DNA from: Verrucomicrobiota bacterium | Lineage (GTDB): Bacteria > Verrucomicrobiota > Verrucomicrobiia > Limisphaerales > JADJPG01 | DNA length: 64,000 nt | Direction of reading: 5' to 3' | Assembly: GCA_046048995.1 (NCBI GenBank) | Contig: JBJOEZ010000009.1 | Location: forward strand, 169,535 to 233,534 | In this document: positions 1-64,000 of the stretch, one piece after another | Numbering within the stretch: the stretch's first letter is position 1 | Layout of the letters: every line of letters begins with the position of its first letter | The notes under the pieces: generated by a model | What the model was told of the DNA's origin: nothing | Databases searched by the model: none | Seen by the model: only the letters and a program-made list of their open reading frames with translations | Program-made: the position numbers and the translations under genes

Positions 1-2217
1 CCCCGGCCGGCGCACCCACCCGCCCTGTCCATCCCCGCGATAAACGCCGAGACGCCCGCCCGCGGAGGCGCCCACGACCAACTCCTCCAGCCCGTCGCCA
101 TCCAGGTCGACCCATCCCACCGGGGGCCCCAATTGGGATGTCATCCGGATCAGCAACGGCTGGCGCTCCAAGTCGTTGAAGGGCGTGCGCTCATGGACAT
201 GGCCCAGCGCGGCCGAGGCGTCCGTGAACAGGGGCGCCGGGGCGGCGCCGGGCCCCGCAGGCGCGGGGGCGGGCACGGCGGCTCCCTCCTCCACTTCATA
301 CAGGTGATTGGGGCGAACATCCCGCACCACGCTGCGCCGCCCGCTGCGCCAGGTGACCTCGAGGGTCATGCCGCCGGTGGCGGCGCCGGCAGCGAAAACC
401 CGCAGGGCGTCGTCCGCCGACAGGTAGCGGCCGCCCGCGTGGATTTCCTGGCTCTGCTCCGGCACGGCCCCGCCGCGGAGGGTGACGCGCGCGCCGATGC
501 CCCGGGTGTTGGCGCCGGCGCCGCGCAGGCGCACCGCCACGCGCGGCGCCGTGCTGTCGTTGCGGTAGACCAGCGGGGGCCGCCACAGGCAACTCACGAC
601 CACGTCCTGGTCGCCATCGTTGTCGAGATCGGCCAGGGCAATCCCGTGGGAGATGTTGGTGGAATGAAACCCCCAATCCCGGCCGGCCTCGGCAAAGGTG
701 CGGTCCCGCCGGTTGCGGAACGCCCAGTTGGGCGTGCTGAGCGGAGGAAAGCTCCGCAGGCTCTTCCCAATCTGGCGATTCATCCCGGTCCCCTTCGCCT
801 CCGGGGTTCGCTCCATCATGTCCAAATCCTGCGTGTCATAGGCATGGCCGTTGACGGTCAACAGGTCCTCGTAGCCATCGAGATCCACATCGAGGAAGGC
901 GACCGACCACGTCCAGTCGCTCGCCGCCACGCCGGCAAACCACGCGATGTCCGCATAGGTCCCGTCGCCGCGGTTCCACGCCAGCACATTGCGCCGCTCC
1001 TGCACCCGGTCCAGGCGCTCCCCCACATGCGAGGCCAGGGGATTGGTCGCCCCCAGTTGGGTCAGGCGCAGCCGATGAAACCGGCTCACCATGTCCCCCA
1101 CAAAGAAATCGTCCCGCCCGTCCCGGTCGATGTCCGCAAAGTCCACCCCCATCGAGAACTGCGGTGTCACCCGCAGGGCCAGGTCCGGGAGCGCCCGGAA
1201 ATTCCCCCGCCCATCATTGATCCAGATGCGGTCCGGGGTCTGGAAATCGTTGCACAGGTAAAGGTCCGGATGCGTGTCCCCGTTGATGTCCCGGAACAGG
1301 ACCGACAACCCCATGTCATACGGATCGGCCCGCAGCGGCTGCCCGTCGGCCCCCTGGAACCGGCCGTCGGTCCAGCCGGCGGCCCGGAATCGGGCCCCGC
1401 CCTCGTTCAGGTAGAGCACATCCGGCTCGCCATACTCCACGAAGGCCCCGTCAATCAGTTTGAGGCGCCGCGCCTGCCGCCCGGACACCACCGGCCGGCC
1501 GTTCTCCATCCGGATCGACACCTGGCCGCCGCTGCGCAGGATCGAGTTCTCGCCGTAGTTGGCCACATACAGGTCGAGGTCCCCGTCGCCGTCCACGTCG
1601 GCCAGCGCGGCGGAATGCGCGCCCGCCCGCGCCGACAGGCCCGCCCCCGCCGTGGCGTTGGTGAAGCGTCCCCCGCCCTGGTTCAGGAACAGCGTGTTCG
1701 GGCCGCCCAGCGACGCGCAAAAAAGATCCAACCGCCCGTCACCGTCGACATCCGCAAACACCACCCCCTTGGTTGACTGGTTCGTCGCCTCCACCCCGGC
1801 CTCTGCGGTCCGGTTGGCAAAACGCCCGCCCCCCAGGTTGCGGAACAGGCCGCACGGCCCCTCGCAGCTGCCGAAGAAAAGGTCCACCCACCCGTCCCCG
1901 TCATAGTCCCCGGCCGCCACCCCGCACCCGTTGAGCAGGTTCTGGTTGGCCTCGCCCCGTTCATAGGTGAGCTGGTTGGTGAACCAGATCCCGGTGTCCT
2001 CGGGAGCCAACAGGGTGAACCCCGGACGCCCGGTGGCCGGCACGGCCAGCGCCGCCTCCCGCCAACCCGGCTGCTGCCGCCATTCCAACGCAGCCGCCCC
2101 GCTGCGCAGCGTCGCCAGCAGGACGAGCACGGCCACCCCCCACCCGAGGCAGCCGGGCAAGACCGTTCTGGACGGCAGCGGACGAGACGCCAGGGTCATG
2201 CGGCAGCCCACGCTCAT
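1..2217 (-). CDS. FG-GAP/VCBS-repeat plus ASPIC/UnbV-type (CRTAC1-family) secreted protein, partial; its 3' end runs off the left edge
   Basis: Absent from the ORF track because no stop lies inside the window. I translated the minus strand by hand from ATG 2217-2215. I checked every plus-strand triplet in that register down to base 1 and found no tta/cta/tca. The N-terminus MSVGCRMTLASRPLPSRTVLPGCLGWGVAVLVLLATL looks like a signal peptide. Repeated Ca-type FG-GAP motifs follow (GDYDGDGWVDLFF, ADVDGDGRLDLF, ADVDGDGDLDLYV, RDINGDTHPDLYL, ADIDRDGRDDFFV, LDVDLDGYEDLL, ADLDNDGDQDVVV), then an UnbV/ASPIC-like block (GIGARVTLRGG..QEIHAGGRYLSADD). ATG 2217 overlaps the upstream CotH stop as ATGA; an alternative ATG is at 2199. 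Confidence 0.8.
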   Translation of the reverse strand, partial: MSVGCRMTLASRPLPSRTVLPGCLGWGVAVLVLLATLRSGAAALEWRQQPGWREAALAVPATGRPGFTLLAPEDTGIWFTNQLTYERGEANQNLLNGCGVAAGDYDGDGWVDLFFGSCEGPCGLFRNLGGGRFANRTAEAGVEATNQSTKGVVFADVDGDGRLDLFCASLGGPNTLFLNQGGGRFTNATAGAGLSARAGAHSAALADVDGDGDLDLYVANYGENSILRSGGQVSIRMENGRPVVSGRQARRLKLIDGAFVEYGEPDVLYLNEGGARFRAAGWTDGRFQGADGQPLRADPYDMGLSVLFRDINGDTHPDLYLCNDFQTPDRIWINDGRGNFRALPDLALRVTPQFSMGVDFADIDRDGRDDFFVGDMVSRFHRLRLTQLGATNPLASHVGERLDRVQERRNVLAWNRGDGTYADIAWFAGVAASDWTWSVAFLDVDLDGYEDLLTVNGHAYDTQDLDMMERTPEAKGTGMNRQIGKSLRSFPPLSTPNWAFRNRRDRTFAEAGRDWGFHSTNISHGIALADLDNDGDQDVVVSCLWRPPLVYRNDSTAPRVAVRLRGAGANTRGIGARVTLRGGAVPEQSQEIHAGGRYLSADDALRVFAAGAATGGMTLEVTWRSGRRSVVRDVRPNHLYEVEEGAAVPAPAPAGPGAAPAPLFTDASAALGHVHERTPFNDLERQPLLIRMTSQLGPPVGWVDLDGDGLEELVVGASAGGRLGVYRGDGQGGWVRRPG

Positions 2218-3872
2218 TTCCGGCGCAGCCGGAGGGACCCGAGGTCGAACCAGGCTTCCCCGGCACTGGCCCGCAGTTCACAGATGAGCACCACCTCGTC
2301 CGGACCGGCCGGGACGGTGAACTCATACTCCAGCTTCTGCCAGGGCTGGTCTCCCAGCAGCTGGTTGGGCCGGGCCGCCGCGGGCTGGGAGATGCGCAAC
2401 CCCGCGCCGGCGCCCTTGTTGGGAGTGTCCTTCTCCTTGGCGATCGGCTCCACCCCCGCGGTCCGCACCCGGCCCTCCAGGATGTAGGTCCCGGCGTCGA
2501 GCAGCACCCTGGTTCGGAACGACCCAATGCAGTTGGTCTTGGGCAGGGCCGCAATCCGCAAGGCCTTCAGCCCGTCGAGTGTCACCACCTCCAGCTTGGC
2601 CGGTGGAAGGGCGTCGGACTTGGGCGGCTCCCAGTTGACCAGGGGGGCCACGCCCTGCGCATCGAAGGGCAGCGGCTTGGGCTCCGGCTCGGCCAGGCGC
2701 CGCTCGAGCACCTTGATCCGCTCCAGCACCAGGTTGCGGATGCGGTTGGCGTCGCCGGCCTGGCGCTTGGCCTCGCCCGGATTCCACGCCTGCAGCGAGG
2801 ACTGCAGGCGGTCCTGCAGGACCTGGATGTAGTTGGTCATCCGCTCGGCCGTGAAGTAATTGGTCGTGATTTCCGCCAGGCGCGCGCGGTAGCGGCGCCG
2901 GCCCTCGGGGGTCTGCAGCAGGGCGCGCGAGACCAACCCCTGCAGGTTCCCCGGGATGAGCGGCCCGTTCGGATCCCAGAACATCTGGTCCATCCCATGC
3001 GGGAAAAACAGCAGCTTGTCCCGGTCGGGATCGTGGTAGACCCGGTAATTGTTGCGGTTCATCACGTAGCCATCCCAGTGCCACGTGATCACCTCCAGCG
3101 CCACGAAGCTCAGGAACCGGTCGAGGTCCAGCAGGCGTTCCAGGCGCGCAAACCGGTTCGTGGGATCCTTGTCCTGGGCGGCGGCGACCAGCGCCTTGAG
3201 GTCGGCCCGGTTGGCCACATCGCCGCTTCCGGAGGTCCGCTGCGGGTTGCCGTCAATGTCGGCGAGGAAGCCGCCATCGTAGAGATTCCCGTTGGGGTTG
3301 GGGAAATGGCGCCGCAGGAACGATTTGTCGAAGCCCTCCTTGAGGACATACAGCCCCAGGTCGCGCCCGTTGAGGGAGACGCGCGCATGGCCGACCCGGG
3401 CGGCCGGCACGCCGGCCTCGGCAAAGAGCCGCGCGCACAGGATCTCACACAGCCGGCTGGCGTCCTGCACGGAGTTGTTGAGGTGGAATTTGTCCAGGCC
3501 GAAGAACTTCTGGTCATGGACGAACTTGTCGAAGTTCACCGAGAGGGCGGGCTGGTCATTGAGGTCGCGCGTGCTGCCGGCGGCGCCCTTGCGGTGGACC
3601 CCGACGTCCTCCCAGACGTTGGTGCCTTCCCGGATGGTGCAGGGCACGTAGCGCCGGTCCTCGCGCCGGAGACGGGCGAGGTTGGACTCGGTGATCTCGA
3701 TGCGGATGTGCGGAATGACACCGCTCACGAAGAGGGCGTCGGAAGGATCGGGCCGGGCGGCCGCGGCGGACCGGGCGGGGGCCCGCACGGAGGAGGCACA
3801 GGAGGCCAGGAGAAGGGCGGCCAGGCACAGCAGGCTGGCGGCGATCCAGGGCCGGGGCGGCGGGGCGATCAT
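2214..3872 (-). CDS. CotH kinase-family protein (secreted/lipoprotein)
   Basis: The track ORF 2214..3941 starts at a GTG. The first ATG, at 3872, gives MIAPPPRPWIAASLLCLAALLLASCAS, a lipobox-like signal. CotH-like blocks are present: FHLNNSVQDASRLCEILCARLFAEAGVPAARVGHARVSLNGRDLGLYVLKEGFDKSFLRRHF, NLYDGG and WHWDGYVMNRNNYRVYHD. Confidence 0.8.
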   Translation of the reverse strand: MIAPPPRPWIAASLLCLAALLLASCASSVRAPARSAAAARPDPSDALFVSGVIPHIRIEITESNLARLRREDRRYVPCTIREGTNVWEDVGVHRKGAAGSTRDLNDQPALSVNFDKFVHDQKFFGLDKFHLNNSVQDASRLCEILCARLFAEAGVPAARVGHARVSLNGRDLGLYVLKEGFDKSFLRRHFPNPNGNLYDGGFLADIDGNPQRTSGSGDVANRADLKALVAAAQDKDPTNRFARLERLLDLDRFLSFVALEVITWHWDGYVMNRNNYRVYHDPDRDKLLFFPHGMDQMFWDPNGPLIPGNLQGLVSRALLQTPEGRRRYRARLAEITTNYFTAERMTNYIQVLQDRLQSSLQAWNPGEAKRQAGDANRIRNLVLERIKVLERRLAEPEPKPLPFDAQGVAPLVNWEPPKSDALPPAKLEVVTLDGLKALRIAALPKTNCIGSFRTRVLLDAGTYILEGRVRTAGVEPIAKEKDTPNKGAGAGLRISQPAAARPNQLLGDQPWQKLEYEFTVPAGPDEVVLICELRASAGEAWFDLGSLRLRRK

Positions 3873-3956
3873 GGCTGGGTCAGGGCAGGCCGGATTGGAC
3901 AGCAAGCCGGCGCGGCTGGCGATCACAAAAGGGCCAGGCACGCCGGCCCGCGCCGC

Positions 3957-5543
3957 TCACTCGGGAGACTCGCGCAGGATCTCGAATTTGCTGCTGCCGC
4001 GGCTGAGGAAATTGAGGAGCACGCCCTTCCTGGGGTCGGCGGCCTGCACGGCCTCGCGAAACTCGCGGGGGGTGCGCACGGGCTTGTGGTTGACGTCGGT
4101 GATGATGTCCCCGGCGCGCAGGCCCTTGCGCTCGGCCGGGCTGCCCTTCTCGACCTGGGTCACAATGACCCCCTCGGCCTTGTCCACCCCGTGTTCCTCG
4201 GCCAGTTCCTGGGTGACGGACTCGACGGTGAGGCCCAGGCGGGCCGGGCGGGCGGGGCGCGCCGGGGACTTGGCGGCCGCGACCGGCGCGGCCGGGGCGG
4301 GCCAGGCTTGGGGCTTGATCTTGACCTTGAGATCGCTCCCGCCGCCGTCCTCGCCGAGCCGGTGGACGTCGAGCGTGACGACGTTGCCGATTTTCTTGCC
4401 GCGGATTTCGTTGCGCAACTGCTGGGCGGAGGCCACGCGGCGCCCCTCGACGGCGGTGATGATGTCGCCGGCCTTGAGGGCGGACTTGGCGGCCGGGCCG
4501 TCGGCGACAATGGCCTCGACGATGACGCCGTCCTTGAGGTGGGTCACGAGCGCCCGGTAGTCGGCGTTGTCCCGCAGGGCATTGATCCGCACGCCCAGGT
4601 AACCGCGGACAAACCGGCCCTCGGCGACGATTTCCTCGGCGATCTCGCGGGCCAGGTTGCTGGGGATGGCAAAACCGATGCCGGTGTTCATGCCGCGGAT
4701 CAGGGTGTTGATGCCGATCACCTCGCCCTCGATGTTGAGGAGCGGGCCGCCGCTGTTGCCAGGGTTGATGTTGGCGTCGGTCTGGATGAAGTCCTGGTCC
4801 ATGGCAGCCCCGCCGACGCTGCGGATGACCTGCGAGCGGCCCTTGGCGCTCACGTGGCCCACGGTCACACTGTGGTCCAGCTCGAAGGGCGTCCCAATCG
4901 CGATCGCGAACTCGCCCACGCGCACCTTGTCGGAGTCGGCAAACCGCGCCACCGGCAACTCCCGGCCCGCGGGATTGATTTTGACCACGGCCACGTCGCT
5001 TTGCGCGTCGGAGCCGCGGATCTCGCCGTCATACTGGGTGCCGTCCTGGAAAATCACCTGAATCTTCTCGGCCCCGTCCACCACGTGCCGGTTGGTCAGG
5101 ATGTAGCCCTCCTTGCGCAGGACCACCCCCGAGCCCTGGCCGTCAAAGACCGGGTCCCTGCCCTCGGCACCATCCTCCCCATCGCCCCCCTCCCGCCGCT
5201 GGCCTTTGCGCCTCCGCTCGAACCACCGCCGGAACTCCTCCGGGAGATCCTCAAACAGGGAGGAATCCTCCTCCTCGTCCACATTGACGGACGAGGGCTT
5301 GTGCGCCACGCGGATGACGACCACGGCGGGGCCCGCCCTCTCGGCCACGTCGGCAAACGCGCGGTTCAACTGCCGGGCCAACTCGGCCCCGGAGAGAACC
5401 GGGGGGGCGGAGACGCCCGCGGCGGCGGCAGGGGCCGCGCCGCCGTCCGTCAACGGCGCCGCGGCCAAGGCCAGCGCCAGCGCCAGCGGGGTCCGGAAGG
5501 GACGGGGAACCAGGGAGAAGTTCAGCATACGTCGAGGCGTCAT
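3957..5543 (-). CDS. htrA: HtrA/DegP-family periplasmic serine protease with two PDZ domains
   Basis: Only the part of track ORF 3957..6563 from ATG 5543 is credible (MTPRRMLNFSLVPRPFRTPLALALALAAAP signal; alternative ATG 5528). The catalytic contexts are ILTNRHVV (His), SDVAVVKI (Asp) and GNSGGPLL (Ser). Two PDZ-like segments follow (GYLGVRI.., LGLTVESV..). Confidence 0.9.
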   Translation of the reverse strand: MTPRRMLNFSLVPRPFRTPLALALALAAAPLTDGGAAPAAAAGVSAPPVLSGAELARQLNRAFADVAERAGPAVVVIRVAHKPSSVNVDEEEDSSLFEDLPEEFRRWFERRRKGQRREGGDGEDGAEGRDPVFDGQGSGVVLRKEGYILTNRHVVDGAEKIQVIFQDGTQYDGEIRGSDAQSDVAVVKINPAGRELPVARFADSDKVRVGEFAIAIGTPFELDHSVTVGHVSAKGRSQVIRSVGGAAMDQDFIQTDANINPGNSGGPLLNIEGEVIGINTLIRGMNTGIGFAIPSNLAREIAEEIVAEGRFVRGYLGVRINALRDNADYRALVTHLKDGVIVEAIVADGPAAKSALKAGDIITAVEGRRVASAQQLRNEIRGKKIGNVVTLDVHRLGEDGGGSDLKVKIKPQAWPAPAAPVAAAKSPARPARPARLGLTVESVTQELAEEHGVDKAEGVIVTQVEKGSPAERKGLRAGDIITDVNHKPVRTPREFREAVQAADPRKGVLLNFLSRGSSKFEILRESPE

Positions 5544-5687
5544 GACCGGCCCAGTGTCGCAGACCGGACGGAAAAGGCCAGCCCACCGAGCGGGCGGCCC
5601 CATGGAATCATCGGCCAACCCGGCGCATGGATTGACTTGCGCGCGGGCCGCCCTGTAGCATCCCCCACGAAAGCCAAAGTTTACCCC

Positions 5688-6416
5688 ATGCTCGACGTCA
5701 TCGAAAAGCTCCTCATCCTCCAGGACCGCGACCGCAAAATCCTGAAACTGCAGGACGAGCTGGCCCGCATCGGACCAGAGCGACAAGGGCTCCAGCAGCG
5801 CCTGGGCGCCACCACCACCGCCCTCGAGGCCGCCAAGCACAAGGCCCGGCAGACCGAGTCCGACCGCAAAAAGCTCGAGCTGGACGTGGAGGCCAAGAAA
5901 CAGCAAATCGAGCGCTACTCGCTGCAGCAGTTCCAGACCAAGAAAAACGAGGAATACAAGGCCCTCACCCACGAGATTGAGGCCTGCAAGCAGGCCATCA
6001 CCCAACTTGAGGACCAGCAGCTGGTCCTGATGGAGAAGGCGGAATCGGATGCCCGGGAAATCGCCACCGCCACCGCCGCCGCCAACGAGGCCAGGAAGAC
6101 CGTCGATGCCCGGGTGGCCGACCTCAACGCAGGCGAGGCCGGCCTCCAGAAGGAACTGGCCGGTCTGCAATCCAACCGCGGCGACCTGGCCGCCGCCGTC
6201 GAGGAGGGCACCCTCTCCCGCTACGAGCGCCTGCTCAAGCAGAAGGGCCAGAACGTGGTGGTCGGCATCCAGCACGGGGTTTGCGGCGGCTGCCACATGC
6301 AGCTGAGCCGCAGCGTCATCGTCCTTTGCCAGGGGGAGCAGGAGGTCGTCACCTGCCCCAACTGCGCCCGCATCCTTTATTACACGCGGGACATGGACAT
6401 GGCCGTGGCCGACTGA
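5688..6416 (+). CDS. Coiled-coil plus C4 zinc-ribbon protein (COG1579/DUF164-like)
   Basis: This is the last 242 codons of track ORF 2997..6416, from ATG 5688 in the same frame. MLDVIEKLLILQDRDRKILKLQDEL starts a long heptad-rich coiled coil. It ends in a zinc ribbon, HGVCGGCHMQL..VVTCPNCARILY. Confidence 0.8.
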   Translation: MLDVIEKLLILQDRDRKILKLQDELARIGPERQGLQQRLGATTTALEAAKHKARQTESDRKKLELDVEAKKQQIERYSLQQFQTKKNEEYKALTHEIEACKQAITQLEDQQLVLMEKAESDAREIATATAAANEARKTVDARVADLNAGEAGLQKELAGLQSNRGDLAAAVEEGTLSRYERLLKQKGQNVVVGIQHGVCGGCHMQLSRSVIVLCQGEQEVVTCPNCARILYYTRDMDMAVAD

Positions 6417-6456
6417 ACCAGGGCCGCGCCCACCCCCGGGCGAATCCCGCCCCACC

Positions 6457-6924
6457 ATGAACCCCGCCCACATGCGCGAGGCCATCCGGCTGTCCGCGGA
6501 AAAGATGCGCGCCGGTTTCGGCGGACCCTTCGGCGCCGTGATCGTGCGCCAGGGGGAAATCATCGGGCGGGGCTGGAATCAGGTGACCTCCTCGGGCGAC
6601 CCCACCGCGCATGCCGAGATCGTCGCCATCCGCGAGGCGTGCCGGCATCGTCGTGACTTCCGGCTGGACGGGTGCGAGCTCTACACCAGCTGCGAACCCT
6701 GCCCCATGTGCCTGGGCGCCGCCTACTGGGCCCGCCTCGACCGGATCTACTTCGCGGCCGGACGCCATGACGCCGCCGACGCCGGGTTCGACGACGAGTT
6801 CCTCTACCGGGAAATTCACCTGCCCTTCCCCGAGCGCCGCCTGGCCACCGCCCAGCTCCTGCGCGAGGAAGCCCTCCCGGCCTTCGCCGAGTGGAAGGCC
6901 AAGCCGGACAAGGTCCCCTACTGA
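6457..6924 (+). CDS. Guanine deaminase (CDA-fold, Bacillus GuaD type)
   Basis: GGPFGAVIV, DPTAHAEI, YTSCEPCPMCLGAAYWAR and AGFDDEFLY line up along the full length with my memory of B. subtilis GuaD. The zinc motif H-A-E ... P-C-x-x-C is intact. Confidence 0.85.
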   Translation: MNPAHMREAIRLSAEKMRAGFGGPFGAVIVRQGEIIGRGWNQVTSSGDPTAHAEIVAIREACRHRRDFRLDGCELYTSCEPCPMCLGAAYWARLDRIYFAAGRHDAADAGFDDEFLYREIHLPFPERRLATAQLLREEALPAFAEWKAKPDKVPY

Positions 6925-6942
6925 TTCCAGGCGCAACGCCCG

Positions 6943-8082
6943 TCAGGCCGCGCGCCCGTGGGTGCAGGCCAGGTCGCGCACGGGGTCGATGCCCCAGCGC
7001 TGGGCCACCGCCTCCAGCTCAGGACTGAGCGGCCAGCGATCCGCCTCCGGATTCCCGGTGTGCGACCTGGCTGCCCCCTTCAGTTCCATGCACCCCTTGT
7101 TGTTGCCAATCTCCGCGATGGCATCCCGCTCCTCGGCGCTGAGTTGCAGGTCAGGCAGCGAGGCCAACTCATCCACCTTGGCCTCAATGGCCTTGCCCTC
7201 CTCCTCCTGGATGAGGGTGGGCAGCACGCTGCGCACCGGCGCATGGGCCAGGTTCCACAGGCAGGCCAGCTGCAGCATGGTCAAGCCATGCCGGCGCGCC
7301 ACGTCGCGCATGCGGTCCATCTTCGCATTCCCTGACTCAATCCAGCCGGCCGGCCGGAAGGTGCGATGATCGCCGTAGCCGAACTTGTGCCCGGGCCGCA
7401 CGTCGTCATGGAAAAGCCCCCCATGATCCACCACCCGGGTCATGATGCTGACGTCGTGCCGGGCCGCGGCGGGCAGGCACAGGCGACCCGGCCACGGCTC
7501 GAGGGGGTTGAGAATAATCATGGCCCAGTCCAGGAGCGGCCCGAACCGCTCGAAGCAGAGGATGAGATCAAGGGTGAATCCGTTGGCCGGCCCGGGGGCC
7601 ACCCCCAGTTGCCCGGTCAGGCCCGCCTCGCGCAGCTTGTCCATCCCCTTCCAGACCGCCTCATGCCCGTAACCCAGGGAATCGGGATTGTGCAGAAGCA
7701 GGCAATCAAACCGGGTGGCCCGGCACCGCTCGAGGGACTTCTCGGTGGCCATGCGCAGGTAGTCGGCAAATTGCGCCGGGGGACGCAACTGCGGGTTGGT
7801 AAACCGCGGGAAGCCCTTGGACCCGTCGCGCTTGCCGCCATAGAAATCGTGCCCGACCGCGCCCACCAGGCAGTAGCTGTCGCGGGGGAACCCCGCCAGC
7901 GCCCGCCCAAGCGCCTCGTCAGCCGCGCCGTTGCCGTAGACGTCCGCGGTCAGGAAGGTGCGGATGCCGGCCGCATACGCGTGCTGGATGACGGCCTCGT
8001 AGCGGGCCTCGGGCAGTTCCTGGCCGAAGTGCATGAAACGGCCCCCGTTCCAGGTGCCGTAGGCGGTGCGGGTCAGATTCAT
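6943..8082 (-). CDS. Aldo/keto reductase family oxidoreductase
   Basis: The credible part of track ORF 6943..8865 starts at ATG 8082 (MNLTRTAYGTWNGG). It contains FLTADVYGNGAADEALGRAL, LLLHNPD and other AKR-like blocks. Confidence 0.8.
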   Translation of the reverse strand: MNLTRTAYGTWNGGRFMHFGQELPEARYEAVIQHAYAAGIRTFLTADVYGNGAADEALGRALAGFPRDSYCLVGAVGHDFYGGKRDGSKGFPRFTNPQLRPPAQFADYLRMATEKSLERCRATRFDCLLLHNPDSLGYGHEAVWKGMDKLREAGLTGQLGVAPGPANGFTLDLILCFERFGPLLDWAMIILNPLEPWPGRLCLPAAARHDVSIMTRVVDHGGLFHDDVRPGHKFGYGDHRTFRPAGWIESGNAKMDRMRDVARRHGLTMLQLACLWNLAHAPVRSVLPTLIQEEEGKAIEAKVDELASLPDLQLSAEERDAIAEIGNNKGCMELKGAARSHTGNPEADRWPLSPELEAVAQRWGIDPVRDLACTHGRAA

Positions 8083-8247
8083 GTCGATGATGAAGCGCGT
8101 GGGTTGCTGGTTGCTGTGCGGCGCAGGGGTTTTCACTGCGCTAGCCCTGATGAAACGACAGCCCGCCGCAGACTGGCAACCCATGATTTGGGGCAACCGA
8201 GCAAAGTCTTGTCTCCCTCCAAGGCGGCTGGTAATCCTGCCGCCCGC

Positions 8248-8868
8248 ATGACCATGCCCAACCTGCAAGCCCGGCGCGCCACCGTGGAGGACCTCCCTGC
8301 GCTCCGGCTGCTCTGGGAAGCGGAGGGACTGCCGGCCGACCAACTGACCCCGCATTTCGGGGAGTTTCAACTGGTGGAGATCCCCGGGGGGGCCATCCAG
8401 GCCGCCATCGCCCTGCAGGTGGCCGGGCTCGAAGGCCGCCTCCACTGCGAGGCGTTTGCCGATGCCGCCCAGGCCGATGCCCTGCGGGCGCGCCTCTATG
8501 ACCGCGTCCAGGGCGTGGCCAAAAACCACGGCCTGCTCCGGCTCTGGACCCAGCTCGACACCCCCTTCTGGCATCATATGGGCCTCAAAAGGCCGGACCC
8601 GGAGGTGCTGGCCAAGCTGCCGCCCGCCTTCGCCAAGACCGACCTGCCCTGGAGCTACCTGCAACTCAAGGAGGAGACGGGCCCGCCGGTCTCCCTCGAC
8701 AAGGAGTTCGCCATCTTCAAGGAAGCCGAGCAGGAACGCACCCAGCGCATCCACCAGCAGGCCAAGTTGCTCAAGCTGCTGGCCGCCGTCATCGTGACCG
8801 TCGTGTTCGCCCTCGTGGCCGCCCTCATCTTCTACTACATGCGGGCCCGCGGACTGCAGTCGCAATAA
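8248..8868 (+). CDS. GNAT-like acetyltransferase domain protein with a C-terminal transmembrane helix
   Basis: This is the last 206 codons of track ORF 7366..8868, from ATG 8248 (MTMPNLQARRATVEDLPALRLLWE). The N-terminal ~110 aa resemble a GNAT fold. The protein ends in a hydrophobic helix, LLKLLAAVIVTVVFALVAALIFYYM. Confidence 0.55.
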   Translation: MTMPNLQARRATVEDLPALRLLWEAEGLPADQLTPHFGEFQLVEIPGGAIQAAIALQVAGLEGRLHCEAFADAAQADALRARLYDRVQGVAKNHGLLRLWTQLDTPFWHHMGLKRPDPEVLAKLPPAFAKTDLPWSYLQLKEETGPPVSLDKEFAIFKEAEQERTQRIHQQAKLLKLLAAVIVTVVFALVAALIFYYMRARGLQSQ

Positions 8869-8894
8869 CCCCGGCCCCCCCGCCGGCCCAGGCC

Positions 8895-9533
8895 ATGCCT
8901 GCCAAGAAGAACCTGCGCCCGGAAATCCCGCGCAAGACCATCTACCGTCTTTCCATCTACCTGCGCTGCCTCCAGCGGCTGCGCGACAACGGCCTGCGCA
9001 CCGTCTCCAGCGACGCCCTCGCCAAGGCCGCCGGGGTCAAGCCCACCCAACTCCGCAAGGACCTCACCTACTTCGGCCAGTTCGGCACCCGCGGCCTCGG
9101 CTACGACGTCGAGCAGCTCGCCGCCATGATCTCCGATCTGCTCGGCACCCGCCGCCTCCAGCCGGTGGTCCTCGTCGGGGTCGGCAACCTCGGCGCCGCC
9201 CTCCTCTCCTACCGCGGCTTCGAACAGGAGGGCTTCGAAATCGTCGCCGCCTTTGACATCGACCCCGTCCGCCTGCGCGGACGGCCCTTCAAGCAGCCGG
9301 TCCTCCCCATGGACGCCCTGCCCGCCTTCCTCCGCTCCCGCGGCGTGCGCATGGCCATCCTCTCCGTCCCCGCCACCGCCGCCCAGGAGGTCACCAACAC
9401 CCTCGTCCAGTGCGGCATCGCCGGCATCCTCAACTTCGCCCCCCTCGTCCTCCAGGTCCCCGAGGAGGTCACCGTCAACAACGTGAACCTCGCCATCGAA
9501 CTGGAGAACCTCAGCTACTTCATCCAGGACTAG
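8895..9533 (+). CDS. rex: Redox-sensing transcriptional repressor Rex
   Basis: The N-terminal winged helix is RLSIYLRCLQRL..VSSDALAKAAGVKPTQLRKDLTYFGQFGTRGLGYDV. A Rossmann motif, VLVGVGNLGAALL, follows. Confidence 0.9.
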   Translation: MPAKKNLRPEIPRKTIYRLSIYLRCLQRLRDNGLRTVSSDALAKAAGVKPTQLRKDLTYFGQFGTRGLGYDVEQLAAMISDLLGTRRLQPVVLVGVGNLGAALLSYRGFEQEGFEIVAAFDIDPVRLRGRPFKQPVLPMDALPAFLRSRGVRMAILSVPATAAQEVTNTLVQCGIAGILNFAPLVLQVPEEVTVNNVNLAIELENLSYFIQD

Positions 9534-10782
9534 AACCCTTCCTCCCGCCCCGCGGCCCGCGACGCGGCTTGGACCCCCTTCCCTCCAGCAGCGACGGCAG
9601 CCGGCCCGCCTGGTAATCCGCCCAGTCCGGCGACAACTCCCGCAGCCGTTCCACCGTCCGCGGCAACACCTCCAGCACCGCCGCGATCTCGGCCTCGGTG
9701 CTGTCCCGGCCCAGGCTCAGGAGCAGGCTGCCGCGGGCCAGCCGCGCATCCACCCCCAGCGCCCGCAGCACCGGCGACACCTCCAGCGCCGGCCCGGCGC
9801 AACTGGTCCCGCTGGCCACCGCAATCCCCTGCGTGTCCAGCATCAGCAACAGGCCCTCGCCCTCGACAAACTCGACGCTCACATTCAACTGCGCGGGACT
9901 GCGGCCCGGACCCGGCGCCGGGCCGTTCAAACCGACGAGCGGAATCCGCGCCTGGCACCCCTCCCAGAGCTGCCGCTGCAACCGCCCGGCCTCGGCCGCC
10001 CGCCGGGGCAGATCCCGCGCCGCCACCTCGCAGGCCAAGCCCGCCCCCACCACCGCGGGCACGTTGACCGGACCCGCCCGCAGGCCGCCTTCCTGCGTGC
10101 CGCCATGCACCAGCGGGGTCAGCCGAACCCGCCGCTGGCGATACAGCACCCCGGCCCCGCGCGGCCCATGCAGCGTGTGCGCGGAAAAGGAAAGCAACGA
10201 GGCCCCCAGCGCCCGGACATCCACCGGCACCCAACCCGCCGCCGCCTCGGCATCCACATACAGCGGAATGCCCCGCTCCGCCGCCAGCAAGCCCACCTCC
10301 CGCACGGGCTGCAGGGTGCCCACGTCATGGTTCACCAACTGCAGCGCCACCAGCACGGTCTCGTCCGTGAGCGCCGCCCGCACCGCCTCCGGCGCAATGC
10401 GCCCCTCCGCGTCCGGCGCCACCCGGCTGCAGGTGAACCCCTCCTTCTCCAGGAATTCCACCGGGCCAAGGACGGCCGGATGCTCAATCGCCCCCACCAC
10501 CACGTGCCGACCACGACGGCGGCCCGCCCACGCGGCCCCCTTCACCGCAAGATTGGCCGCCTCCGTCCCATCGCTGGTGAAGAGGATGTCCTCCGGCGAT
10601 TCCGCCCCGAGGAAGCCCGCCACCTGTTCCCGGGCCCGGGCCACCGCGTCGCGCGCGCGCAACCCCTCGCCATGCAGGGCGCTCGCCGCGGCAAAATGCC
10701 CGCGAAACCACGGCTGCATGGCCTCCAGCACCTCCGGCAGAACCGGGGTGCCCGACTGGTAATCCAGGTGAATCCGCCGCAC
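9520..10782 (-). CDS. NifS/IscS-like class V aminotransferase-fold protein (cysteine desulfurase homologue) lacking the canonical PLP lysine
   Basis: GTG start. It is collinear with E. coli IscS as I remember it: [30 protein letters not shown], and the Cys loop [21 protein letters not shown] (Cys328). The SxHK motif reads [12 protein letters not shown]. The codon at 10174..10176 is ACG (Thr) where Lys (AAG) is expected. Confidence 0.8.
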
Positions 10783-10901
10783 CCCGCCAGCCTAGGAGGC
10801 ACGCCGCCGCGGCCAAGAAAAAACCTTGCCGCCCCAAAAAACCGTCCGCCACTATGCGCGTTCCGGTCGCAAACCGGGCATCGACACCAGCACCAACCGT
10901 T

Positions 10902-11885
10902 ATGGGACGCATCTACAACAACATCGTCGAAACCGTCGGACGCACCCCGCTCGTCCGCCTCAACCGCGTCACCGCCGGCTGCGCAGCCACCGTCCTGCTC
11001 AAGTGCGAGTTCTTCAACCCCCTCGGCAGCGTCAAGGACCGCATCGGCATGGCCATGATCGAGGATGCCGAACGGCGCGGGATCCTCAGCCGCGACACTG
11101 TCATCATCGAGCCGACCAGCGGCAACACCGGCATCGCCCTCGCCTTCGTCGCCGCCGCCAAGGGCTACAAGATCATCCTCACCATGCCGGAGACCATGTC
11201 CCTGGAACGCCGCACCCTGCTGGCCATGCTCGGGGCCAAGCTGGTCCTCACCCCCGGCGCCGAGGGCATGCGCGGAGCCATCAACCGCGCCGAGCAACTG
11301 GCCAAGGAAACCCCCAACTCCTGGATCCCCCAGCAGTTCGAGAACCCCGCCAACCCCGACATCCATAGCCGCACCACCGGCCCCGAGCTGTGGGAGGACA
11401 CCGACGGGAAAATCGACATCCTCGTCGCCGCGGTCGGCACGGGCGGCACCATCACCGGCAGCTACGAGTTCCTTAAAACCAAGAAGGCCTCCTTTCAGGC
11501 CATCGCCGTCGAACCCAAGGATTCCCCCGTCATTTCCCAGACCCTCGCCGGACAGCCGGTCAAGCCCGGCCCCCACAAAATCCAGGGCACCGGCGCCGGC
11601 TTCGTCCCCAAGAACCTTCACCTGAAGGACGCGCAGGGGAACCCCCAGATCGTCGAGTGCATCCAGGTCAGCAATGACGACGCCTTCGCCATGGCCCGGC
11701 GCCTCGCCAAGGAGGAGGGACTCCTCGTCGGCATCTCCACCGGCGCCAACGTGATCGCCGCCCTCGAGGTGGCCAGGCGCCCGGAGAACGCCGGCAAGCT
11801 GATCGTGACCGTGGCCTGCTCCACCGGCGAGCGCTACCTCTCCACCGCCCTGGCCGCCGAGGCCAAGGCCGAAGTCGGCGGTTGA
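10902..11885 (+). CDS. cysK: Cysteine synthase A (O-acetylserine sulfhydrylase)
   Basis: ATG 10902 lies inside track ORF 10854..11885 ([20 protein letters not shown]). Motifs present: [13 protein letters not shown] (PLP Lys), [10 protein letters not shown] and GTGGTITG. Confidence 0.92.
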
Positions 11886-11976
11886 ACAGCCACTCCACCC
11901 AACCCCGGCCACCCCGCCCCCTGCGGACGCCCGCCGGCCCCACCCCGGCAAGTCCCGGCTCCCACCTTTTCCCACC

Positions 11977-13152
11977 ATGAACTATCACATCTCCCGGCGC
12001 GCCGCCGCGCTGGCCCCGTCCCTCACCCTCGCCATCGATGCCAAGGCCAAGCAGATGAAGGCCGAAGGCCTGGACGTCGTGGGGTTCGGCGCCGGCGAAC
12101 CCGACTTCGACACTCCCCAGCACATCAAGGACGCCGCCGCCCAGGCCCTGGCCGGCGGGTTCACCAAATACACCCCCAGCAGCGGCATCCCGGAACTCCG
12201 CCAGGCCATCGCTGACAAGTTCCAGCGCGAGAACGGCCTCGCCTACAAGCCCAGCCAAATCATCGTCAGCTGCGGCGGGAAACACTCCTGCTTCAACGTC
12301 ATCTTCGCCACCTGCCAGGAGGGCGACGAGGTCATCATCCCCGCCCCCTACTGGCTGAGCTACCCCGAGATGGTCAAGCTGGCCGGCGCCACCCCCGTCA
12401 TCCTCCCCACCACCGACCGCACCGAATTCAAGGTCACCCCCGACCAACTGCGCGCCGCCCTCACCCCGCGCACCCGCCTCTTCATCCTCAACTCGCCCAG
12501 CAACCCCACCGGCACGGTCTATACGCCGGAGGAAATCAAGGCGCTGGGCGACCTCTGCGTCGAGCGCGGCGTGCTCATCATGAGCGATGAGATCTACGAG
12601 CACCTCCTCTACGATGGCGCCACCCACCGCAGCGTGGCCAGCTTCTCCCCGGCCCACCAGGCCCACACCATCATCGTCCACGGCTTCGCCAAGGCCTGGA
12701 GCATGACCGGCTGGCGCCTCGGCTTCCTCGCCGCCCCCGAACCGGTCGCCAAGGCCATCGACGCCATCCAAAGCCACAGCACCAGCAACCCGACCAGCTT
12801 CGCCCAGAAGGGCGCCGTGGCCGCCCTCAACGGGCCGCAAACGCATCTCACCGGCTGGCTGGGCGAATACAGCAAGCGCCGCCTCCGCGCCCACCAGATG
12901 CTCAGCGCCATGCCGGGCGTCACCTGCGTCAACTCCAAGGGCGCCTTCTACCTCTTCCCCAACATCTCCGGCACCGGCCTCAGGTCCGCCGACTTCTGCG
13001 CCCGCCTCCTCGAGCAGGAAAAGGTCGCCGCCGTCCCGGGCATCGCCTTCGGCGCGGACGACTACATCCGCATCAGCTACGCCACCAGCCTGGCCAACAT
13101 CGAAAAGGGCCTCGAGCGCATGGACCGCTTCGTGCGCAGCCTGCGCCGCTGA
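11977..13152 (+). CDS. Class I/II PLP-dependent aminotransferase (aspartate aminotransferase-like)
   Basis: Motifs present: [18 protein letters not shown], and [14 protein letters not shown] with the PLP lysine in the S/A-K context. Confidence 0.88.
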
Positions 13153-13270
13153 CCCGCCGCCTTTCCGGGGCGCACCCGCGTCGCCGCGTCGGGGATTCCC
13201 GGGGACGCCACCCGCCACCCGCGCCCGGCAGGCCCGATCCGCCCTGTCCACCGGGGTTTCCAACAACCCT

Positions 13271-13320
13271 GCGCCCCGCAACCCGGCCCCACCCCTCCGC
13301 GGGCGGGGCGCGTTTTTGTT
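13271..13320 (+). terminator. Candidate intrinsic terminator after the aminotransferase gene
   Basis: gcgccccgc (13271-13279) is the exact reverse complement of gcggggcgc (13303-13311). It is followed by gtttttgtt. The 23-nt loop is long for a classical terminator. Confidence 0.4.
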
Positions 13321-13370
13321 GGGCACCCCGCCCGGGCCGCGCTAAGTTCCGGCGTCAAACCAGCACCGGC

Positions 13371-14222
13371 ATGAGCCTCCTCCAGCCCCTGCCCTCCCAG
13401 ACCGGGCGCCCCGCCCCGGCGACGCCGCGCGCGCGCGCCGCGTTCACCCTGATTGAACTGCTCGTGGTGATCGCCATCATCGCCATCCTCGCCGCCCTGC
13501 TCCTCCCCGCCCTCAGCCAGGCCAAGGAACGGGGTCGCACCATCGCCTGCCTCAACAATCTCAAACAGCTCCAGGTCTGCTTCCTGAACTACACCCACGA
13601 ACAGGATGACGACCTCCCCCCGAACAACTACGTCTACTTCGTCGGCGGCGGCGGCGTGAACCTCGGGGCTTCCGATCCGTCCTGGTGCCCGGGCGATGTC
13701 CGCGAGGACACCTCCATCGCCAACCTCACCAACGGCGTGCTTTGGAAATACAACGAGTCAGCCGGCATTTACCGCTGCCCCTCGGACCGGTCCACCGCCA
13801 GCCCCGGCGGCAACCCCACCAGCATCCCCCGCGTCCGCAGTTACAACCTCAGCATCTGGATGGGCAGCCGCCTCGAACCCCGCGGGTATCTCAAGCTGGC
13901 CGAGCTGTCCTCCACCAGCTTCTCCACCGACCGGGCCTTCACCTTCATCGACACCCACGAGGACGGCATCGTGGACCCCACCTTCGGGGTCTACCCGGCC
14001 AACGAGGCCTGGCACACCGGCTACCGCAACGCCTGGCTCGACCAACCGGCCAACCGCCACAGCCAGGGCGCCAATCTCGCCTTCCTCGACGGCCACGTGG
14101 AAAACTGGCGCTGGCGTGCTCCCAAGGTGTTCCGCTCCTACCAGCAGGCCGCCACCGGGGCCGATCTCCAGGATCTCCGGCGCCTCCAGGAATGCATCCC
14201 GCCCCCGCGGGTCAGCCGCTGA
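13371..14222 (+). CDS. Prepilin-type N-terminal cleavage/methylation domain protein (DUF1559 / H-X9-DG family)
   Basis: [33 protein letters not shown] is a type IV pilin-like leader. The C-terminal [15 protein letters not shown] block is typical of the large PVC-group paralogous family. Confidence 0.88.
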
Positions 14223-14247
14223 ACGGCCTGCCCGCCCCGGCGCCCGC

Positions 14248-14685
14248 TCAGACGCCGATGTCCTCGTTCCACAACTCCGGCCGGGCCGCGATGAAGTCGC
14301 GCATCAACTGGATGCAGGCCGGATCGTTGAGGATGTCCACCTGAACCCCCTGCGACCTCACGTAGGCCTCGGGTCCCTGGAAGGTGACGTTCTCGCCGAC
14401 CACGATGCGGGGAATCTTGTAGAGCAACGCCGCCCCGCTGCACATCGGGCACGGGGACAGCGTGGAATAAAGGACGCAGCGCTGGTAGACGGAGGCCGGC
14501 TGCCGGCCCGCATTTTCCAGGCAGTTCATCTCCGCATGGTGAATCACGCTGCCGTGCTGCACCCGCTGGTTATGGCCGCGCCCGATGATTTTTCCATCGA
14601 GGACGAGGACCGAGCCGATGGGAATGCCGCCGGCAGCCAGGCCCTTGCGGGCCTCTTCCAAGGCGGCTTGGAGAAAGGGATCCAT
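14248..14685 (-). CDS. Cytosine deaminase, CDA-fold (yeast Fcy1 type)
   Basis: ATG 14685 lies inside track ORF 14248..14721 (MDPFLQAALEEARKG). GGIPIGSVL, GRGHN, HAEM, LSPCPMCSGA, IPRIVVGEN and the C-terminal WNEDIGV parallel Fcy1 as I remember it. Confidence 0.85.
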   Translation of the reverse strand: MDPFLQAALEEARKGLAAGGIPIGSVLVLDGKIIGRGHNQRVQHGSVIHHAEMNCLENAGRQPASVYQRCVLYSTLSPCPMCSGAALLYKIPRIVVGENVTFQGPEAYVRSQGVQVDILNDPACIQLMRDFIAARPELWNEDIGV

Positions 14686-14750
14686 GGACGGCAGCAAAGC
14701 AAAGCCCCTCCCCCTTGGCAAGGATGGCGGCGGGGGACGGCCGCCACGCC

Positions 14751-15197
14751 TCAGGGCTGGGCCCCGTCCTCCGGCGAGCGCGGGATCAGTTCCACGGCCG
14801 GATTCGGCGGCGCGGGATTGGCCCCGGCGCTGCGCATGGCCCGGATGGCCCGCCCATGGCCGTAGACAGCCGTGATCTCGGTGTCGCCGCTGTGCCCTTC
14901 GCCGGGCGGAATTTCAACCCGGGCCTCGACATCCCCAAACTGCACCGTGGCCCCATGGCGCACCGCGGCCTGCTGGTTGACCAGCCGCAACCCATTCACA
15001 AAGGTCCCGTTGGTCGACCCCAGGTCGCGCAGGATGACCTCCGTCCCATGCACGAGCACCACGCAATGGTGCTCGGAAACGGAGGCATGCGGGATCACCA
15101 GATGGTTGTCCCCCGCGCGGCCCACCGCGGTCCGCTCCTGCACGCATTCATAGGTGGTGCCCTGAAACCGCGGGTCCGTAAAAACGAGTCTCGCCAT
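14751..15197 (-). CDS. Small FHA-domain protein
   Basis: ATG 15197 lies inside track ORF 14751..15371 (MARLVFTDPRF). The FHA signature is GRAGDNHLVIPHASVSEHHCVV..LRDLGSTNGTFVNG. Confidence 0.8.
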   Translation of the reverse strand: MARLVFTDPRFQGTTYECVQERTAVGRAGDNHLVIPHASVSEHHCVVLVHGTEVILRDLGSTNGTFVNGLRLVNQQAAVRHGATVQFGDVEARVEIPPGEGHSGDTEITAVYGHGRAIRAMRSAGANPAPPNPAVELIPRSPEDGAQP

Positions 15198-15321
15198 GAC
15201 AAATGCCTTTCCCGCCCCGGCGAGGCCGCTCCCCAGGGCATATTCCCAGGCGCGCGGCTCCAACGGAGACGGCCGTCGAATACCGCACAACCCCCCGCGA
15301 TGAAAGGCGAAAATGCCCCGG

Positions 15322-16848
15322 TCAGCCCCAAATCTCCCGGTCCAACGCACGAAACTGGATGGCCTCCGCAATGTGCTCCGCCCCCACCCGCTCCACCCCG
15401 CCCAGATCGGCTATGGTCCGCGCCACGCGCAGGATGCGGTCATACGCCCGCGCGCTCAGGTTCCGATCCGTCATCGCCGCCTTCAACAACTCCAGCGTCG
15501 GCGCGTCCAGCGCACAAAACTCCTTCAATTCCCGGGGGCCCATGCGCGCGTTGCAGGCCAGGCGCAGCCGCCCCGCATGGCGTCCCTGCTGCCGGCGCCG
15601 GGCTTCCATCACCCGGGCCCGAATCTGCCCGCTGGTCTCCCCCGCCCGCGCCGAGGTCATGTCCCGAAACGATACCGCCGGGACCTCAATGTGCAGGTCA
15701 ATCCGGTCCAGCAGGGGCCCCGAGACGCGCCCCAGGTAGCTTTGGATCTCCCGCGGGCTCGACTTGCTTTCATGCGGCATCTTGCCGTCGGGCGTCGGGT
15801 TCATCGCCGCCACCAGCATGAACTGGGCGGGAAAGGTCACCGTCCCCGCCGCCCGGCTGATGGTCACCCGCCCCTCCTCCAGCGGCTGGCGCAGGGTCTC
15901 CAGCACGCTGCGCTTGAACTCCGGCAACTCGTCCAGGAACAACACGCCATGGTGCGCCAGCGAGATCTCCCCCGGGGTCGGGTTCACGTTGCCCCCCAGC
16001 AGGCCCGCGTCGCTGGCCGTATGGTGCGGCGACCGGAACGGCCGGGCCGTCACCAGCGCCTGCCCGGAGCGCAGCAACCCGACAATGCTGTGCACCTTGG
16101 TGGTCTCCAGCGCCTCCTCCACCGTGAGCGGCGGCAGGATGGTCGCCAGGCGCCGCGCCAACATCGACTTGCCCGTCCCCGGCGGGCCAACCAACAACAC
16201 GTTGTGCCCCCCCGCCGCGGCAATTTCCAGGGCGCGCTTGACCGATTCCTGCCCGCGCACCTCGGCAAAGTCGCAGTCCGCCTCGTCCACCGGGCCAAAC
16301 AGCGACGCCACATCCACCGTGGTCGGTTTCAGCGTCAACTGTCCCTCGAGGAACGAGGCCGCCTCCCGGAGATTGCGCACCCCATACACCCGCAGTCCCT
16401 CGACCACCGCCGCCTCCGCCGCATTCTCCGCCGGCACCAGCAACACCCGCCGCCCGTCCGCCCGGGCCCGCAGCGCCATCGACAACACCCCCTTGACCGG
16501 CCGCACCGCCCCCGTCAACGCCAGTTCCCCGGCCATGACCACCTCGTCCAACCGGTCGGTCTCGATTTGCTCGCTGGCCGCCAGCAGGGCCAGCGCAATC
16601 GGCAGGTCAAAGCTCGGCCCCTCCTTCTTCACGTCCGCCGGGGCCAGGTTGATCGTGGTGCGGCCCAGCGGCACCGTGAACCCAGAGTTGGACACCGCCG
16701 TGCTCACCCGGTCCCGCGACTCCCGCACCGCCGCGTCCGGCAACCCCACCACCACCATCACGCTGTCCCCAAAGCCGGAGTTGACCTCCACCTCGACCCC
16801 ATAGGCCTCGATGCCCTGCACCGCCGCGGAAAATGCCCTCGCCAACAC
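15322..16848 (-). CDS. comM: YifB/ComM-family Mg-chelatase-like AAA+ ATPase
   Basis: GTG start. The N-terminal Lon-like domain reads GIEAYGVEVEVN..GLPDAAVRESRDRV..NLAPADVKKEGPSFDLPIALALL. The Walker A motif is LLVGPPGTGKSMLA. GVLFLDELPEF is also present. Confidence 0.92.
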   Translation of the reverse strand: MLARAFSAAVQGIEAYGVEVEVNSGFGDSVMVVVGLPDAAVRESRDRVSTAVSNSGFTVPLGRTTINLAPADVKKEGPSFDLPIALALLAASEQIETDRLDEVVMAGELALTGAVRPVKGVLSMALRARADGRRVLLVPAENAAEAAVVEGLRVYGVRNLREAASFLEGQLTLKPTTVDVASLFGPVDEADCDFAEVRGQESVKRALEIAAAGGHNVLLVGPPGTGKSMLARRLATILPPLTVEEALETTKVHSIVGLLRSGQALVTARPFRSPHHTASDAGLLGGNVNPTPGEISLAHHGVLFLDELPEFKRSVLETLRQPLEEGRVTISRAAGTVTFPAQFMLVAAMNPTPDGKMPHESKSSPREIQSYLGRVSGPLLDRIDLHIEVPAVSFRDMTSARAGETSGQIRARVMEARRRQQGRHAGRLRLACNARMGPRELKEFCALDAPTLELLKAAMTDRNLSARAYDRILRVARTIADLGGVERVGAEHIAEAIQFRALDREIWG

Positions 16849-16970
16849 GGCGCCAAGGCTAGGCAGGCGCCCGCCCCGCCTTCAAATGGGAAAGGTCAAT
16901 AAAAGCGGCGCCTCCCCTGTCCGGATCGGGGCCCGGCGGCCATTGGTGGCCGCGCCGGGCGGCCCCGGCC

Positions 16971-18041
16971 TCAGATGCGCACCTTGAACTGCTCGCCCTT
17001 CTTCACGGACCCCACGAAGGCGGCCATCAGCCTGGGGATCAGCTCGAGGTCGCGCAGGTTGGCCACCTCCACCGGGCTGTGCATGTAGCGCAGGGGCAGG
17101 CTGATGAGCGCCGACGGAATCCCGCCGCGCGTCCAGAAAATCACATCCGTGTCCGTGCCACCGGTGGCCGACGGGGCCTCGTGCTGCAGCGGGATCCCCG
17201 CCCCCCGCGCGACCTTCTCCAGGCGCGCCACCACCTCCACATGGTTCGGCCCGCCGTGCGTCAGCGCCGGCCCCTTGCCCAGGCGCACGTCGCCATGCCG
17301 GTGCGGGCTGACATCGGGATAATCCGTCGCATGGGTCACATCCACCACCAGTGCGGCGTCGGGCTTCAGGCTGTAGGCAATCTGGCGCGCGCCCAGCAAC
17401 CCCGTCTCCTCCATGATGTTTGACACCGCGCAAACCTCCGCCTGGATCCTCCGGCCGGACTCGCGCAGCAACCGCAGCGTCTCCGCCACGGCAAAGGTGC
17501 CGATGCGGTTGTCAAAGGCCCGTGCCACGGCCAGGTCGTTGCGCAGCAGGGCGAACTGATCCTCGAGGGTAATCGGGTCGCCCACGCGCACCAGTTTCTC
17601 CGCCTCCTTGCGCGAGCCGACGCCAATGTCGAGGAAGAGATCGTGGATCTTGGGAGGCTTGGGTTCGCCGTCGGTTTTCTGGAGATGGATGGCCGCGTTG
17701 CCGACCACCCCGTGCACGGGGCCGTTGCGGGTGTGGATGATCACGCGCTGGGCCTTGGTGATGGCCGGATCCACCCCGCCCTGGCGGCGCACATAGATGA
17801 AGCCGTCGGGCGTGATGTAGTTGACCACCAGGCCAATCTCGTCGGCGTGCCCGGCCAGCATGATGCGCGGGGACCCGCCCCGGTTCAGGTAGGCCACGGC
17901 ATTGCCATAGGCGTCGGTTTCCGTGGCGTCGGCAAACTCCCGGGCATAATCCAGCCAGACCCGCTGGCCGCGGCTCTCATGACCGCTGGGACTCGGGGTG
18001 TTGATGAGCGTTTCGAGGAATTTCAGCGAGGCGTCGCGCAT
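16971..18041 (-). CDS. M42-family metallopeptidase (glutamyl aminopeptidase / FrvX-like)
   Basis: MLAGHADEIGLVVNYITPDGFIYV, NRIG, EETGLLGA and GGTD blocks are present. Confidence 0.85.
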   Translation of the reverse strand: MRDASLKFLETLINTPSPSGHESRGQRVWLDYAREFADATETDAYGNAVAYLNRGGSPRIMLAGHADEIGLVVNYITPDGFIYVRRQGGVDPAITKAQRVIIHTRNGPVHGVVGNAAIHLQKTDGEPKPPKIHDLFLDIGVGSRKEAEKLVRVGDPITLEDQFALLRNDLAVARAFDNRIGTFAVAETLRLLRESGRRIQAEVCAVSNIMEETGLLGARQIAYSLKPDAALVVDVTHATDYPDVSPHRHGDVRLGKGPALTHGGPNHVEVVARLEKVARGAGIPLQHEAPSATGGTDTDVIFWTRGGIPSALISLPLRYMHSPVEVANLRDLELIPRLMAAFVGSVKKGEQFKVRI

Positions 18042-18104
18042 GGGCCAACCCTAGGGCGCCGCCCGCGAAACTCCAAGTCCCAAGCCGACGACAACGGCCG
18101 CCCC

Positions 18105-19859
18105 TCAGGGAACCCCCGCCGCCCTTGCCGACGGCATCAGTTCCTCGAGCACCATCCGGCGGACCTCCTCCCCGCCCTCCACCTCGAGCCCGTCGCGGAA
18201 CAGGGCGACCAGCCGCAACGGCGGCTGGCCCCCGGCGCCCCGCAGGGCCCGCCAGGCCACCTGATCCGGGCTCACCGTGTAACGGCCCAGCACACTCGAC
18301 CGGGGCCAGGCGAACTCCGGCTGGTCATACGAGTGAAAGATCAGTTCCGAGCAAACAATCCGGCCCGGCGTGTGCACATCAAACCCGAAGTCGTAGCGCT
18401 TGCCCAACTGGCCCAACGCCGTGCCCAGCACCTCGCCCAACTCGGCCCGCCGGGCCGCATCCTCTGCCAGGCGGGGCCGCAGCACGGCCAGGCCATCGAC
18501 ATTCATGAACTTCTCCAGCGTGTTCAATCGCACCCCGCCCCGCGCCGACTCAATCAGGCCGGCCCCCGCGCGCACCCGGCCCCGAGGATCCTCGCCCAAC
18601 GCGCCCCCGGCACGCCGGTAGCCCGCCGTCTCCCACACGCCCAGCGCGGTCAGTTCCTCCTCCGCACCCAGCCAGAGCGCCGCATGACCCCAGTAGCCCG
18701 GCACCAGCCGGTCATTCAGCCGGAACGGCGACTTCTCCACCAGGATGTCTCCCGGGCGCAGGATGGTCCGCAGCCGCGCGAGGTTCGTGGCCTGACGCTC
18801 GGGGGTCTCCACCAGCAACCCCCCACGCAAGTCCACCACCGCCACCGCCTCCACGAAGACCCGGGAAAGGGACTGCAGCGCCGCGTCGCTTCCCAGCCGC
18901 CAAAAGTCCATGGCGGAATGGCTCAGCGCATTCAGCTTCATGCTCCCCACCAACCCCAGGCGCACATCCCGGATGAAGGCATAGGACACGGAGGTGTGAA
19001 TCAACGCCTCCAGATACTCAAAGTCCTCCCCCAACACGTCCGGCCCTTGCGCCGGATCATGGAACCGATCCCTCCAGGCCGGCCACTTCCGCTGCCATTC
19101 CTCGTGGCGCAGCAACGCCGCCCGGACCTGTCCCCGGTTCACAATGGACCGCGCGGAGTGCCCAATCTCCTCAAGTTTCCCGCGGTCCACGCCGCCGCGC
19201 GGGTCCCCATCATTCACATACCGGCGCAAACTGGGGCTGCGCTCGAAACGCACCACCGTGGTCAGATAGTTGTCATACAGGGTCAGGGCCGCCCCAATCG
19301 ACACCATCACCGCCACCACGCGCACACGCGGGTCCACCCCCTTGTCCACGAAGTCCTGCTCGGAGTATCCCAGCAGGCACTGGTACCGATCCACCAACGC
19401 AAGCAACTCACCCCGCAGCGCCAGGTAGCGCGCCGCCCCGTCGGAAACCAGCTTGAGATCCTCCGCCTCCAGCGCCCGCCGCTCCCGGAAGCGCGCCTCC
19501 AGACGGTTGGCCTCCCCCAAAATGCGCTCGCGCAACTCCAGGTTGCGCGCCACCAAACACTGAAACTCCTGCACGCGCTCATGCAGCGCACCCACCAGGA
19601 GCGCGTTGCGTTGCCGGGGGTCGGGCAATGATTCCGCCCGGCGTATCACCTCGGCCAAATCCGGGGCCGGCCGCGGCTCCACCCGCCACGAGGCACATCC
19701 TGCCGCCAACCCGCCCGCCAGGCCCACCACGCCCCAAGACCCCAGGACTGGGCGCCACCACCCCAGCCAACGCCGGGCAGCCGCCCACGAGATATTCCTC
19801 CCCCGACACCCCACAACCCCACCCCCGGTCACGGGGTCCGCACTGGACGAGGAGTTCAT
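18105..19859 (-). CDS. Lipoprotein with an N-terminal helical domain and a C-terminal YiiX-type permuted papain/NlpC-P60-like domain
   Basis: ATG 19859 lies inside track ORF 18105..19913 (MNSSS..GLAGGLAAGCAS, a lipobox). The C-terminal part reads LRPGDILVEKSP..GYWGHAALWLG (His) then YDFGFD..GRIVCSELIFHSYD (Cys). This is the permuted His-then-Cys order of the YiiX/DUF830 family. Confidence 0.6.
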   Translation of the reverse strand: MNSSSSADPVTGGGVVGCRGRNISWAAARRWLGWWRPVLGSWGVVGLAGGLAAGCASWRVEPRPAPDLAEVIRRAESLPDPRQRNALLVGALHERVQEFQCLVARNLELRERILGEANRLEARFRERRALEAEDLKLVSDGAARYLALRGELLALVDRYQCLLGYSEQDFVDKGVDPRVRVVAVMVSIGAALTLYDNYLTTVVRFERSPSLRRYVNDGDPRGGVDRGKLEEIGHSARSIVNRGQVRAALLRHEEWQRKWPAWRDRFHDPAQGPDVLGEDFEYLEALIHTSVSYAFIRDVRLGLVGSMKLNALSHSAMDFWRLGSDAALQSLSRVFVEAVAVVDLRGGLLVETPERQATNLARLRTILRPGDILVEKSPFRLNDRLVPGYWGHAALWLGAEEELTALGVWETAGYRRAGGALGEDPRGRVRAGAGLIESARGGVRLNTLEKFMNVDGLAVLRPRLAEDAARRAELGEVLGTALGQLGKRYDFGFDVHTPGRIVCSELIFHSYDQPEFAWPRSSVLGRYTVSPDQVAWRALRGAGGQPPLRLVALFRDGLEVEGGEEVRRMVLEELMPSARAAGVP

Positions 19860-19993
19860 GCCATCAACGGTTTCGCAACGAGGCAGGACAGGCCATGCCA
19901 CGCCCGCGCCCAAGGCGCCTGCGCCCCAGTCTCGCCCCCAACCCGGGACCTGCCAGCCTCGGGCTGCCTTTTACCCCACCTTGCTTGCCCCGG

Positions 19994-21190
19994 TCACGGG
20001 GTCGCTTTTTCCGGGGTGGTCACCCACTCGAGGTTGAAGCGGGCCGCCACAATCGCGCGCTCGCCCTCATACAGGCACAGCACGGTGCCATCCGGGAGCA
20101 CCGCCAGGTCGGAATAGGCCGAGGGCCCGGCCTCCAAGGTCTTGTTCACCGGCCAGGTCCGGCCATCGTCGCGGCTCAGCTTGATCGAGAGGTTCTCCCG
20201 GCGGCCCCGGCCGGCCGGGATTTCCTCGCCCTCCGCGTTGCGCGCCAGCCGGTGCGGGTTGGAGAACAGCAGCGTGCCGGGCTGGGCGGGATGCGCCACG
20301 ATCCCCGCCATGCAGATGGGCTCCCACAGCTGGTCATGGAACGCGGGCTTGCTCCAGCCGGTGGCGCCGTCGGCGCTGGTGGTCAGAATCTTGCGGTTGG
20401 CCTTGGACACGTTGCGGTTGACGAGCAGGACCCGCCCGTCGGACAGGGTCGTGATCATGGTTTCGTTGGGGTTGCCAAACGGGGCCTCGTTCGGGATGGC
20501 CAGCTCCCCCGCCCGCCAGGTGCTGCCATGATCGTCGCTGTAAATGGTGGCGGAAGCCGAGGGGCTGTGCGCCCCTTCCGGCCCATAGGCCAGCCAGATG
20601 GGCACCACCAGCCGCCCGCTCTTCAACTGCACCCCATGCCCGGGCCCCGTGGCGATCACCTTCCAGTCATACTTCGACCGGAAGGGCTCGAACGCCTTCG
20701 TCACCTCGACCGGCTCGCTCCAGGTGCGGCCGTCATCCGTGCTGCGCATCGAGAAGCAGCGCGCATAGTTGATGCAGTAAAGAAACTCGATGGCGCCCGT
20801 CTCCCGGTCCACGATGGCCACCGGGTTGTTCACCGTCTGCTCGCGCGCACCGGCCGCGTTGCGCTTGTGGGGATTCCCCTCGATGCGCCCCCCCCGGTGT
20901 GCGATCTGCCGGGGCTCCTCCCATGTGCGGCCCCCATCGGTGCTCCGGCGCAGGTGCACCTCGATTTCGCCCCAGTCGGACTTGCTGTTTTTACGCGCCT
21001 CGCAATAGGCCAGCACGGTCCCGCGCGGAGTCACCACCACGCCGGGAATGCGATAAAGCGTAATCCCGTTCAGGCCCGCGGGAAAAACGTCCGTCTTCTC
21101 CAACCGCGGGGCGGCGGCAACGGACCCGGCCAGGAGGACAAGGCCGGCGGCGATGGAGACCAGGCGGGACAGGGGCAATCGACGATTCAT
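19994..21190 (-). CDS. Exo-alpha-sialidase (GH33, BNR/Asp-box)
   Basis: The credible part of track ORF 19994..22639 starts at ATG 21190 (MNRRLPLSRLVSIAAGLVLLAGSVAAA signal). It has YRIP (the FRIP motif) and Asp-boxes STDGGRTW, STDDGRTW, SDDHGSTW and SRDDGRTW. Confidence 0.9.
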   Translation of the reverse strand: MNRRLPLSRLVSIAAGLVLLAGSVAAAPRLEKTDVFPAGLNGITLYRIPGVVVTPRGTVLAYCEARKNSKSDWGEIEVHLRRSTDGGRTWEEPRQIAHRGGRIEGNPHKRNAAGAREQTVNNPVAIVDRETGAIEFLYCINYARCFSMRSTDDGRTWSEPVEVTKAFEPFRSKYDWKVIATGPGHGVQLKSGRLVVPIWLAYGPEGAHSPSASATIYSDDHGSTWRAGELAIPNEAPFGNPNETMITTLSDGRVLLVNRNVSKANRKILTTSADGATGWSKPAFHDQLWEPICMAGIVAHPAQPGTLLFSNPHRLARNAEGEEIPAGRGRRENLSIKLSRDDGRTWPVNKTLEAGPSAYSDLAVLPDGTVLCLYEGERAIVAARFNLEWVTTPEKATP

Positions 21191-21391
21191 GGCATGGGAT
21201 GGTTGTCTGGCGGCTCGGCCGGTTGGCGCGGCGGAAAGGACCGGCGTCAGCCCCGGACCCGCCAACCACAGGGATGGGTGTAGTCCCATCGGCTTCCCCC
21301 GACAAGCCTCCGGATGCCGGGCCTGGCCCCCCGCAGGATGATCTGGATGCCGCGCCCGGAACCCTCTACAACCTGTGCGATTCGATCCTCC

Positions 21392-22960
21392 ATGAACACC
21401 CCCCTCTTGCACCGGTGCATCCTGTGGCTCGCACTCACCCTCCTGCCCGGCGTTCATCCCGCGCGCGCCGCCGCTCCCCCAGCCCAGCCCAACATCGTGC
21501 TGATCTATGCCGATGACCTCGGCTACGGCGACCTGAGCTGCTACGGCGCCACCCGGGTCCGGACACCGAACATGGACCGCCTGGCCCGGGAAGGCCTGCG
21601 CTTCACGGATGCCCACACCAGTTCGGCCACCTGCACCCCCTCCCGCTACTCCATGCTCACCGGGGAATACGCGTGGCGCCGGCGCGGCACCGGGGTGCTC
21701 CCCGGCAACGCGCCACTCATCATCGAACCCGGCCGCGCCACCCTCGCCTCCGTCCTGAAGAAGGCCGGCTACCAGACCGGCGTGGTCGGCAAATGGCACC
21801 TCGGCCTTGGCTCCACCAACCTCGACTGGAACGGCCCCATCCGCCCCGGACCGGGCGACCTGGGCTTCACCTATTCCTTCCTCATGCCCGCCACCGGCGA
21901 CCGCGTTCCCTGCGTCTACGTCGAGAACGACCGCGTGGTCGGCCTGGACCCCAGGGACCCCCTCACGGTCAGCTTCACCGGCCCGCTGGGCCAGGAACCC
22001 ACCGGGCGGCAGAACCCCGAGCGTCTCACCATGCACCCCAGCCACGGCCATGACCAGGCCATCGTCAACGGGGTCAGCCGCATCGGCTACTTCACCGGCG
22101 GGAAGGCCGCCCTCTGGAACGACGCGGACATGGCCGACGACTTCGTCCGCCAGGCCAACCGCTTCATCGAGCGGCACAAGGCGGACCCTTTCTTCCTCTA
22201 CTTCTCCACCCACGACATCCACGTCCCGCGCATTGCCCACCCGCGCTTTGCCGGCCGCAGCCCGATGGGCCCGCGCGGCGATGTCATCCTCCAGCTCGAC
22301 TGGTGCGTCGGGCAACTGCTCGATCAACTCCAGCGCCACGACCTCGAGCGCCGCACGCTGGTCATCCTGACCAGCGACAATGGCCCGGTGGTCGATGACG
22401 GCTACAAGGACGACGCGCGCGAGAAGATCGGCCAGCATCGCCCGGCCGGCCCGTGGCGCGGCGGCAAATACAGCATCTTCGAGGGCGGCACCCGGGTGCC
22501 CTTCCTCGTGCGCTGGCCCGGCCGCGTCCAACCCGGGGTCTCCGACGCCCTCCTCTGCCAGGTCGACCTCCCGGCCACCCTCGCCTCCCTCGTCGGCCAG
22601 CCGCCCGCCCTGCCCGCCGGTCCCGACAGCCAAAACCACCTGGCCGCCCTGCTCGGCGACTCACCCAAGGGACGCACCACCCTCGTCCAGCACGCCGGCG
22701 GCCTGGCCCTGCGCCAGGACCAGTGGAAGTTCATCCCGAAACGCCCCGGCCCCAAGCGCACCCAGTTCACCGACACGGAAACCGGCAACCACCCCGATTT
22801 CCAGCTCTACAACCTGGCCACCGACCCCGGCGAAACCAACAACCTCGCCGCCGCCCAACCCGCCAAGGTGCGCGAGTTGCAGGCCCTGCTCGAGGCCGAG
22901 AAGGCCAAGGGATTCCCCGCCCCGGAAGCCCCCGCCCCCAGGCCCGCGCCCAAGCCCTGA
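21392..22960 (+). CDS. Arylsulfatase-family sulfatase (formylglycine type)
   Basis: ATG 21392 lies inside track ORF 21314..22960 (MNTPLLHRCILWLALTLLPG signal). It contains NIVLIYADDLGYGDL and SSATCTPSRYSMLTG (C-x-P-x-R). Confidence 0.9.
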   Translation: MNTPLLHRCILWLALTLLPGVHPARAAAPPAQPNIVLIYADDLGYGDLSCYGATRVRTPNMDRLAREGLRFTDAHTSSATCTPSRYSMLTGEYAWRRRGTGVLPGNAPLIIEPGRATLASVLKKAGYQTGVVGKWHLGLGSTNLDWNGPIRPGPGDLGFTYSFLMPATGDRVPCVYVENDRVVGLDPRDPLTVSFTGPLGQEPTGRQNPERLTMHPSHGHDQAIVNGVSRIGYFTGGKAALWNDADMADDFVRQANRFIERHKADPFFLYFSTHDIHVPRIAHPRFAGRSPMGPRGDVILQLDWCVGQLLDQLQRHDLERRTLVILTSDNGPVVDDGYKDDAREKIGQHRPAGPWRGGKYSIFEGGTRVPFLVRWPGRVQPGVSDALLCQVDLPATLASLVGQPPALPAGPDSQNHLAALLGDSPKGRTTLVQHAGGLALRQDQWKFIPKRPGPKRTQFTDTETGNHPDFQLYNLATDPGETNNLAAAQPAKVRELQALLEAEKAKGFPAPEAPAPRPAPKP

Positions 22961-23118
22961 CCCCGACCCGTGCCGGGTTAACGCCGCGTTCATCGCCAGG
23001 CATCCGCAGCCCCGCGGAATCCCGGCGCATCGCGCTGCACGACGTTGGTTGAGCAAGGGACGATGCGCGACCCGAGGAAGAGGGCCATTGGGACAAAGAC
23101 CTCGCCGGGGAAAAAAAC

Positions 23119-23193
23119 TGGCTCCAGAGGTAGGACTCGAACCTACAACCACACGGTTAACAGCCGCGTGCTCTACCATTGAGCTACTCTGGA
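23119..23193 (-). tRNA. tRNA-Asn (anticodon GTT), CCA encoded
   Basis: Folded by hand from the reverse complement. Acceptor TCCAGAG/CTCTGGA; D arm GCTC-AATGGTA-GAGC; anticodon stem CGCGG/CCGTG with loop CTGTTAA; T arm GTAGG-TTCGAGT-CCTAC; discriminator G plus CCA. Total 75 nt. Confidence 0.9.
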
Positions 23194-23200
23194 GTCGCTG

Positions 23201-23222
23201 CCTTGGAGCAGGCGCTCCAAGG
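23201..23222 (-). other. Perfect 9-bp hairpin in the predicted 5' leader of pre-tRNA-Asn
   Basis: ccttggagc-aggc-gctccaagg is an exact inverted repeat with a tetraloop. It lies 7 nt upstream of the mature tRNA 5' end and directly downstream of the predicted promoter. There is no U-tract on either strand. Confidence 0.35.
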
Positions 23223-23229
23223 GGGGCAA

Positions 23230-23258
23230 AATCTACAAACCGGTCACCGGACCGTCAA
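23230..23258 (-). promoter_or_regulatory. Candidate sigma-70-type promoter for tRNA-Asn
   Basis: The minus strand reads TTGACG (23258-23253), a 17-nt spacer, then TAGATT (23235-23230). It is about 37 nt upstream of the tRNA 5' end. Confidence 0.45.
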
Positions 23259-23300
23259 CGGCTTTTCCGGGCCGAACATTAGCCGCCAACTCGCCACGGC

Positions 23301-26084
23301 TCACGGCACGGCCAGGCTCGTCCGGTAAAACCGCCGCGAACGCCCCGCGGCCGCGGGGTCCGACACCTCCAGGGTACCGGTGCTGTTCGTCAGCGTCGCC
23401 AGCGGAAACCACCCGCCCAGGTCCGGGGACACCTCCAGCACAAACCGTTGACCCGCCCTGCCCCGCGCGGTGGCCAGGAAGGCACCCCCGGCGTCCCGCC
23501 GCGGATTCACCAGACGCGGCCCCCGGTCGTCATCCCAGATCACCGCATCCGCCTCCACATGGGCCCCAGGCTCCGCCCGCAGGAAGTTGCTCAGGGCCAG
23601 GTGCACGGTCTCGTCCGGCTCCGTCAGCGCGTCGTCCGTGATGTTCACAATCAGCACCAAGCCCGTCGTGCCCGGGCTGAACACCCGGTGCCCGCTGGCC
23701 GCGATGTAGTCGGACGGCGAGGCGCTGCCACCCAGCACCAGGTAGTCAAACTCGACCGGGTCAGCCACCGGCTTGCTGAGCCAGACCGCCACCTGGACGA
23801 AGCCGTCCGATTCCAGCACCGGATACGCCGGGGCGCTGAAACTCACCCGAGGGGCGTCGTCATCCAAAATGGTCAGGACAGCGTTGGTGGGCGCCGCCAG
23901 CAGCGCGTTGGTCGCCGCCGTCAGCCGCAGCACCACCGTCTCCGAAAACTCATCCAGCGTGTCGTTGATCACGCGGATCAGGAAGGAGGCGTTCGTCTCC
24001 CCGGGCGGCACCGTGACCACCCCGTTCGTGGCGGAGAAATCCTGGCCAAACGCGGCCGTCCCGTTGGTGGCCAGCCAGGCCACGGTCACCGGCTGGCCGG
24101 AGGCCCCATTGAGACGGACGGTCACCACGCCATTGGTGCCCCCTTCCCCAACATTGAAGTTGGTGCTGGCAAAGGACACGGAGGGCTGGTCGTCGTTGAC
24201 GATGGTCACCGTGCCGGCCGGACCCGCGAGGGCGTTGGTGGCGTTGAAGAGGTGGACGGCGAAGGTCTCGTTGATCTCCACCTGGGCGTCCGGCTGCAGC
24301 GCGACGTTGAAGGTTTGTGCCGTGCTGCCGGCCGGGAAGGTCAGGCGGCCGCTGGCGGCCGTGAAATCGGCACCCGCCGTGGCCGTGCCGTTGCTGGTCG
24401 CGTAATCAACGGTGACCACCCGCGCCGTGGCCGCGCTGAGCGTGACCCGGACCGTCACCTGGCTGGCGCTCTCGGGGACGTTCGTGGAAACCACGCTCGC
24501 GACCGGCAACGGGCTGGTGTCCAGCGTGATGGTGTCCGTGGCGGAGGCGGACAGGTTGGTGGCGGCGTCGGCGAACTGGACATGGACCGTCTTGGCGCCG
24601 TCCCCGGCGGACAGGGTCCAGGCGCGGTTGGTGGCGTAGGGCTCGAGGGCGGACCACGTCGTGCCGTCGTTGCTGAGGCGCATCCGGCTGACCAGGCCGC
24701 TGTTGTCCGTGGCCGCCAGGGCCAGGATGACAACGGTGTTGGTCGCGAGGGTGGCGCCGCCGTTGATGGTCACCGTCCCCGCCGGCGGGGTGATGTCCGT
24801 GACCACCATGCGGGTGGCGGTGGCACTGCCGGAGGTGCCGCTGACCGTCTGCACGACCGGGAAGGCGCCAAAGTTGGTGAAGACATGGGTCGGGCTGCGG
24901 GCGGTGCTGGTGGCGCCGTCGCCGAAGCTCCAGTGCCACGCCAGGCCGCCCAGCGACATGTCGAGGCACTGCACGGTGACGGGGGCGTTCGCGTTGTTCG
25001 CGGAGAGGGCAAAATAGGGCAGGCGCACGGCGGGCCCGCTGCCCCAGGTGCCCGGGCCGGGGTCGTAGCCGCGCTGGTAGCTCCCGCTGGCGCTGGTCCA
25101 CGTGACCACGGAATTGCTCACGTTCAGGTCCGTGGCGTAGCCGGTGTTGGCGGTGCCGTTCATCCAGAGGCCACGGCCGGGGTCATACACGCTGAAGTAG
25201 ACCACGGGATCCCTGCTCCAACCCACCACCCCCTGCTGGCAGCGCAGGTCGAAGGTGGCACCGCTGTTGACCGTCGTGCTGGTCCACCCCGAGCGGGTGG
25301 GGTCATAGACATGACAGGACACCCCGGCACTGGTGCCGACGGCCACCACCCCGCCCGCGTTGAGCAACTCGCTCACGGTCAGGGGGGCGAGATCCTTGGC
25401 CCGCCAACCGCCGACCAGCGGGTCGTAGGCCCGGGCGTAGGCGCCGCCACCCGTGCTCCAGGCCACCACGCCATCGACCGAACGCAGGTTGGCGGTGGCG
25501 GCGGTGGTGGCGCTGCCGGCCATCCACAGGCGACGCGCGACGTCGTAGATGCGGTAGCGAATGACGCCGGCGCTGGTGCTCCACGTGATCACCCCCTGGT
25601 CCACGCGGAGATCCTGGGTGGGGCCCCAGGCGCCCGATTCGCCGACCCACCGGCCCAGCGCCGCGTCGTAGGTGAAGCACCAGACCGTGGAACTGCTGCT
25701 CCACGCCACCACGCCGGCGGCCGTGGCCAGGTCGAAGGTGGTTCCGGAAGCGATGTTGGTGCTCCGCTGCGCCCCGGCCGCCTCGTCATAAACCGAGAGC
25801 GTGACCACCCCGCCACCGAAGGAGGCCGTGGCGTTGGGATACCGGGCGGAAAAATCGAACACGGTCGCGCGGACGGACAGCACTCCCAAGGCGAGGACGG
25901 CCAGGACCCGCAGGCAGCTCAGCGCCAGGGAGGCCGGGCGGGCGAAAGGATGAAAGGGACGCACGGGTGCCAAGGTTCGCACATTAATCGACCAACCGGC
26001 GGCAAGGCAAGCCAGCGGCGGGGTGGGGCGGCCGGCGGTCTGGTTAAGGGAGTTCCGTCGCAACGACGCCGACAGCCTCCTCAC
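23301..26084 (-). CDS. Large secreted protein: 7x ~40-aa repeat domain, PKD domain and three Calx-beta domains
   Basis: GTG 26084 is an uncertain start; a signal-like LALSCLRVLAVLALGVLSVRA begins ~50 codons in. The PKD-like block is WHWSFGDGATSTARSPTHVFTNFGAFPV. Three Calx-beta-like units are present (VTVDYATSNGTATAGADFTAASGRLTFPAG.., VTVAWLATNGTAAFGQDFSATNGVVTVPPG.., VEFDYLVLGGSASPSDYIAASGHRVFSPG..). Confidence 0.75.
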   Translation of the reverse strand: MRRLSASLRRNSLNQTAGRPTPPLACLAAGWSINVRTLAPVRPFHPFARPASLALSCLRVLAVLALGVLSVRATVFDFSARYPNATASFGGGVVTLSVYDEAAGAQRSTNIASGTTFDLATAAGVVAWSSSSTVWCFTYDAALGRWVGESGAWGPTQDLRVDQGVITWSTSAGVIRYRIYDVARRLWMAGSATTAATANLRSVDGVVAWSTGGGAYARAYDPLVGGWRAKDLAPLTVSELLNAGGVVAVGTSAGVSCHVYDPTRSGWTSTTVNSGATFDLRCQQGVVGWSRDPVVYFSVYDPGRGLWMNGTANTGYATDLNVSNSVVTWTSASGSYQRGYDPGPGTWGSGPAVRLPYFALSANNANAPVTVQCLDMSLGGLAWHWSFGDGATSTARSPTHVFTNFGAFPVVQTVSGTSGSATATRMVVTDITPPAGTVTINGGATLATNTVVILALAATDNSGLVSRMRLSNDGTTWSALEPYATNRAWTLSAGDGAKTVHVQFADAATNLSASATDTITLDTSPLPVASVVSTNVPESASQVTVRVTLSAATARVVTVDYATSNGTATAGADFTAASGRLTFPAGSTAQTFNVALQPDAQVEINETFAVHLFNATNALAGPAGTVTIVNDDQPSVSFASTNFNVGEGGTNGVVTVRLNGASGQPVTVAWLATNGTAAFGQDFSATNGVVTVPPGETNASFLIRVINDTLDEFSETVVLRLTAATNALLAAPTNAVLTILDDDAPRVSFSAPAYPVLESDGFVQVAVWLSKPVADPVEFDYLVLGGSASPSDYIAASGHRVFSPGTTGLVLIVNITDDALTEPDETVHLALSNFLRAEPGAHVEADAVIWDDDRGPRLVNPRRDAGGAFLATARGRAGQRFVLEVSPDLGGWFPLATLTNSTGTLEVSDPAAAGRSRRFYRTSLAVP
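25020..25820 (-). repeat. Seven tandem ~40-residue protein repeats inside the Calx-beta protein (coding repeat)
   Basis: Repeat starts fall at residues 91, 124, 164, 205, 245, 285 and 325. The period is 33 for the first interval, then 40-41. The starts read GGVVTLSVYD, GVVAWSSSSTVWCFTYD..RW, GVITWSTSAGVIRYRIYD..LW, GVVAWSTGGGAYARAYD..GW, GVVAVGTSAGVSCHVYD..GW, GVVGWSRDPVVYFSVYD..LW and SVVTWTSASGSYQRGYD..TW. Confidence 0.7.
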
Positions 26085-26146
26085 GTCGGCTGCTGCGACG
26101 CTGAAAAATCCTCGAAAGGAGGGCTGGGGAGCCTACACTGCGGTGT

Positions 26147-26731
26147 GTGCCCAAGCGCCTCCTGATTATCACGGACGACTCCGGCGAATCGCTGGAGATC
26201 TACTACGCCCAGCAACGCTTCCTGGAAGCCGGCTGGCGTCCCGTCATCGCCGCCACCCAGCGCAAGCTGCTGCACGGGGTCATCCATGACTTTGAACCGG
26301 GCTGGAACACCTATGTGGAGCGGCCCGGCTACCGCATCCCGAGCGAGGTGACCTTCAAGCAGGCGAAGGCGGCCGACTACGAGGCCGTGCTGTGCATCGG
26401 CGGGCGCGCCCCGGAGTTCCTGCGGCACGAGCCCGCGGTGATCCGGTTGCTGCGCGACTTTGACCGCCAAGGCAAGTGGATCTGGTCCATCTGCCATGGC
26501 ATCCAGCTCCTGATCGCGGCGGGCCTCGTGCGGGGTCGGACGCTGACCTGCTACCGCAACGTGCGGTTGGAACTGGAGCAGGCGGGGGGCCGGTGGCTGG
26601 ACCGGCACTGCGTGCGGGACGGCCGCCTGATCACGTCGCAGACGTGGGAGAGCCACCCGGACTTCTACCGCGAGATCTTCCGCAGCCTGGCGGAGGCCCC
26701 GGCACGGGCCTCCCGGCGCCAACCCCGTTGA
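26147..26731 (+). CDS. DJ-1/PfpI-family protein
   Basis: GTG start. The nucleophile elbow is WSICHGIQLL. The overall PfpI-like layout is KRLLIITDD..YEAVLCIGGRAPE. Confidence 0.8.
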   Translation: MPKRLLIITDDSGESLEIYYAQQRFLEAGWRPVIAATQRKLLHGVIHDFEPGWNTYVERPGYRIPSEVTFKQAKAADYEAVLCIGGRAPEFLRHEPAVIRLLRDFDRQGKWIWSICHGIQLLIAAGLVRGRTLTCYRNVRLELEQAGGRWLDRHCVRDGRLITSQTWESHPDFYREIFRSLAEAPARASRRQPR

Positions 26732-26733
26732 AC

Positions 26734-27033
26734 ATGAGCCTGACCCGCCATTGCCACCAGTGCGGCTGGGAATACACCATCACCGGCCTGCCCGGGCGGA
26801 CCGAGACGTGCCACCAATGCGGGGCCGACCTGAAGGTGTGCCTCAACTGCGTCAGCCATGACCGCAAGGTGGCCTACCAATGCCGCGACCGCCGGGCCGA
26901 CCCGGTCATGGACAAGCACCTGGCCAACTTCTGCGAGTATTTCGACTTCATCCGCCGGGAGTGGAAGGGCAAGGCCGCGGATGCCCGGGAGGAAAAGGCC
27001 CGGGACCAGCTGAAGAAGCTGCTGGGGGACTGA
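26734..27033 (+). CDS. Small Cys-rich zinc-ribbon protein (99 aa), function unknown
   Basis: ATG 26734 is in frame inside track ORF 26476..27033, 2 nt after the DJ-1 stop. The cysteine pairs are HCHQCG..TCHQCG..VCLNC..YQC..FCEYF. Confidence 0.6.
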   Translation: MSLTRHCHQCGWEYTITGLPGRTETCHQCGADLKVCLNCVSHDRKVAYQCRDRRADPVMDKHLANFCEYFDFIRREWKGKAADAREEKARDQLKKLLGD

Positions 27034-27062
27034 TCTCCCCTGCGGCCCCGCCGCGGCGGGGG

Positions 27063-28316
27063 TCAGGCGCGCAGCGCGGCGGGCAGTTCGGGCAGCGAAA
27101 CGTGTTGCTCGGCGCGGGTGCGGAGATTCTTCAGGCGCACCCGCAGGCCGACATCCGGCACCGCCTCCAGGCGGCAGGAAAAGGCCGCATTCACCTCCAG
27201 GGCGCGCTTGAACTGCTTGTCCGGCTTGGCGGGCGTGAAGGGGTAATCGACACCAAACCCGGCCGCGCGCAGTTCGGTGATGACCTTCAGGGACGCGTCG
27301 CGCAGCGCCTCCTCCTCAATCAGGAAGAACACATCCAGGCCGGCATCGAACTTCGGCAACCGCCCGCGCGCCTTGAGCAGTTCCAGCAGGACCACGTCGC
27401 CCATGCCGAAGCCGAGGGCGGGCAGGCTCACCTTGCCGTCGCTCATCAGGTGAATCAGCTGGTCGTAGCGTCCCCCGCCGGCGATGGCGCGGAACTCGCC
27501 CTTGCGATCGAAGGCCTCGAACACGATGCCCGTGTAGTAGGCCAGGCCGCGGATGACGTTGTAGTCCACCTTGACGAAGTCGCCGAGACCGCGGGCCGCG
27601 AGGTTGCGCAGGACCTGCTCCAGTTCGGGGGTGGGCTGGCTGGCCTGGATGAAGGCGCGGACATCCTCCAGCGCGAAACCGAGTTTGGACAGGCGCGCGC
27701 GGCTGGCCGCCTCCTCCTCGCGCTCCAGCTTGTCGATGGCCTGGTAGAACTCGTAGGCCTTGGCGGCGTCCGGGCAGCGGGCGGCGAAGAACTGCTGCCA
27801 GGCCTGGCGGCTGCTCAGGCGGAGAACGAAATCGTCGGACGTCAGGCCCAGCGTGCGCAGGGAATCAATGAGCAGCGAGATGATCTCGGCGTCCGCCGCC
27901 GGGTCCGCCTCGCCGATGATGTCAGCGTTGAACTGGAAGTGCTCGCGCAGCCGCCCCTTCTGGGCGCGCTCGTAGCGGAAGAGCTGCGGGATGGCGAACC
28001 ACTTGATGGGCTTGCGGTAGTTGCGCTCATGCGCCGCCACCATGCGGGCCAGCGTGGGGGTCATCTCCGGCCGCAGCGCAATGGCCCGCTCCCCCTTGTC
28101 CGTGAAGTTGTAGAGCTGGCCGACGATTTCGTCCCCGGACTTGCGCGTGAAGAGCTCCAGCGGCTCCAGGGGCGGCCCGTCGTATTCCCGGAACCCATGG
28201 CGGCGGGCGGTGGCCCGCCAGGCGGCGAAAATGTGCTGGCGGGCGTCGGCACTCCACACGTCGGGGTGCGGCAAGGGCTCGGGATAAAAGTCGCGAAAAC
28301 CGGGAAGGCGATCCAT
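27063..28316 (-). CDS. hisS: Histidine--tRNA ligase
   Basis: MDRLPGFRDFYP, ALRPEMTPTLARM, FRYERAQKGRLREHFQFNADIIG (class II motif 2) and GGGRYD (motif 3) are present. Confidence 0.9.
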   Translation of the reverse strand: MDRLPGFRDFYPEPLPHPDVWSADARQHIFAAWRATARRHGFREYDGPPLEPLELFTRKSGDEIVGQLYNFTDKGERAIALRPEMTPTLARMVAAHERNYRKPIKWFAIPQLFRYERAQKGRLREHFQFNADIIGEADPAADAEIISLLIDSLRTLGLTSDDFVLRLSSRQAWQQFFAARCPDAAKAYEFYQAIDKLEREEEAASRARLSKLGFALEDVRAFIQASQPTPELEQVLRNLAARGLGDFVKVDYNVIRGLAYYTGIVFEAFDRKGEFRAIAGGGRYDQLIHLMSDGKVSLPALGFGMGDVVLLELLKARGRLPKFDAGLDVFFLIEEEALRDASLKVITELRAAGFGVDYPFTPAKPDKQFKRALEVNAAFSCRLEAVPDVGLRVRLKNLRTRAEQHVSLPELPAALRA

Positions 28317-28366
28317 GAGGCAGGGGGGACGGCGCGGGAGGCGGGCGGTTCAGGATGTCGAGGCGG

Positions 28367-28410
28367 AGAAATGAAAAGGGCGCCCGCGAGGTCTCCGCTC
28401 GGAGCGCCCT
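28367..28410 (-). terminator. Candidate intrinsic terminator after the HU/IHF-like gene
   Basis: On the minus strand, AGGGCGC..(20 nt)..GCGCCCT is a 7-bp GC-rich stem followed by TTTCATTTCT. It lies between the ihf-like stop (28436) and the hisS start (28316). Confidence 0.45.
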
Positions 28411-28435
28411 GAAAAATCCGGGCGGCCAGGTGGGG

Positions 28436-28792
28436 TCAGTGCTGCTCCTCCGGTCCCCGTTGCTTTTCCTCCTCGGCCTGGGCCTTGGCGGCCTCCTCGA
28501 CCTGGGCGGCGGTCAGCTTGATGACATGCTCGCGCATGTCCTTGCCGGGCTTGAACTTGACCACGGCGCGTTCCGGGATGGGGACGTCGGTTTCCGGGGC
28601 GTTGGGATTCCTCCCCACGCGGGCCTTGCGCACCTTGACTTCAAAAACGCCGAAGTTGCGCAACTCGACCTTGCGCCCCTTGGCGAGGGAATCGGAGATG
28701 TAGTCGAGGGTTTTTTGCACCACGGTGAGGACTTCCTGCTGGACAAGTCCGGTCTCCGTGCTGATCCGAATGACAAGGTCGCGTTTGGTCAT
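28436..28792 (-). CDS. HU/IHF-family DNA-binding protein with an acidic/lysine-rich C-terminal tail
   Basis: MTKRDLVIRISTETGLVQQEV..VELRNFGVFEVKVRKARVGRNPNAPETDVPIPERAVVKFKPGK is a typical IHF/HU fold sequence. Confidence 0.88.
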   Translation of the reverse strand: MTKRDLVIRISTETGLVQQEVLTVVQKTLDYISDSLAKGRKVELRNFGVFEVKVRKARVGRNPNAPETDVPIPERAVVKFKPGKDMREHVIKLTAAQVEEAAKAQAEEEKQRGPEEQH

Positions 28793-28948
28793 GGGGGCTG
28801 GGTTGGGGTTGACGCACTACGACTTGGCTGACGTGTCCCTTTATAAGATGTTGGTAATGATGGGTCAAGGAGTGTTTTGGGGCACTTTGGGGGGCCGGAT
28901 GGAGCCGTTGGCAGGGTCGTCAGACGGCGGTTCCACCCGGGATTTCGG

Positions 28949-28977
28949 TTGACCCTGGGTTAAGCCACTCCTAGTTT
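28949..28977 (+). promoter_or_regulatory. Candidate promoter for the leuA leader
   Basis: TTGACC (28949-28954), a 17-nt spacer, then TAGTTT (28972-28977). It sits ~20 nt upstream of the candidate leader start codon. The -10 match is weak. Confidence 0.3.
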
Positions 28978-28996
28978 TGCCGAGATATTTCAGGCC

Positions 28997-29059
28997 GTGA
29001 TCACCCATCTGCTGCTTACCAACGCGCTGCCTGCGGGCGGCGCGGCGGCGGGGTGTTGA
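28997..29059 (+). promoter_or_regulatory. Candidate leucine leader peptide ORF (20 codons)
   Basis: GTG ATC ACC CAT CTG CTG CTT ACC AAC GCG CTG CCT GCG GGC GGC GCG GCG GCG GGG TGT TGA encodes (M)ITHLLLTNALPAGGAAAGC. It has three consecutive Leu codons plus a fourth. It lies directly upstream of a terminator hairpin and of leuA. Confidence 0.4.
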
Positions 29060-29080
29060 CGAGTCCTTGCATCTTGTAAA

Positions 29081-29115
29081 CCCCACTGCCGAAACCGGCG
29101 GTGGGGTTTTTCTTT
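29081..29115 (+). terminator. Attenuator-type intrinsic terminator 54 nt upstream of the leuA start
   Basis: CCCCACTGCCG-AAAC-CGGCGGTGGGG is an 11-bp stem with one G-U pair, followed by TTTTTCTTT. The only upstream gene is on the opposite strand, so the hairpin cannot be terminating a plus-strand gene. Confidence 0.6.
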
Positions 29116-29168
29116 ACCTGGAACTGAGCAGCAGAGAGAAATCACGCCGCGCGGCCGGCCCGCTAGCC

Positions 29169-30749
<1,581 letters not shown>

Positions 30750-30758
30750 GCGGAGCGC

Positions 30759-32048
30759 TCAGGCCAGGCTGCGCACGGCCTGCGTGAGGATATCGACCCC
30801 CTCCTCCGCCTCGGCCCGGGTCAGGTTCAGGGCCGGCAACAGCCGCACAATCTGGTTGCCCGAAGGAATCGTCAGCAGGCCCGCCTCGTGCAGGCGGTTC
30901 ACCAGCTGAATGGAGGCCGGCCGGTCGCTGGCCCGAAACGCGGGAATCGCCTCCCTGTCCGCCAGCTCGAATCCCAGCATGAGGCCCACCCCCCGCGCCG
31001 AGCGCAGCACCTGCGGGTAACGGACAGCCAGCGCGTCGAGTTCCGCGCGCAGCCACCCCCCCAGCTCCCGGGCGTGCTGCGCCAACCCGTCCCGCTCGAT
31101 CACCTCAAAAATCCGCAGGGCCACCGCGCTCGCCAGCGGGGTGCCGCCATACGTCGTCCCGTGCGTGCCCGGCCCCAGCAGGTCGGCATGGCGGTCCCGC
31201 ACCCAGAACGCCCCAATCGGGAAACCGCCCCCCATCGACTTCGCCATCGACACGCCGTCCGCCACAAAGCCCTCCGCCCCGGGCACCCCCTCCAGCAGCC
31301 GCTGGTAGCTCTGGTAACGCCCGGTCCGAAAATGCCCGCACTGCACGCCATCCATCAGGAGGAGCAGCTTCCGCTCGTCGCAGAGCGCCCGCAACCCGAG
31401 CAGATACTCGGTCGTGGCCGGCGTGATGCCGCCCTCGCCCTGGATGCCCTCAATCAGCACCGCCACCGTGGCCGGGGACAGCGCCTCGCGGACCGCCGCC
31501 AGGTCGTTGAACGGCACATGCCGAAACCCCTCCACCATGGGCTCAAACCCCTTCTTCACCTTGTCCTGGCCCGTGGCCGCGATGCCGCCCAGGGTCCGGC
31601 CGTGGAAGGAGTGGGTGGCGGTCAGGATCTCGAAACGGCCCTCGTCATGCCCAAACTTGCGGGCCAGCTTGTAAAGCCCCTCGTTGGCCTCCGCCCCGGA
31701 GTTGCAGAAGAACACCTTGCCGGGTGCCAGGTGCCGCACCACCTCACGGGCCAACCGGCCCTGCGGCTCCTGGTAGTAGAGGTTGGAGACATGCACCAAA
31801 CGCCGCGATTGCTCGACGAGGGCCTCCGTAATCTCCGGGTGCGCATGACCCAGGCTGCAGACGGCGATGCCGCCGCCCAGGTCGAGGTAGCGCCGCCCAT
31901 CCACGCCCCACACCCGGCTCCCGGACCCGCGCTCCAAGGCCAGCTCAAAGCGCCCATAGCTGGGCACGACGTAGCGTTGGAAGAGATCCCGGACGGATTC
32001 GAACGAAGCGGCCGCGGGAGCGGCCGGGGGCGCGCTGGTGACGTTCAT
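30759..32048 (-). CDS. argD: Acetylornithine aminotransferase
   Basis: The track start 32087 is a TTG; the first ATG, 32048, gives MNVTSAPP. FCNSGAEANEGLYKLAR, SFHGRTLG and LLLMDGVQCGHFRTG are present. It lies next to argB. Confidence 0.88.
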   Translation of the reverse strand: MNVTSAPPAAPAAASFESVRDLFQRYVVPSYGRFELALERGSGSRVWGVDGRRYLDLGGGIAVCSLGHAHPEITEALVEQSRRLVHVSNLYYQEPQGRLAREVVRHLAPGKVFFCNSGAEANEGLYKLARKFGHDEGRFEILTATHSFHGRTLGGIAATGQDKVKKGFEPMVEGFRHVPFNDLAAVREALSPATVAVLIEGIQGEGGITPATTEYLLGLRALCDERKLLLLMDGVQCGHFRTGRYQSYQRLLEGVPGAEGFVADGVSMAKSMGGGFPIGAFWVRDRHADLLGPGTHGTTYGGTPLASAVALRIFEVIERDGLAQHARELGGWLRAELDALAVRYPQVLRSARGVGLMLGFELADREAIPAFRASDRPASIQLVNRLHEAGLLTIPSGNQIVRLLPALNLTRAEAEEGVDILTQAVRSLA

Positions 32049-32109
32049 CAAGGGGACCACTGATCCCCGGAACGACGGTGAAAGCAAGCCGGCAATGCGG
32101 GCGGCAGCC

Positions 32110-32991
32110 TCAGGACACCACCTCGGTGCCGACGCCGGCGTCGGTGAAAATCTCCAGCAGCACCGAGTGGTTCACCCGGCCATCGACGAAGGACACCTTC
32201 TCGACCCCGCTGCGCAGGGCGGCAATGGCGCTGTCGACCTTGGGGATCATGCCCTTGTCGACCACCCCGGCCGCCTTGAGCGCCGGCACCTCGTCCGCCT
32301 GCAGGTGCGTGATCAGGCTGGCCGGATCCGGCGGGCGCCGCAGCAACCCGGGGACGTCGCTCATGAAGACCAGGCGCCGGGCCTTCAGCGCGATGGCGGC
32401 CATGGCCGCGGCCACGTCCGCGTTGCAGTTGTAGATGCGGCCGTCCTCGCCCCGGGCCGTCGGGCTGATCACGGGCGTGATGCCCTGCGCGATGCATTCC
32501 AGGAGCGGGGCCGTGTTCACCGCGACCACCTCACCCACGTAACCAATGTCCAACTGGCGGCCGGGGTTCTCCCGATCGTCCAGCCACAGCTTGCGGCAGG
32601 TGAAAATGTCGGGGCCGGCCAAACCGCGCGCCGCCCCGCCCAACGACTGGATGGTGGCGACCACCTCGGGGTTGATCTCGCGGGACAGGACGTCGTCCAC
32701 GATTTGGACCGTGCGCTCGTCCGTCAGCCGCTGGCCCTGCACGAAGGTGGCCTGCAGCCCGGCCTTCTCCATGGCGCGCGTGATGGCCTTGCCCCCGCCA
32801 TGGACCACCACCGGGTTGATCTCCACCGCCTCGAGGAAGACGATGTCGCGGGCGACCCCCTGGCGCACGGACGGGTCGGGGGAATCCATGAAGCTCCCGC
32901 CGTATTTCACGACGAAGGTGGCGCCGTTGAACTTTTGGATGTAGGGCAGCGCCTCGAGCAGGGTGGCGGCCTTTTCGATCAGGTCTTGCAC
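32110..32991 (-). CDS. argB: Acetylglutamate kinase
   Basis: GTG start. LEALPYIQKFNGATFVVKYGGSFM, VVHGGG and the amino-acid kinase fold are present. Confidence 0.9.
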   Translation of the reverse strand: MQDLIEKAATLLEALPYIQKFNGATFVVKYGGSFMDSPDPSVRQGVARDIVFLEAVEINPVVVHGGGKAITRAMEKAGLQATFVQGQRLTDERTVQIVDDVLSREINPEVVATIQSLGGAARGLAGPDIFTCRKLWLDDRENPGRQLDIGYVGEVVAVNTAPLLECIAQGITPVISPTARGEDGRIYNCNADVAAAMAAIALKARRLVFMSDVPGLLRRPPDPASLITHLQADEVPALKAAGVVDKGMIPKVDSAIAALRSGVEKVSFVDGRVNHSVLLEIFTDAGVGTEVVS

Positions 32992-33019
32992 GGGATGAAA
33001 TCGGGTTGGGGCGCGGGCC

Positions 33020-35875
33020 TCAAGGGGCCGGCGGGGCGGCCTGCCATTGCTGCACGGCCTCCACGCAGCGGCCGCAGAGGGTGGGATGGGCGGACACCCG
33101 GCCGACGTCCTCCTCCCAGTGCCAGCAGCGGTCGCACTTGCAGCCGGACGCCTTGCCCACGACGGCGCGGAAGGGCTCCGTCCCCTGCCCCGCCTCGATG
33201 GCGAGTTGGGAGACGTTCAGGAGTTCCTGCAGCGCGGCGGCATGGGCGCGGGCCTCGGCCAGCACGGGGTCCGTGCCGGACAGCACCACCTTCGCCTCGA
33301 GGGCCTTGCCGATGAGCTTCTCCTGGCGCGCCTTCTCCAGTTCCGGCAGGACGCGCTGCCGCAGTTCAAACAGCCGGGACCAGGCCTGCTGCTCCGCCTC
33401 GGTCCGGGCGAGGGCGGCGGGCTGCCAGTCCGCCAGGTGGACGTGGGCGCGCCCGGCGCCCGGCGGCAGGCATTCCCAGGCCTCGTCGGCGGTGAAGGCG
33501 AGGATGGGGGACAGCATCCGGCACAGGCCGGTCACCAGCCGGTGCAGGGCGGTCTGGGAGGAGCGCCGGCGCGGCGAGTTGGCGGGGTCGGTGTAGAGCC
33601 GGTCCTTGACCAGGTCATGATAGATGGCCGACAGCTCGACGGCGGCAAACTGGCTGGCCTTCTGGTAGACCACATGGAACTCGTGCGCCTCGTAGGCGGC
33701 CAGCACCTCGGCCTCCAGCCGGGCAAACTCCCCCAGGATCCAGCGGTCCAGCCCGGTCAGGGCCGCGTCGGCCACGGCGTGGCGGGCGGGATCGAAGTCG
33801 TAGAGGTTCGAAAGCTGGTAGCGGAGGGCGTTGCGGATGACGCGGTAGGTCTCCCCCACCTTGTTCACCCGCTCCTCGCTGACCACGATGTCGCTGCGAA
33901 AATCCTGCGAGGCCACCCAGAGCCGCACCACGTCGGCGCCCCACTTCTTCACGTAGGCCTCCGCCGTCTGCGGCTTCTCGTAGGCGTTCTGGCCCTGCTT
34001 GCTCTTCGAGATCTTCTCCCGGTCGGCATCCACCATGAACCCGTGGGTCAGCACGGTCTTGTAGGGCGGCGCCCCGTTGCCGGCCAGTGACAGCAGGAGC
34101 GAGGACTGGAACCAGCCGCGGTGCTGGTCGGAGCCCTCCAGGTACATGTCGGCCTGCCAGCCAAGGCCCTCGGCGCGCGCGCGCCCCGGCGCGCCCCCCA
34201 GCTCGGGGCGCCGCATGAGGACGCTGCGCGAGGAGGACCCGGAGTCGATCCAGACATCGAGGGTGTCGCCGGACTTGGCCACAGGCGTGGGGCCGGTCCA
34301 GCCGGCCGGCTTGAGCAGGGCCCACAGCTCGACGGCGGTCTTCTCAAACCAGATGTTCGAGCCGTGCTGCTCGATGAGGTCGGCCGCGGCGCGCACGATG
34401 GCGGCGTCCAGGATGGGATTGCCCTCGACGTCGTAGAAGGCCGGGATGGGCACCCCCCAGGCGCGCTGGCGGCTGATGCACCAGTCGGGACGCGAGGCCA
34501 CCGCGCCCTTGATCCGGTTGACGCCCCAGTCTGGAATCCAGCGGACCTGGTCGATGGCGGCCAGGGCGGACTGGCGGAACCCCTGGTGGTCGAGGCGCAC
34601 GAACCATTGGTCCATGGCCCGGAAGATGACCGGGGTCTTGCTGCGCCAGCAATGGGGGTAGCTGTGGTGGTAGTTCTCGCGGTGGAGCAACGCGCCCCGG
34701 GTGCGGAGCTCGTGCAGGACGGCCTCATTGGCCTCGCTCTTGCCGTGCTTCTCCAGGATGGATTTCCCGAGCAACTCCGCGGGGAACTGCTGGTCGGCCG
34801 GCAGATCGGAGGTATGGGCCAGGCACCCGTCGTCATTGACCGGGGAATAGATGGGCAGCCCTTGGCGCAGGCCCAGGCCGTAGTCCTCGAGGCCGTGCCC
34901 GGGCGCGATGTGGACGAAGCCGCTGCCCGTGCTGTTCTCGACAAAGTCATCCCCCGCAAACAGGCGCCCGGTCCGCCGGCAGAAGGGGTGCTGGTATTCC
35001 AGGGCCGCCAACTCGCGCCCCTCCAGCGTGCGGACCGTCTCCGGCGCGGCCCAGCCGCACTTGGCGGCCACGGCGGCCACCAGCTGGGTGGAAAGGAGGA
35101 ACCGCTCGCCGTCCACCCGGACCTCCGAGTAGGAGAAGGTCGAGTTGTAGGCCACCGCGAGGTTGGCCGGCAGGGTCCAGGGCGTGGTGGTCCAGATGAC
35201 CACATGCAGGCCGGGCTGGCCGACCACCGGGAACTTCACGAAGACGCTCTGGCTGACGTGGTCCTGGTATTCCACCTCGGCCTCGGCCAGCGCGGTGCGG
35301 GCAGGGATGCTCCAGTAGACCGGCTTCTTGCCCCGGTAGATGAAGCCCCGCTCCACGATGTCGGCAAGCAGGCGCAGTTCGTTCGCCTCGTATTCGCGGT
35401 CGAGGGTCAGGTAGGGATGCCCCCAGTCGCCCAGCACGCCGAGCCGCTGGAACTGCTCGCGCTGCAGGTCAATGTACTTGCGCGCATGCGCCTCGCAGGC
35501 GCGGCGGATGGCGGCCGCGTCGCTGGTGGTGTCCCCGGCCTTGCGCATCTCCTGGGTGACCTTGAACTCGATGGGCAACCCGTGGCAGTCCCAGCCCGGG
35601 ACGTAGGGCGCGCGCTGGCCGCGCAGCGTGTGGAACTTGACGATGAAATCCTTCAGCAGCTTGTTCAGCGCGGTGCCGATGTGCACGTCGCCGTTGGCGA
35701 AGGGCGGGCCGTCATGGAGGACAAACCGGGCGGGCGCGCCGGCGCGCGCGTCCTGGATCTGCTCATAGAGCCGGGCCTGCTGCCACCGGGCCAGCCGCTG
35801 CGGCTCGCGCGTCACAAGATCCGCCTTCATCGGGAAGTCGGTCCGGGGCAGGTTGAGGGTGTCTTTGTAGTCCAT
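33020..35875 (-). CDS. ileS: Isoleucine--tRNA ligase
   Basis: ATG 35875 (MDYKDTLNLPRTDFPMKA); the track start 35887 is a TTG. HDGPPFANGDVHIGTALNK (HIGH), KISKSK (KMSKS) and the C-terminal zinc motif CDRCWHW..CGRC are present. Confidence 0.93.
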   Translation of the reverse strand: MDYKDTLNLPRTDFPMKADLVTREPQRLARWQQARLYEQIQDARAGAPARFVLHDGPPFANGDVHIGTALNKLLKDFIVKFHTLRGQRAPYVPGWDCHGLPIEFKVTQEMRKAGDTTSDAAAIRRACEAHARKYIDLQREQFQRLGVLGDWGHPYLTLDREYEANELRLLADIVERGFIYRGKKPVYWSIPARTALAEAEVEYQDHVSQSVFVKFPVVGQPGLHVVIWTTTPWTLPANLAVAYNSTFSYSEVRVDGERFLLSTQLVAAVAAKCGWAAPETVRTLEGRELAALEYQHPFCRRTGRLFAGDDFVENSTGSGFVHIAPGHGLEDYGLGLRQGLPIYSPVNDDGCLAHTSDLPADQQFPAELLGKSILEKHGKSEANEAVLHELRTRGALLHRENYHHSYPHCWRSKTPVIFRAMDQWFVRLDHQGFRQSALAAIDQVRWIPDWGVNRIKGAVASRPDWCISRQRAWGVPIPAFYDVEGNPILDAAIVRAAADLIEQHGSNIWFEKTAVELWALLKPAGWTGPTPVAKSGDTLDVWIDSGSSSRSVLMRRPELGGAPGRARAEGLGWQADMYLEGSDQHRGWFQSSLLLSLAGNGAPPYKTVLTHGFMVDADREKISKSKQGQNAYEKPQTAEAYVKKWGADVVRLWVASQDFRSDIVVSEERVNKVGETYRVIRNALRYQLSNLYDFDPARHAVADAALTGLDRWILGEFARLEAEVLAAYEAHEFHVVYQKASQFAAVELSAIYHDLVKDRLYTDPANSPRRRSSQTALHRLVTGLCRMLSPILAFTADEAWECLPPGAGRAHVHLADWQPAALARTEAEQQAWSRLFELRQRVLPELEKARQEKLIGKALEAKVVLSGTDPVLAEARAHAAALQELLNVSQLAIEAGQGTEPFRAVVGKASGCKCDRCWHWEEDVGRVSAHPTLCGRCVEAVQQWQAAPPAP

Positions 35876-36003
35876 GCGGAAAGTCAAGGGCCCGGGATGC
35901 TAGGGAACGGCGGCAGGGCAGGCAAGGATGGAGCCGCCGCCGCGCCGCTGACGACGGCCGCGCGCGGGGGGAATCGGCACGGCCGGAGGGCCCGGCCCCA
36001 CTC

Positions 36004-37260
36004 CTAGCGCGCGCGCAGGTTGAAGCAGATCAGGGAATCCTGGTCCCGGATGTAGAGCCTGCCGTTGGCAATGACCGGGTGGGGCCAGCTTTCCTTGGTG
36101 CTCCGCTCCGGTTGGTTGAACCGGCCCAGTTCCCTGTAGCCGTCGGGCGTGGCCTGGACGAGGGCGATGACCCCCTTGCCCCGCTCGCTCCGGCAGATGA
36201 GCATGCCATCGGCGGCCGCCACGGCCCCCTTCCCCACGCCGGCATGGGTCCACTTCACCTTGCCGGTCTTCATCTCCATGCAAATCCAGCCGCGGCTGTC
36301 CGAGTGACCATAGAGGTGGTCCCCGATCAGCACCACGCCGCCGTGGTGGTTCGCGAAATCCTTGTTGGCATAGACCTCCGTGGCGCTGAACTTGCCGCCG
36401 GTGGAGTCGATGCGGAACAGGTTGCACCCCACGCCATAGCCGGACGTGACGAACACATGGTTGTCCTTGTAGATGGGCGTCGGGATGACCGCCGTACTCC
36501 CCCGACGGGGGGCCCGCCAGAGCAGCTTGCCGTCCGCCGGGGCCACCCCGGCCACGCTGGCGTCAGTGAACTGGATGTATTGCGGCACCCCGCCAATCTC
36601 CACCTTGATGACCGACGAATAGGCCGCCCGGTCGGTCAAGTCCTTGCTGCGCCACAACACCTCGCCAGTCTTCTTGTGCAAGGCCGCCAGCGTGCCGCCC
36701 TCGCCGCCAGGGGTGCAAATGACCTGGTTCCCGTCCACCAGGACGGACTCCGAGTAACCCCAACCGCTCATCATCTTGCCCTTCAGATCCTCCTTGAGCG
36801 ACTTGCGCCAGACCTCCTTGCCGTCGGCGGCCTGCAGGCAGAGCAGGTCGCCCCACTGGCCGAGGACATAGAGATGGTCCCCATCCACCGTCGGGGTCGA
36901 GCGCGTGCCCGGATAGCTGCCCCCCGGCAGGCCCACCTTGGTGGACCAGAGGATCTTGCCCTTGGCCTTGCCGTCGAGGGCATGCACGAAGCTGTGCTCC
37001 GGCCCGTCGCCCATCGTGTAAACGCGGTCCCCCACCACCGACACGCTGGAGTAGCCCCGGCCCAGGCCGGCGGCCACCCAGACTCCCTGCGGCCCGTTGG
37101 TCGGCCATTCCTTGAGCAGGCCGGTCTCGGCCGACACCCCGTCGCGCCCGGGACCCCGCCATTGCGGCCAGTCATCGGCCGACAGCGGCAGGATGGAGGT
37201 CAAAAGCAACAGGCCCAGGCCAAGGGGGCGGCGGGAGGTGTTCATGGGTGCAAGCGGCAT
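36004..37260 (-). CDS. PQQ-like beta-propeller repeat protein (secreted)
   Basis: ATG 37260 or 37245 (MNTSRRPLGLGLLLLTSILPLSADD signal). DDWPQWRGPGRDGVS is followed by repeated propeller blades. Confidence 0.8.
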   Translation of the reverse strand: MPLAPMNTSRRPLGLGLLLLTSILPLSADDWPQWRGPGRDGVSAETGLLKEWPTNGPQGVWVAAGLGRGYSSVSVVGDRVYTMGDGPEHSFVHALDGKAKGKILWSTKVGLPGGSYPGTRSTPTVDGDHLYVLGQWGDLLCLQAADGKEVWRKSLKEDLKGKMMSGWGYSESVLVDGNQVICTPGGEGGTLAALHKKTGEVLWRSKDLTDRAAYSSVIKVEIGGVPQYIQFTDASVAGVAPADGKLLWRAPRRGSTAVIPTPIYKDNHVFVTSGYGVGCNLFRIDSTGGKFSATEVYANKDFANHHGGVVLIGDHLYGHSDSRGWICMEMKTGKVKWTHAGVGKGAVAAADGMLICRSERGKGVIALVQATPDGYRELGRFNQPERSTKESWPHPVIANGRLYIRDQDSLICFNLRAR

Positions 37261-37363
37261 GGCGGAATTACAGGAGGAGCGCCCGGAATGTAAAGCCCGC
37301 GTTGGCGGGCTGGCACGCCATTTTGCGATTCCGGTCCCGGCCCCGGGACCGTTTAATCGGCCC

Positions 37364-37846
37364 ATGCAGATCCGCACCGGCATCATCACCATTTCCGACC
37401 GGGCCTCCCGGGGCCTCTACGACGACCTGGGCGGCCCCGCCCTGAAACAGGCCGCCCTCGGCCACGGATGGGCCGTCACGGCGGAGGCGCTGGTGCCGGA
37501 TGAGAAACGCGACATCCAGCGGGCCATCCGCGAGCAGATCGCCCAGGGTTGCCAACTCATCCTCACCACCGGCGGCACCGGGGTCGCCCTGCGCGACGTC
37601 ACCCCGGAGGCCGTCCGCGAAATCGCCGTCCGCGAACTGCCCGGCTTCGGCGAGGTCATGCGCATGGAATCCATGAAAATCACCCGCAACGCCATCCTGT
37701 CCCGCAGCCTCGCCGCCGTGGTGGACCGCTCCCTCGTCCTCTGCCTGCCCGGCAAGCCCAGCGGCGCCGTGGAATGCCTCGGCTTTGTCGTCGGCGCCAT
37801 CCCCCACTGCGTCGAGGTCCTCCAGGAGGTCCCCACCAGCTGCTAG
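37364..37846 (+). CDS. Molybdenum cofactor biosynthesis protein, MogA/MoaB family
   Basis: ATG 37364 is in frame inside track ORF 37097..37846. MQIRTGIITISDRASRG..LILTTGGTGVALRDVTPEA..PGKPSGA is the MoCF_biosynth fold sequence. Confidence 0.85.
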   Translation: MQIRTGIITISDRASRGLYDDLGGPALKQAALGHGWAVTAEALVPDEKRDIQRAIREQIAQGCQLILTTGGTGVALRDVTPEAVREIAVRELPGFGEVMRMESMKITRNAILSRSLAAVVDRSLVLCLPGKPSGAVECLGFVVGAIPHCVEVLQEVPTSC

Positions 37847-37930
37847 GCGCCCCCGCCCATCCCCTCCCGCCGTTTCACGCCTTGACGCCCACGGGCAAAA
37901 CCCGAAGATGCCTGCCATTCACGCCCCGCA

Positions 37931-39229
37931 ATGAAAGCCCTCCTCCTCCTCCTGCTGGCCTGCACCTCCACCCTGCTCGTTTCCCTCCCCCTGCGCGCCC
38001 AGGAACTGGAGGCCAAGCCCGATGACCCGGCCTTCGCCAAGTTCCAGCCGCTCAAGGCCCCAAGGCCCGGCAAGCTCCTCCTCGAGAAGGGCGACCGGCT
38101 CGCCATCTGCGGCGACTCCATCACCGAGCAAAAGATGTATTCGCGGGCGATGGAAACCTACCTGACCGTCTGCGTGCCCGAACTGGAAGTCACCGTCCGC
38201 CAATACGGCTGGGGCGGGGAGACCGCCCCCGGGTTCCTCGCCCGCATCACGAACGACTGCCTGCGGTTCAAGCCCACCATCGCCACCACCTGCTATGGCA
38301 TGAACGACCACCGCTACGGCGCCTACCGCCCCGAGATCGGGGACACCTACCGCAAGGCCTCCACCCAGATTGTCCGCGCCTTCAAGGCGGCCGGCGCCCG
38401 CGTCGTGCACGGCTCCCCCGGGTGCGTCGGTCTCAACAAGAACTGGGACGCCGAGTCCGTCGAGGTCAAGAACCTCAACCTCGTCACCCTCCGCAACCTC
38501 GGCATCGAGCTGGCCGCCCAGGAACAGGTGGCCTTCGCCGATGTCTTCTGGCCCATGCTCCAGGCCGGCGTCGAGGGACGCAAACGCTACGGCCCGGGCT
38601 ACGCCATCGCCGGCAAGGACGGCGTCCACCCGGATTGGGCCGGGTCCTTTGTCATGGCCTACGCCTTCCTCAAGGGCCTCGGCCTCGGCGGCGAGATCGG
38701 CACCCTCACGGTGAACCTCGCCAACCACACCGCCACCGCCTCCGCCGGCCATCGCATCCTCTCCGCCAAACCCGGCGAGCTCACCCTCGAGAGCGCCAAA
38801 TACCCCTTCTGCGTCAGCGGCGACCCCGCCCGCGACAACAACATCCGCTCCGCCACCACCCTCGTCCCCTTCCATGAGGAACTGAACCGGTTCCAGCTCG
38901 TCGGCACGGGCGGAACCGGCCGCTACAAGGTCACCTGGGGCACGGAATCCAAGTCCTTCTCCGCCGAGCAACTCGCCCGCGGCATCAACCTCGCCCAGGA
39001 GTTCGAGAAGACCCCGTTCGCCGAGGCGTTTGCCCGCGTCGATGCCGCCGTGGCCCGAAAACAGGACTACGAGACCCGGCAAATCAAAACCCTCTTCCAT
39101 GGCCCGGAGGCGGCCCTGGACCTGCCGGCCGTCGCGGAACTCACGGAAAAGACCCGGGCCCCGCTGGCCCTGGCCATCCGCAAGGCCTTCACGCCCGTGA
39201 CCCACACCCTCTCCATCACCGCCGAGTAA
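37931..39229 (+). CDS. Secreted SGNH/GDSL-family hydrolase
   Basis: The signal is MKALLLLLLACTSTLLVSLPLRA. Block I is LAICGDSIT, followed by GWGGE and YGMND blocks. Confidence 0.75.
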   Translation: MKALLLLLLACTSTLLVSLPLRAQELEAKPDDPAFAKFQPLKAPRPGKLLLEKGDRLAICGDSITEQKMYSRAMETYLTVCVPELEVTVRQYGWGGETAPGFLARITNDCLRFKPTIATTCYGMNDHRYGAYRPEIGDTYRKASTQIVRAFKAAGARVVHGSPGCVGLNKNWDAESVEVKNLNLVTLRNLGIELAAQEQVAFADVFWPMLQAGVEGRKRYGPGYAIAGKDGVHPDWAGSFVMAYAFLKGLGLGGEIGTLTVNLANHTATASAGHRILSAKPGELTLESAKYPFCVSGDPARDNNIRSATTLVPFHEELNRFQLVGTGGTGRYKVTWGTESKSFSAEQLARGINLAQEFEKTPFAEAFARVDAAVARKQDYETRQIKTLFHGPEAALDLPAVAELTEKTRAPLALAIRKAFTPVTHTLSITAE

Positions 39230-39250
39230 CCCCGTCCCCCCCGGGTCGCC

Positions 39251-41296
39251 ATGCATCCCCCCCGCTCCGCCGCCCTCGCCAGCCTCGCCAGCCTCGCCGC
39301 GATCCTGCCCCTGCTCGCGGCCCCGGCCGCCGCCCTCGCCGGGATCACCAACACCCCGGCCACCGGTCCAAGCAATCACTTCGCCCGGACCCCCTACGTC
39401 CAACTGGCCACCCCCTCGTCCATGGTGATCGTCTGGCGCACGCACGGCCCCATCGACCCGGTCGTGCGCATCGGCCGCCAGCCCCGGTTGCTGGACCGCT
39501 CGATCACGGCGACGACCATTGTCACCCGCGTGGCCCTGACGACCAACCGGACTGAACTGGCCCGGCTGGCCGTCGAGCAGCCCGAACTCCTCCGCCTGCC
39601 CCGCCTGCACAGCGCGCCGGTCGGCATTTATCAATATGAGGCCCACATCCGCGGCCTCAGCGCGGACACCCGGTATTACTACGCGGTTTATGACGGGGAA
39701 CGCCGGCTGACGGAGGCGGATGACTCCTACCGCTTTGCCACGCATCCCCTTCCGGGCACGGCGCGGCCGACGCGCTTCTGGGTGGTGGGCGACTCGGGCA
39801 CCGGGCGGCAGACGCAGTGGAACGTGCACACCGCCATGACCAACGTGGTCGCGCGGGAACGGCGCCCGCTCGACCTCTACCTGCATGTCGGCGACATGGC
39901 CTACCAGCGCGGGCGCGACGTGGAGTTTCAGACGCGCTTTTTCGAGCCCTACGACGCCACCCTCCGCCACACCGTCTGCTGGGCCTCCATGGGCAACCAC
40001 GAGGGGGGCACCTCCCGCGGCACCAACGGCATCGGCCCCTACTACGACGCCTACGTCCTGCCCGCCCGCGGCGAGGCCGGGGGCGTGGCCAGCGGCAGCG
40101 AGGCCTTCTATTCCTTCGACTACGGCCGCATCCACTTCATCTGCCTGAACTCCCACGACCTGGACCGCAAGCCCACCGGCATGATGGCGCGCTGGCTGAA
40201 GATGGACCTCGAGCGCACCCGGGCCGACTGGCTGATCGCCTACTGGCATCATCCGCCCTACACCAAGGGCACCCACAACAGCGACCGCGAGAAGCAACTG
40301 GTCGAGATGCGCACCCACATCATGCCCATCCTCGAGTCCGGGGGCGTCGACCTCGTCCTGACCGGCCATTCCCACATCTACGAGCGGTCCATGCTGATCG
40401 ACGGGGCCTACGCCACGCCCACCGTGGCCGAGGGGGTGGTCTTCGACGATCGCGAGGGCTCCCCGGAGGCGCCCTACCGGAAGAGCGCCGGGCTGGTCCC
40501 CAACAACGGGGCCATCCAGGTGGTGGCCGGCCATGGCGGCGCCGGCCTTGGCCGCAAGGGCACCATCCCCTTCATGCGCAAGATCATCGTCGAGCACGGG
40601 TCCTGCCTGATCGACATCGACGGCGATACCCTGCGCGGCCGCATGATCAACAAGTTCGGCGAGATCCGCGACGACTTCGCCCTCGTCAAGCGCGGTCGCG
40701 TCCGGCAGGAACGCCTGCTGGATCCCTGGCAGCCCCCCGACGTCAAGCCGCCCCGTTCCTCCGGCGGCGACCCCGGCAACGACATGCCCGAGGACTTTTT
40801 CCCGGCCATCGTGCGGCATTCGCAGGACTGGCTTTACCTCGCCGGCAAGGACGTGGCCGGGCTCCGCTGGACGGAGCGCGATTTTCCCGCCCAAGGCTGG
40901 CCCAAGGGCCAGGCCCCGTTTGGCTACGGTTACCCGGAGGCCAAGACGCAGCTCGCCGACATGCGCAACGGCTACCAGCGCATCTACCTGCTGCACGAGT
41001 TCCAGGTGGAGCACGCCGATTACGTGGCCGAGGCCGGACTGGTCATCAACTATGATGACGCCTTCATCGCCTACCTGAACGGCAAGGAGGTCCTGCGCAA
41101 GAACGTGGGCCGCGGCGCCGGGAAGGATGCCAAGGACATCAAGCCCCACGACGGCGCCAAATACCGCTACTACGTCTTCAAGGACTTCGAGAAGCACCTC
41201 AAGGACGGCCGCAACGTGCTCGCCATCGAGGGCCATAACGCCACCCTCGACAGCAGCGACTTCCTCATGGACCCCTACCTCATCCTGGAGGAGTGA
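39251..41296 (+). CDS. Secreted metallophosphoesterase (purple acid phosphatase-like) with an extra C-terminal domain
   Basis: The metallophosphoesterase motif order is FWVVGDSGTG, HVGDMAY, MGNHE, WHHPPY and TGHSHIYER. A ~170-aa C-terminal beta-rich domain of unknown role follows. Confidence 0.8.
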   Translation: MHPPRSAALASLASLAAILPLLAAPAAALAGITNTPATGPSNHFARTPYVQLATPSSMVIVWRTHGPIDPVVRIGRQPRLLDRSITATTIVTRVALTTNRTELARLAVEQPELLRLPRLHSAPVGIYQYEAHIRGLSADTRYYYAVYDGERRLTEADDSYRFATHPLPGTARPTRFWVVGDSGTGRQTQWNVHTAMTNVVARERRPLDLYLHVGDMAYQRGRDVEFQTRFFEPYDATLRHTVCWASMGNHEGGTSRGTNGIGPYYDAYVLPARGEAGGVASGSEAFYSFDYGRIHFICLNSHDLDRKPTGMMARWLKMDLERTRADWLIAYWHHPPYTKGTHNSDREKQLVEMRTHIMPILESGGVDLVLTGHSHIYERSMLIDGAYATPTVAEGVVFDDREGSPEAPYRKSAGLVPNNGAIQVVAGHGGAGLGRKGTIPFMRKIIVEHGSCLIDIDGDTLRGRMINKFGEIRDDFALVKRGRVRQERLLDPWQPPDVKPPRSSGGDPGNDMPEDFFPAIVRHSQDWLYLAGKDVAGLRWTERDFPAQGWPKGQAPFGYGYPEAKTQLADMRNGYQRIYLLHEFQVEHADYVAEAGLVINYDDAFIAYLNGKEVLRKNVGRGAGKDAKDIKPHDGAKYRYYVFKDFEKHLKDGRNVLAIEGHNATLDSSDFLMDPYLILEE

Positions 41297-41299
41297 CCC

Positions 41300-42247
41300 A
41301 TGGGTCCGCTGTCGTCCCGCCGGCCGCCCCGCCCCGCCCCTGCCCTGGGCCGGCTGCTGGTCCTGCTGGTGGCACTCGGACCCGCCCCGCTGCCCGCCCA
41401 CAACAGCCCCGACCACAACGCCGAAGCCGTCACGGCCCGGCTGGCCCGGGAAGGACGCAGCGCCGCCCTGCTCTGTGAACGGGCCCATCATTACCGCGAA
41501 CTGGGGCGCCTGGCCGACGCCGAGGCCGACCTCGCCGCCGCGTGCGAGCTGGCCCCGGGGGATCTCGACGCCGCCAACCAACTCGCCCGCGTGCAGTTTC
41601 AGCGCGGCGACACCACCCGGGCCCGGCAGACCCTGGACCGCGCCCTGCCCCGCGCCCGCTCGGCCGGGGAACGCGCCCCGCTCTGGCTGACCCGGGCGGA
41701 GGTGCGGGCGGCCGCACAGGACTACGCCGCAGCGCTGGCCGACTGCGAACAGGCCTTTGCGGCGTCCGACCCCGACCTCGACTGGTTCCTGCTGCGCGCC
41801 CAACTGCAGTTGCGGGCCGGGCGCCCGGCGGATGCCGCCGCCGGACTTCGCCGCGGCTTTGAGGAGACCGGGAACGCCGTGCTGGAGGCGGAATGGATTG
41901 AGGCCCTCATCGATGCCGGGCAGGCCACGGAGGCGCTCGGGCGAATTGAGGGACCCTTGGCCGCATCCCGCTGGCGCAGTTCCTGGCTGCTGCGCCGGGC
42001 CCGGGCACGCCTGGCCCTCGGCGACCGGGTCCGCGCCCGGGGCGACCTCCATGAGGCCGTGCGCGAACTCGATTCCCGACTGGTTGCGACCCGTCCCGAT
42101 CCCTCCCTGCTGCTGGACCGCGGCCTGGCCCGCGCCCTCCTGGGCGACCGCACCGCCGCCCGCGCGGATCTCGATCAGGCCCGCCGCAGCGGCGCCGAGG
42201 CCGCCGCCACCTGGCGGCTCGAATCGGAACTCGCGGCCACCCGCTGA
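41300..42247 (+). CDS. Secreted TPR-repeat protein
   Basis: The signal is RLLVLLVALGPAPLPA. Ala/Leu/Arg-rich TPR-like helical hairpins follow. The start is 3 nt after the preceding stop. Confidence 0.6.
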   Translation: MGPLSSRRPPRPAPALGRLLVLLVALGPAPLPAHNSPDHNAEAVTARLAREGRSAALLCERAHHYRELGRLADAEADLAAACELAPGDLDAANQLARVQFQRGDTTRARQTLDRALPRARSAGERAPLWLTRAEVRAAAQDYAAALADCEQAFAASDPDLDWFLLRAQLQLRAGRPADAAAGLRRGFEETGNAVLEAEWIEALIDAGQATEALGRIEGPLAASRWRSSWLLRRARARLALGDRVRARGDLHEAVRELDSRLVATRPDPSLLLDRGLARALLGDRTAARADLDQARRSGAEAAATWRLESELAATR

Positions 42248-42280
42248 TTCCCACATCCCAACCCTCCCCCGCGGGCCCGC

Positions 42281-43273
42281 ATGCGCCTGGCCATCGTCAG
42301 CGACATCCATTACGCCGGCCCCGGGGAATGCGCCCGCGCCCCGCGCCTCCTCGATCCCGTATCCCCCCTCCGCCGCGTGTTCCTGCGCCAGTTCCGGCAC
42401 TGGATCTGGCAACGCGACCCCACCGCCCACAACGACCTGCTCCCCCGCTTCATCGCGGGGGCCGCGACCCACGACGCGGCGATTGCCCTCGGGGACTACT
42501 CGTGCGACCTGGCCGGCATCGGGTTAGCCGATGACGACGCCCACGCGAGCGCCCAAGCCTGCCTGCAATCCCTGCGCAGCGCGTTCGGCGATCGCCTCCA
42601 CCTCACCCTCGGCGACCATGAACTCGGCAAAAAAATGCTCGGGGCCAACGCCGGCGGCCTCCGCCTGGCCAGCTATGAGCGCGCCACCCGGGACCTCGGC
42701 ATCCCGCCCGTCTGGCGCCGCGAGGTGGGGCCCCATGTCCTGCTCGGAATCACCTCCACCCTCTGGGCCATGCCCATCTACCTGGCCGAAGCCCTGCCGG
42801 ACGAACGCGCCGCCTGGCTGGAACTCGCCGAGGCCCACCGGACGGCTGTCCGCGCGGAGTTCGCCCGGCTCCAACCCCGCCAGCGCGTGATCCTGTTCTG
42901 CCACGACCCCACCGCACTGCCATTCCTGCGCCAGGACGAGGTCATCCGCAGCCGACTTGGGCAGGTGGCACTCACCCTCATCGGGCACCTGCACTCCCCG
43001 CTCATCCTTCGCCTCGCGGAAAAACTGGCCGGCCTCCCGCCGGTGCGGGGCCTCGGCCATACCCCGCGGCGCCTGACCACCGCCCTGCGCCAGGCCCGGG
43101 ACTGGAAGCCATTCCACGTCCGCCTGTGCCCGTCACCCTCCGGGATGCAACTGCTCAAGGACGGCGGCTGGCTCTCCCTCGAACTCGATTCGGACACCAT
43201 CCGGACCGTCTTCCACCCCCTTCCCTGGCCACCACCGCCAGCCTCCAGCCGCGGTGCCGGTCCACGGGCTTAA
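42281..43273 (+). CDS. Calcineurin-like metallophosphoesterase
   Basis: MRLAIVSDIHY, LGDYS, LGDHELG, LFCHDP and IGHLH motifs occur in the canonical order. Confidence 0.7.
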   Translation: MRLAIVSDIHYAGPGECARAPRLLDPVSPLRRVFLRQFRHWIWQRDPTAHNDLLPRFIAGAATHDAAIALGDYSCDLAGIGLADDDAHASAQACLQSLRSAFGDRLHLTLGDHELGKKMLGANAGGLRLASYERATRDLGIPPVWRREVGPHVLLGITSTLWAMPIYLAEALPDERAAWLELAEAHRTAVRAEFARLQPRQRVILFCHDPTALPFLRQDEVIRSRLGQVALTLIGHLHSPLILRLAEKLAGLPPVRGLGHTPRRLTTALRQARDWKPFHVRLCPSPSGMQLLKDGGWLSLELDSDTIRTVFHPLPWPPPPASSRGAGPRA

Positions 43274-43439
43274 ACCGCCCTGTGGGTGCTTCCCGCGCCG
43301 GGGGATATACCGGACCAACCCATGCTCGCCGGTGGGATGGCGTTAAGCCCCAACGGGGCGAAGAACATCACGGAATCCCCACCTGCGCCTCCCCCGATTC
43401 CGGCTTGGACTGCCTGCGCCCGTGGTGTTCCCTACCCTC

Positions 43440-44936
43440 ATGGCTGAGCCCTTCAAGTTAACCCGCATCCCCACGCTGAAAACGGCCGCCGAGTTCCGCG
43501 GGCACCTGGCCTCGCTGGGGCTGGAGTTGCCGTGCGACGACACGATGGCGACCGGCGCGGCCTCGCCGCTGGCCCAGGCGGTCCCGGGGTTGGTCATCAA
43601 CGGCAAGCGGTTGGCCAACCGCTGGGCCATCCATCCCATGGAAGGCTGGGACGCCACCACGACCGGGGCCCCGACGGACGAGGTCCGCCGGCGCTGGCAG
43701 CGCTTTGGGCAGAGCGGCGCGGCCCTCATCTACGGCGGCGAAGCCATGGCCGTGCGGCCGGACGGCCGGGCCAACCCCAACCAGTTGATCCTGGACGAGG
43801 CCAACCTGGGCGGGATTGCGGAACTGCGGGAAATCCTGGTGCGCGCCGCGCAGGAACGCTTCGGCCCCTCCCATGCCCCGGTCATCGGCTTCCAGCTCAC
43901 CCACTCGGGACGGTTTTGCAAACCGAACGACAAAAAGCGGCTCGAGCCGCGCGTCGCGTTCCGGCATCCCGTGCTGGATCGCAAGTTCGGCGTGACCTCG
44001 GACACCCAGGTGTTCACCGACGACGAGATCGACCGGCTGATTGGGGATTACATCGCGGCCGCGCGCCGGGCCTGGCAGGCAGGGGCGGACTTCGTGGACC
44101 TCAAGCATTGCCACGGCTACCTGCTGCACGAGTTCCTCGGCGCCCACACGCGCCCCGGCAAATACGGCGGCAGCTTCGAGAACCGCACCCGCATCCTGCG
44201 CGACATCGTGGCGGGCATCCGGGCCGACGGGAACCCCGTCGAACTCGGGGTGCGCCTGAGCGCGTTTGACTTCGTCCCCTTTCGCCCCGACCCCACGCGG
44301 GCTGAGCCTGGCAAGCTGGGACCCGGCATCCCGGACGAGTTCCCGCTTCCCTACGTCCATGCGTTCGGCTGCGACGCGGCAAACCCGGTGCAGCCCGACC
44401 TGCGCGAGACCTTCCAGTTCGCCGACCTCTGCGTCTCGCTCGGGGTGAAACTGCTCAACCTGACGGCCGGATCCCCCTACTATAACCCCCACATCCAGCG
44501 CCCCGCCGCCTATCCGCCCAGCGACGGCTACCAACCGGCGCACGATCCGCTCATCGACGTGGTGCGCCAGATCCAAGTGACCCGGCAGGTCCGGGCACAC
44601 CTGCGTCAGGGCGCGGGCGCCGCGGCTCCCGCCGTCATCGGCACGGCCTACAGTTATCTCCAGGAATACCTGCCCCATGTGGCGCAGGCGGTGGTGCGGG
44701 AGGGTTGGACGGACCTGGTCGGGCTCGGGCGCATGACCCTGAGCTACCCGGGGATCCTGGCGGATGCCGTCCAGGGCGGGACGCTGACGACGAAGCTGCT
44801 GTGCCGGACCTTCAGCGACTGCACCACGGCGCCCCGCAACGGGCTGCCGAGCGGGTGTTATCCGCTCGACCGCTTCTACGCGGAGCGCCCGGAGGCGAAG
44901 GAACTGAAGGACATCAAGAAACGGGCCGGGGCCTGA
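43440..44936 (+). CDS. NADH:flavin oxidoreductase (Old Yellow Enzyme-like TIM barrel) with a Cys-containing C-terminal extension
   Basis: ATG 43440 (the track start 43422 is a GTG). HPMEGW, FQLTHSGR and DLKHCHGYLLHEFLGAHTRPGKYGGSFENRTR are typical of the OYE/NemA family. Confidence 0.8.
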   Translation: MAEPFKLTRIPTLKTAAEFRGHLASLGLELPCDDTMATGAASPLAQAVPGLVINGKRLANRWAIHPMEGWDATTTGAPTDEVRRRWQRFGQSGAALIYGGEAMAVRPDGRANPNQLILDEANLGGIAELREILVRAAQERFGPSHAPVIGFQLTHSGRFCKPNDKKRLEPRVAFRHPVLDRKFGVTSDTQVFTDDEIDRLIGDYIAAARRAWQAGADFVDLKHCHGYLLHEFLGAHTRPGKYGGSFENRTRILRDIVAGIRADGNPVELGVRLSAFDFVPFRPDPTRAEPGKLGPGIPDEFPLPYVHAFGCDAANPVQPDLRETFQFADLCVSLGVKLLNLTAGSPYYNPHIQRPAAYPPSDGYQPAHDPLIDVVRQIQVTRQVRAHLRQGAGAAAPAVIGTAYSYLQEYLPHVAQAVVREGWTDLVGLGRMTLSYPGILADAVQGGTLTTKLLCRTFSDCTTAPRNGLPSGCYPLDRFYAERPEAKELKDIKKRAGA

Positions 44937-44949
44937 CCCCCGCGCCGCC

Positions 44950-46905
44950 TCAGCGCACGGCGGCCAGCAGGCGGGGCAGCAGGTCGGCGATGCGGATGCG
45001 TTCCTGGCGGCCGTCGTCGCGATGCCGGAGGGTGACAGTGTCCAGCAACTCGGGCTTTTCGCCCAGGGTGTCGAAGTCGATGGTCACGCCGAACGGCGTG
45101 CCGGCTTCGTCCTGCCGGGCGTAGCGGCGCCCGATGCTGCCGGCCTCGTCGTAGAACACGTTGAGATGGGGGCGGAGCAACTCGCGCACCTCGAGCGCCT
45201 TTTTCACCAACTCCGGCTTGTTCTTGAGCAGGGGGAAGACCGCGGCCTTGATGGGGGCCACCCGCGGATGGAACCGCATGAGGACCCGCGTCTCGCTCTT
45301 GCCCTTCTCGTCGGTGTCCGTGATCTCGTGGTAGGCGTTGCAGATGAGGGACAGGATGAGGCGATCGACCCCGGCGGACGGCTCGATCACATGCGGGACA
45401 TACTGGCCCTTGGCCAGGCCGTCGGCGTCCTCCTTGGCCTGGGCGGCGGCGCGATCGGCGGGCACCCCCATCTTGGCGAGGTACTTGAGCCGGTTGTCGT
45501 GGTAACGGCGCGAGAGATCCGCCTTGCGGGTGTCGTCGAGCTTCCCCCAGGCGGCGCGGAGATCCTCGTCAAACACGCCCATGGGCTTGCCGGAAAAGCG
45601 GGCATGCTGGGACAGGTCAAAGTCGCTGCGGGCGGCGATGCCCTCCAGTTCCTCGCCCACGTAGTTGCCCTGCGCATCCTTCTTGCTGAAGGGAAACTTG
45701 AAGAGGATGTCGACGCAGGCCCGGGCGTAGTGGGCCAGTTCCTCGGCGGTCTGGCGATGGAACCCAAGGGTCTGGCGCGAAAGCCCGATGCCCTCGTAGA
45801 AGCGGACGCGTTCCTCGACCCAATACTGGTGCCAGGCCTGCCACCCCCAGTTGGGCTGGGGTTCCCCCGGATGACCGGTCTCGGGCACGGTGGCCACGCT
45901 GCCATGGATGGCCTCGATGGCCTCGTCCGGCTTGATGAAGAACTCGAGTTCCATCTGCTCGAACTCGCGGGAGCGGAAGGTGAAGTTGCGGGGCGTCACC
46001 TCGTTGCGGAAGGCCTTGCCGACCTGGGCGATGCCGAAGGGCACCTTTTGGCGCGAGGTTTCCAGCACGTTCTTGAACTGGGCGAAGATGGCCTGCGCCG
46101 TCTCGGGCCGCAGGTAGGCCACGTTGTCCTCGTCGGCCACCGGGCCCACGTAGGTCTTGAACATCAGGTTGAACGGGCGGGGCGCCGTCAGTTCCGCGCC
46201 GTTCTCCGGGTTGAAGCGGGTCGTCCCCTGCACCGCCTCCCGACGCTCCAGGATCAAATGCGGGTTCTCCATCCCCCGCTGCCGGTAAAACTGCGCCGCC
46301 GTCTTGCGCGCCTGCGCCTCCTCATGCTTGCTCTCCTCCACCAGCACGGAAAACCGCTGCACATCCAGCCGCGGCTGGCTGGCGGGGTCCACGCCGGACT
46401 CCGGCAGGGCCAGCGGATGCTCCCGCAGCACCTGCTCCAGCGCCCGGCGCACGTCCACGGGCGAACCCGCCGCCGCCACGGACTGGAACCGCGCCTTCCC
46501 CTGCACCGCCCCGGCAAAGGCATCCACCCGCGCGTCATCCTGGAAGGCCCCCGCGAAGTGATACACGACCCCCGACTGGGGCTCGATCTGGTCGGCCCGG
46601 AACCGCTTGCGCGTCAGCAGGCAGTCGCACATCGGATCGCTGAAGGTGTCCACGTGACCGCTGGCCCGCCAGATCTGCGGGTGCATGATGATGGTGGCCT
46701 CCAGGCCCACCACGTCGTCGCGCAGCCGGGTCATGGTCGTCCACCACAACTCCTTCACGTTGCGCTTCAACTCGGCACCCAGCGGACCGTAGTCCCAGAA
46801 CCCGTTGATCCCCCCGTAAATATCAGACGACTGGAAGACAAACCCCCGCCGCTTGCACAGCGAGACAATCTTTTCCATCAACACGTTTTCCTTCGGCTCA
46901 GCCAT
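44950..46905 (-). CDS. glyQS: Glycine--tRNA ligase (homodimeric class II type) with large insertions
   Basis: MEKIVSLCKRRGFVFQSSDIYGGINGFWDYGPLG, FNLMFKT, FRNEVTPRNFTFRSREFEQMELEFF and PHVIEPSAGVDR are present. The product is 651 aa (alternative ATG at 46878). Confidence 0.9.
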   Translation of the reverse strand: MAEPKENVLMEKIVSLCKRRGFVFQSSDIYGGINGFWDYGPLGAELKRNVKELWWTTMTRLRDDVVGLEATIIMHPQIWRASGHVDTFSDPMCDCLLTRKRFRADQIEPQSGVVYHFAGAFQDDARVDAFAGAVQGKARFQSVAAAGSPVDVRRALEQVLREHPLALPESGVDPASQPRLDVQRFSVLVEESKHEEAQARKTAAQFYRQRGMENPHLILERREAVQGTTRFNPENGAELTAPRPFNLMFKTYVGPVADEDNVAYLRPETAQAIFAQFKNVLETSRQKVPFGIAQVGKAFRNEVTPRNFTFRSREFEQMELEFFIKPDEAIEAIHGSVATVPETGHPGEPQPNWGWQAWHQYWVEERVRFYEGIGLSRQTLGFHRQTAEELAHYARACVDILFKFPFSKKDAQGNYVGEELEGIAARSDFDLSQHARFSGKPMGVFDEDLRAAWGKLDDTRKADLSRRYHDNRLKYLAKMGVPADRAAAQAKEDADGLAKGQYVPHVIEPSAGVDRLILSLICNAYHEITDTDEKGKSETRVLMRFHPRVAPIKAAVFPLLKNKPELVKKALEVRELLRPHLNVFYDEAGSIGRRYARQDEAGTPFGVTIDFDTLGEKPELLDTVTLRHRDDGRQERIRIADLLPRLLAAVR

Positions 46906-47006
46906 AGGTCAAATCAGGGGCGGCAGTCTTCGGGATGAGGTGGGGCAAGTCAAGGCAGGCCGGGCCGGCGGGCCCGGCCGCCCGCCCATGTGCGCACCAC
47001 GACGCT

Positions 47007-47729
47007 TCAGCGCGGGCCGGGGGACGCCGGCTGTTCCCGCGCCTCGCGCCAGGCCCGTTCCAGCACGGGGCGAATCCGCGCCGCAAACTCCACATAGGCG
47101 GCCGGCCGCAGGTGCAACCGATCCTCCACATACAGCTCCAAACGGGGCTCGCCGGCGGCGTCAAAGAGGGCCGGGTTCACGTCGATGAAGGCGTGCCGGG
47201 GCGTCGCGGCACAGTAATCGCGCACCAGGCCGTTGTAGCGGTCCACGCGATCCCACCGTTCCCGGCGATCCGGCGACCGCGTGCTGCTCACAAACAGCAG
47301 GTGCGTGGCCGGCATCTCCCGCTGCACCCGGCGCGAAAACTCCCGGAACCGCTCGAAGATGGCCTGGGGATCGTTCCCGGCCTTGAGGTCGTTGCTGCCG
47401 CAGTAATAGACAATCACCCGCGGGGCGCACGGCGTCACCACCTGGGCAAAGCGGTCCAGCTGATCTCCCGTGCGCGAGCCCCCAAAGGCCCGGTTCCGCA
47501 CCGGCAGCGGCGCCATCATGTCCGCCACATTCGTCCACAACCGGAAGATGCTGCTGCCGACAAACAGGATCTCACCGGGCGCCGGCGGACGGACGCGATC
47601 CGCCTCGCGCATGGCCTGGATGTCCGCCTCAAAGCGGGGAACCGCCGGGCTGCCGGCAGGGGCCGCCGCCAGGCGAAACGCCACGAGCAGGAGCGGGAGG
47701 GCGGCGAGGGAAATCAGGCGGGCAATCAT
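47007..47729 (-). CDS. Secreted SGNH/GDSL-like esterase
   Basis: The signal is MIARLISLAALPLLLVAFRLAAA. ILFVGSSIFRLW (Ser block), FGGSRTGD and YCGSNDL are present. Confidence 0.7.
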   Translation of the reverse strand: MIARLISLAALPLLLVAFRLAAAPAGSPAVPRFEADIQAMREADRVRPPAPGEILFVGSSIFRLWTNVADMMAPLPVRNRAFGGSRTGDQLDRFAQVVTPCAPRVIVYYCGSNDLKAGNDPQAIFERFREFSRRVQREMPATHLLFVSSTRSPDRRERWDRVDRYNGLVRDYCAATPRHAFIDVNPALFDAAGEPRLELYVEDRLHLRPAAYVEFAARIRPVLERAWREAREQPASPGPR

Positions 47730-47784
47730 GGCGTGGAAAAGGCGGGGCGGGCGGGGCAGGCTCCGGTCGGCGGCGGCAGGCGGT

Positions 47785-48498
47785 TCAGCCCAGCGTCAAC
47801 TCGCGGTAGCGCACGGCCCCCGGCCGGGCACGATCGAGGAGGGCGGCCTCCACGTTGCGGCCTGGCAGCGTGACGGGCGGCACCGGTGGCACCGCCAGGT
47901 CGGCCAGGGGGGTGCCCTCCTGCAGGGCCTGCCAGGCGAGCAGGCAGAGGCCGGCGACGTGCCGGAGGGATTGGGTGGGCTGCACTTGCCCGCGCAACCA
48001 GGCCGCGGCCTCCTCCTCGCGCTTGGGATCCACATGAGCCACGACCAGCCCACCGACCTCGTAGTGGTGATGGCCGTCGTAGCGCACCCGCACCAGCAGA
48101 TCGGACGCCGGGCTCTCGCCCAGCTCGGCCCAGACGGATTCCACGATGCTGGGCGGGGAGAAGATTTGCTCGAAGCTGGCCTTGAGGGCGGGGCTGAGGG
48201 CGAAGCTGATCAGCCGCCGCAGGGTGACGTCGGCGGGCGAGCGCTGGAATCCCTCGAGGTGGGCGGCCTCGATGGCGGACTGACGGAGTTTCTCGATGTC
48301 AACCGGATGGCCGAGGGCGGCGCAGGCGTGGCGGTCGTAAATCTCGAAGACCTTGGAGCGGCCGAGGCCGACCCCGAGCAACAGGATGCCCTCCGGGCGG
48401 GAGACGGCGAAGACGGGCGTGCCGCCGCGCAGCTGCTCGCGGATGTATTCGCGCCGGTTGGCGATGGCTTCCAACCAGCGATAGGGCTCTTCAGTCAT
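47785..48498 (-). CDS. prcA: Bacterial 20S proteasome alpha subunit
   Basis: It is collinear with my memory of M. tuberculosis PrcA: KVFEIYDRHACAALG vs KISELYDRVGFAAAG, and the C-terminal VEAALLDRARPGAVRYRELT vs LEVAVLDANRPRRAFRRIT. It lies directly downstream of prcB. Confidence 0.8.
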   Translation of the reverse strand: MTEEPYRWLEAIANRREYIREQLRGGTPVFAVSRPEGILLLGVGLGRSKVFEIYDRHACAALGHPVDIEKLRQSAIEAAHLEGFQRSPADVTLRRLISFALSPALKASFEQIFSPPSIVESVWAELGESPASDLLVRVRYDGHHHYEVGGLVVAHVDPKREEEAAAWLRGQVQPTQSLRHVAGLCLLAWQALQEGTPLADLAVPPVPPVTLPGRNVEAALLDRARPGAVRYRELTLG

Positions 48499-48520
48499 GG
48501 GAGGCCTTGGGGGATTGGGC

Positions 48521-49282
48521 TCAGCCCTGGGCGTCGCGCCAGAAGGCGGCCTGTTCCTCGGTGCTGACGCCGCGGATGCCGGCGGCGGAGAGGAGCTTGA
48601 GGGTGGCGAAGATGCCGCGGTCGGGCTGCACCCCGCCGGTGGCGGTGTCGAACTCGGCGGCGGTGAGGAGCAGGCGGTTGGCCAGGTTGCTGGCCTGGCG
48701 AAGGCTCATGGCGGACGGGCGGGGTTCCCCCCACTTCTCGAGGAAGCTGAGGATGCTCTTGATGCTGCCGCTCCCGGAACCGCTCCCGGCGAAGTTGACC
48801 GCCTCGAACTGGGCGCCGAGGGGGTCATAGAAGTGGATCTGCGGGCGGGCGGCGGGATCGCCGGCCTCGACCCCGGCGAAGATGGGGGCGACGACGCCGA
48901 AACCCTGCAGGGTGCCGGGCAGGTTGTTGCGCAGGAGCTGGGACAGGGCCCGGATCTTGGCCGGCAGGCTCAGGGGCTGCAACTGGCTGCGCCGGTAGAA
49001 CTCGAAGCTGGTCTGCAGGGTGCGCGCCATCTCGAAGGCGGTGGCCGGGACGCCGGCGATGGCCATGAGCGAATGGGAGTCGAGCTCGAGGATTTTCTCG
49101 GTCTGATCGGAGAACACCACGTTGCCGGCGGTGGCCCGGTGGTCGCCGGCGATGACGACGCCCTCCGCGCAATGGAAGGCAAAGACGGTGGTGGCGTGCA
49201 GCGGCTCGACCGCCAGTCCGCCCGCCCCGGCCGGGGCCGGCGCGGCGGGCTTCGGGAGCAGGGCCAGGAAATCGCCGTTCAT
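48521..49282 (-). CDS. prcB: Bacterial 20S proteasome beta subunit (Thr1 protease) with a 30-residue propeptide
   Basis: The propeptide junction reads ..VEPLHA|TTVFAFHCAEGVVIAGDHRATAGNVVFSDQTEK. Thr1, Asp17 and Lys33 sit at the same spacing as in Mtb PrcB ([21 protein letters not shown]..RK). GSGS and DSATGG-like (DTATGG) blocks are present. Confidence 0.88.
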   Translation of the reverse strand: MNGDFLALLPKPAAPAPAGAGGLAVEPLHATTVFAFHCAEGVVIAGDHRATAGNVVFSDQTEKILELDSHSLMAIAGVPATAFEMARTLQTSFEFYRRSQLQPLSLPAKIRALSQLLRNNLPGTLQGFGVVAPIFAGVEAGDPAARPQIHFYDPLGAQFEAVNFAGSGSGSGSIKSILSFLEKWGEPRPSAMSLRQASNLANRLLLTAAEFDTATGGVQPDRGIFATLKLLSAAGIRGVSTEEQAAFWRDAQG

Positions 49283-49455
49283 TGGCCGGTGCGCTGGCGG
49301 TAACGCTTGGCCTGATCCGGGTCCACCCGGCGCATCTTCTTCAGCAACTCCTCCGTGTTCGGCTTCTGCACCTGGGGGGCCCGCGGGCCCTCGCCACCGC
49401 CCCCTCCGCCGGGAGCCGGGGTCATCGGGACGGGTTTGCGAATGGGGTCTGGCAT
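49279..49455 (-). CDS. Pup/UBact-like prokaryotic ubiquitin-like tag (58 aa; 62 aa from TTG 49467)
   Basis: The sequence is MPDPIRKPVPMTPAPGGGGGGEGPRAPQVQKPNTEELLKKMRRVDPDQAKRYRQRTGQ*. The N-terminal half is low-complexity and the C-terminal half helical and basic. It ends in terminal Gly-Gln. Its stop overlaps the prcB ATG (ATGA). It sits between the dop-like gene and prcB. Confidence 0.75.
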   Translation of the reverse strand: MPDPIRKPVPMTPAPGGGGGGEGPRAPQVQKPNTEELLKKMRRVDPDQAKRYRQRTGQ

Positions 49456-49478
49456 AACAAGGGGCAATGGTCCGTTAT

Positions 49479-50999
49479 TTACCGTCGCTTGGCAAATCCC
49501 AGCTGGGCCAATTCCTCCACCTCCCGGGCGGCCTGGATGACCCGCAGGGCCTCCTCAATCTGGCCGGGATCAAAGAGGCCGCGCAAGTCGAGCTCGAGGG
49601 TCATGGAGCGGCCCCGCAGGCGCAGGTAATCCCACTGGGCCGCCTCCACCTGCGGCCCGAATTTCTCAATGCACCGCCCCCGCACCGCCGCCCGGGTCGA
49701 AAGCGGCGGAGCCAGGGCGGCCCCGCCCAGTTCCGCCCCTCCATACGGCAACCGGAAGGCCTGCTGGTCCAGCAGGGCGTAAAAGAGGCCCTCCTCCCGG
49801 TCCAGCCGATGGTAGGCCAGGTCCAGGCTGCGCAGCCAGGGGTCCTCCGGGCCCAGCCCTTCCGCCTCCCGGAATTGCTCCACGCACCGATGCTTGGCAC
49901 ACCAATCCAGCCGGTCGGCACAGGACAACGGTTCCCGCTCCAGGTCGCCCAACACCTCCTCCCACCCCGCCGCCACCGCCTGCCAGTCCGGGCCCAGCCC
50001 CGGACAGAACTCGCGCACCAAGGCGAGGTAACCCCGCTGGACCTCCAGCGCGGTGGTGGCCCGGCCGGCCGCGTCACGGCAGGCCCAGCGCCAGGTGCGA
50101 TCGCGCGACAACGCGCGCAGGGTGCCCACCGGGTCCGCCACCTGCGGCACCCGCGCCAACGGGCAGCCATTGACCAGCGCCTGCAGCACCAGCGCCGTCG
50201 TGCCCACCTTCAGCCAGTTCGCATAGGGGGACAGGTTGGCGTCGCCCACAATGACATGGAACCGCCGGTAGCGGGCCGGATCCGCGTGCGGCTCGTCCCG
50301 CGTGTTGATGAGCGGCCGGCTCTGCATCGTGTCCACGCTCTCCAGTTCCGAGAAGAAGTCCGCGCGCTGCGACACCTGGAATCCCGGCCTGACAAAGCGG
50401 TCCTCCTCCTCCCAGCCATACTTGCCCGCCCCCGCATACACCTGCCGCGTGGCCAGGAAGGCCGCCATGGCCGCGGCCAGCGTGTCCCAGGGCAGGCGGC
50501 GCGGCAGCAGGTAGTTCTCGTGGCAGCCGTAGCTGTGCCCGGCAAAGTCCGTGTTGTTCTTGTAGAGCAGCACCGGGTTGGCCGACCCCTCGTTGAGCGC
50601 CCGGGCGCACTCCATCACCAGGCGGTCGCCCGCCCGGTCCTGCTGCAGGAGCTCCAGCAGCGTGCCGCATTCCGGCGTGCAATACTCCGGGTGCGCGTGG
50701 TCATTGTAAAACCGCGCGCCGTTGCGCAGGGCCACGTCGCTCTTGATCTCCGTGAAGGACAACGGCCGCGCGGCGTCCTGCGCGAAATAGTCCGCCTCGT
50801 CGGTGTCCTGGCGCAACGCCGCCACCCGGAACCCCCGCGCGTCACGGTGCGGATCCTCGCACGAGTAATCCCACCGCATCCGCACCCCGGGCGCGGTCAC
50901 GCTGCGCACCAGGGCAATCGACTCCGCCACCACGTCCAACCCCGCCGGGTCGGCCCGCGTGATGCCCATCTCGGTCTCAAGGCCAAATTGTATGTCCAT
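49479..50999 (-). CDS. dop: Pup-ligase-superfamily enzyme, Dop (deamidase/depupylase) type
   Basis: ATG 50999 lies inside track ORF 49479..51098 (MDIQFGLETEMG). NGARFYNDHAHPEYCTPEC, YKNNTDFAGHSYGCHENYL and INTRDEPHADPARYRRFHVIVGDANL are present. An ~45-residue insertion with RMRWDYSCEDPHRDARGF matches the Dop loop (Mtb Dop RTRWDYEVESPLRDARGF), which is absent in PafA. Confidence 0.8.
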   Translation of the reverse strand: MDIQFGLETEMGITRADPAGLDVVAESIALVRSVTAPGVRMRWDYSCEDPHRDARGFRVAALRQDTDEADYFAQDAARPLSFTEIKSDVALRNGARFYNDHAHPEYCTPECGTLLELLQQDRAGDRLVMECARALNEGSANPVLLYKNNTDFAGHSYGCHENYLLPRRLPWDTLAAAMAAFLATRQVYAGAGKYGWEEEDRFVRPGFQVSQRADFFSELESVDTMQSRPLINTRDEPHADPARYRRFHVIVGDANLSPYANWLKVGTTALVLQALVNGCPLARVPQVADPVGTLRALSRDRTWRWACRDAAGRATTALEVQRGYLALVREFCPGLGPDWQAVAAGWEEVLGDLEREPLSCADRLDWCAKHRCVEQFREAEGLGPEDPWLRSLDLAYHRLDREEGLFYALLDQQAFRLPYGGAELGGAALAPPLSTRAAVRGRCIEKFGPQVEAAQWDYLRLRGRSMTLELDLRGLFDPGQIEEALRVIQAAREVEELAQLGFAKRR

Positions 51000-51169
51000 G
51001 CCGCGCGGGGCCGGCCCCGCCACCTGCTGTTCTACGCGGCCCCGGGAGCCCGGGCAAGCCGCGGAACGCCCCGCCCGGGATGCCGCGCAGTTTTCCATTG
51101 GCCTTTGCCCGGCGGATGTTCACTCTGCCCGGGTTGTTCGCCGCCCCCGCGGGCTTGCCCGCGCTTGCT

Positions 51170-53377
51170 ATGAGCCAACCGCCCCTGACCCAGACAGAAC
51201 TCACCGAACTCATCGCCGGCCTGAACCGGCTCGCCCGCAACCTCTGGTGGACGTGGAACCAGGAAGCGCAGGAAATCTTCCAGGAACTCTCCCCCCGCGG
51301 CTGGCAGAACCTCTACCACAACGCCGTCGCCATCCTGCACGAGGTGTCCGACGCTGAACTCCGCGTGCACCTGCAGGACCCGGACTTCTCCGCCCGTGTC
51401 CGCCGGGTGCTCGCCGCCTTCGAGGCCTACCTCTCGGACACCAACACCTGGGGCCGCCAGCACGCCTCCACCCTGCTCGGCAACCCCGTCGCCTATTTCA
51501 GCGCCGAGTTCGGCTTCCACGAAACCCTGCCCATCGCCGCCGGCGGCCTCGGCATCCTCGCCGGCGACCACGCCAAGTCGGCCAGCGACCTGGGCATCGG
51601 CTTCGTCGGCATCAGCCTGTTCTACCGCGAGGGCTACTTCCAGCAGTCCATCAACGCCGAGAACTGGCAGGTCGACTACTACACCCAGCTGCACCCCGAG
51701 AACCTGCCCCTCGAGCCCGTCCTCGACCGCCAGGGCCAGCCAGTCGTCGGCTCGGTCCCCATCGGCACCACCGAGGTCCGCTTCCGCGCCTGGCGCATCA
51801 ACGTCGGCCGCAACCCCGTCTACCTGCTCGACACCAACCTGCCCGAGAACGAGCAGCACTACCGCGACCTCACCTTGCGCGTCTACGGCGGCGACAGCAC
51901 CACCCGCATCATGCAGGAGGTCGTCCTCGGCGTGGGCGGCGTCCGCCTCCTCCGCGCCCTCGGCGTGCGCCCCTCCGTCTACCACATGAACGAGGGCCAC
52001 GCCGCCTTCCTCGCCCTCGAGCTGACCCGCGAACGACTGGCCACCGGCAAGTCCCTGCCCGATGCCCTCGCCGGCACCCGCGCCGAATGCCTCTTCACCA
52101 CCCATACCCCCGTCGAGGCCGGCCATGACCGCTTCTCCCCGGGCCTGATGGACTTCGCCCTCAAGGATTACCTGGCCCAGTTCCCCGTTCCCCACCACGA
52201 ACTCCTCGCCCTGGGCCGCGTCCACCCCGAAAACGCCGAGGAACCCTTCTGCATGACCGTCCTCGCCCTCAAGGCCAGCCGCGCCGCCAACGGGGTGAGC
52301 GAACTCCACGGCCGCGTCAGCCGCGAGATGTGGCGCGGCCTCTGGCCCGGCCTGCCCGTCGACCAGATCCCCATCGGGCACATCACCAACGGCATCCACC
52401 TGCTCGGCTGGATGAAGGGCACCGTGCGCCGGTTCTGGCGCCGCAAGCTGGGCGGCGTCGCCAACGGCGGCGCCCCCCGCCCCGCCGCCGGACGGGACAC
52501 GGACTTCTGGCAGACCCTCGGCGGCTCCCGCTGGGAATGCGCCGTCAACGCCCAGGAGTTCTGGGATCGCATGGCCGACCCCGGCTTCCTCAGCGACGAG
52601 GAACTCTGGGCCCTCCGCTACAAGCTCCGCCGCGAACTCATCGAGTTCGCCCGGCGCCGCCTCCTCCTCCAGTCCCAGCGCGTCGCCCAGTCGGAGTTCA
52701 TCGTCTTCGACCGCTTCCTCAACCCCGACGCCCTCACCATCGGGTTCGCCCGGCGCTTTGCCACCTACAAGCGCGCCCCCCTCATCTTCCAGCAGTTCGA
52801 CAACATCGTCCGCCTCGCCCACGACCGCCAACGCCCCGTCCAGTTCATCTTCGCCGGCAAGGCCCATCCGCGCGATGACGAGGGCAAGCGCTTCATCCAG
52901 CACATCATCCACCTCAGCAAATACAGCGACCTCAAGGGACACCTCGTCTTCCTCGAGAATTACGACGTCCATGTCGCCCGCCAGATGGTCAGCGGCTGCG
53001 ATGTGTGGCTGAACAACCCCCGCCGACCCCTCGAGGCCAGCGGCACCAGCGGCCAAAAGGCCGGCTGCCACGGCTGCCTCAACCTCTCCATCCTCGACGG
53101 CTGGTGGCGCGAGGGCTACGACGGCACCAACGGCTTCGCCATCGGCGACGATTCCCATCCCGAAAACATCGAGGAACAGGACCGTCGCGACAGCGAAAAC
53201 CTCTACCGCGCCCTCACCGAACAGGTCATCCCCGAGTTCTTCGAGCGCGATAGCGGCGGGGTCCCCCGCCGCTGGCTCCAGCGCATCCGCCGCGCCATGG
53301 TCACCCTCGTCCCCCAATACAGCACCTGGCGCATGGTCCAGGAATACACCCGGAACTACTACCTCCGGAGCAGTTAG
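51170..53377 (+). CDS. glgP: Alpha-glucan phosphorylase (GT35, GlgP/MalP family)
   Basis: ATG 51170 lies inside track ORF 51080..53377 (MSQPPLTQTELTELI). AYFSAEFGFHETLPIAAGGLGILAGDHAKSASDLG, EASGTSGQKA and NGFAIG are present. Confidence 0.9.
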   Translation: MSQPPLTQTELTELIAGLNRLARNLWWTWNQEAQEIFQELSPRGWQNLYHNAVAILHEVSDAELRVHLQDPDFSARVRRVLAAFEAYLSDTNTWGRQHASTLLGNPVAYFSAEFGFHETLPIAAGGLGILAGDHAKSASDLGIGFVGISLFYREGYFQQSINAENWQVDYYTQLHPENLPLEPVLDRQGQPVVGSVPIGTTEVRFRAWRINVGRNPVYLLDTNLPENEQHYRDLTLRVYGGDSTTRIMQEVVLGVGGVRLLRALGVRPSVYHMNEGHAAFLALELTRERLATGKSLPDALAGTRAECLFTTHTPVEAGHDRFSPGLMDFALKDYLAQFPVPHHELLALGRVHPENAEEPFCMTVLALKASRAANGVSELHGRVSREMWRGLWPGLPVDQIPIGHITNGIHLLGWMKGTVRRFWRRKLGGVANGGAPRPAAGRDTDFWQTLGGSRWECAVNAQEFWDRMADPGFLSDEELWALRYKLRRELIEFARRRLLLQSQRVAQSEFIVFDRFLNPDALTIGFARRFATYKRAPLIFQQFDNIVRLAHDRQRPVQFIFAGKAHPRDDEGKRFIQHIIHLSKYSDLKGHLVFLENYDVHVARQMVSGCDVWLNNPRRPLEASGTSGQKAGCHGCLNLSILDGWWREGYDGTNGFAIGDDSHPENIEEQDRRDSENLYRALTEQVIPEFFERDSGGVPRRWLQRIRRAMVTLVPQYSTWRMVQEYTRNYYLRSS

Positions 53378-53380
53378 CGG

Positions 53381-53479
53381 GTGAACGAGTTCATGGGTGA
53401 GCGGTTTGAGTGATCGAGTGGGCGGCGCGCGCGCGCCCCGCCTGACTCGTTAACTCATCAGCCCATCGACTCGTTAACT
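53381..53479. repeat. Nested imperfect palindrome carrying four copies of GT(G/T)A(A/T)CGAGT; probable bidirectional terminator or REP-like element
   Basis: Plus-strand copies are GTGAACGAGT (53381-53390) and GTGATCGAGT (53410-53419). Minus-strand copies are GTTAACGAGT (the complement of 53445-53454 and of 53469-53478). The centre is (CG)n at 53426-53435. The 12-mer gactcgttaact is repeated exactly (53444-53455 and 53468-53479). The outer right arm lies inside the last 7 codons of the NtrC-like gene. Confidence 0.6.
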
Positions 53480-54915
53480 TCAGCGTCTTTCCAGCCGTAC
53501 TCGGTCAGCTTGTTGCGCAGGGTGCGCACGCTGATGTCGAGGGCGCGGGCGGCGTGGGTGCGGTTGTTGCCGAACTTCTCAATGGCGGCGAGGATGTGCT
53601 GTTTCTCCACCTCGGCCAGCGTGAGGGCATCGCCGGCGGGCGTGGCCGCCGCCGGGCGCGCGGCGGCCGCGGCGGCCGCGGGGGTTGCGGCGGACGGGCT
53701 GAGGCCGGCATGGGCACCCGGATGCGCGCCTGGATGGGCGCCACCGAGGGTGTCGCGGCCGAGCCCGAAGTGCTCCGGTTCGAGGAGGGTGCTGTCCCCG
53801 GACAGGATGACGGCGCGCTCGAGGACGTTCTGGAGTTCGCGGACGTTGCCGGGCCAGGAGTGGGCGGTGAGGGCCTGGACGGCGGCCGGGCTGAGGCCGC
53901 GGACGTTGGAGCCGTGCTTGCGGGCGAAGCGGCGGCAGAACTGCTCGGCGAGCACGGGGATGTCCTCGCGGTGTTCCCGGAGCGCGGGCACGATGATGGG
54001 GACGACGTTGAGGCGGTAGAAGAGATCCTGGCGGAACTCCTGGCGTTCCACGCTCTGCTCGAGGGTGCGGTTGGTGGTGGCGATGACGCGGACATCGACC
54101 TTGATGGTGCGGTTGCCGCCGACGCGCTCGAACTCGCGTTCCTGGAGGACGCGCAGGAGCTTGGCCTGCAGCTTGGGGGCGACCTCGCTGACCTCGTCGA
54201 GCAGGAGGGTGCCGCCGTGGGCCAGTTCGAAGCGGCCCTCCCGCTTGGTCATGGCGTTGGTGAAGGCGCCCTTTTCATGCCCGAAGAACTCGCTCTCGAT
54301 CAGGCTTTCCGGGACGGCGGCGCAGTTGATCTTGATGAAGGGGGCGGTGGCCCGCGGGCTCTGGCGGTAGAGGGCCCGGGCGACGAGTTCCTTGCCGGTG
54401 CCGCTTTCCCCCTGGATCAGCACGGTGGCCTGGGTGCGGCCCACCTTGCGGATGAGGTCCCGGAGCGCCTCCATGGCCGGGCTGACCCCGATGATTTCGC
54501 ACTCGTCGTCGTCCCCCTGGCTGAGGTGCTGCGAGACCCGCACCAACTGCGAATGCTCGTCGGCCTTCTTGAGCGTGACCGCGAGGTGCTCGCTGGAGAT
54601 GGGCTTGGTCAGGAAGGTGAAGGCCCCGTTGCTCATGCATTCCACCGCCATGTCGACGGTGCCATGGCTGGAGATCATGACCACGAGCGGGCGGGACGGG
54701 CGGGCGTTGAGCTGCTTGAGCAGCTCGATGCCATCGCCGTCCGGCAGCTTCACATCGACGATCATGAGGTCGAAGTTGTCCTTGCCGAGGAGTTCCAGGG
54801 CGCCCGCAATGGTGCCCGAGGAGGCGACATCGTAACGGCGGTAACGCAGCTGTTGCTCGAGGGTTTTGCGTACAACCAGGTCGTCCTCGAGGATGATGAT
54901 CTTTTCGATGGGCAT
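53458..54915 (-). CDS. Sigma-54-dependent response regulator (NtrC family: REC + AAA+ + Fis-type HTH)
   Basis: ATG 54915 ([12 protein letters not shown]) is preceded by AGGTGG 5 nt upstream. The REC phospho-site reads [27 protein letters not shown] and [12 protein letters not shown] (GAFTGA-type loop) are present. The C-terminal HTH is [20 protein letters not shown]. Confidence 0.9.
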
Positions 54916-55011
54916 GCCAACCACCTTGCTACCCGAACCGCAGGCCTGTGGAAAGCGGGAAAACGACGGAATCCCGGTGCCCGGGGCGCGGCGACGGCCC
55001 GGCCGCGGCCC

Positions 55012-56202
55012 TCAGGACTGCAGGGTGTCGAGGTTGCGGCGGGCGACGTAGGGGTCGAGGCGGGCCAGGACGAAGTAGGCCCAGTTCTCCAGCAGCTTGG
55101 TCCAGCAGGAGCGGGACCGGCCCCAGGCGGCCGCGCGGATGGGGCGGGACTGCGCAAGGATGCCGTCGAACAGCTCGCGGGCCTCCCCCACGGCCCCGGG
55201 ATCGGACACGCGGACCAGCAGCTCGTAATTGATGTTCAGGCTCCGGGCATCGAGGTTGGCCGACCCCACGTAGACCTGGTCATCGACGAGGAACAGCTTG
55301 GCGTGCAGGACCTGGGGCTGGTATTCGGCAATCTCGACCCCCTTGCGCAGGAGCGGGGCGTAGAGGCGCTGGCCGGCGCGGCGGGAGAGGCCGATGTCCG
55401 ACTTGCCGGCCAGCACGAGCTGGACACGGCCGCCGCGGCGCGGGATGCGCTCCAGCTCCCGGCGGATGCGCCAGGTGGGGAGGAAATAGGCGCACACGAT
55501 GCGGACATCGCGGGCCGCCGCCAGGTCCTGGGCCAGGGTGGCCTTGAGGAAGTTGGTGCCGCGGCCAGGGCCGCCCAGGAGCAGGCGCCACGACTCGGCC
55601 GCCGAGGTCCGCCGGGCCTTGGCCCGGCGCAGGCGCGGCAGCAGCCGAAAGGGCATCTCCGCCGCGGCAAACATGTCGTCAAACGAGGCCGCCAGGTCCG
55701 GCACCACCCCGCCCTGCAATTCCATGCCCAAATCCAGCCATCCGCGGGTCACCCCGTCCCCCTCATACTCCGGCGAAATGTTGATCCCCCCCACAAACGC
55801 CCGTCGATCGTCGCAGACCAGGAGCTTTCGATGGTTGCGATAAATCATCCGGCCCACCCGCAGGGGGTTGAACCACCGAAACTGGCCGCCGGCCTCGATC
55901 AGCGGCGTCCAGTAGCCGGCGGCCAGGGAAAAGCAGCCCAGCGCATCCAGCAGGACCTGCACCCGCACCCCGCGCCGGGCCGCCGCCACCAGCGCGTCGC
56001 GGAATTGATCGGCCAGGGGACTGGCCCGCAGGATGTACATTTCCAGCCGCACCGAACCCCGGGCCGCCTCCACCGCCTCCAGCATGGCCGGGAACGCCTC
56101 CGCCCCGCAGCGCAGCCATCGGTAGGTCGTGGGATTGGTCTCCGGCACCCCCGCCTTATAGCCAGCCCGCCGGGACCGGGCAACCACGCCCTCGCCAACC
56201 AC
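55012..56202 (-). CDS. Phospholipase D-family cardiolipin synthase (ClsB-like, two HKD motifs)
   Basis: This is the credible part of track ORF 55012..57564. The HKD motifs are [16 protein letters not shown] and [17 protein letters not shown]. The start is uncertain: GTG at 56202, 56187 or 56148, with the first ATG at 56085. Confidence 0.8.
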
Positions 56203-56307
56203 CGCCGCACCGGGAACCGCCCGCCGTCCTCGCGTTGCTCCTTTACTTGCCCCCTCCCCGGAAGTAACCTGCCCTGCAGTTCGGTTGTCCGTCTGCGTTA
56301 TCTGCTT

Positions 56308-56565
56308 ATGAACTCGACTCTCCTGGCCATGCTTGGCTGGCCCGAAATTGTTGCCATCCTCGTCATCGTGCTCGTGCTCTTCGGGGCCAAGAAGGTGCCC
56401 GAACTCATGCGCGGCATGGGCCATGGCATCCGCGAGTTCAAGAAGGCCACCCGCGACGTGCAGGACGAGGTGCAGCGCGCCATGGACGAGGAACCGGCGC
56501 CGCCCCGCCGGCCCGAATCCTCCCAGGCCGCGGCCACTCCGCCCACCGTGCCCAAGAACAGCTAG
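56308..56565 (+). CDS. tatA: Twin-arginine translocase subunit TatA/E
   Basis: This is the C-terminal 85 codons of track ORF 53554..56565, from ATG 56308 (alternative 56329). It reads [40 protein letters not shown]. Confidence 0.9.
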
Positions 56566-56589
56566 GCCGCGCCCCGCGTCCGTTCCGCC

Positions 56590-57597
56590 ATGGATTCCGA
56601 GCAGGAGGTCCTTCCTCCTGACCCATATCACGACCCCCATCCCGGGGAGGAGGGGGGAGGTCCGGTCAAGAGTTTCCTCGAGCATCTCGAGGATCTCCGC
56701 TGGATGCTCCTCAAGTCCCTCGCCGCCCTCCTCGTCTGCATGATGGTCTGCCTCATCGGGGGCAACTGGCTGGTCAAGATTCTCACGTGGCCCCTCCAGA
56801 AGGCCGAGCAATACCGCCTGCACAGCGACCGCTCCGTCCCCCTCCACCTCGGCACCAACCGCATCGCCAGCCTCTCCCGCCAGGACCTCGAGGGCGCCTT
56901 CGGCACCAACCTGCCCCTGTCCGTCCGCCTGGCCCCGGTCAGCCTCGGCACCAACCTCGTCCTGGCCGTCGTCCCCGACGCCGAACGCTGGCAACCCCCG
57001 GCCGCCGGCATCACCGCCCTCAAGAATTACACCCCCCTCGGCGGCGTCATGGTCGCCCTCAAGCTCGCCCTCTACGGCGGCCTCGTCCTCGGCGCCCCCT
57101 TCATCCTGCTCTTCGTCGGCCAGTTCGTCCTGCCCGCCCTCCACTTCCACGAGAAACGCCTCCTCTACCAGATTGTCTCCTTCGGCACCGTCCTCTTCTT
57201 CCTCGGCGTCGCCTTCTGCTACTTCATCATGACCGGCGTCGCCCTCAGCGCCGCCGTCCAGTTCTCCGAGTGGCTCGGGTTCGGCGCCGACGAGTGGCGC
57301 GCCGAGGACTACATCGGGTTCATGTGCAAGTTCATGCTCGCCACCGGCCTGGCCTTCGAGCTCCCCGTCGTCATCCTCACCATCGTCAAGCTCGGCCTCC
57401 TCAACTATTCCCAGCTCAACCGCTTCCGCTCCTACTGGATCGTCATCGCGCTGGTCATCTCCGCCTTCCTCACCCCCTCGGCCGACCCCTTCACCATGGT
57501 GCTCATGGCCGCCCCGCTCTGGTTCCTCTACGAGGTGAGCACGCTCATCGCCTGGTACTGGCACCGCCGCGATCTCCGGCGCGCCCGCCAGGCCTGA
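56590..57597 (+). CDS. tatC: Twin-arginine translocase subunit TatC (with an enlarged first periplasmic loop)
   Basis: FLEHLEDLRWMLLKSL is followed by six hydrophobic segments and PSADPFTMVLMAAPLWFLYEVS. The product is 335 aa. Confidence 0.88.
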   Translation: MDSEQEVLPPDPYHDPHPGEEGGGPVKSFLEHLEDLRWMLLKSLAALLVCMMVCLIGGNWLVKILTWPLQKAEQYRLHSDRSVPLHLGTNRIASLSRQDLEGAFGTNLPLSVRLAPVSLGTNLVLAVVPDAERWQPPAAGITALKNYTPLGGVMVALKLALYGGLVLGAPFILLFVGQFVLPALHFHEKRLLYQIVSFGTVLFFLGVAFCYFIMTGVALSAAVQFSEWLGFGADEWRAEDYIGFMCKFMLATGLAFELPVVILTIVKLGLLNYSQLNRFRSYWIVIALVISAFLTPSADPFTMVLMAAPLWFLYEVSTLIAWYWHRRDLRRARQA

Positions 57598-57661
57598 GCC
57601 AGCGCCCGCGGCGGATTCCTGGTTGAGCCGCCCGCCCCGCCCCGCCTAGACTCCCGTCCCA

Positions 57662-58945
57662 ATGTCCCTGTCCGATGACATGCTCACGCTGGCCCGCCAG
57701 GCCCGCACGGCGGCGCGCGCCCTGGCCCGGCTGACCAGCGAGGAAAAGAACCGCTGCCTGCTGGCCATGGCCGAGGCGCTGGAAGCCAACCAGGCCGCCC
57801 TCCGCGAGGCCAACGACCGCGACATGGCCGCCGGCACGGCCGCCGGCCTCTCCGGCGCCATGCTCGACCGGCTTCGCCTCGACGAACCCCGCATCCGCGC
57901 CATGGCCCGCGGCCTGCGCGAGGTCGCCGCCCTGCCCGACCCCGTGGGACGCCTCCTCGAGGAACGCCTCCGCCCCAACGGGCTCCGCCTGCGCAAGGTC
58001 TCCTCCCCCATCGGGGTCATCGTCATCATCTACGAGTCCCGCCCCAACGTGACCGCCGACGCCGCCAGCCTCTGCTTCAAGAGCGGCAACGCCACCATCC
58101 TGCGCGGCGGCCGCGAGGCCCTGCACTCCAACCAGGCCATCGCCGCCACCCTCCTGCAGGCCGCCCGCCTCGCCCTGCCCTCCTTCCCCCCGCACGCCAT
58201 CCAGGTCGTCCCCACCCCCGACCGCGAGGCCATCCCCGCCCTGCTCTCCCTCACCCAATACATCGACCTCTGCATGCCCCGCGGCGGCGAGGGCCTCATC
58301 CGGGCCGTCACCGAATGCAGCAAGGTCCCTGTCATCAAGCATTACAAGGGCGTCTGCCACGTCTACGTCGACCGGGAGGCCGACCCCGCCATGGCCTCCG
58401 CCATCGTCCTCAACGCCAAATGCCAGCGACCCGGCGTCTGCAATGCCATGGAAACCCTCCTGGTCGATCGCCCCATCGCCGCCCGTTTTCTTGCGCTGGT
58501 GGCCCCCCTGCTCGCCGCCAAGCAGGTGGAGGTGCGGGCCGACGACGACGCGCGCGCCCTGCTCGGTCCCCAGCCGCCCACCGGCCTGCGCGTGGTGCCC
58601 GCCTCCGAGGCCGACTGGTCCACCGAATACAACGACTACATCCTCAACCTCGCCATCGTGGATGGCGTCGAGGCCGCCATCGAGCACATCGCCCGCCACG
58701 GCAGCGCCCATTCGGACGCCATCGTCACCGCCAACGAGGCCACCGCCCGGCGGTTCCTCGCCGAGGTGGACAGCGCCGCAGTCTACTGGAACGCCTCCAC
58801 GCGCTTCACCGACGGCGGCGAGTTCGGCATGGGGGCCGAGATCGGCATCAGCACCGACAAGGTGGGCGCCCGCGGACCCATGGGCCTCGATGAACTCACC
58901 ACCTACCGCTGGCTCGGCTATGGCTCCGGCCAGGTGCGCAGTTAG
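57662..58945 (+). CDS. proA: Glutamate-5-semialdehyde dehydrogenase (gamma-glutamyl phosphate reductase)
   Basis: GVIVIIYESRPNVT, LRGGREA, GVCNAMETLLV and HGSAHSDAIVT are present. Confidence 0.92.
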   Translation: MSLSDDMLTLARQARTAARALARLTSEEKNRCLLAMAEALEANQAALREANDRDMAAGTAAGLSGAMLDRLRLDEPRIRAMARGLREVAALPDPVGRLLEERLRPNGLRLRKVSSPIGVIVIIYESRPNVTADAASLCFKSGNATILRGGREALHSNQAIAATLLQAARLALPSFPPHAIQVVPTPDREAIPALLSLTQYIDLCMPRGGEGLIRAVTECSKVPVIKHYKGVCHVYVDREADPAMASAIVLNAKCQRPGVCNAMETLLVDRPIAARFLALVAPLLAAKQVEVRADDDARALLGPQPPTGLRVVPASEADWSTEYNDYILNLAIVDGVEAAIEHIARHGSAHSDAIVTANEATARRFLAEVDSAAVYWNASTRFTDGGEFGMGAEIGISTDKVGARGPMGLDELTTYRWLGYGSGQVRS

Positions 58946-58958
58946 CCCCCCCCAGCCC

Positions 58959-59405
58959 ATGCGATTCCCGCTCCGCCCCAGCCTCCTCCTGCTCCTGCTG
59001 GCCGCCGCCGCCCTCTCCGGCCGCGCCGCCGACCTCCCCGTGTGCCCCGCCTGGGAAATCACCGTGGTCAACCCGGCCGGCCAACCGGTCGCCGGATGCC
59101 ACGTGCTCCAGGTCTGGGGCTGCGATTTCCCGGAACACTACGCCGGCAGCCAAACCAATGCCGTGACCGGCGCCGACGGCCGCGTGCGTTTTCCCGCCCG
59201 GCACGTCGAGGCCCCGGCCACCCCGGCCTGGCGGAAAGCCGCCCGCCGCCTGGAGGGCAAGTCCTCCCCGCTCCCCGTGGCCAGCCTCCATGTCAGCCAT
59301 CCCGGGCATGCGCCCATCTGGATTTCCTCCCACCGCGACCCCCGCGTGACGGCCACCCCCGGGGGACTGCGCAGCCGCCTGATCCTGGCCCCGGCCAAAC
59401 CCTGA
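58959..59405 (+). CDS. Small secreted protein, carboxypeptidase-regulatory-like beta-sandwich (by eye)
   Basis: ATG 58959 is in frame inside track ORF 58443..59405. The signal is MRFPLRPSLLLLLLAAAALSGRA. It continues WEITVVNPAGQPVAGCHV..AVTGADGRVRFPA. Confidence 0.5.
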   Translation: MRFPLRPSLLLLLLAAAALSGRAADLPVCPAWEITVVNPAGQPVAGCHVLQVWGCDFPEHYAGSQTNAVTGADGRVRFPARHVEAPATPAWRKAARRLEGKSSPLPVASLHVSHPGHAPIWISSHRDPRVTATPGGLRSRLILAPAKP

Positions 59406-59409
59406 AGCC

Positions 59410-60759
59410 GTGACTGCCCCCGTCCCCGCCGCCGAGGTCGCCCGCCAGGTCCGCGACCGGCTGCCGCCCGGCGGCCTCTTCGCCGACCAATCCTGGCGGG
59501 TGGCGCCCGCCCCGTTCCCGCTCGCGCCGGAGGTGGTCCGCGATCTGGAATCGCTGGGGCGCGTCCTGCTCCAGTTCAACCGCGCGGTCAACCGCCTCTA
59601 CCGGCTCAGCGTCGAGGGCCGCCAACCGGAGTGGGTGGCCCGCTTGCTGGACCAGGGAAAGCCCGCCGACCTGATCGCGCTCCAGCGCCACCCGGCCCTC
59701 AAACACGCCGTCCCCCGGGTCATCCGGCCCGACTGCCTCCTCACCGAGCAGGGACTCTCCATCACCGAACTGGACAGCGTCCCCGGCGGCATCGGCCTGA
59801 CCGCCTGGCTGAACGAGACCTACGCCGCCGCGGGCGCCGAGGTGCTCGGCGGGCCCACCGGCATGCACGACGGCTTCGCCGGCATCTTCGGGGACGCCCC
59901 CCGCGTCCACCTCACGGTCTCCGCCGAGGCCGCCGGCTACCGGCCGGAGATGGCCTGGCTGGCGGAACGACTGGACCCCGCCCGCTTCGCCGTGCGCGAC
60001 ACCGCCTTCACGGGCTGGCAGTCCGGCGACGCGGTCTACCGGTTCTTCGAGTTGTTCGACCTCCCCAACATCGAGGCCGCCCCCGCGCTCTGGCCGCGGC
60101 TGCTCGCCGGCGAGATCCAGGTCACGCCCCCGCCCAAGCCGATCTTCGAGGAGAAACTGCTCTTCGCCCTCCTCTGGAACCGCAACCTGCGCGGCTTCTG
60201 GCGGCAGGAACTGGGCGAGGGCTTTTTCCAGCGCCTGCTCAAGCTCCTCCCCTACACGTGGGTGGTCGACCCCGCCCCGCTGCCGCCCCACGCCGCCATC
60301 CCGGAACTCAACCTCACCGACTGGCAGCAGCTCAAAACCCTGTCCCAGCGGGAGCGCGAGCTCATCCTCAAGGTGTCGGGCTTTTCCGAGCTGGCCTGGG
60401 GCTCCCGCGGGGTGCACCTGGGGAGCGACCTCTCCGCCGCCGACTGGGGCGCCGCCGTGGATGGCGCCCTCGGCACCTTCCCCCGCTCGCCCCATGTCCT
60501 GCAGCGTTTCCACCGCACCCGCGTGGTGGAGGCGGCCTGGTTTGACTTCGCCGCCGGCGCCGCCGCGCCCATGCCCGCCCGGGCCCGGCTCTGCCCCTAT
60601 TACTTTGTCCATGGCGAGGGCGACGCGGCCCGGGCCCAGCTCGGCGGGGTGCTCGCCACCCTTTGCCCGGCCGACAAGAAAATCATCCATGGCATGAAGG
60701 ACGCCGTGCTGGCACCCTGCGCCGTGGCCGCAGACCTCCATCCGGCCCCAGCGCGATGA
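59410..60759 (+). CDS. Uncharacterised 449-aa protein; ATP-grasp-like, resembling eukaryotic-type glutathione synthetase / circularly permuted ATP-grasp enzymes
   Basis: GTG start 4 nt after the preceding stop; its stop overlaps the marC ATG (ATGA). By eye it is collinear with human [35 protein letters not shown] parallels [52 protein letters not shown] parallels [31 protein letters not shown] parallels RFVLKPQREGGG. The assignment is not verified. Confidence 0.35.
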   Translation: [449 protein letters not shown]

Positions 60760-61385
60760 AGACCCTCGAATTCACCCTGCTGGCCTTCAGCTCGCTGTTC
60801 GTGATCGTGGATCCCATCGCGGTCATCCCCAGCTTCCTCGCCATCACCCCGAACGACACCCCGGCCCAGCGCGAGCGCATGGCCCGCCTGGCCAGCTTCA
60901 TCATGGCCGGGGTCCTGCTCACCTTCGCGCTCTCCGGCGAACTCATCTTCCGCCTGCTTGGCATCACCCTCCCCGCCTTCAAGATCGCCGGCAGCATCGT
61001 GCTGCTCCTCGTCGCCCTCGACATGCTCCGCGCCATCCGCTCCCGCGTCCAGGAAACCCCCGAGGAACAGGAGGCCGGCTCCCACAAGGTCGATGTCGCC
61101 GTCACCCCCCTCGCCATCCCCATGCTCAGCGGCCCCGGCGCCATCTCCACCGTCGTGCTCCTCCGCGCGCAGGCCCACGGACTGCCCAAGCTCGTCGCCC
61201 TCTGCCTGTGCATCCTCGCCGTCAGCGCGGCCACCTACTTCATCCTCCGCTTCTCCTCCCGCGGCGCCCAGTGGCTCAACCCCATCGCCATGAAAATCGG
61301 CACCCGCATCATGGGCCTCCTCCTCGCCGCCGTCGCCTGCCAGTTCATGATCAGCGCGCTCCGGGAATTGAAGCTGGTGCCCTGA
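60756..61385 (+). CDS. MarC-family (UPF0056) integral membrane protein
   Basis: ATG 60756 is in frame inside track ORF 60663..61385. MKTLEFTLLAFSSLFVIVDPIAVIPSFLAIT and TPLAIPMLSGPGAIS are present, with six hydrophobic segments. Confidence 0.85.
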   Translation: MKTLEFTLLAFSSLFVIVDPIAVIPSFLAITPNDTPAQRERMARLASFIMAGVLLTFALSGELIFRLLGITLPAFKIAGSIVLLLVALDMLRAIRSRVQETPEEQEAGSHKVDVAVTPLAIPMLSGPGAISTVVLLRAQAHGLPKLVALCLCILAVSAATYFILRFSSRGAQWLNPIAMKIGTRIMGLLLAAVACQFMISALRELKLVP

Positions 61386-61490
61386 CCCCCGGCGCGCAGG
61401 CGTCCCGCCCGCTGGGTCCGAGCCTCCTCCCGGGGGAACCCCTGCCTTCCACGGGGATGCACCCGCCAGGCGCGCCGCCCGCGCGCCGCC

Positions 61491-62231
61491 TCAACGCCGC
61501 CCGTCATACCACGTCCCGCAGTCCTCCCGCCGCCGCAGCGTCCGCCCCGCCCCCAGCACCGTCCGCGCCAGGAACCACGCGTGCTCCCACGGCGTGTAGA
61601 GGTGCAGTTTGCGCTCCGAGGTCCGCATCGGGTGCCGGTGCAATATCTCAATCCGGCGCCCCTCCCGCCGCGCCCGCCGCTTCAACCGCTGGAACAATTC
61701 AATCTCCTCGCTGGCGTAGAGTCTCTCGCTGAAGCCCCCCTCGGCCCGGAACGCGGCCGCCTCACAGAAGATGAACGAACCCGCCGCCCACCGTGCCATC
61801 CGGCTCAGCCGGTTCCAGCACCCGGTGATGAACCGGGCCGCCGGATAGGGCCCCTCCAACCGCAGGGTGCTCCCGCCGGCCAGCACGTCCCCGCGCCGGA
61901 TGACCTCCGCCACCGCCCCAAACAACCCCGCGCACGGCTGCGAATCCGCGTCCACGAAGACCAGCCACGCCCCGGCTGCCGCCGCTGCCCCGGTGTTGCG
62001 CGCCCGGGAGATCTGGTTGACCGGCTCAAACACCACGCGCGCCCCGGCGCTCCGGGCCAGCTCCGCCGTGCGGTCGGCCGAGTTGTTGTCGCAGACCACC
62101 ACCTCGTGCTCCCACCCCAGCGCCGTGAAGGCGCCAGCCGCGGTGCGCAACGATTCCAGGGTGGCAGGCAGGAGTTTCTCCTCGTTATAGGCGGGAACAA
62201 TAATGGAAACGGTCACGGCCACGCCCCGCAT
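61491..62231 (-). CDS. Family 2 glycosyltransferase
   Basis: ATG 62231 lies inside track ORF 61491..62366. VSIIVPAYNEEKLLPATLESL, VVCDNNSADRT and FVDADS (DxD) are present. Confidence 0.85.
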   Translation of the reverse strand: MRGVAVTVSIIVPAYNEEKLLPATLESLRTAAGAFTALGWEHEVVVCDNNSADRTAELARSAGARVVFEPVNQISRARNTGAAAAAGAWLVFVDADSQPCAGLFGAVAEVIRRGDVLAGGSTLRLEGPYPAARFITGCWNRLSRMARWAAGSFIFCEAAAFRAEGGFSERLYASEEIELFQRLKRRARREGRRIEILHRHPMRTSERKLHLYTPWEHAWFLARTVLGAGRTLRRREDCGTWYDGRR

Positions 62232-62370
62232 TGAAGCGGCCCGGGGCACCCCCTGTCCAGCCGCACGGACGCCAGGCCGGGACCGGCGCAGGCTGATCGT
62301 TCTCGTTGTTTTCCGGTGGCGGCTGTGCCACGCTCCCCCTGTCGGGAAGCTCGCCTCCGCTTTCACCTGC

Positions 62371-64000
62371 TTGAAGCGTCATCCACAGATTCTTTTCGTC
62401 CTGGCCGTGCTGGCTGCGGGCATCCTGCTGCCCTCCGCACCCCGGGCATGGGCGCAGGGCGCGCCGGAAATCCCGGCCGTGCTGCTCACCCTGGAAGGCC
62501 GCGTCGAGGTGGCCGCCGCCGGCACCCTCGACTGGAAACCGGGGCGGACCAACCAACTCCTGCGCCCCGGCGACCGCGTCCACACCGGGCCGCGCAGCCG
62601 CGCCACCCTGCGCTTGTCCGACCTCAGCGTGCTGCGCCTGAATGAACTGGCCACCCTGGAGGTGCGCCCCACGGCCCAGCCCGGGCAGCGCCTGTTGCTC
62701 GACCTCAAGGCCGGGCGTTCCTACCTGTTCAACCGCGAGAAACCCGCCGAACTGCAGTTCCGCACGCCGCTCGCCTCCGGGGCCATCCGCGGCACCGAGT
62801 TCGAGCTCAGCGTCGAGGAGGCCACCGGCCGCACCGTGCTCACCCTGCTGGAGGGCGCGGTCACCCTGAACAACGCCCAGGGCGAAATCGCCCTCGCCAG
62901 CGGCGAGCAGGGCACGGTCGAACCCGGTCAGGCCCCGCGCAAAAGCCCGGTCCTCGACGCCGTCTCCATCATCCAATGGAGCCTCTACTACCCGGCGGTG
63001 GTGGACCCGGACGAACTCCGGTTCACCGAGGGCGAACGCCAGGCCCTCGCCGAGTCGCTGCAGGCCTACCGCAGCGGCGACCTCCTGCAGGCGGTGGACC
63101 GGCTGCCAGGCGGGTTCCAGCCCGCCTCCGACGGCGGCCGGCTGTATCGCGCCGCCCTCCTCCTTTCCGTCGGGCAGGTGACGGAGTCGCAGGCCGAACT
63201 CCAGCGGCTGGAGAAGCCCTCGCTGGTCGCGGACGCGCTGCGGCAGGTGATGGCCGCCGTGCGGCAGCACCCGGGACCGATGCCCCGGGCGCCGCGGCGG
63301 GGCGCGCGCTTCGACAGCCTGCCCGAGAGCGGCACCGCGCTGCTGGCCGAGTCCTACCATCGGCAGGCCCATTCCGACCTGCCCGGCGCCCTGCGGGCCG
63401 CGCGGGAGGCGGTGCGGAAATCCGCCGGCTACGGCGGGGCGTGGGTGCGCGTGGCCGAGCTGGAACTGGGCCTGGAAAACCTGGGCGCGGCCCTGGCCGC
63501 GCTGGAGCGGGGGCTGGCCCTGTCGCCGCGGCACGCGGGCGGCCGGGCGCTGCAGGGCTATGCCCTGGCCCGGCAGGGGCGCACCGCGGAGGCGGAGCAG
63601 GCGTTTGCCGAGGCCATCGCGCTGGATGGCGGGCTGGGCCATGCGTGGCTGGGCCGTGGCCTGTGCCGGTTTCACCGCGGCGACCCGGCCGGCGGCCGCG
63701 CCGACCTGCAGGTGGCCGCCACGCTGGAACCGCAGCGCGCGGTGCTGCGGAGTTACCTCGGGAAGGCGTTTGCGCGGGAAGGCGACCTGCGCCGGGCCGA
63801 GAAGGAGCTGCGGCTGGCCCGCGCGGCCGACCCGAACGATCCCACCTCCTGGCTTTACCTCGCCCTGCTCTACCGCGAGGAGAACCGCATCAACGAGGCC
63901 ATCGATCACCTCGAGCAATCCAAGGCCCGCAACGACAACCGCAGCGTCTACCGCTCGCGGCTCTCCCTCGATCAGGACCAGGCGACCCGCGCGGCCAACC
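62371..64000 (+). CDS. FecR-domain plus TPR-repeat secreted protein, partial; runs off the right edge
   Basis: Absent from the ORF track because it has no stop in the window. I translated it by hand in frame from TTG 62371: (M)KRHPQILFVLAVLAAGILLPSAPRAWAQG is a signal. The FecR-like block is RTPLASGAIRGTEFELSVEE..TLLEGAVTLNNAQGEIALASGEQ. TPR-like repeats follow (GHAWLGRGLCRFHRGD, RSYLGKAFAREGDLRRAEKELRLA). There is no in-frame ATG near the N-terminus. Confidence 0.75.
   Translation, partial: MKRHPQILFVLAVLAAGILLPSAPRAWAQGAPEIPAVLLTLEGRVEVAAAGTLDWKPGRTNQLLRPGDRVHTGPRSRATLRLSDLSVLRLNELATLEVRPTAQPGQRLLLDLKAGRSYLFNREKPAELQFRTPLASGAIRGTEFELSVEEATGRTVLTLLEGAVTLNNAQGEIALASGEQGTVEPGQAPRKSPVLDAVSIIQWSLYYPAVVDPDELRFTEGERQALAESLQAYRSGDLLQAVDRLPGGFQPASDGGRLYRAALLLSVGQVTESQAELQRLEKPSLVADALRQVMAAVRQHPGPMPRAPRRGARFDSLPESGTALLAESYHRQAHSDLPGALRAAREAVRKSAGYGGAWVRVAELELGLENLGAALAALERGLALSPRHAGGRALQGYALARQGRTAEAEQAFAEAIALDGGLGHAWLGRGLCRFHRGDPAGGRADLQVAATLEPQRAVLRSYLGKAFAREGDLRRAEKELRLARAADPNDPTSWLYLALLYREENRINEAIDHLEQSKARNDNRSVYRSRLSLDQDQATRAAN

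Follow-up and report, generated by a model that had tools for sequence, protein, structure and literature searches.

A UBact-proteasome core operon in an uncultured Verrucomicrobiota bacterium, with mpa and pafA not adjacent

The window, meaning the whole stretch of 64 kb analysed here, comes from an uncultured member of the Verrucomicrobiota with 70 % GC. ORF analysis revealed four intact genes on its minus strand (47785-50999): a dop-like gene, a UBact tag gene, prcB and prcA. The dop-like gene (49479-50999) encodes 506 aa from MDIQFGLETEMG, and the tag gene (49279-49455) encodes 58 aa with the end RYRQRTGQ. The prcB gene (48521-49282; 253 aa) encodes the beta subunit of a 20S proteasome; and prcA (47785-48498; 237 aa) encodes a divergent alpha subunit. 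The dop and tag genes are 23 nt apart, the tag gene and prcB share a 4-nt ATGA overlap in which the prcB start lies on the tag stop, and prcB and prcA are separated by 22 nt. These coordinates agree with the earlier note, which had described four same-strand genes with gaps of 22-23 nt or a 4-nt overlap. The flanks that it had named were also matched by annotation, including a glgP-like phosphorylase gene on the dop side (51170-53377, plus strand), and an SGNH/GDSL esterase gene on the prcA side (47007-47729, minus strand) with the glycyl-tRNA synthetase gene glyQS beyond it (44950-46905, minus strand).

The two regions that border the operon are occupied by further genes in relatives. The divergent dop-glgP intergenic region (51000-51169, 170 nt) is the place of mpa, and the 55-nt spacer that separates prcA from the SGNH esterase start (47730-47784) is the place of pafA. 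The operon promoter is presumably located in the 170-nt region. A promoter and terminator consensus scan of 46800-51400 gave nothing above the shuffled expectation; the lack of a sigma-70-like consensus in the 170 nt is uninformative because of the high GC content.

The dop-like product matched the Pfam Pup_ligase family with 464.6 bits, and the NCBIfam profiles scored 411.2 bits for Dop versus 320.1 bits for PafA. The Dop equivalog cutoff (TIGR03688, 492.3) was not reached. This model is believed to reflect actinobacterial sequences, and the Dop orthologues from complete UBact loci are equally distant from it. Among the solved structures, the Dop from A. cellulolyticus (4B0R) was matched with 324 bits versus 208 bits for the PafA from C. 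glutamicum (4B0T), and the NJ tree placed the enzyme inside the UBact-type Dop clade. The Dop-specific loop, defined as an insertion of ~37 residues after the first strand (Hecht et al. 2020), is present as RMRWDYSCEDPHRDARGF and aligns with the Dop from A. cellulolyticus (counterpart RWDFEEENPLRDARGF) and M. tuberculosis; the PafA alignments start no earlier than residue 70. The loop had been recognised before, together with a claim that PafA has ~45 fewer residues there. The loop stands; whereas the count needs a minor correction, since ~80 residues lie between the ExE strand and NGAR, which is ~35-37 more than in PafA.

Dop and PafA can be told apart by residues near the catalytic Asp (Hecht et al. 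2020, Table 1), and these were mapped via the structure alignments. The Dop-type residues include S27, V31, D100-H101-A102 and P109, along with the lack of a Val insertion; N99, C107 and A90 are of neither type. The alpha-loop FFSELESVDTMQSRP (FFEVEVGLETTLKRP in the A. cellulolyticus Dop), in which only some positions match either enzyme (Dop or PafA), is conserved across the UBact-type Dop clade. Of 194 positions without variation among 26 orthologues, the window Dop differs at only two, and the other orthologues deviate at 0-10 of them, so neither decay nor a functional change is indicated. The enzyme is an orthologue of the Dop type with the predicted function of a deamidase/depupylase; the profiles, structure alignments and NJ tree uphold the earlier preference for a Dop- rather than a PafA-type protein. 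The orthologues are also 506 aa long with the same start. A longer ORF of 539 aa was rejected, since the orthologues begin MDIQFG. The dop start in the NCBI record lies 10 codons late (496 aa) and truncates into the GhExE motif.

The 58-aa tag (MPDPIRKPVPMTPAPGGGGGGEGPRAPQVQKPNTEELLKKMRRVDPDQAKRYRQRTGQ) scored 81.8 bits with NF033388 (cutoff 35) and 80.8 bits with PF20513 (cutoff 27.8), and is 84 % identical to the tag of the related locus L003. Its basic C-terminal helix region ends with R-[TS]-G-[QE] (...LLKKMRRVDPDQAKRYRQRTGQ), and the last 28 residues carry a net charge of +5. MSA analysis of 20 tags from Verrucomicrobiota, Nitrospirota, Poribacteria, Armatimonadota, Nitrospinota and others showed that the ...RYRQR[TS]G[QE] terminus is common to the tags of six phyla. 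The family scores and the multi-phylum alignment confirm the tag as UBact-type and Gln-terminated, as proposed. The remark that UBact loci are rarely annotated did not hold, given that UBact has curated models in Pfam and NCBIfam, and that the databases contain thousands of homologues. A 62-aa tag with a TTG start was rejected because the orthologous tags begin MPDP.

The PrcB sequence has Thr31, Asp47 and Lys63 after a 30-residue propeptide, which is the Thr1/Asp17/Lys33 spacing. Its best PDB matches are the beta subunits from Rhodococcus and M. tuberculosis, and the mature chains align from Thr31. PrcB is 79 % identical to the L003 protein; it matched the Pfam Proteasome family with 86.1 bits, and scored 131.9 bits with TIGR03690, under the equivalog cutoff of 191.9. 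PrcA scored 69.3 bits with TIGR03691 (cutoff 139.05) and had no Pfam match; its only PDB matches are the alpha subunits from Rhodococcus and M. tuberculosis (E = 6e-9 to 1e-6), and it is 70 % identical to the syntenic gene of L003. Judged by sequence, both subunits are divergent from the actinobacterial ones. The residues and PDB alignments support the earlier description of an intact beta subunit followed by an alpha subunit. Homology of the four genes to dop, UBact, prcB and prcA is established at the sequence level.

The low scores of the alpha subunit on the curated models, together with the absence of mpa and pafA in cis, might suggest that the partners were lost and the four genes are drifting to pseudogenes. 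However, all reading frames are intact, translational coupling is kept, the catalytic residues are present, and the Dop is changed at so few invariant positions. The prcA products of the complete loci L001, L003 and L004 likewise have weak or no Pfam matches. Such decay is the least probable of the readings considered here.

Gene order was surveyed by a Dop-centred scan of genome contigs (at least 600 rows); the genome of the window itself was not among the loci listed. The closest relatives (L001, L003, L004 and L005; Dop 68-71 % identical) all have the order mpa-dop-UBact-prcB-prcA-pafA, with the tag gene between dop and prcB as in the window. This is the canonical order that the earlier note had remembered. 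Since the nearest relatives are all six-gene loci, the compact form in the window points to a lineage-specific rearrangement. The layout is less special than first thought; the gene order around the core varies widely. For example, mpa is absent in cis from L006 and L007, and pafA from L017 and L032; the pafA of L088 adjoins a TPR gene and ridA, apart from the proteasome genes; and the second paralogue of several actinobacterial loci is found at distances of up to ~4 kb from prcA. A core-only dop-UBact-prcB-prcA cluster recurs in three Fimbriimonadales loci (L033, L036 and L037) among the matches listed; this arrangement arose independently of that in the window. The split loci (L006, L007, L017, L032, L033, L036, L037 and L088) provide precedents for displaced mpa and pafA genes.

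The tblastn searches of the 64 kb with two verrucomicrobial queries each for Mpa and PafA gave no match or remnant other than the Dop gene itself. The stretch free of mpa and pafA reaches 13 kb beyond dop and 47 kb beyond prcA. When 30 more ORFs of the window were annotated with Pfam, only two AAA+ proteins emerged, one ComM/Mg-chelatase-like (15322-16881) and one NtrC-type activator (53458-55011). Both were rejected as substitute unfoldases, because their domain architectures belong to unrelated families. The claim that neither Mpa nor a second paralogue is encoded in the 64 kb is therefore borne out. PafA from the same MAG was also sought by single-sequence and profile searches, and the profile was built from the ten most GARP-rich PafAs (high-GC sequences). 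Candidates were screened by NCBI name, accession and amino-acid composition, and none among the best 120 matches was attributable to this MAG; this is a weak negative because the best 120 end at ~70 % identity, and a PafA of 65-70 % would fall below. Candidate P0176 was rejected as identical to MEY2409504 from another MAG, the high-GC PafA contigs P0222 and P0243 were from other samples, and L086 carries a prcA fragment only 51 % identical to that of the window.

These results could also be read as the loss of PafA and/or Mpa from the lineage, with the Dop-like protein as the sole member of the Pup-ligase family. It might then be a bifunctional deamidase/depupylase and ligase; or the 20S particle might use a different activator or need no tagging. 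Apart from the searches above, this is favoured by the core-only cluster kept in three Fimbriimonadales genomes, which would be surprising if the rearrangement were transient. Moreover, homologues of one or both of PafA and Dop occur in phyla including Verrucomicrobia and Armatimonadetes, single-copy PafA/Dop-like genes occur in Planctomycetes, and 20 substitutions turned Dop into a ligase (Hecht et al. 2020). However, wild-type Dop showed no ligase activity in M. smegmatis (Hecht et al. 2020). At the conserved positions, the window Dop is indistinguishable from orthologues that occur alongside a PafA; the Dop loop is present, as are the Dop-type residues beside the catalytic Asp, and 64 kb is a small sample of a multi-megabase genome. 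Loss of the partners is therefore considered unlikely. It is also unlikely, by a slightly lower estimate, that a minimal UBact system exists here and perhaps in parallel in Fimbriimonadales, in which the Dop-like enzyme, as the sole Pup-ligase-family protein, would ligate the tag as well as activate it, or a non-Mpa activator would serve the proteasome.

The reliability of the assembly was assessed at both junctions. Two independent contigs, L002 and L085, agree with the window across the glgP/dop junction at ≥99.95 %. On the prcA side, the JGI contig L085 shows a C/T SNP, and it then loses all similarity to the window over its last 20 nt, which begin 44 nt beyond the prcA stop; the Logan contig L002 ends just short of this point. 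This might indicate that the MAG contig is chimeric here, with pafA after prcA in the real genome. However, L092 (JGI, 1661 bp, same metagenome as L085) runs from the 3' end of prcA through the spacer and SGNH gene into the start of glyQS, and agrees with the window at 100 %. The tail of L085 is thus a co-occurring variant and not an error in the window, and there is a population breakpoint at 47741/47740 in the prcA-SGNH spacer. The divergent 20-nt tail had no match in the metagenome contigs, the window or the retrieved loci, and a degenerate pattern of the prcA C-terminus had no match in the metagenome contigs. With the dop side also covered by L002 and L085, an artefact is very unlikely.

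The likely explanation is that the UBact core operon is intact and that a rearrangement displaced mpa and pafA, most probably to elsewhere in the genome. The mechanistic steps are all transferred from Pup, because no biochemical characterisation of any UBact system was found in the searchable literature. By this analogy, the Dop orthologue would convert the terminal Gln of UBact into Glu by deamidation, and would also strip UBact off tagged proteins. A PafA-type ligase would couple the Glu gamma-carboxylate to substrate lysines; and an Mpa-type AAA+ ring would bind the tag and thread the substrate into the PrcA/PrcB 20S particle, in which removal of the 30-residue propeptide would expose the Thr1 active site. 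In the Pup paradigm, a tag ending in Gln is useful only if deamidation is followed by ligation, so a ligase would be needed. We infer that in this lineage the rearrangement split mpa and pafA from the core, and that both now probably lie outside the 64 kb.

The locus adds one uncultured genome to a described but biochemically untried tagging system, and shows that in some lineages the six genes of the UBact locus have come apart. If the genome truly lacks both PafA and Mpa, it would be a natural test of whether a Dop-type enzyme can serve as a ligase, which has only been achieved by engineering (Hecht et al. 2020). It would likewise be a test of whether a bacterial 20S proteasome works without its canonical unfoldase.

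Among the known systems, the window locus belongs to the already described UBact type, and its sole oddity is that the PafA and Mpa genes are not adjacent. The UBact-proteasome loci of Gram-negative phyla were reportedly described by Lehmann, Udasin, Livneh and Ciechanover in 2017 (BBRC 483:946). The window locus shares with them the tag family, the ...RYRQRTG[QE] end, and the tag gene between dop and prcB followed by prcA; Verrucomicrobiota is among the phyla named, and the nearest relatives are six-gene loci. Unlike in these loci, mpa and pafA do not adjoin the core, and neither occurs in the 13 kb beyond dop or the 47 kb beyond prcA. The Fimbriimonadales loci L033, L036 and L037 have the same four-gene layout, with tags ending in Q or E and no mpa or pafA in the available flanks of 5-10 kb; however, they belong to another phylum (Armatimonadota), and their Dop is only ~43 % identical.

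The actinobacterial Pup system (M. tuberculosis paradigm) shares with the window locus the enzyme superfamily, with its Dop loop, GhExE motif and catalytic Asp context, as well as the 20S architecture, the core gene order and a tag ending in G-Q. The UBact tag would thus need deamidation, as Pup does. In contrast, the window Dop, PrcB and PrcA are under the NCBIfam equivalog cutoffs, which are believed to reflect actinobacterial sequences, the NJ tree separates the UBact-type Dop and PafA into clades of their own, and the tags are alignable only at the terminus. The C-terminal 28 residues have a net charge of ~+5 in UBact; whereas those of Pup have ~-7.6. Given the strongly basic tail of UBact versus the acidic one of Pup, the surfaces of Dop, PafA and Mpa that bind the tag are predicted to be inverted in charge.

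The four-gene cluster on the minus strand was recovered as the earlier note had described it, with coordinates read from the window. The dop-like gene of the Pup-ligase family (49479-50999, 506 aa; Pup_ligase 464.6 bits) is followed by the UBact tag ORF (49279-49455, 58 aa), prcB for the proteasome beta subunit (48521-49282, 253 aa; TIGR03690 131.9 bits, Pfam Proteasome 86.1) and prcA for the bacterial proteasome alpha subunit (47785-48498, 237 aa; TIGR03691 69.3 bits). The spacing is 23 nt between dop and the tag and 22 nt between prcB and prcA, and the tag and prcB share a 4-nt ATGA overlap. Curated UBact models exist in both NCBIfam and Pfam, and the tag scored 81.8 bits with NF033388 (cutoff 35 bits) and 80.8 bits with PF20513 (cutoff 27.8 bits). 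In the profile search, Dop and the beta and alpha subunits fell below the NCBIfam equivalog cutoffs; their orthologues from complete loci are equally distant from these models. The models presumably represent the actinobacterial proteins, and we take the low scores to reflect distance from them. The public annotations of the locus differ from these frames: the NCBI record begins Dop at Met11 (496 aa), with the GhExE strand cut off (window 50970-50999), and in the JGI gene call UBact is reduced to its last 30 codons. No exact copy of the 58-aa tag was present in the protein collection searched.

Several lines of sequence evidence agree that the 506-aa enzyme is a Dop orthologue, and of the Dop rather than the PafA type as had been proposed. 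The NCBIfam profiles gave 411.2 bits for Dop versus 320.1 for PafA. Among sequences of solved structures, Acidothermus Dop (4B0R) matched with 324 bits and M. tuberculosis Dop with 310 bits, versus 208 bits for Corynebacterium PafA, whose alignment starts only at residue 70. The Dop loop is likewise well conserved, RWDYSCEDPHRDARGF in the window corresponding to RWDFEEENPLRDARGF in Acidothermus Dop. Hecht et al. 2020 (PMC7947786) list the positions that discriminate Dop from PafA; mapped via the structure-sequence alignment, Ser27, Val31, His101, Ala102 and Pro109 are in the Dop state, and the PafA-specific Val insertion beside the catalytic Asp (Asp100) is absent. The alpha-loop has no clear likeness to either type, and the same loop occurs across the UBact-type Dop clade. 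A midpoint-rooted NJ tree built from 59 sequences of Dop and PafA placed the enzyme within the verrucomicrobial Dop clade from complete loci, far from the UBact-type PafA clade. In the same tree, the Pup-type PafA joined the Pup-type Dop, and the UBact-type PafA formed a separate deep clade. A quick distance tree may give such a grouping through rooting or long-branch artefacts; otherwise, the grouping bears on the assumption that Dop and PafA arose by one ancient duplication.

Small ORFs ending in G-[QE] downstream of dop were scanned in 80 loci, and two sharply distinct tag families were found. The Pup-type tags end in ...LLDEIDxVLEENAEEFVxxYVQKGG[QE], and the UBact-type tags in ...LLKRMRKVDPxQAxRYRQR[TS]G[QE]. 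The Gln-terminated tag of the window is a typical UBact, as expected from the earlier reading, and shares 84 % identity with the tag of L003, a closely related locus. The last residue is Gln in most verrucomicrobial tags and Glu in most Nitrospira tags. The net charge of the last 28 residues is about +5 in UBact and about -7.6 in Pup (tags from 28 loci). This region is thus strongly basic in UBact whereas it is strongly acidic in Pup, which implies that the surfaces binding them on the partner enzymes differ; charge-inverted recognition surfaces are predicted for the two systems. Two Chloroflexota chromosomes carry a further arrangement of dop, a small ORF ending in ...IIREVPDPTPQPGGE, and pafA (L060:11509-11736 and L066:11416-11736). 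Their tag is unlike both Pup and UBact, and proteasome and mpa genes were not found within 10 kb.

The proteasome subunits also bore out the earlier description. In PrcB, Thr31, Asp47 and Lys63 keep the Thr1/Asp17/Lys33 spacing, and the mature beta chains of Rhodococcus and M. tuberculosis align from exactly residue 31. PrcA is divergent; its only solved-structure matches are bacterial alpha subunits, and with its syntenic counterpart in L003 it shares 70 % identity.

The GC content is about 70 % along the entire window. Identical database proteins (MFM1768665, MFM1768666 and MFM1768668; locus tags RJA22_1194 onward) belong to a Verrucomicrobiota MAG at NCBI, on a contig of 250,719 bp. The locus is covered in part by three independent short-read contigs: the Logan contig L002 (SRR35180140; window 47759-53137, identity 99.96 %), and L085 (47741-53250, 99.95 %) and L092 (46224-47884, 100 %) from JGI metagenome 3300043449. 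Therefore, the glgP/dop and prcA/SGNH-esterase/glyQS junctions are real outside the MAG. L085 has an SNP in the spacer, and its last 20 nt (GTATACCAGCCCAGAGTTCC; L085:5511-5530) are unrelated to the window, from which it departs 44 nt past the prcA stop, at 47741/47740. L092 runs through this breakpoint at full identity. The L085 tail has the appearance of another haplotype or of a structural variant, coexisting in the same sample and continuing differently. A match for the continuation was not found in the metagenome contigs, the window or the compared loci. The breakpoint falls exactly where relatives have pafA after prcA.

The claim that neither Mpa nor a second paralogue is encoded in the 64 kb held. 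With Mpa and PafA queries from two verrucomicrobial loci, tblastn on the whole window returned only the paralogous match of PafA to dop. Pfam annotation of 30 other ORFs gave housekeeping genes; the sole other AAA+ proteins among them were an NtrC-type response regulator and a protein of the ComM/Mg-chelatase-like kind. A genome in which Dop is the family's sole member is an improbable alternative; it has a loose precedent in the statement of Hecht et al. 2020 (PMC7947786) that such phyla have one or both homologues. The Dop of the window retains 192 of the 194 positions invariant in 26 orthologues. The two changes (Q220E and L372C) lie inside the range of 0-10 found in other sequences; together with four unbroken, translationally coupled reading frames, they argue against both decay and altered Dop function. 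A Gln-ended tag is meaningful only with a ligase, and therefore pafA and mpa are most likely encoded elsewhere in the genome, away from the core. Two PafA searches revealed nothing attributable to the MAG among the matches listed, and a PafA that has diverged as far as the Dop of this lineage would fall just below them. The genome was likewise not among the loci listed in the Dop-centred genome scan.

Related loci have the complete order mpa-dop-UBact-prcB-prcA-pafA, which the earlier note had given as canonical. It was found in all closest relatives among the loci listed (L003, L004 and L005, Dop identity 70-71 %; L001, 68 %), and therefore the compact form of the window is derived within its lineage. 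The Mpa orthologues of two of these loci (L001:8112-9731 and L003:4962-6554) end in ...GSGPSI or ...ESGTI; the M. tuberculosis Mpa has a GQYL-type tail. Docking of Mpa to the 20S particle may differ from the M. tuberculosis type. Gene order varies further: mpa is absent within 10 kb in L006 and L007 (Verrucomicrobiales), and L017 and L032 are without pafA at the locus. Chthoniobacterales and one Limisphaerales genome (L008, L010-L016, L023, L040 and L046) have mpa-dop or dop alone; neither tblastn nor the scan for ORFs ending in G-[QE] detected tag or proteasome genes adjoining them. In Logan contigs of about 65 % GC (L088:2-3763, also L087 and L089), a UBact-type pafA is detached from the proteasome genes; it is preceded by a TPR gene and by an AAA+ gene with only 30 % identity to Mpa, and ridA follows. 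UBact loci of verrucomicrobial type also occur in L009 and L032, whose genome records are entitled 'MAG: Chitinophaga pinensis' and 'MAG: Klebsiella pneumoniae'; their Dop shares 57-59 % identity with that of the window, and the titles appear mislabelled.

The name UBact was reportedly given in a 2017 study of the Gram-negative tag system. No biochemical study of any UBact system was found in the searchable literature. The Dop search revealed about 8,000 homologues, the 120 listed being at 65-71 % identity besides the query's own 100 % match. The observation in the earlier note was confirmed overall and its interpretation is supported; its significance would become much greater only if PafA and Mpa turn out to be missing from the whole genome. 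The prediction of Pup-like conjugation beyond Actinobacteria, with Verrucomicrobia among the groups named, dates from 2008, when both paralogues adjoined Pup in all lineages known at that time (Iyer et al., PMC2588565). Today's larger sample shows many exceptions to this rule. The locus belongs to the already described UBact system with a rearranged gene order, and its compact core-only layout is not unique or unprecedented; an identical core-only arrangement is seen in the Fimbriimonadales loci L033, L036 and L037.

What the first reader, a model, noticed from the sequence alone, without database searches (positions are those of the whole stretch)
49279..49455. Sub-threshold 58-aa ORF ending ..DPDQAKRYRQRTGQ: candidate ubiquitin-like modifier translationally coupled to the proteasome beta subunit
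The ORF is short and half low-complexity (PAPGGGGGGEGPRAP), so gene callers could easily drop it. Four features argue that it is real:
- its position between a Dop-type gene and prcB;
- a basic, helical C-terminal half (EELLKKMRRVDPDQAKRYRQR), as expected for a segment that docks on an unfoldase coiled coil or ligase groove;
- a terminal Gly-Gln; Pup ends GGQ/GGE, and the UBact family as I recall it ends R-[ST]-G-[EQ];
- its TGA overlapping the prcB ATG (caATGAac).

The track start at 49467 is a TTG. ATG 49455 is the more conservative start.
Basis: partly seen in the sequence, partly recalled or inferred. Interest (0 to 1): 0.6.

Follow-up and report, generated by a model that had tools for sequence, protein, structure and literature searches.

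The report
UBact protein-tag gene beside proteasome genes

Summary
The 58-codon ORF (window 49455..49279, minus strand) is there exactly as described. It is a textbook member of the UBact family. It scores 81.8 bits on NCBIfam NF033388 (cutoff 35) and 80.8 bits on Pfam PF20513 (cutoff 27.8). It lies between a Dop-type deamidase/depupylase gene and prcB-prcA. Across 78 distinct orthologous genes in Verrucomicrobiota genomes and metagenomes the frame is intact. Substitutions fall mostly on third codon positions, and the protein always ends RTG[QE]. ATG 49455 is the conserved start; the TTG 49467 extension is not conserved. The ATGA stop/start overlap with prcB is present in 70 of 78 orthologs. 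It is kept by a rare CAA Gln codon, which points to selection for the overlap. Actual translational coupling is inferred, not shown. The exact protein is already called as a 58-aa gene with a UBact Pfam hit in public data, and NCBI names close homologs 'ubiquitin-like protein UBact'. The function is inferred from homology to Pup: Dop deamidates the terminal Gln, a PafA-type ligase joins it to lysines, and an Mpa ATPase feeds the target to the 20S proteasome. Neither Mpa nor PafA is in this 64-kb window. Such split clusters are common in this phylum.

The parts
49279..49455 (-). UBact coding sequence: 58 aa plus TGA stop; ATG at 49455..49453; ends ...AKRYRQRTGQ*
   Evidence: NF033388 81.8 bits (cutoff 35) and PF20513 80.8 bits (cutoff 27.8). 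103 of the 120 closest homologs begin MPD and 88 of 120 are 58 aa long. Variable columns by codon position are 18/9/34 of 35. Synonymous:nonsynonymous codon differences are 4654:1789 in this frame. Nonsynonymous differences dominate in four of the other five frames; the antisense frame that shares third positions is about even.
49456..49467 (-). Four-codon upstream extension (TTG-CCC-CTT-GTT, 'LPLV') of the mechanical ORF; not part of the gene
   Evidence: The residues before the MPD start differ in every orthologous locus. No homolog alignment supports them.
49279..49282 (-). ATGA stop/start overlap: the UBact TGA shares 2 bases with the prcB ATG
   Evidence: ATGA in 70 of 78 distinct orthologous genes, GTGA in 2, no overlap in 6. 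The terminal codon is CAA or GAA in 74 of 78, although CAA is only 29 of 280 Gln codons in 15 genes of the window. The prcB N-terminus MNGDFLALLP is conserved from this ATG, with synonymous changes.
49479..50999 (-). Dop-type Pup_ligase-family gene (506 aa; deamidase/depupylase homolog); 23-nt gap to the UBact ATG
   Evidence: PF03136 464 bits. TIGR03688 Dop 410.9 bits against TIGR03686 PafA 319.8 bits, both below their equivalog cutoffs. PDB Dop chains 317 bits against PafA 208 bits. GhExE motif GLETE at residues 6-10, catalytic motif NDHAHPEYCTPE with Dop-type His-Ala and Pro, and a Dop-loop-length spacing of 94 residues. The start at M34 of the 539-aa ORF matches orthologs.
48521..49282 (-). 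prcB, 20S proteasome beta subunit (253 aa) with a 30-residue propeptide; Thr31 is the predicted catalytic Thr1
   Evidence: PF00227 86 bits. TIGR03690 131.9 bits, below its cutoff of 191.9. Residue 31 aligns with residue 1 of the mature Rhodococcus and M. tuberculosis beta chains.
47785..48498 (-). prcA, divergent 20S proteasome alpha subunit (237 aa); 22-nt gap after prcB
   Evidence: TIGR03691 69.3 bits, below its cutoff of 139. No Pfam hit. PDB bacterial alpha subunits at E 6e-9. 74% identical to the PrcA of the complete cluster in L033.

Best explanation
Window 49455..49279 (minus strand) encodes UBact, the Pup-like small protein modifier of non-actinobacterial bacteria that carry a proteasome. 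It is the second gene of a four-gene operon: dop-type gene, ubact, prcB, prcA.

Shown here:
- It is a family member.
- It is under purifying selection as a protein.
- Its start is ATG 49455.
- Its C-terminus RTGQ and its 4-base overlap with prcB are conserved.

Inferred from the homologous Pup-proteasome system of Actinobacteria:
- The terminal Gln is deamidated to Glu by the adjacent Dop-type enzyme.
- A PafA-type ligase, encoded outside this window, phosphorylates the Glu gamma-carboxylate and joins it to lysine side chains of target proteins.
- The helical, basic C-terminal half of the tag is captured by an Mpa-type AAA ATPase, also outside the window, which unfolds the target into the PrcA/PrcB 20S core.
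- Dop also removes the tag.

The ATGA overlap probably lets ribosomes that finish ubact reinitiate on prcB. That would tie production of the tag to production of the protease.
For: - Family membership. All 120 listed homologs carry PF20513, and NCBI names several of them 'ubiquitin-like protein UBact'.
- Conservation: 25 of the 26 species-level genome loci with sequence downstream of dop carry the ORF. There are 78 distinct orthologous genes in all, every one ending RTG[QE].
- Family-wide C-terminus: 123 of 150 representatives end G[QE].
- Context: the canonical order in relatives is Mpa-Dop-UBact-PrcB-PrcA-PafA.
- Dop-type identity of the neighbouring enzyme.
- Active-type beta subunit.
- Shape of the tag: disordered N-terminal half plus two C-terminal helices. 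This matches the bihelical core with a G[EQ] tail described for Pup-like proteins, including verrucomicrobial ones (PMC2588565).
- Weak profile similarity to M. tuberculosis Pup over the last 26 residues.
- Selection on the overlap.
Against: - No experiment on UBact conjugation was found. 21 papers hold the word, and those read in full only cite or mention it. Every mechanistic step is therefore by analogy.
- Neither Mpa nor a PafA-type paralog is present in the 64-kb window, so the completeness of the pathway in this genome is unverified.
- The second paralog of verrucomicrobial clusters scores about equally on the Dop and PafA models (271.8 against 255.2 bits). It also lacks part of the actinobacterial PafA signature. 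Which enzyme ligates is an inference.
- The charge of the C-terminal half is opposite to that of Pup: net +4 against about -9, counted from the sequences. Binding details cannot simply be transferred.
- No Shine-Dalgarno-like sequence precedes either start.
Confidence: 0.9

Rival explanations
1. UBact is made but is not a covalent degradation tag. It would act non-covalently, for example as a regulator or assembly factor of the proteasome or of Dop. Alternatively, its conjugation would serve regulation rather than proteolysis.
For: No experimental demonstration of UBact conjugation was found. The module in the window lacks ligase and unfoldase genes. Pup-like systems without linked proteasome genes are proposed to be regulatory (PMC2588565).
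Against: A terminal G[QE] with a strictly conserved RYRQRTG motif is what a gamma-glutamyl ligation substrate needs. In most relatives a second Pup_ligase paralog and Mpa sit in the same cluster. Stand-alone PafA-type genes exist in close relatives, so the ligase is probably elsewhere in the genome.
Confidence: 0.07
2. It is simply an ortholog of actinobacterial Pup and should be filed in the Pup family rather than in a separate UBact family.
For: Iyer et al. 2008 listed verrucomicrobial proteins of this kind as Pup orthologs with a G[EQ] terminus. Both proteins have an N-terminal Gly run, an LL-containing helix and a terminal G-Q. hhalign finds a 26-column match.
Against: There is no hit to the Pfam Pup model even at E<=10 and none to Pup chains in the PDB. 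The hhalign probability is only 27%. The ending is TGQ and not GGQ. The charge of the helical half is reversed. The curated databases keep two families.
Confidence: 0.02
3. The ORF is a chance open frame in G+C-rich spacer DNA, or only a leader ORF whose translation, not its product, matters for prcB expression.
For: Chance ORFs are very abundant here. Half the sequence looks low-complexity. The stop overlaps the prcB start.
Against: The amino-acid sequence is conserved across genomes whose Dop proteins are only 55-78% identical. 34 of 35 third positions vary against 9 of 35 second positions, and synonymous:nonsynonymous differences are 4654:1789. HMM scores are far above the cutoffs. Six orthologs keep the protein without any overlap.
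Confidence: 0.01

Closest known systems
UBact (ubiquitin bacterial; Lehmann, Udasin, Livneh and Ciechanover 2017, BBRC 483:946; NCBIfam NF033388, Pfam PF20513)
   Same: Same size class (58 aa). Same C-terminal motif ...RYRQR-T-G-Q. Same position between the Dop-type gene and prcB. The host lineage is Verrucomicrobiota, one of the Gram-negative phyla where the family occurs. Scores are well above both curated cutoffs.
   Different: Nothing at the level of the protein. The gene cluster here is a reduced four-gene module without adjacent Mpa and PafA. Most relatives have the six-gene cluster.
Pup, prokaryotic ubiquitin-like protein of Actinobacteria (Pfam PF05639; e.g. M. tuberculosis Rv2111c, PDB 3M9D and 7PX9)
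   Same: A small, largely disordered protein with an N-terminal Gly run and a helical C-terminal half. Terminal Gly-Gln needs deamidation by Dop. Encoded next to dop and prcBA. Weak alignment of the last 26 residues.
   Different: No significant match to the Pup HMM or to Pup chains. Ends TGQ and not GGQ. The C-terminal half is basic (net +4) whereas Pup's is strongly acidic (about -9). A four-residue shorter linker between the helix and the tail in the hhalign alignment.
Pup-proteasome gene cluster of Actinobacteria and Nitrospirae (mpa-dop-pup-prcB-prcA ... pafA)
   Same: The same order dop - tag - prcB - prcA. The Dop-type enzyme has the GhExE and D-H-A motifs and a Dop-loop-length insertion. 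The beta subunit has a propeptide and a catalytic Thr.
   Different: All four proteins fall below the equivalog cutoffs trained on Actinobacteria. Mpa and PafA are not linked here. The PafA-position paralog of relatives cannot be told from Dop by the actinobacterial models.

Membership tests
UBact (NF033388 / PF20513) | Score above the curated cutoff of the family HMMs | tested here: met
   NF033388 81.8 bits against cutoff 35, residues 10-62 of the 62-aa form on profile positions 2-54 of 54. PF20513 80.8 bits against cutoff 27.8.
UBact (NF033388 / PF20513) | C-terminus R-[TS]-G-[EQ] directly followed by the stop codon | tested here: met
   Ends RTGQ*. 120 of the 120 close homologs end RTG[QE]. 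119 of 150 family representatives end R[TS]G[QE].
UBact (NF033388 / PF20513) | Short stand-alone protein of about 50-70 aa | tested here: met
   58 aa from the conserved ATG. 88 of 120 homologs are exactly 58 aa.
UBact (NF033388 / PF20513) | Encoded beside a Dop/PafA-family gene and 20S proteasome subunit genes | tested here: met
   Dop-type gene 23 nt upstream, prcB overlapping by 4 nt, prcA next. The same order holds in relatives.
UBact (NF033388 / PF20513) | Host outside Actinobacteria (Gram-negative phyla) | tested here: met
   The closest genomic loci are nearly all Verrucomicrobiota (Limisphaerales, Pedosphaera, Verrucomicrobiales) MAGs. NCBI names on homologs are mostly Verrucomicrobia.
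UBact (NF033388 / PF20513) | Covalent attachment through the C-terminal Glu to lysines of target proteins | not testable with these tools
   Needs mass spectrometry or in vitro ligation. No experimental paper was found in the library.
Pup (PF05639) | Match to the Pup family HMM | tested here: not met
   No PF05639 hit at E<=10. No Pup chain among the PDB hits at E<=10.
Pup (PF05639) | C-terminal Gly-Gly-[Gln/Glu] | tested here: not met
   Ends Thr-Gly-Gln. M. tuberculosis Pup ends KGGQ.
Pup (PF05639) | Detectable homology to Pup by profile comparison | tested here: inconclusive
   hhalign of the UBact alignment against M. tuberculosis Pup: 26 columns, 31% identity, probability 27%, E 6.7e-4.
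Dop (TIGR03688), for the upstream neighbour | Dop rather than PafA signature: higher Dop model score, D-H-A after the catalytic Asp without an inserted residue, Pro at position 15 of Hecht et al., and a Dop-loop insertion | tested here: met
   410.9 against 319.8 bits, both below the equivalog cutoffs. PDB Dop 317 against PafA 208 bits. NDHAHPEYCTPE with a 94-residue spacing from GhExE.
Translationally coupled gene pair (ubact-prcB) | Conserved stop/start overlap, with evidence of selection on it | tested here: met
   ATGA in 70 of 78 orthologs. The rare CAA/GAA terminal codon occurs in 74 of 78, against 10% CAA among Gln codons in 15 window genes.
Translationally coupled gene pair (ubact-prcB) | prcB translation depends on translation of ubact | not testable with these tools
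   Needs reporter fusions or ribosome profiling.

The most novel reading that the evidence does not exclude
In this lineage the reduced four-gene module (Dop-type enzyme, UBact, PrcB, PrcA) might be self-sufficient. The genome would lack a PafA-type ligase and an Mpa, or both. The Dop-type enzyme would then both deamidate and ligate UBact, or UBact would act on the proteasome without an Mpa-type unfoldase. The evidence does not exclude this, because only 64 kb of the genome is available. The same four-gene module recurs in at least four other genomic contexts.

Against it:
- The enzyme keeps an unaltered Dop signature.
- Stand-alone PafA-type genes exist in close relatives.
Probability: 0.05. 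Interest if true: 0.6.

Novelty: already known. Interest (0 to 1): 0.12.

Why it matters
For annotation, the window carries a correctly placed UBact gene whose start is ATG 49455. The upstream dop gene should start at 50999, so that it keeps its ATP-binding GhExE motif.

Biologically this adds nothing new about the family. The comparative data gathered here do sharpen some points:
- UBact is under strong purifying selection.
- Its Gly run is conserved.
- Its overlap with prcB is kept by a rare codon.
- The six-gene cluster breaks up in several ways in Verrucomicrobiota.

The real open question is still experimental: whether UBact is actually conjugated and targets proteins to the proteasome. 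No study addressing it was found. A cultivable verrucomicrobium with this operon would be a suitable test system.

Tried and rejected
- **Chance ORF.** Rejected on conservation and codon-position statistics.
- **TTG 49467 start.** Rejected. The four extra residues are not conserved, and homologs start MPD or MPE.
- **Internal ATG at Met11.** Not supported. Residues 1-10 (MPDxxRKPxP) are conserved.
- **Membership in Pup proper.** The HMM and PDB searches were negative.
- **Mpa or a second Pup_ligase paralog in the window.** Not found by tblastn with verrucomicrobial Mpa, PafA, TPR-AAA and TPR proteins. Pfam scans of 24 ORFs of the window found none either.
- **Does a Q terminus go with an adjacent Dop, and an E terminus with its absence?** No such pattern. 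All 14 loci without Dop within 2-8 kb still end in Q, and all 10 E-terminal genes have an adjacent Dop.
- **Shared flanking synteny with other four-gene-module loci.** None beyond the operon.
- **Promoter and terminator scan of the operon region.** Nothing above the shuffled expectation.
- **The original UBact paper.** Not held in the library. Its content is cited from my own knowledge and from reference lists.
- **Structure search.** Not run, because the model is a disordered chain with two short helices and fold matches would be meaningless.

Full report
**Observation.** On the minus strand an ORF runs from TTG 49467, or ATG 49455, to TGA 49281..49279. It encodes (LPLV)MPDPIRKPVPMTPAPGGGGGGEGPRAPQVQKPNTEELLKKMRRVDPDQAKRYRQRTGQ. 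The stop overlaps the ATG of the next gene as ATGA (49282..49279). The window is 69.3% G+C, and 82 ORFs of 40 aa or more overlap the surrounding 11 kb. An open frame of this size is therefore not evidence on its own.

**Identity.** The protein matches NCBIfam NF033388 'ubiquitin-like protein UBact' at 81.8 bits (cutoff 35), covering profile positions 2-54 of 54. It matches Pfam PF20513 'UBact' at 80.8 bits (cutoff 27.8). Nothing else in Pfam matches even at E<=10; in particular the Pup family does not. No solved structure is related by sequence.

**Neighbours.**
- Upstream, across a 23-nt gap, lies a Pup_ligase-family gene (PF03136, 464 bits).
  - It scores higher on the Dop model than on the PafA model: 410.9 against 319.8 bits.
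  - It scores higher on Dop than on PafA crystal-structure sequences: 317 against 208 bits.
  - It has the GhExE motif at residues 6-10 and the catalytic-Asp segment NDHAHPEYCTPE. That segment carries the Dop-type His-Ala and Pro of Hecht et al. 2020 (PMC7947786, Table 1).
  - The spacing between the two motifs is 94 residues, long enough for a Dop-loop, which its PafA-position paralog in relatives lacks.
- Downstream lies prcB. Its Thr31 aligns with Thr1 of the mature Rhodococcus and M. tuberculosis beta subunits, so the propeptide is 30 residues.
- After prcB comes a divergent prcA.

**Conservation.**
- A database search gave 392 homologs at E<=1e-3. The 120 listed all carry PF20513. Of these, 116 end RTGQ and 4 end RTGE, 103 start MPD and 5 start MPE, and 88 are exactly 58 aa. 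NCBI names several of them 'ubiquitin-like protein UBact', mostly from Verrucomicrobia MAGs.
- A scan of one genome per species found 31 loci with a Dop ortholog (55-78% identity), nearly all Verrucomicrobiota. Of the 26 loci with sequence downstream of dop, 25 carry the ORF.
- Over the last 35 codons in 26 loci, variable columns by codon position number 18, 9 and 34. Pairwise codon differences are 4654 synonymous against 1789 nonsynonymous in this frame. In four of the other five frames nonsynonymous differences dominate. The antisense frame that shares third positions is about even, as expected.
- The residues before Met1 are not conserved, whereas MPDxxRKPxP is. ATG 49455 is therefore the start.
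- The Gly run is conserved too: G17-G19 and G21 are invariant.
- A profile search of 1.84 billion cluster representatives found 172 at E<=1e-3. Of the best 150, 123 end G[QE] and 119 end R[TS]G[QE]. The exceptions look like read-through, frameshifted or truncated calls.
- The exact 58-aa protein is already a called gene with a UBact Pfam hit on a public 5.4-kb contig identical to this part of the window.

**Stop/start overlap.** A metagenome scan added more loci, giving 78 distinct orthologous genes.
- 70 have ATGA, 2 have GTGA and 6 have no overlap.
- The terminal codon is CAA or GAA in 74 of 78. Yet CAA makes up only 29 of 280 Gln codons in 15 genes of the window.
- The PrcB N-terminus MNGDFLALLP is conserved from that ATG, with synonymous changes.

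So the overlapping ATG is the real prcB start and is under selection. Termination-reinitiation coupling is a reasonable inference but is not shown. No Shine-Dalgarno-like sequence precedes either start. No promoter-like or terminator-like site stands out inside the operon.

**Shape and relation to Pup.**
- AlphaFold2 on a 40-sequence alignment predicts no secondary structure for residues 1-33. It predicts two helices, 34-43 and 46-56, at pLDDT 75-83.
- This fits the bihelical core with an extended G[EQ] tail that Iyer, Burroughs and Aravind described in 2008 for Pup-like proteins, including verrucomicrobial ones (PMC2588565).
- I recalled the M. tuberculosis Pup sequence and confirmed it as identical to PDB 7PX9 chain G.
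- hhalign aligns only the last 26 UBact residues to it, at probability 27% and E 6.7e-4: NTEELLKKMRRVDPDQ----AKRYRQRTGQ against ETDDLLDEIDDVLEENAEDFVRAYVQKGGQ.
- Counted from the sequences, this segment has net charge +4 in UBact and about -9 in Pup.
- UBact therefore works like Pup by every sequence feature that can be checked, but it is not a member of the Pup family as curated.

**Cluster architecture.**
- In most relatives the order is Mpa-Dop-UBact-PrcB-PrcA-PafA.
- The window has only Dop-UBact-PrcB-PrcA. It is flanked by a divergent glucan phosphorylase gene and a GDSL hydrolase gene.
- tblastn with verrucomicrobial Mpa and PafA finds nothing else in the 64 kb.
- The same four-gene module occurs in other, unrelated contexts: L002, L004, L035 and a 174-kb JGI contig.
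- Conversely, six metagenomic loci carry a PafA-type gene with 7-10 kb of upstream sequence free of the other components.
- Fourteen loci carry UBact-PrcB-PrcA-PafA with no Dop within 2-8 kb, and all fourteen still end in Gln.

The cluster is thus often split. The ordinary reading is that Mpa and PafA lie elsewhere in this genome. This could not be verified.

**Caveat on the ligase.** The PafA-position paralog of verrucomicrobial clusters scores about equally on the Dop and PafA models (271.8 against 255.2 bits). Its catalytic segment YIDMGHLEYCTPE lacks the inserted residue of actinobacterial PafA and has a Dop-like Pro. Calling it the ligase rests on its architecture and position.

**Mechanism.**
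- Shown: a conserved, selected 58-aa UBact protein ending RTGQ. It is encoded between a Dop-type enzyme gene and the genes of an active-type 20S proteasome, and it overlaps prcB.
- Inferred from the Pup system: Dop deamidates Gln58 to Glu. A PafA-type ligase joins the Glu gamma-carboxylate to target lysines. Mpa binds the helical half and feeds the target to PrcAB. Dop also removes the tag.
- Literature: the UBact description (Lehmann et al. 2017, BBRC 483:946) is not held in the library and appears only in reference lists and reviews. I found no experimental test of UBact conjugation.

**Verdict.** The thing is a known family, recognised by standard annotation, so novelty is 'already known' and interest is low. 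The only non-trivial residue is the reduced four-gene module. Its most novel reading, a self-sufficient Dop-only system, I rate at about 5%.

Noticed in passing
window 49479-51098 (-): The mechanical ORF for the Dop-type gene is 539 aa. Orthologs and the GhExE motif (GLETE at residues 6-10) support a start at Met34, which is ATG 50999 and gives 506 aa. The public gene call on the identical contig L032 is 496 aa and starts after the GhExE ATP-binding motif, so that call is probably truncated.
   Followed up: yes
whole window 1-64000; L002, L004, L035, L040, L066, L077, L081, L084: There is no Mpa ATPase and no PafA-type paralog anywhere in the window. The six-gene UBact-proteasome cluster is often split in Verrucomicrobiota. 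Four-gene Dop-UBact-PrcB-PrcA modules, stand-alone PafA-type genes, and UBact-PrcB-PrcA-PafA modules without Dop all occur.
   Followed up: partly
L033 14999-16348; L040 10001-11347; alignment A2: The PafA-position paralog of verrucomicrobial clusters scores about equally on the Dop and PafA equivalog models (about 272 against 255 bits). Its catalytic segment YIDMGHLEYCTPE lacks the actinobacterial PafA insertion and has a Dop-like Pro. The residues that separate Dop from PafA in Actinobacteria do not all carry over.
   Followed up: partly
window 49390-49410 (-), UBact residues 16-22: The Gly run that looks like low-complexity filler is conserved: G17-G19 and G21 are invariant in 40 homologs. 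M. tuberculosis Pup has a GGGGG run at a similar N-terminal position. Its role is unknown.
   Followed up: partly
window 49279-49359 (-), UBact residues 33-58: The helical C-terminal half is basic (net +4), whereas the matching part of M. tuberculosis Pup is strongly acidic (about -9). This implies changed electrostatics on the partner surfaces of Mpa, Dop and PafA (charges counted from the sequences).
   Followed up: no
window 47785-48498 (-): The proteasome alpha subunit is divergent. It has no Pfam Proteasome hit at E<=0.01, scores 69 bits on TIGR03691 against a cutoff of 139, and matches bacterial alpha subunits in the PDB only at E 6e-9.
   Followed up: partly
L033 11677-14996: In one Limisphaerales MAG, three extra genes sit between prcA and the PafA-type gene. 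They encode a 220-aa protein with no Pfam hit, a TPR + AAA ATPase and a TPR protein. They may be accessory factors of the system.
   Followed up: no
L018 3520-6179: A Verrucomicrobiales MAG contig has a Dop ortholog followed by a convergent 340-aa ORF with a hydrophobic, membrane-protein-like sequence (no family search was run on it). It has no UBact and no proteasome genes downstream.
   Followed up: partly
L003, L008, L028; proteins P0013, P0040, P0120: Loci and proteins of clearly verrucomicrobial type sit in MAGs labelled Gemmataceae, Bifidobacterium, Methylomirabilota, Binatia and Saccharimonadales. This is most likely binning contamination rather than horizontal transfer. L003 and L004 are nearly identical yet carry different labels.
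   Followed up: no
window 51000-51098: With the corrected Dop start at 50999, the 539-aa ORF no longer overlaps the divergent glucan phosphorylase ORF, which starts at 51080 or further in. About 80 nt are left as a shared divergent promoter region. No sigma-70-like site was found there.
   Followed up: partly
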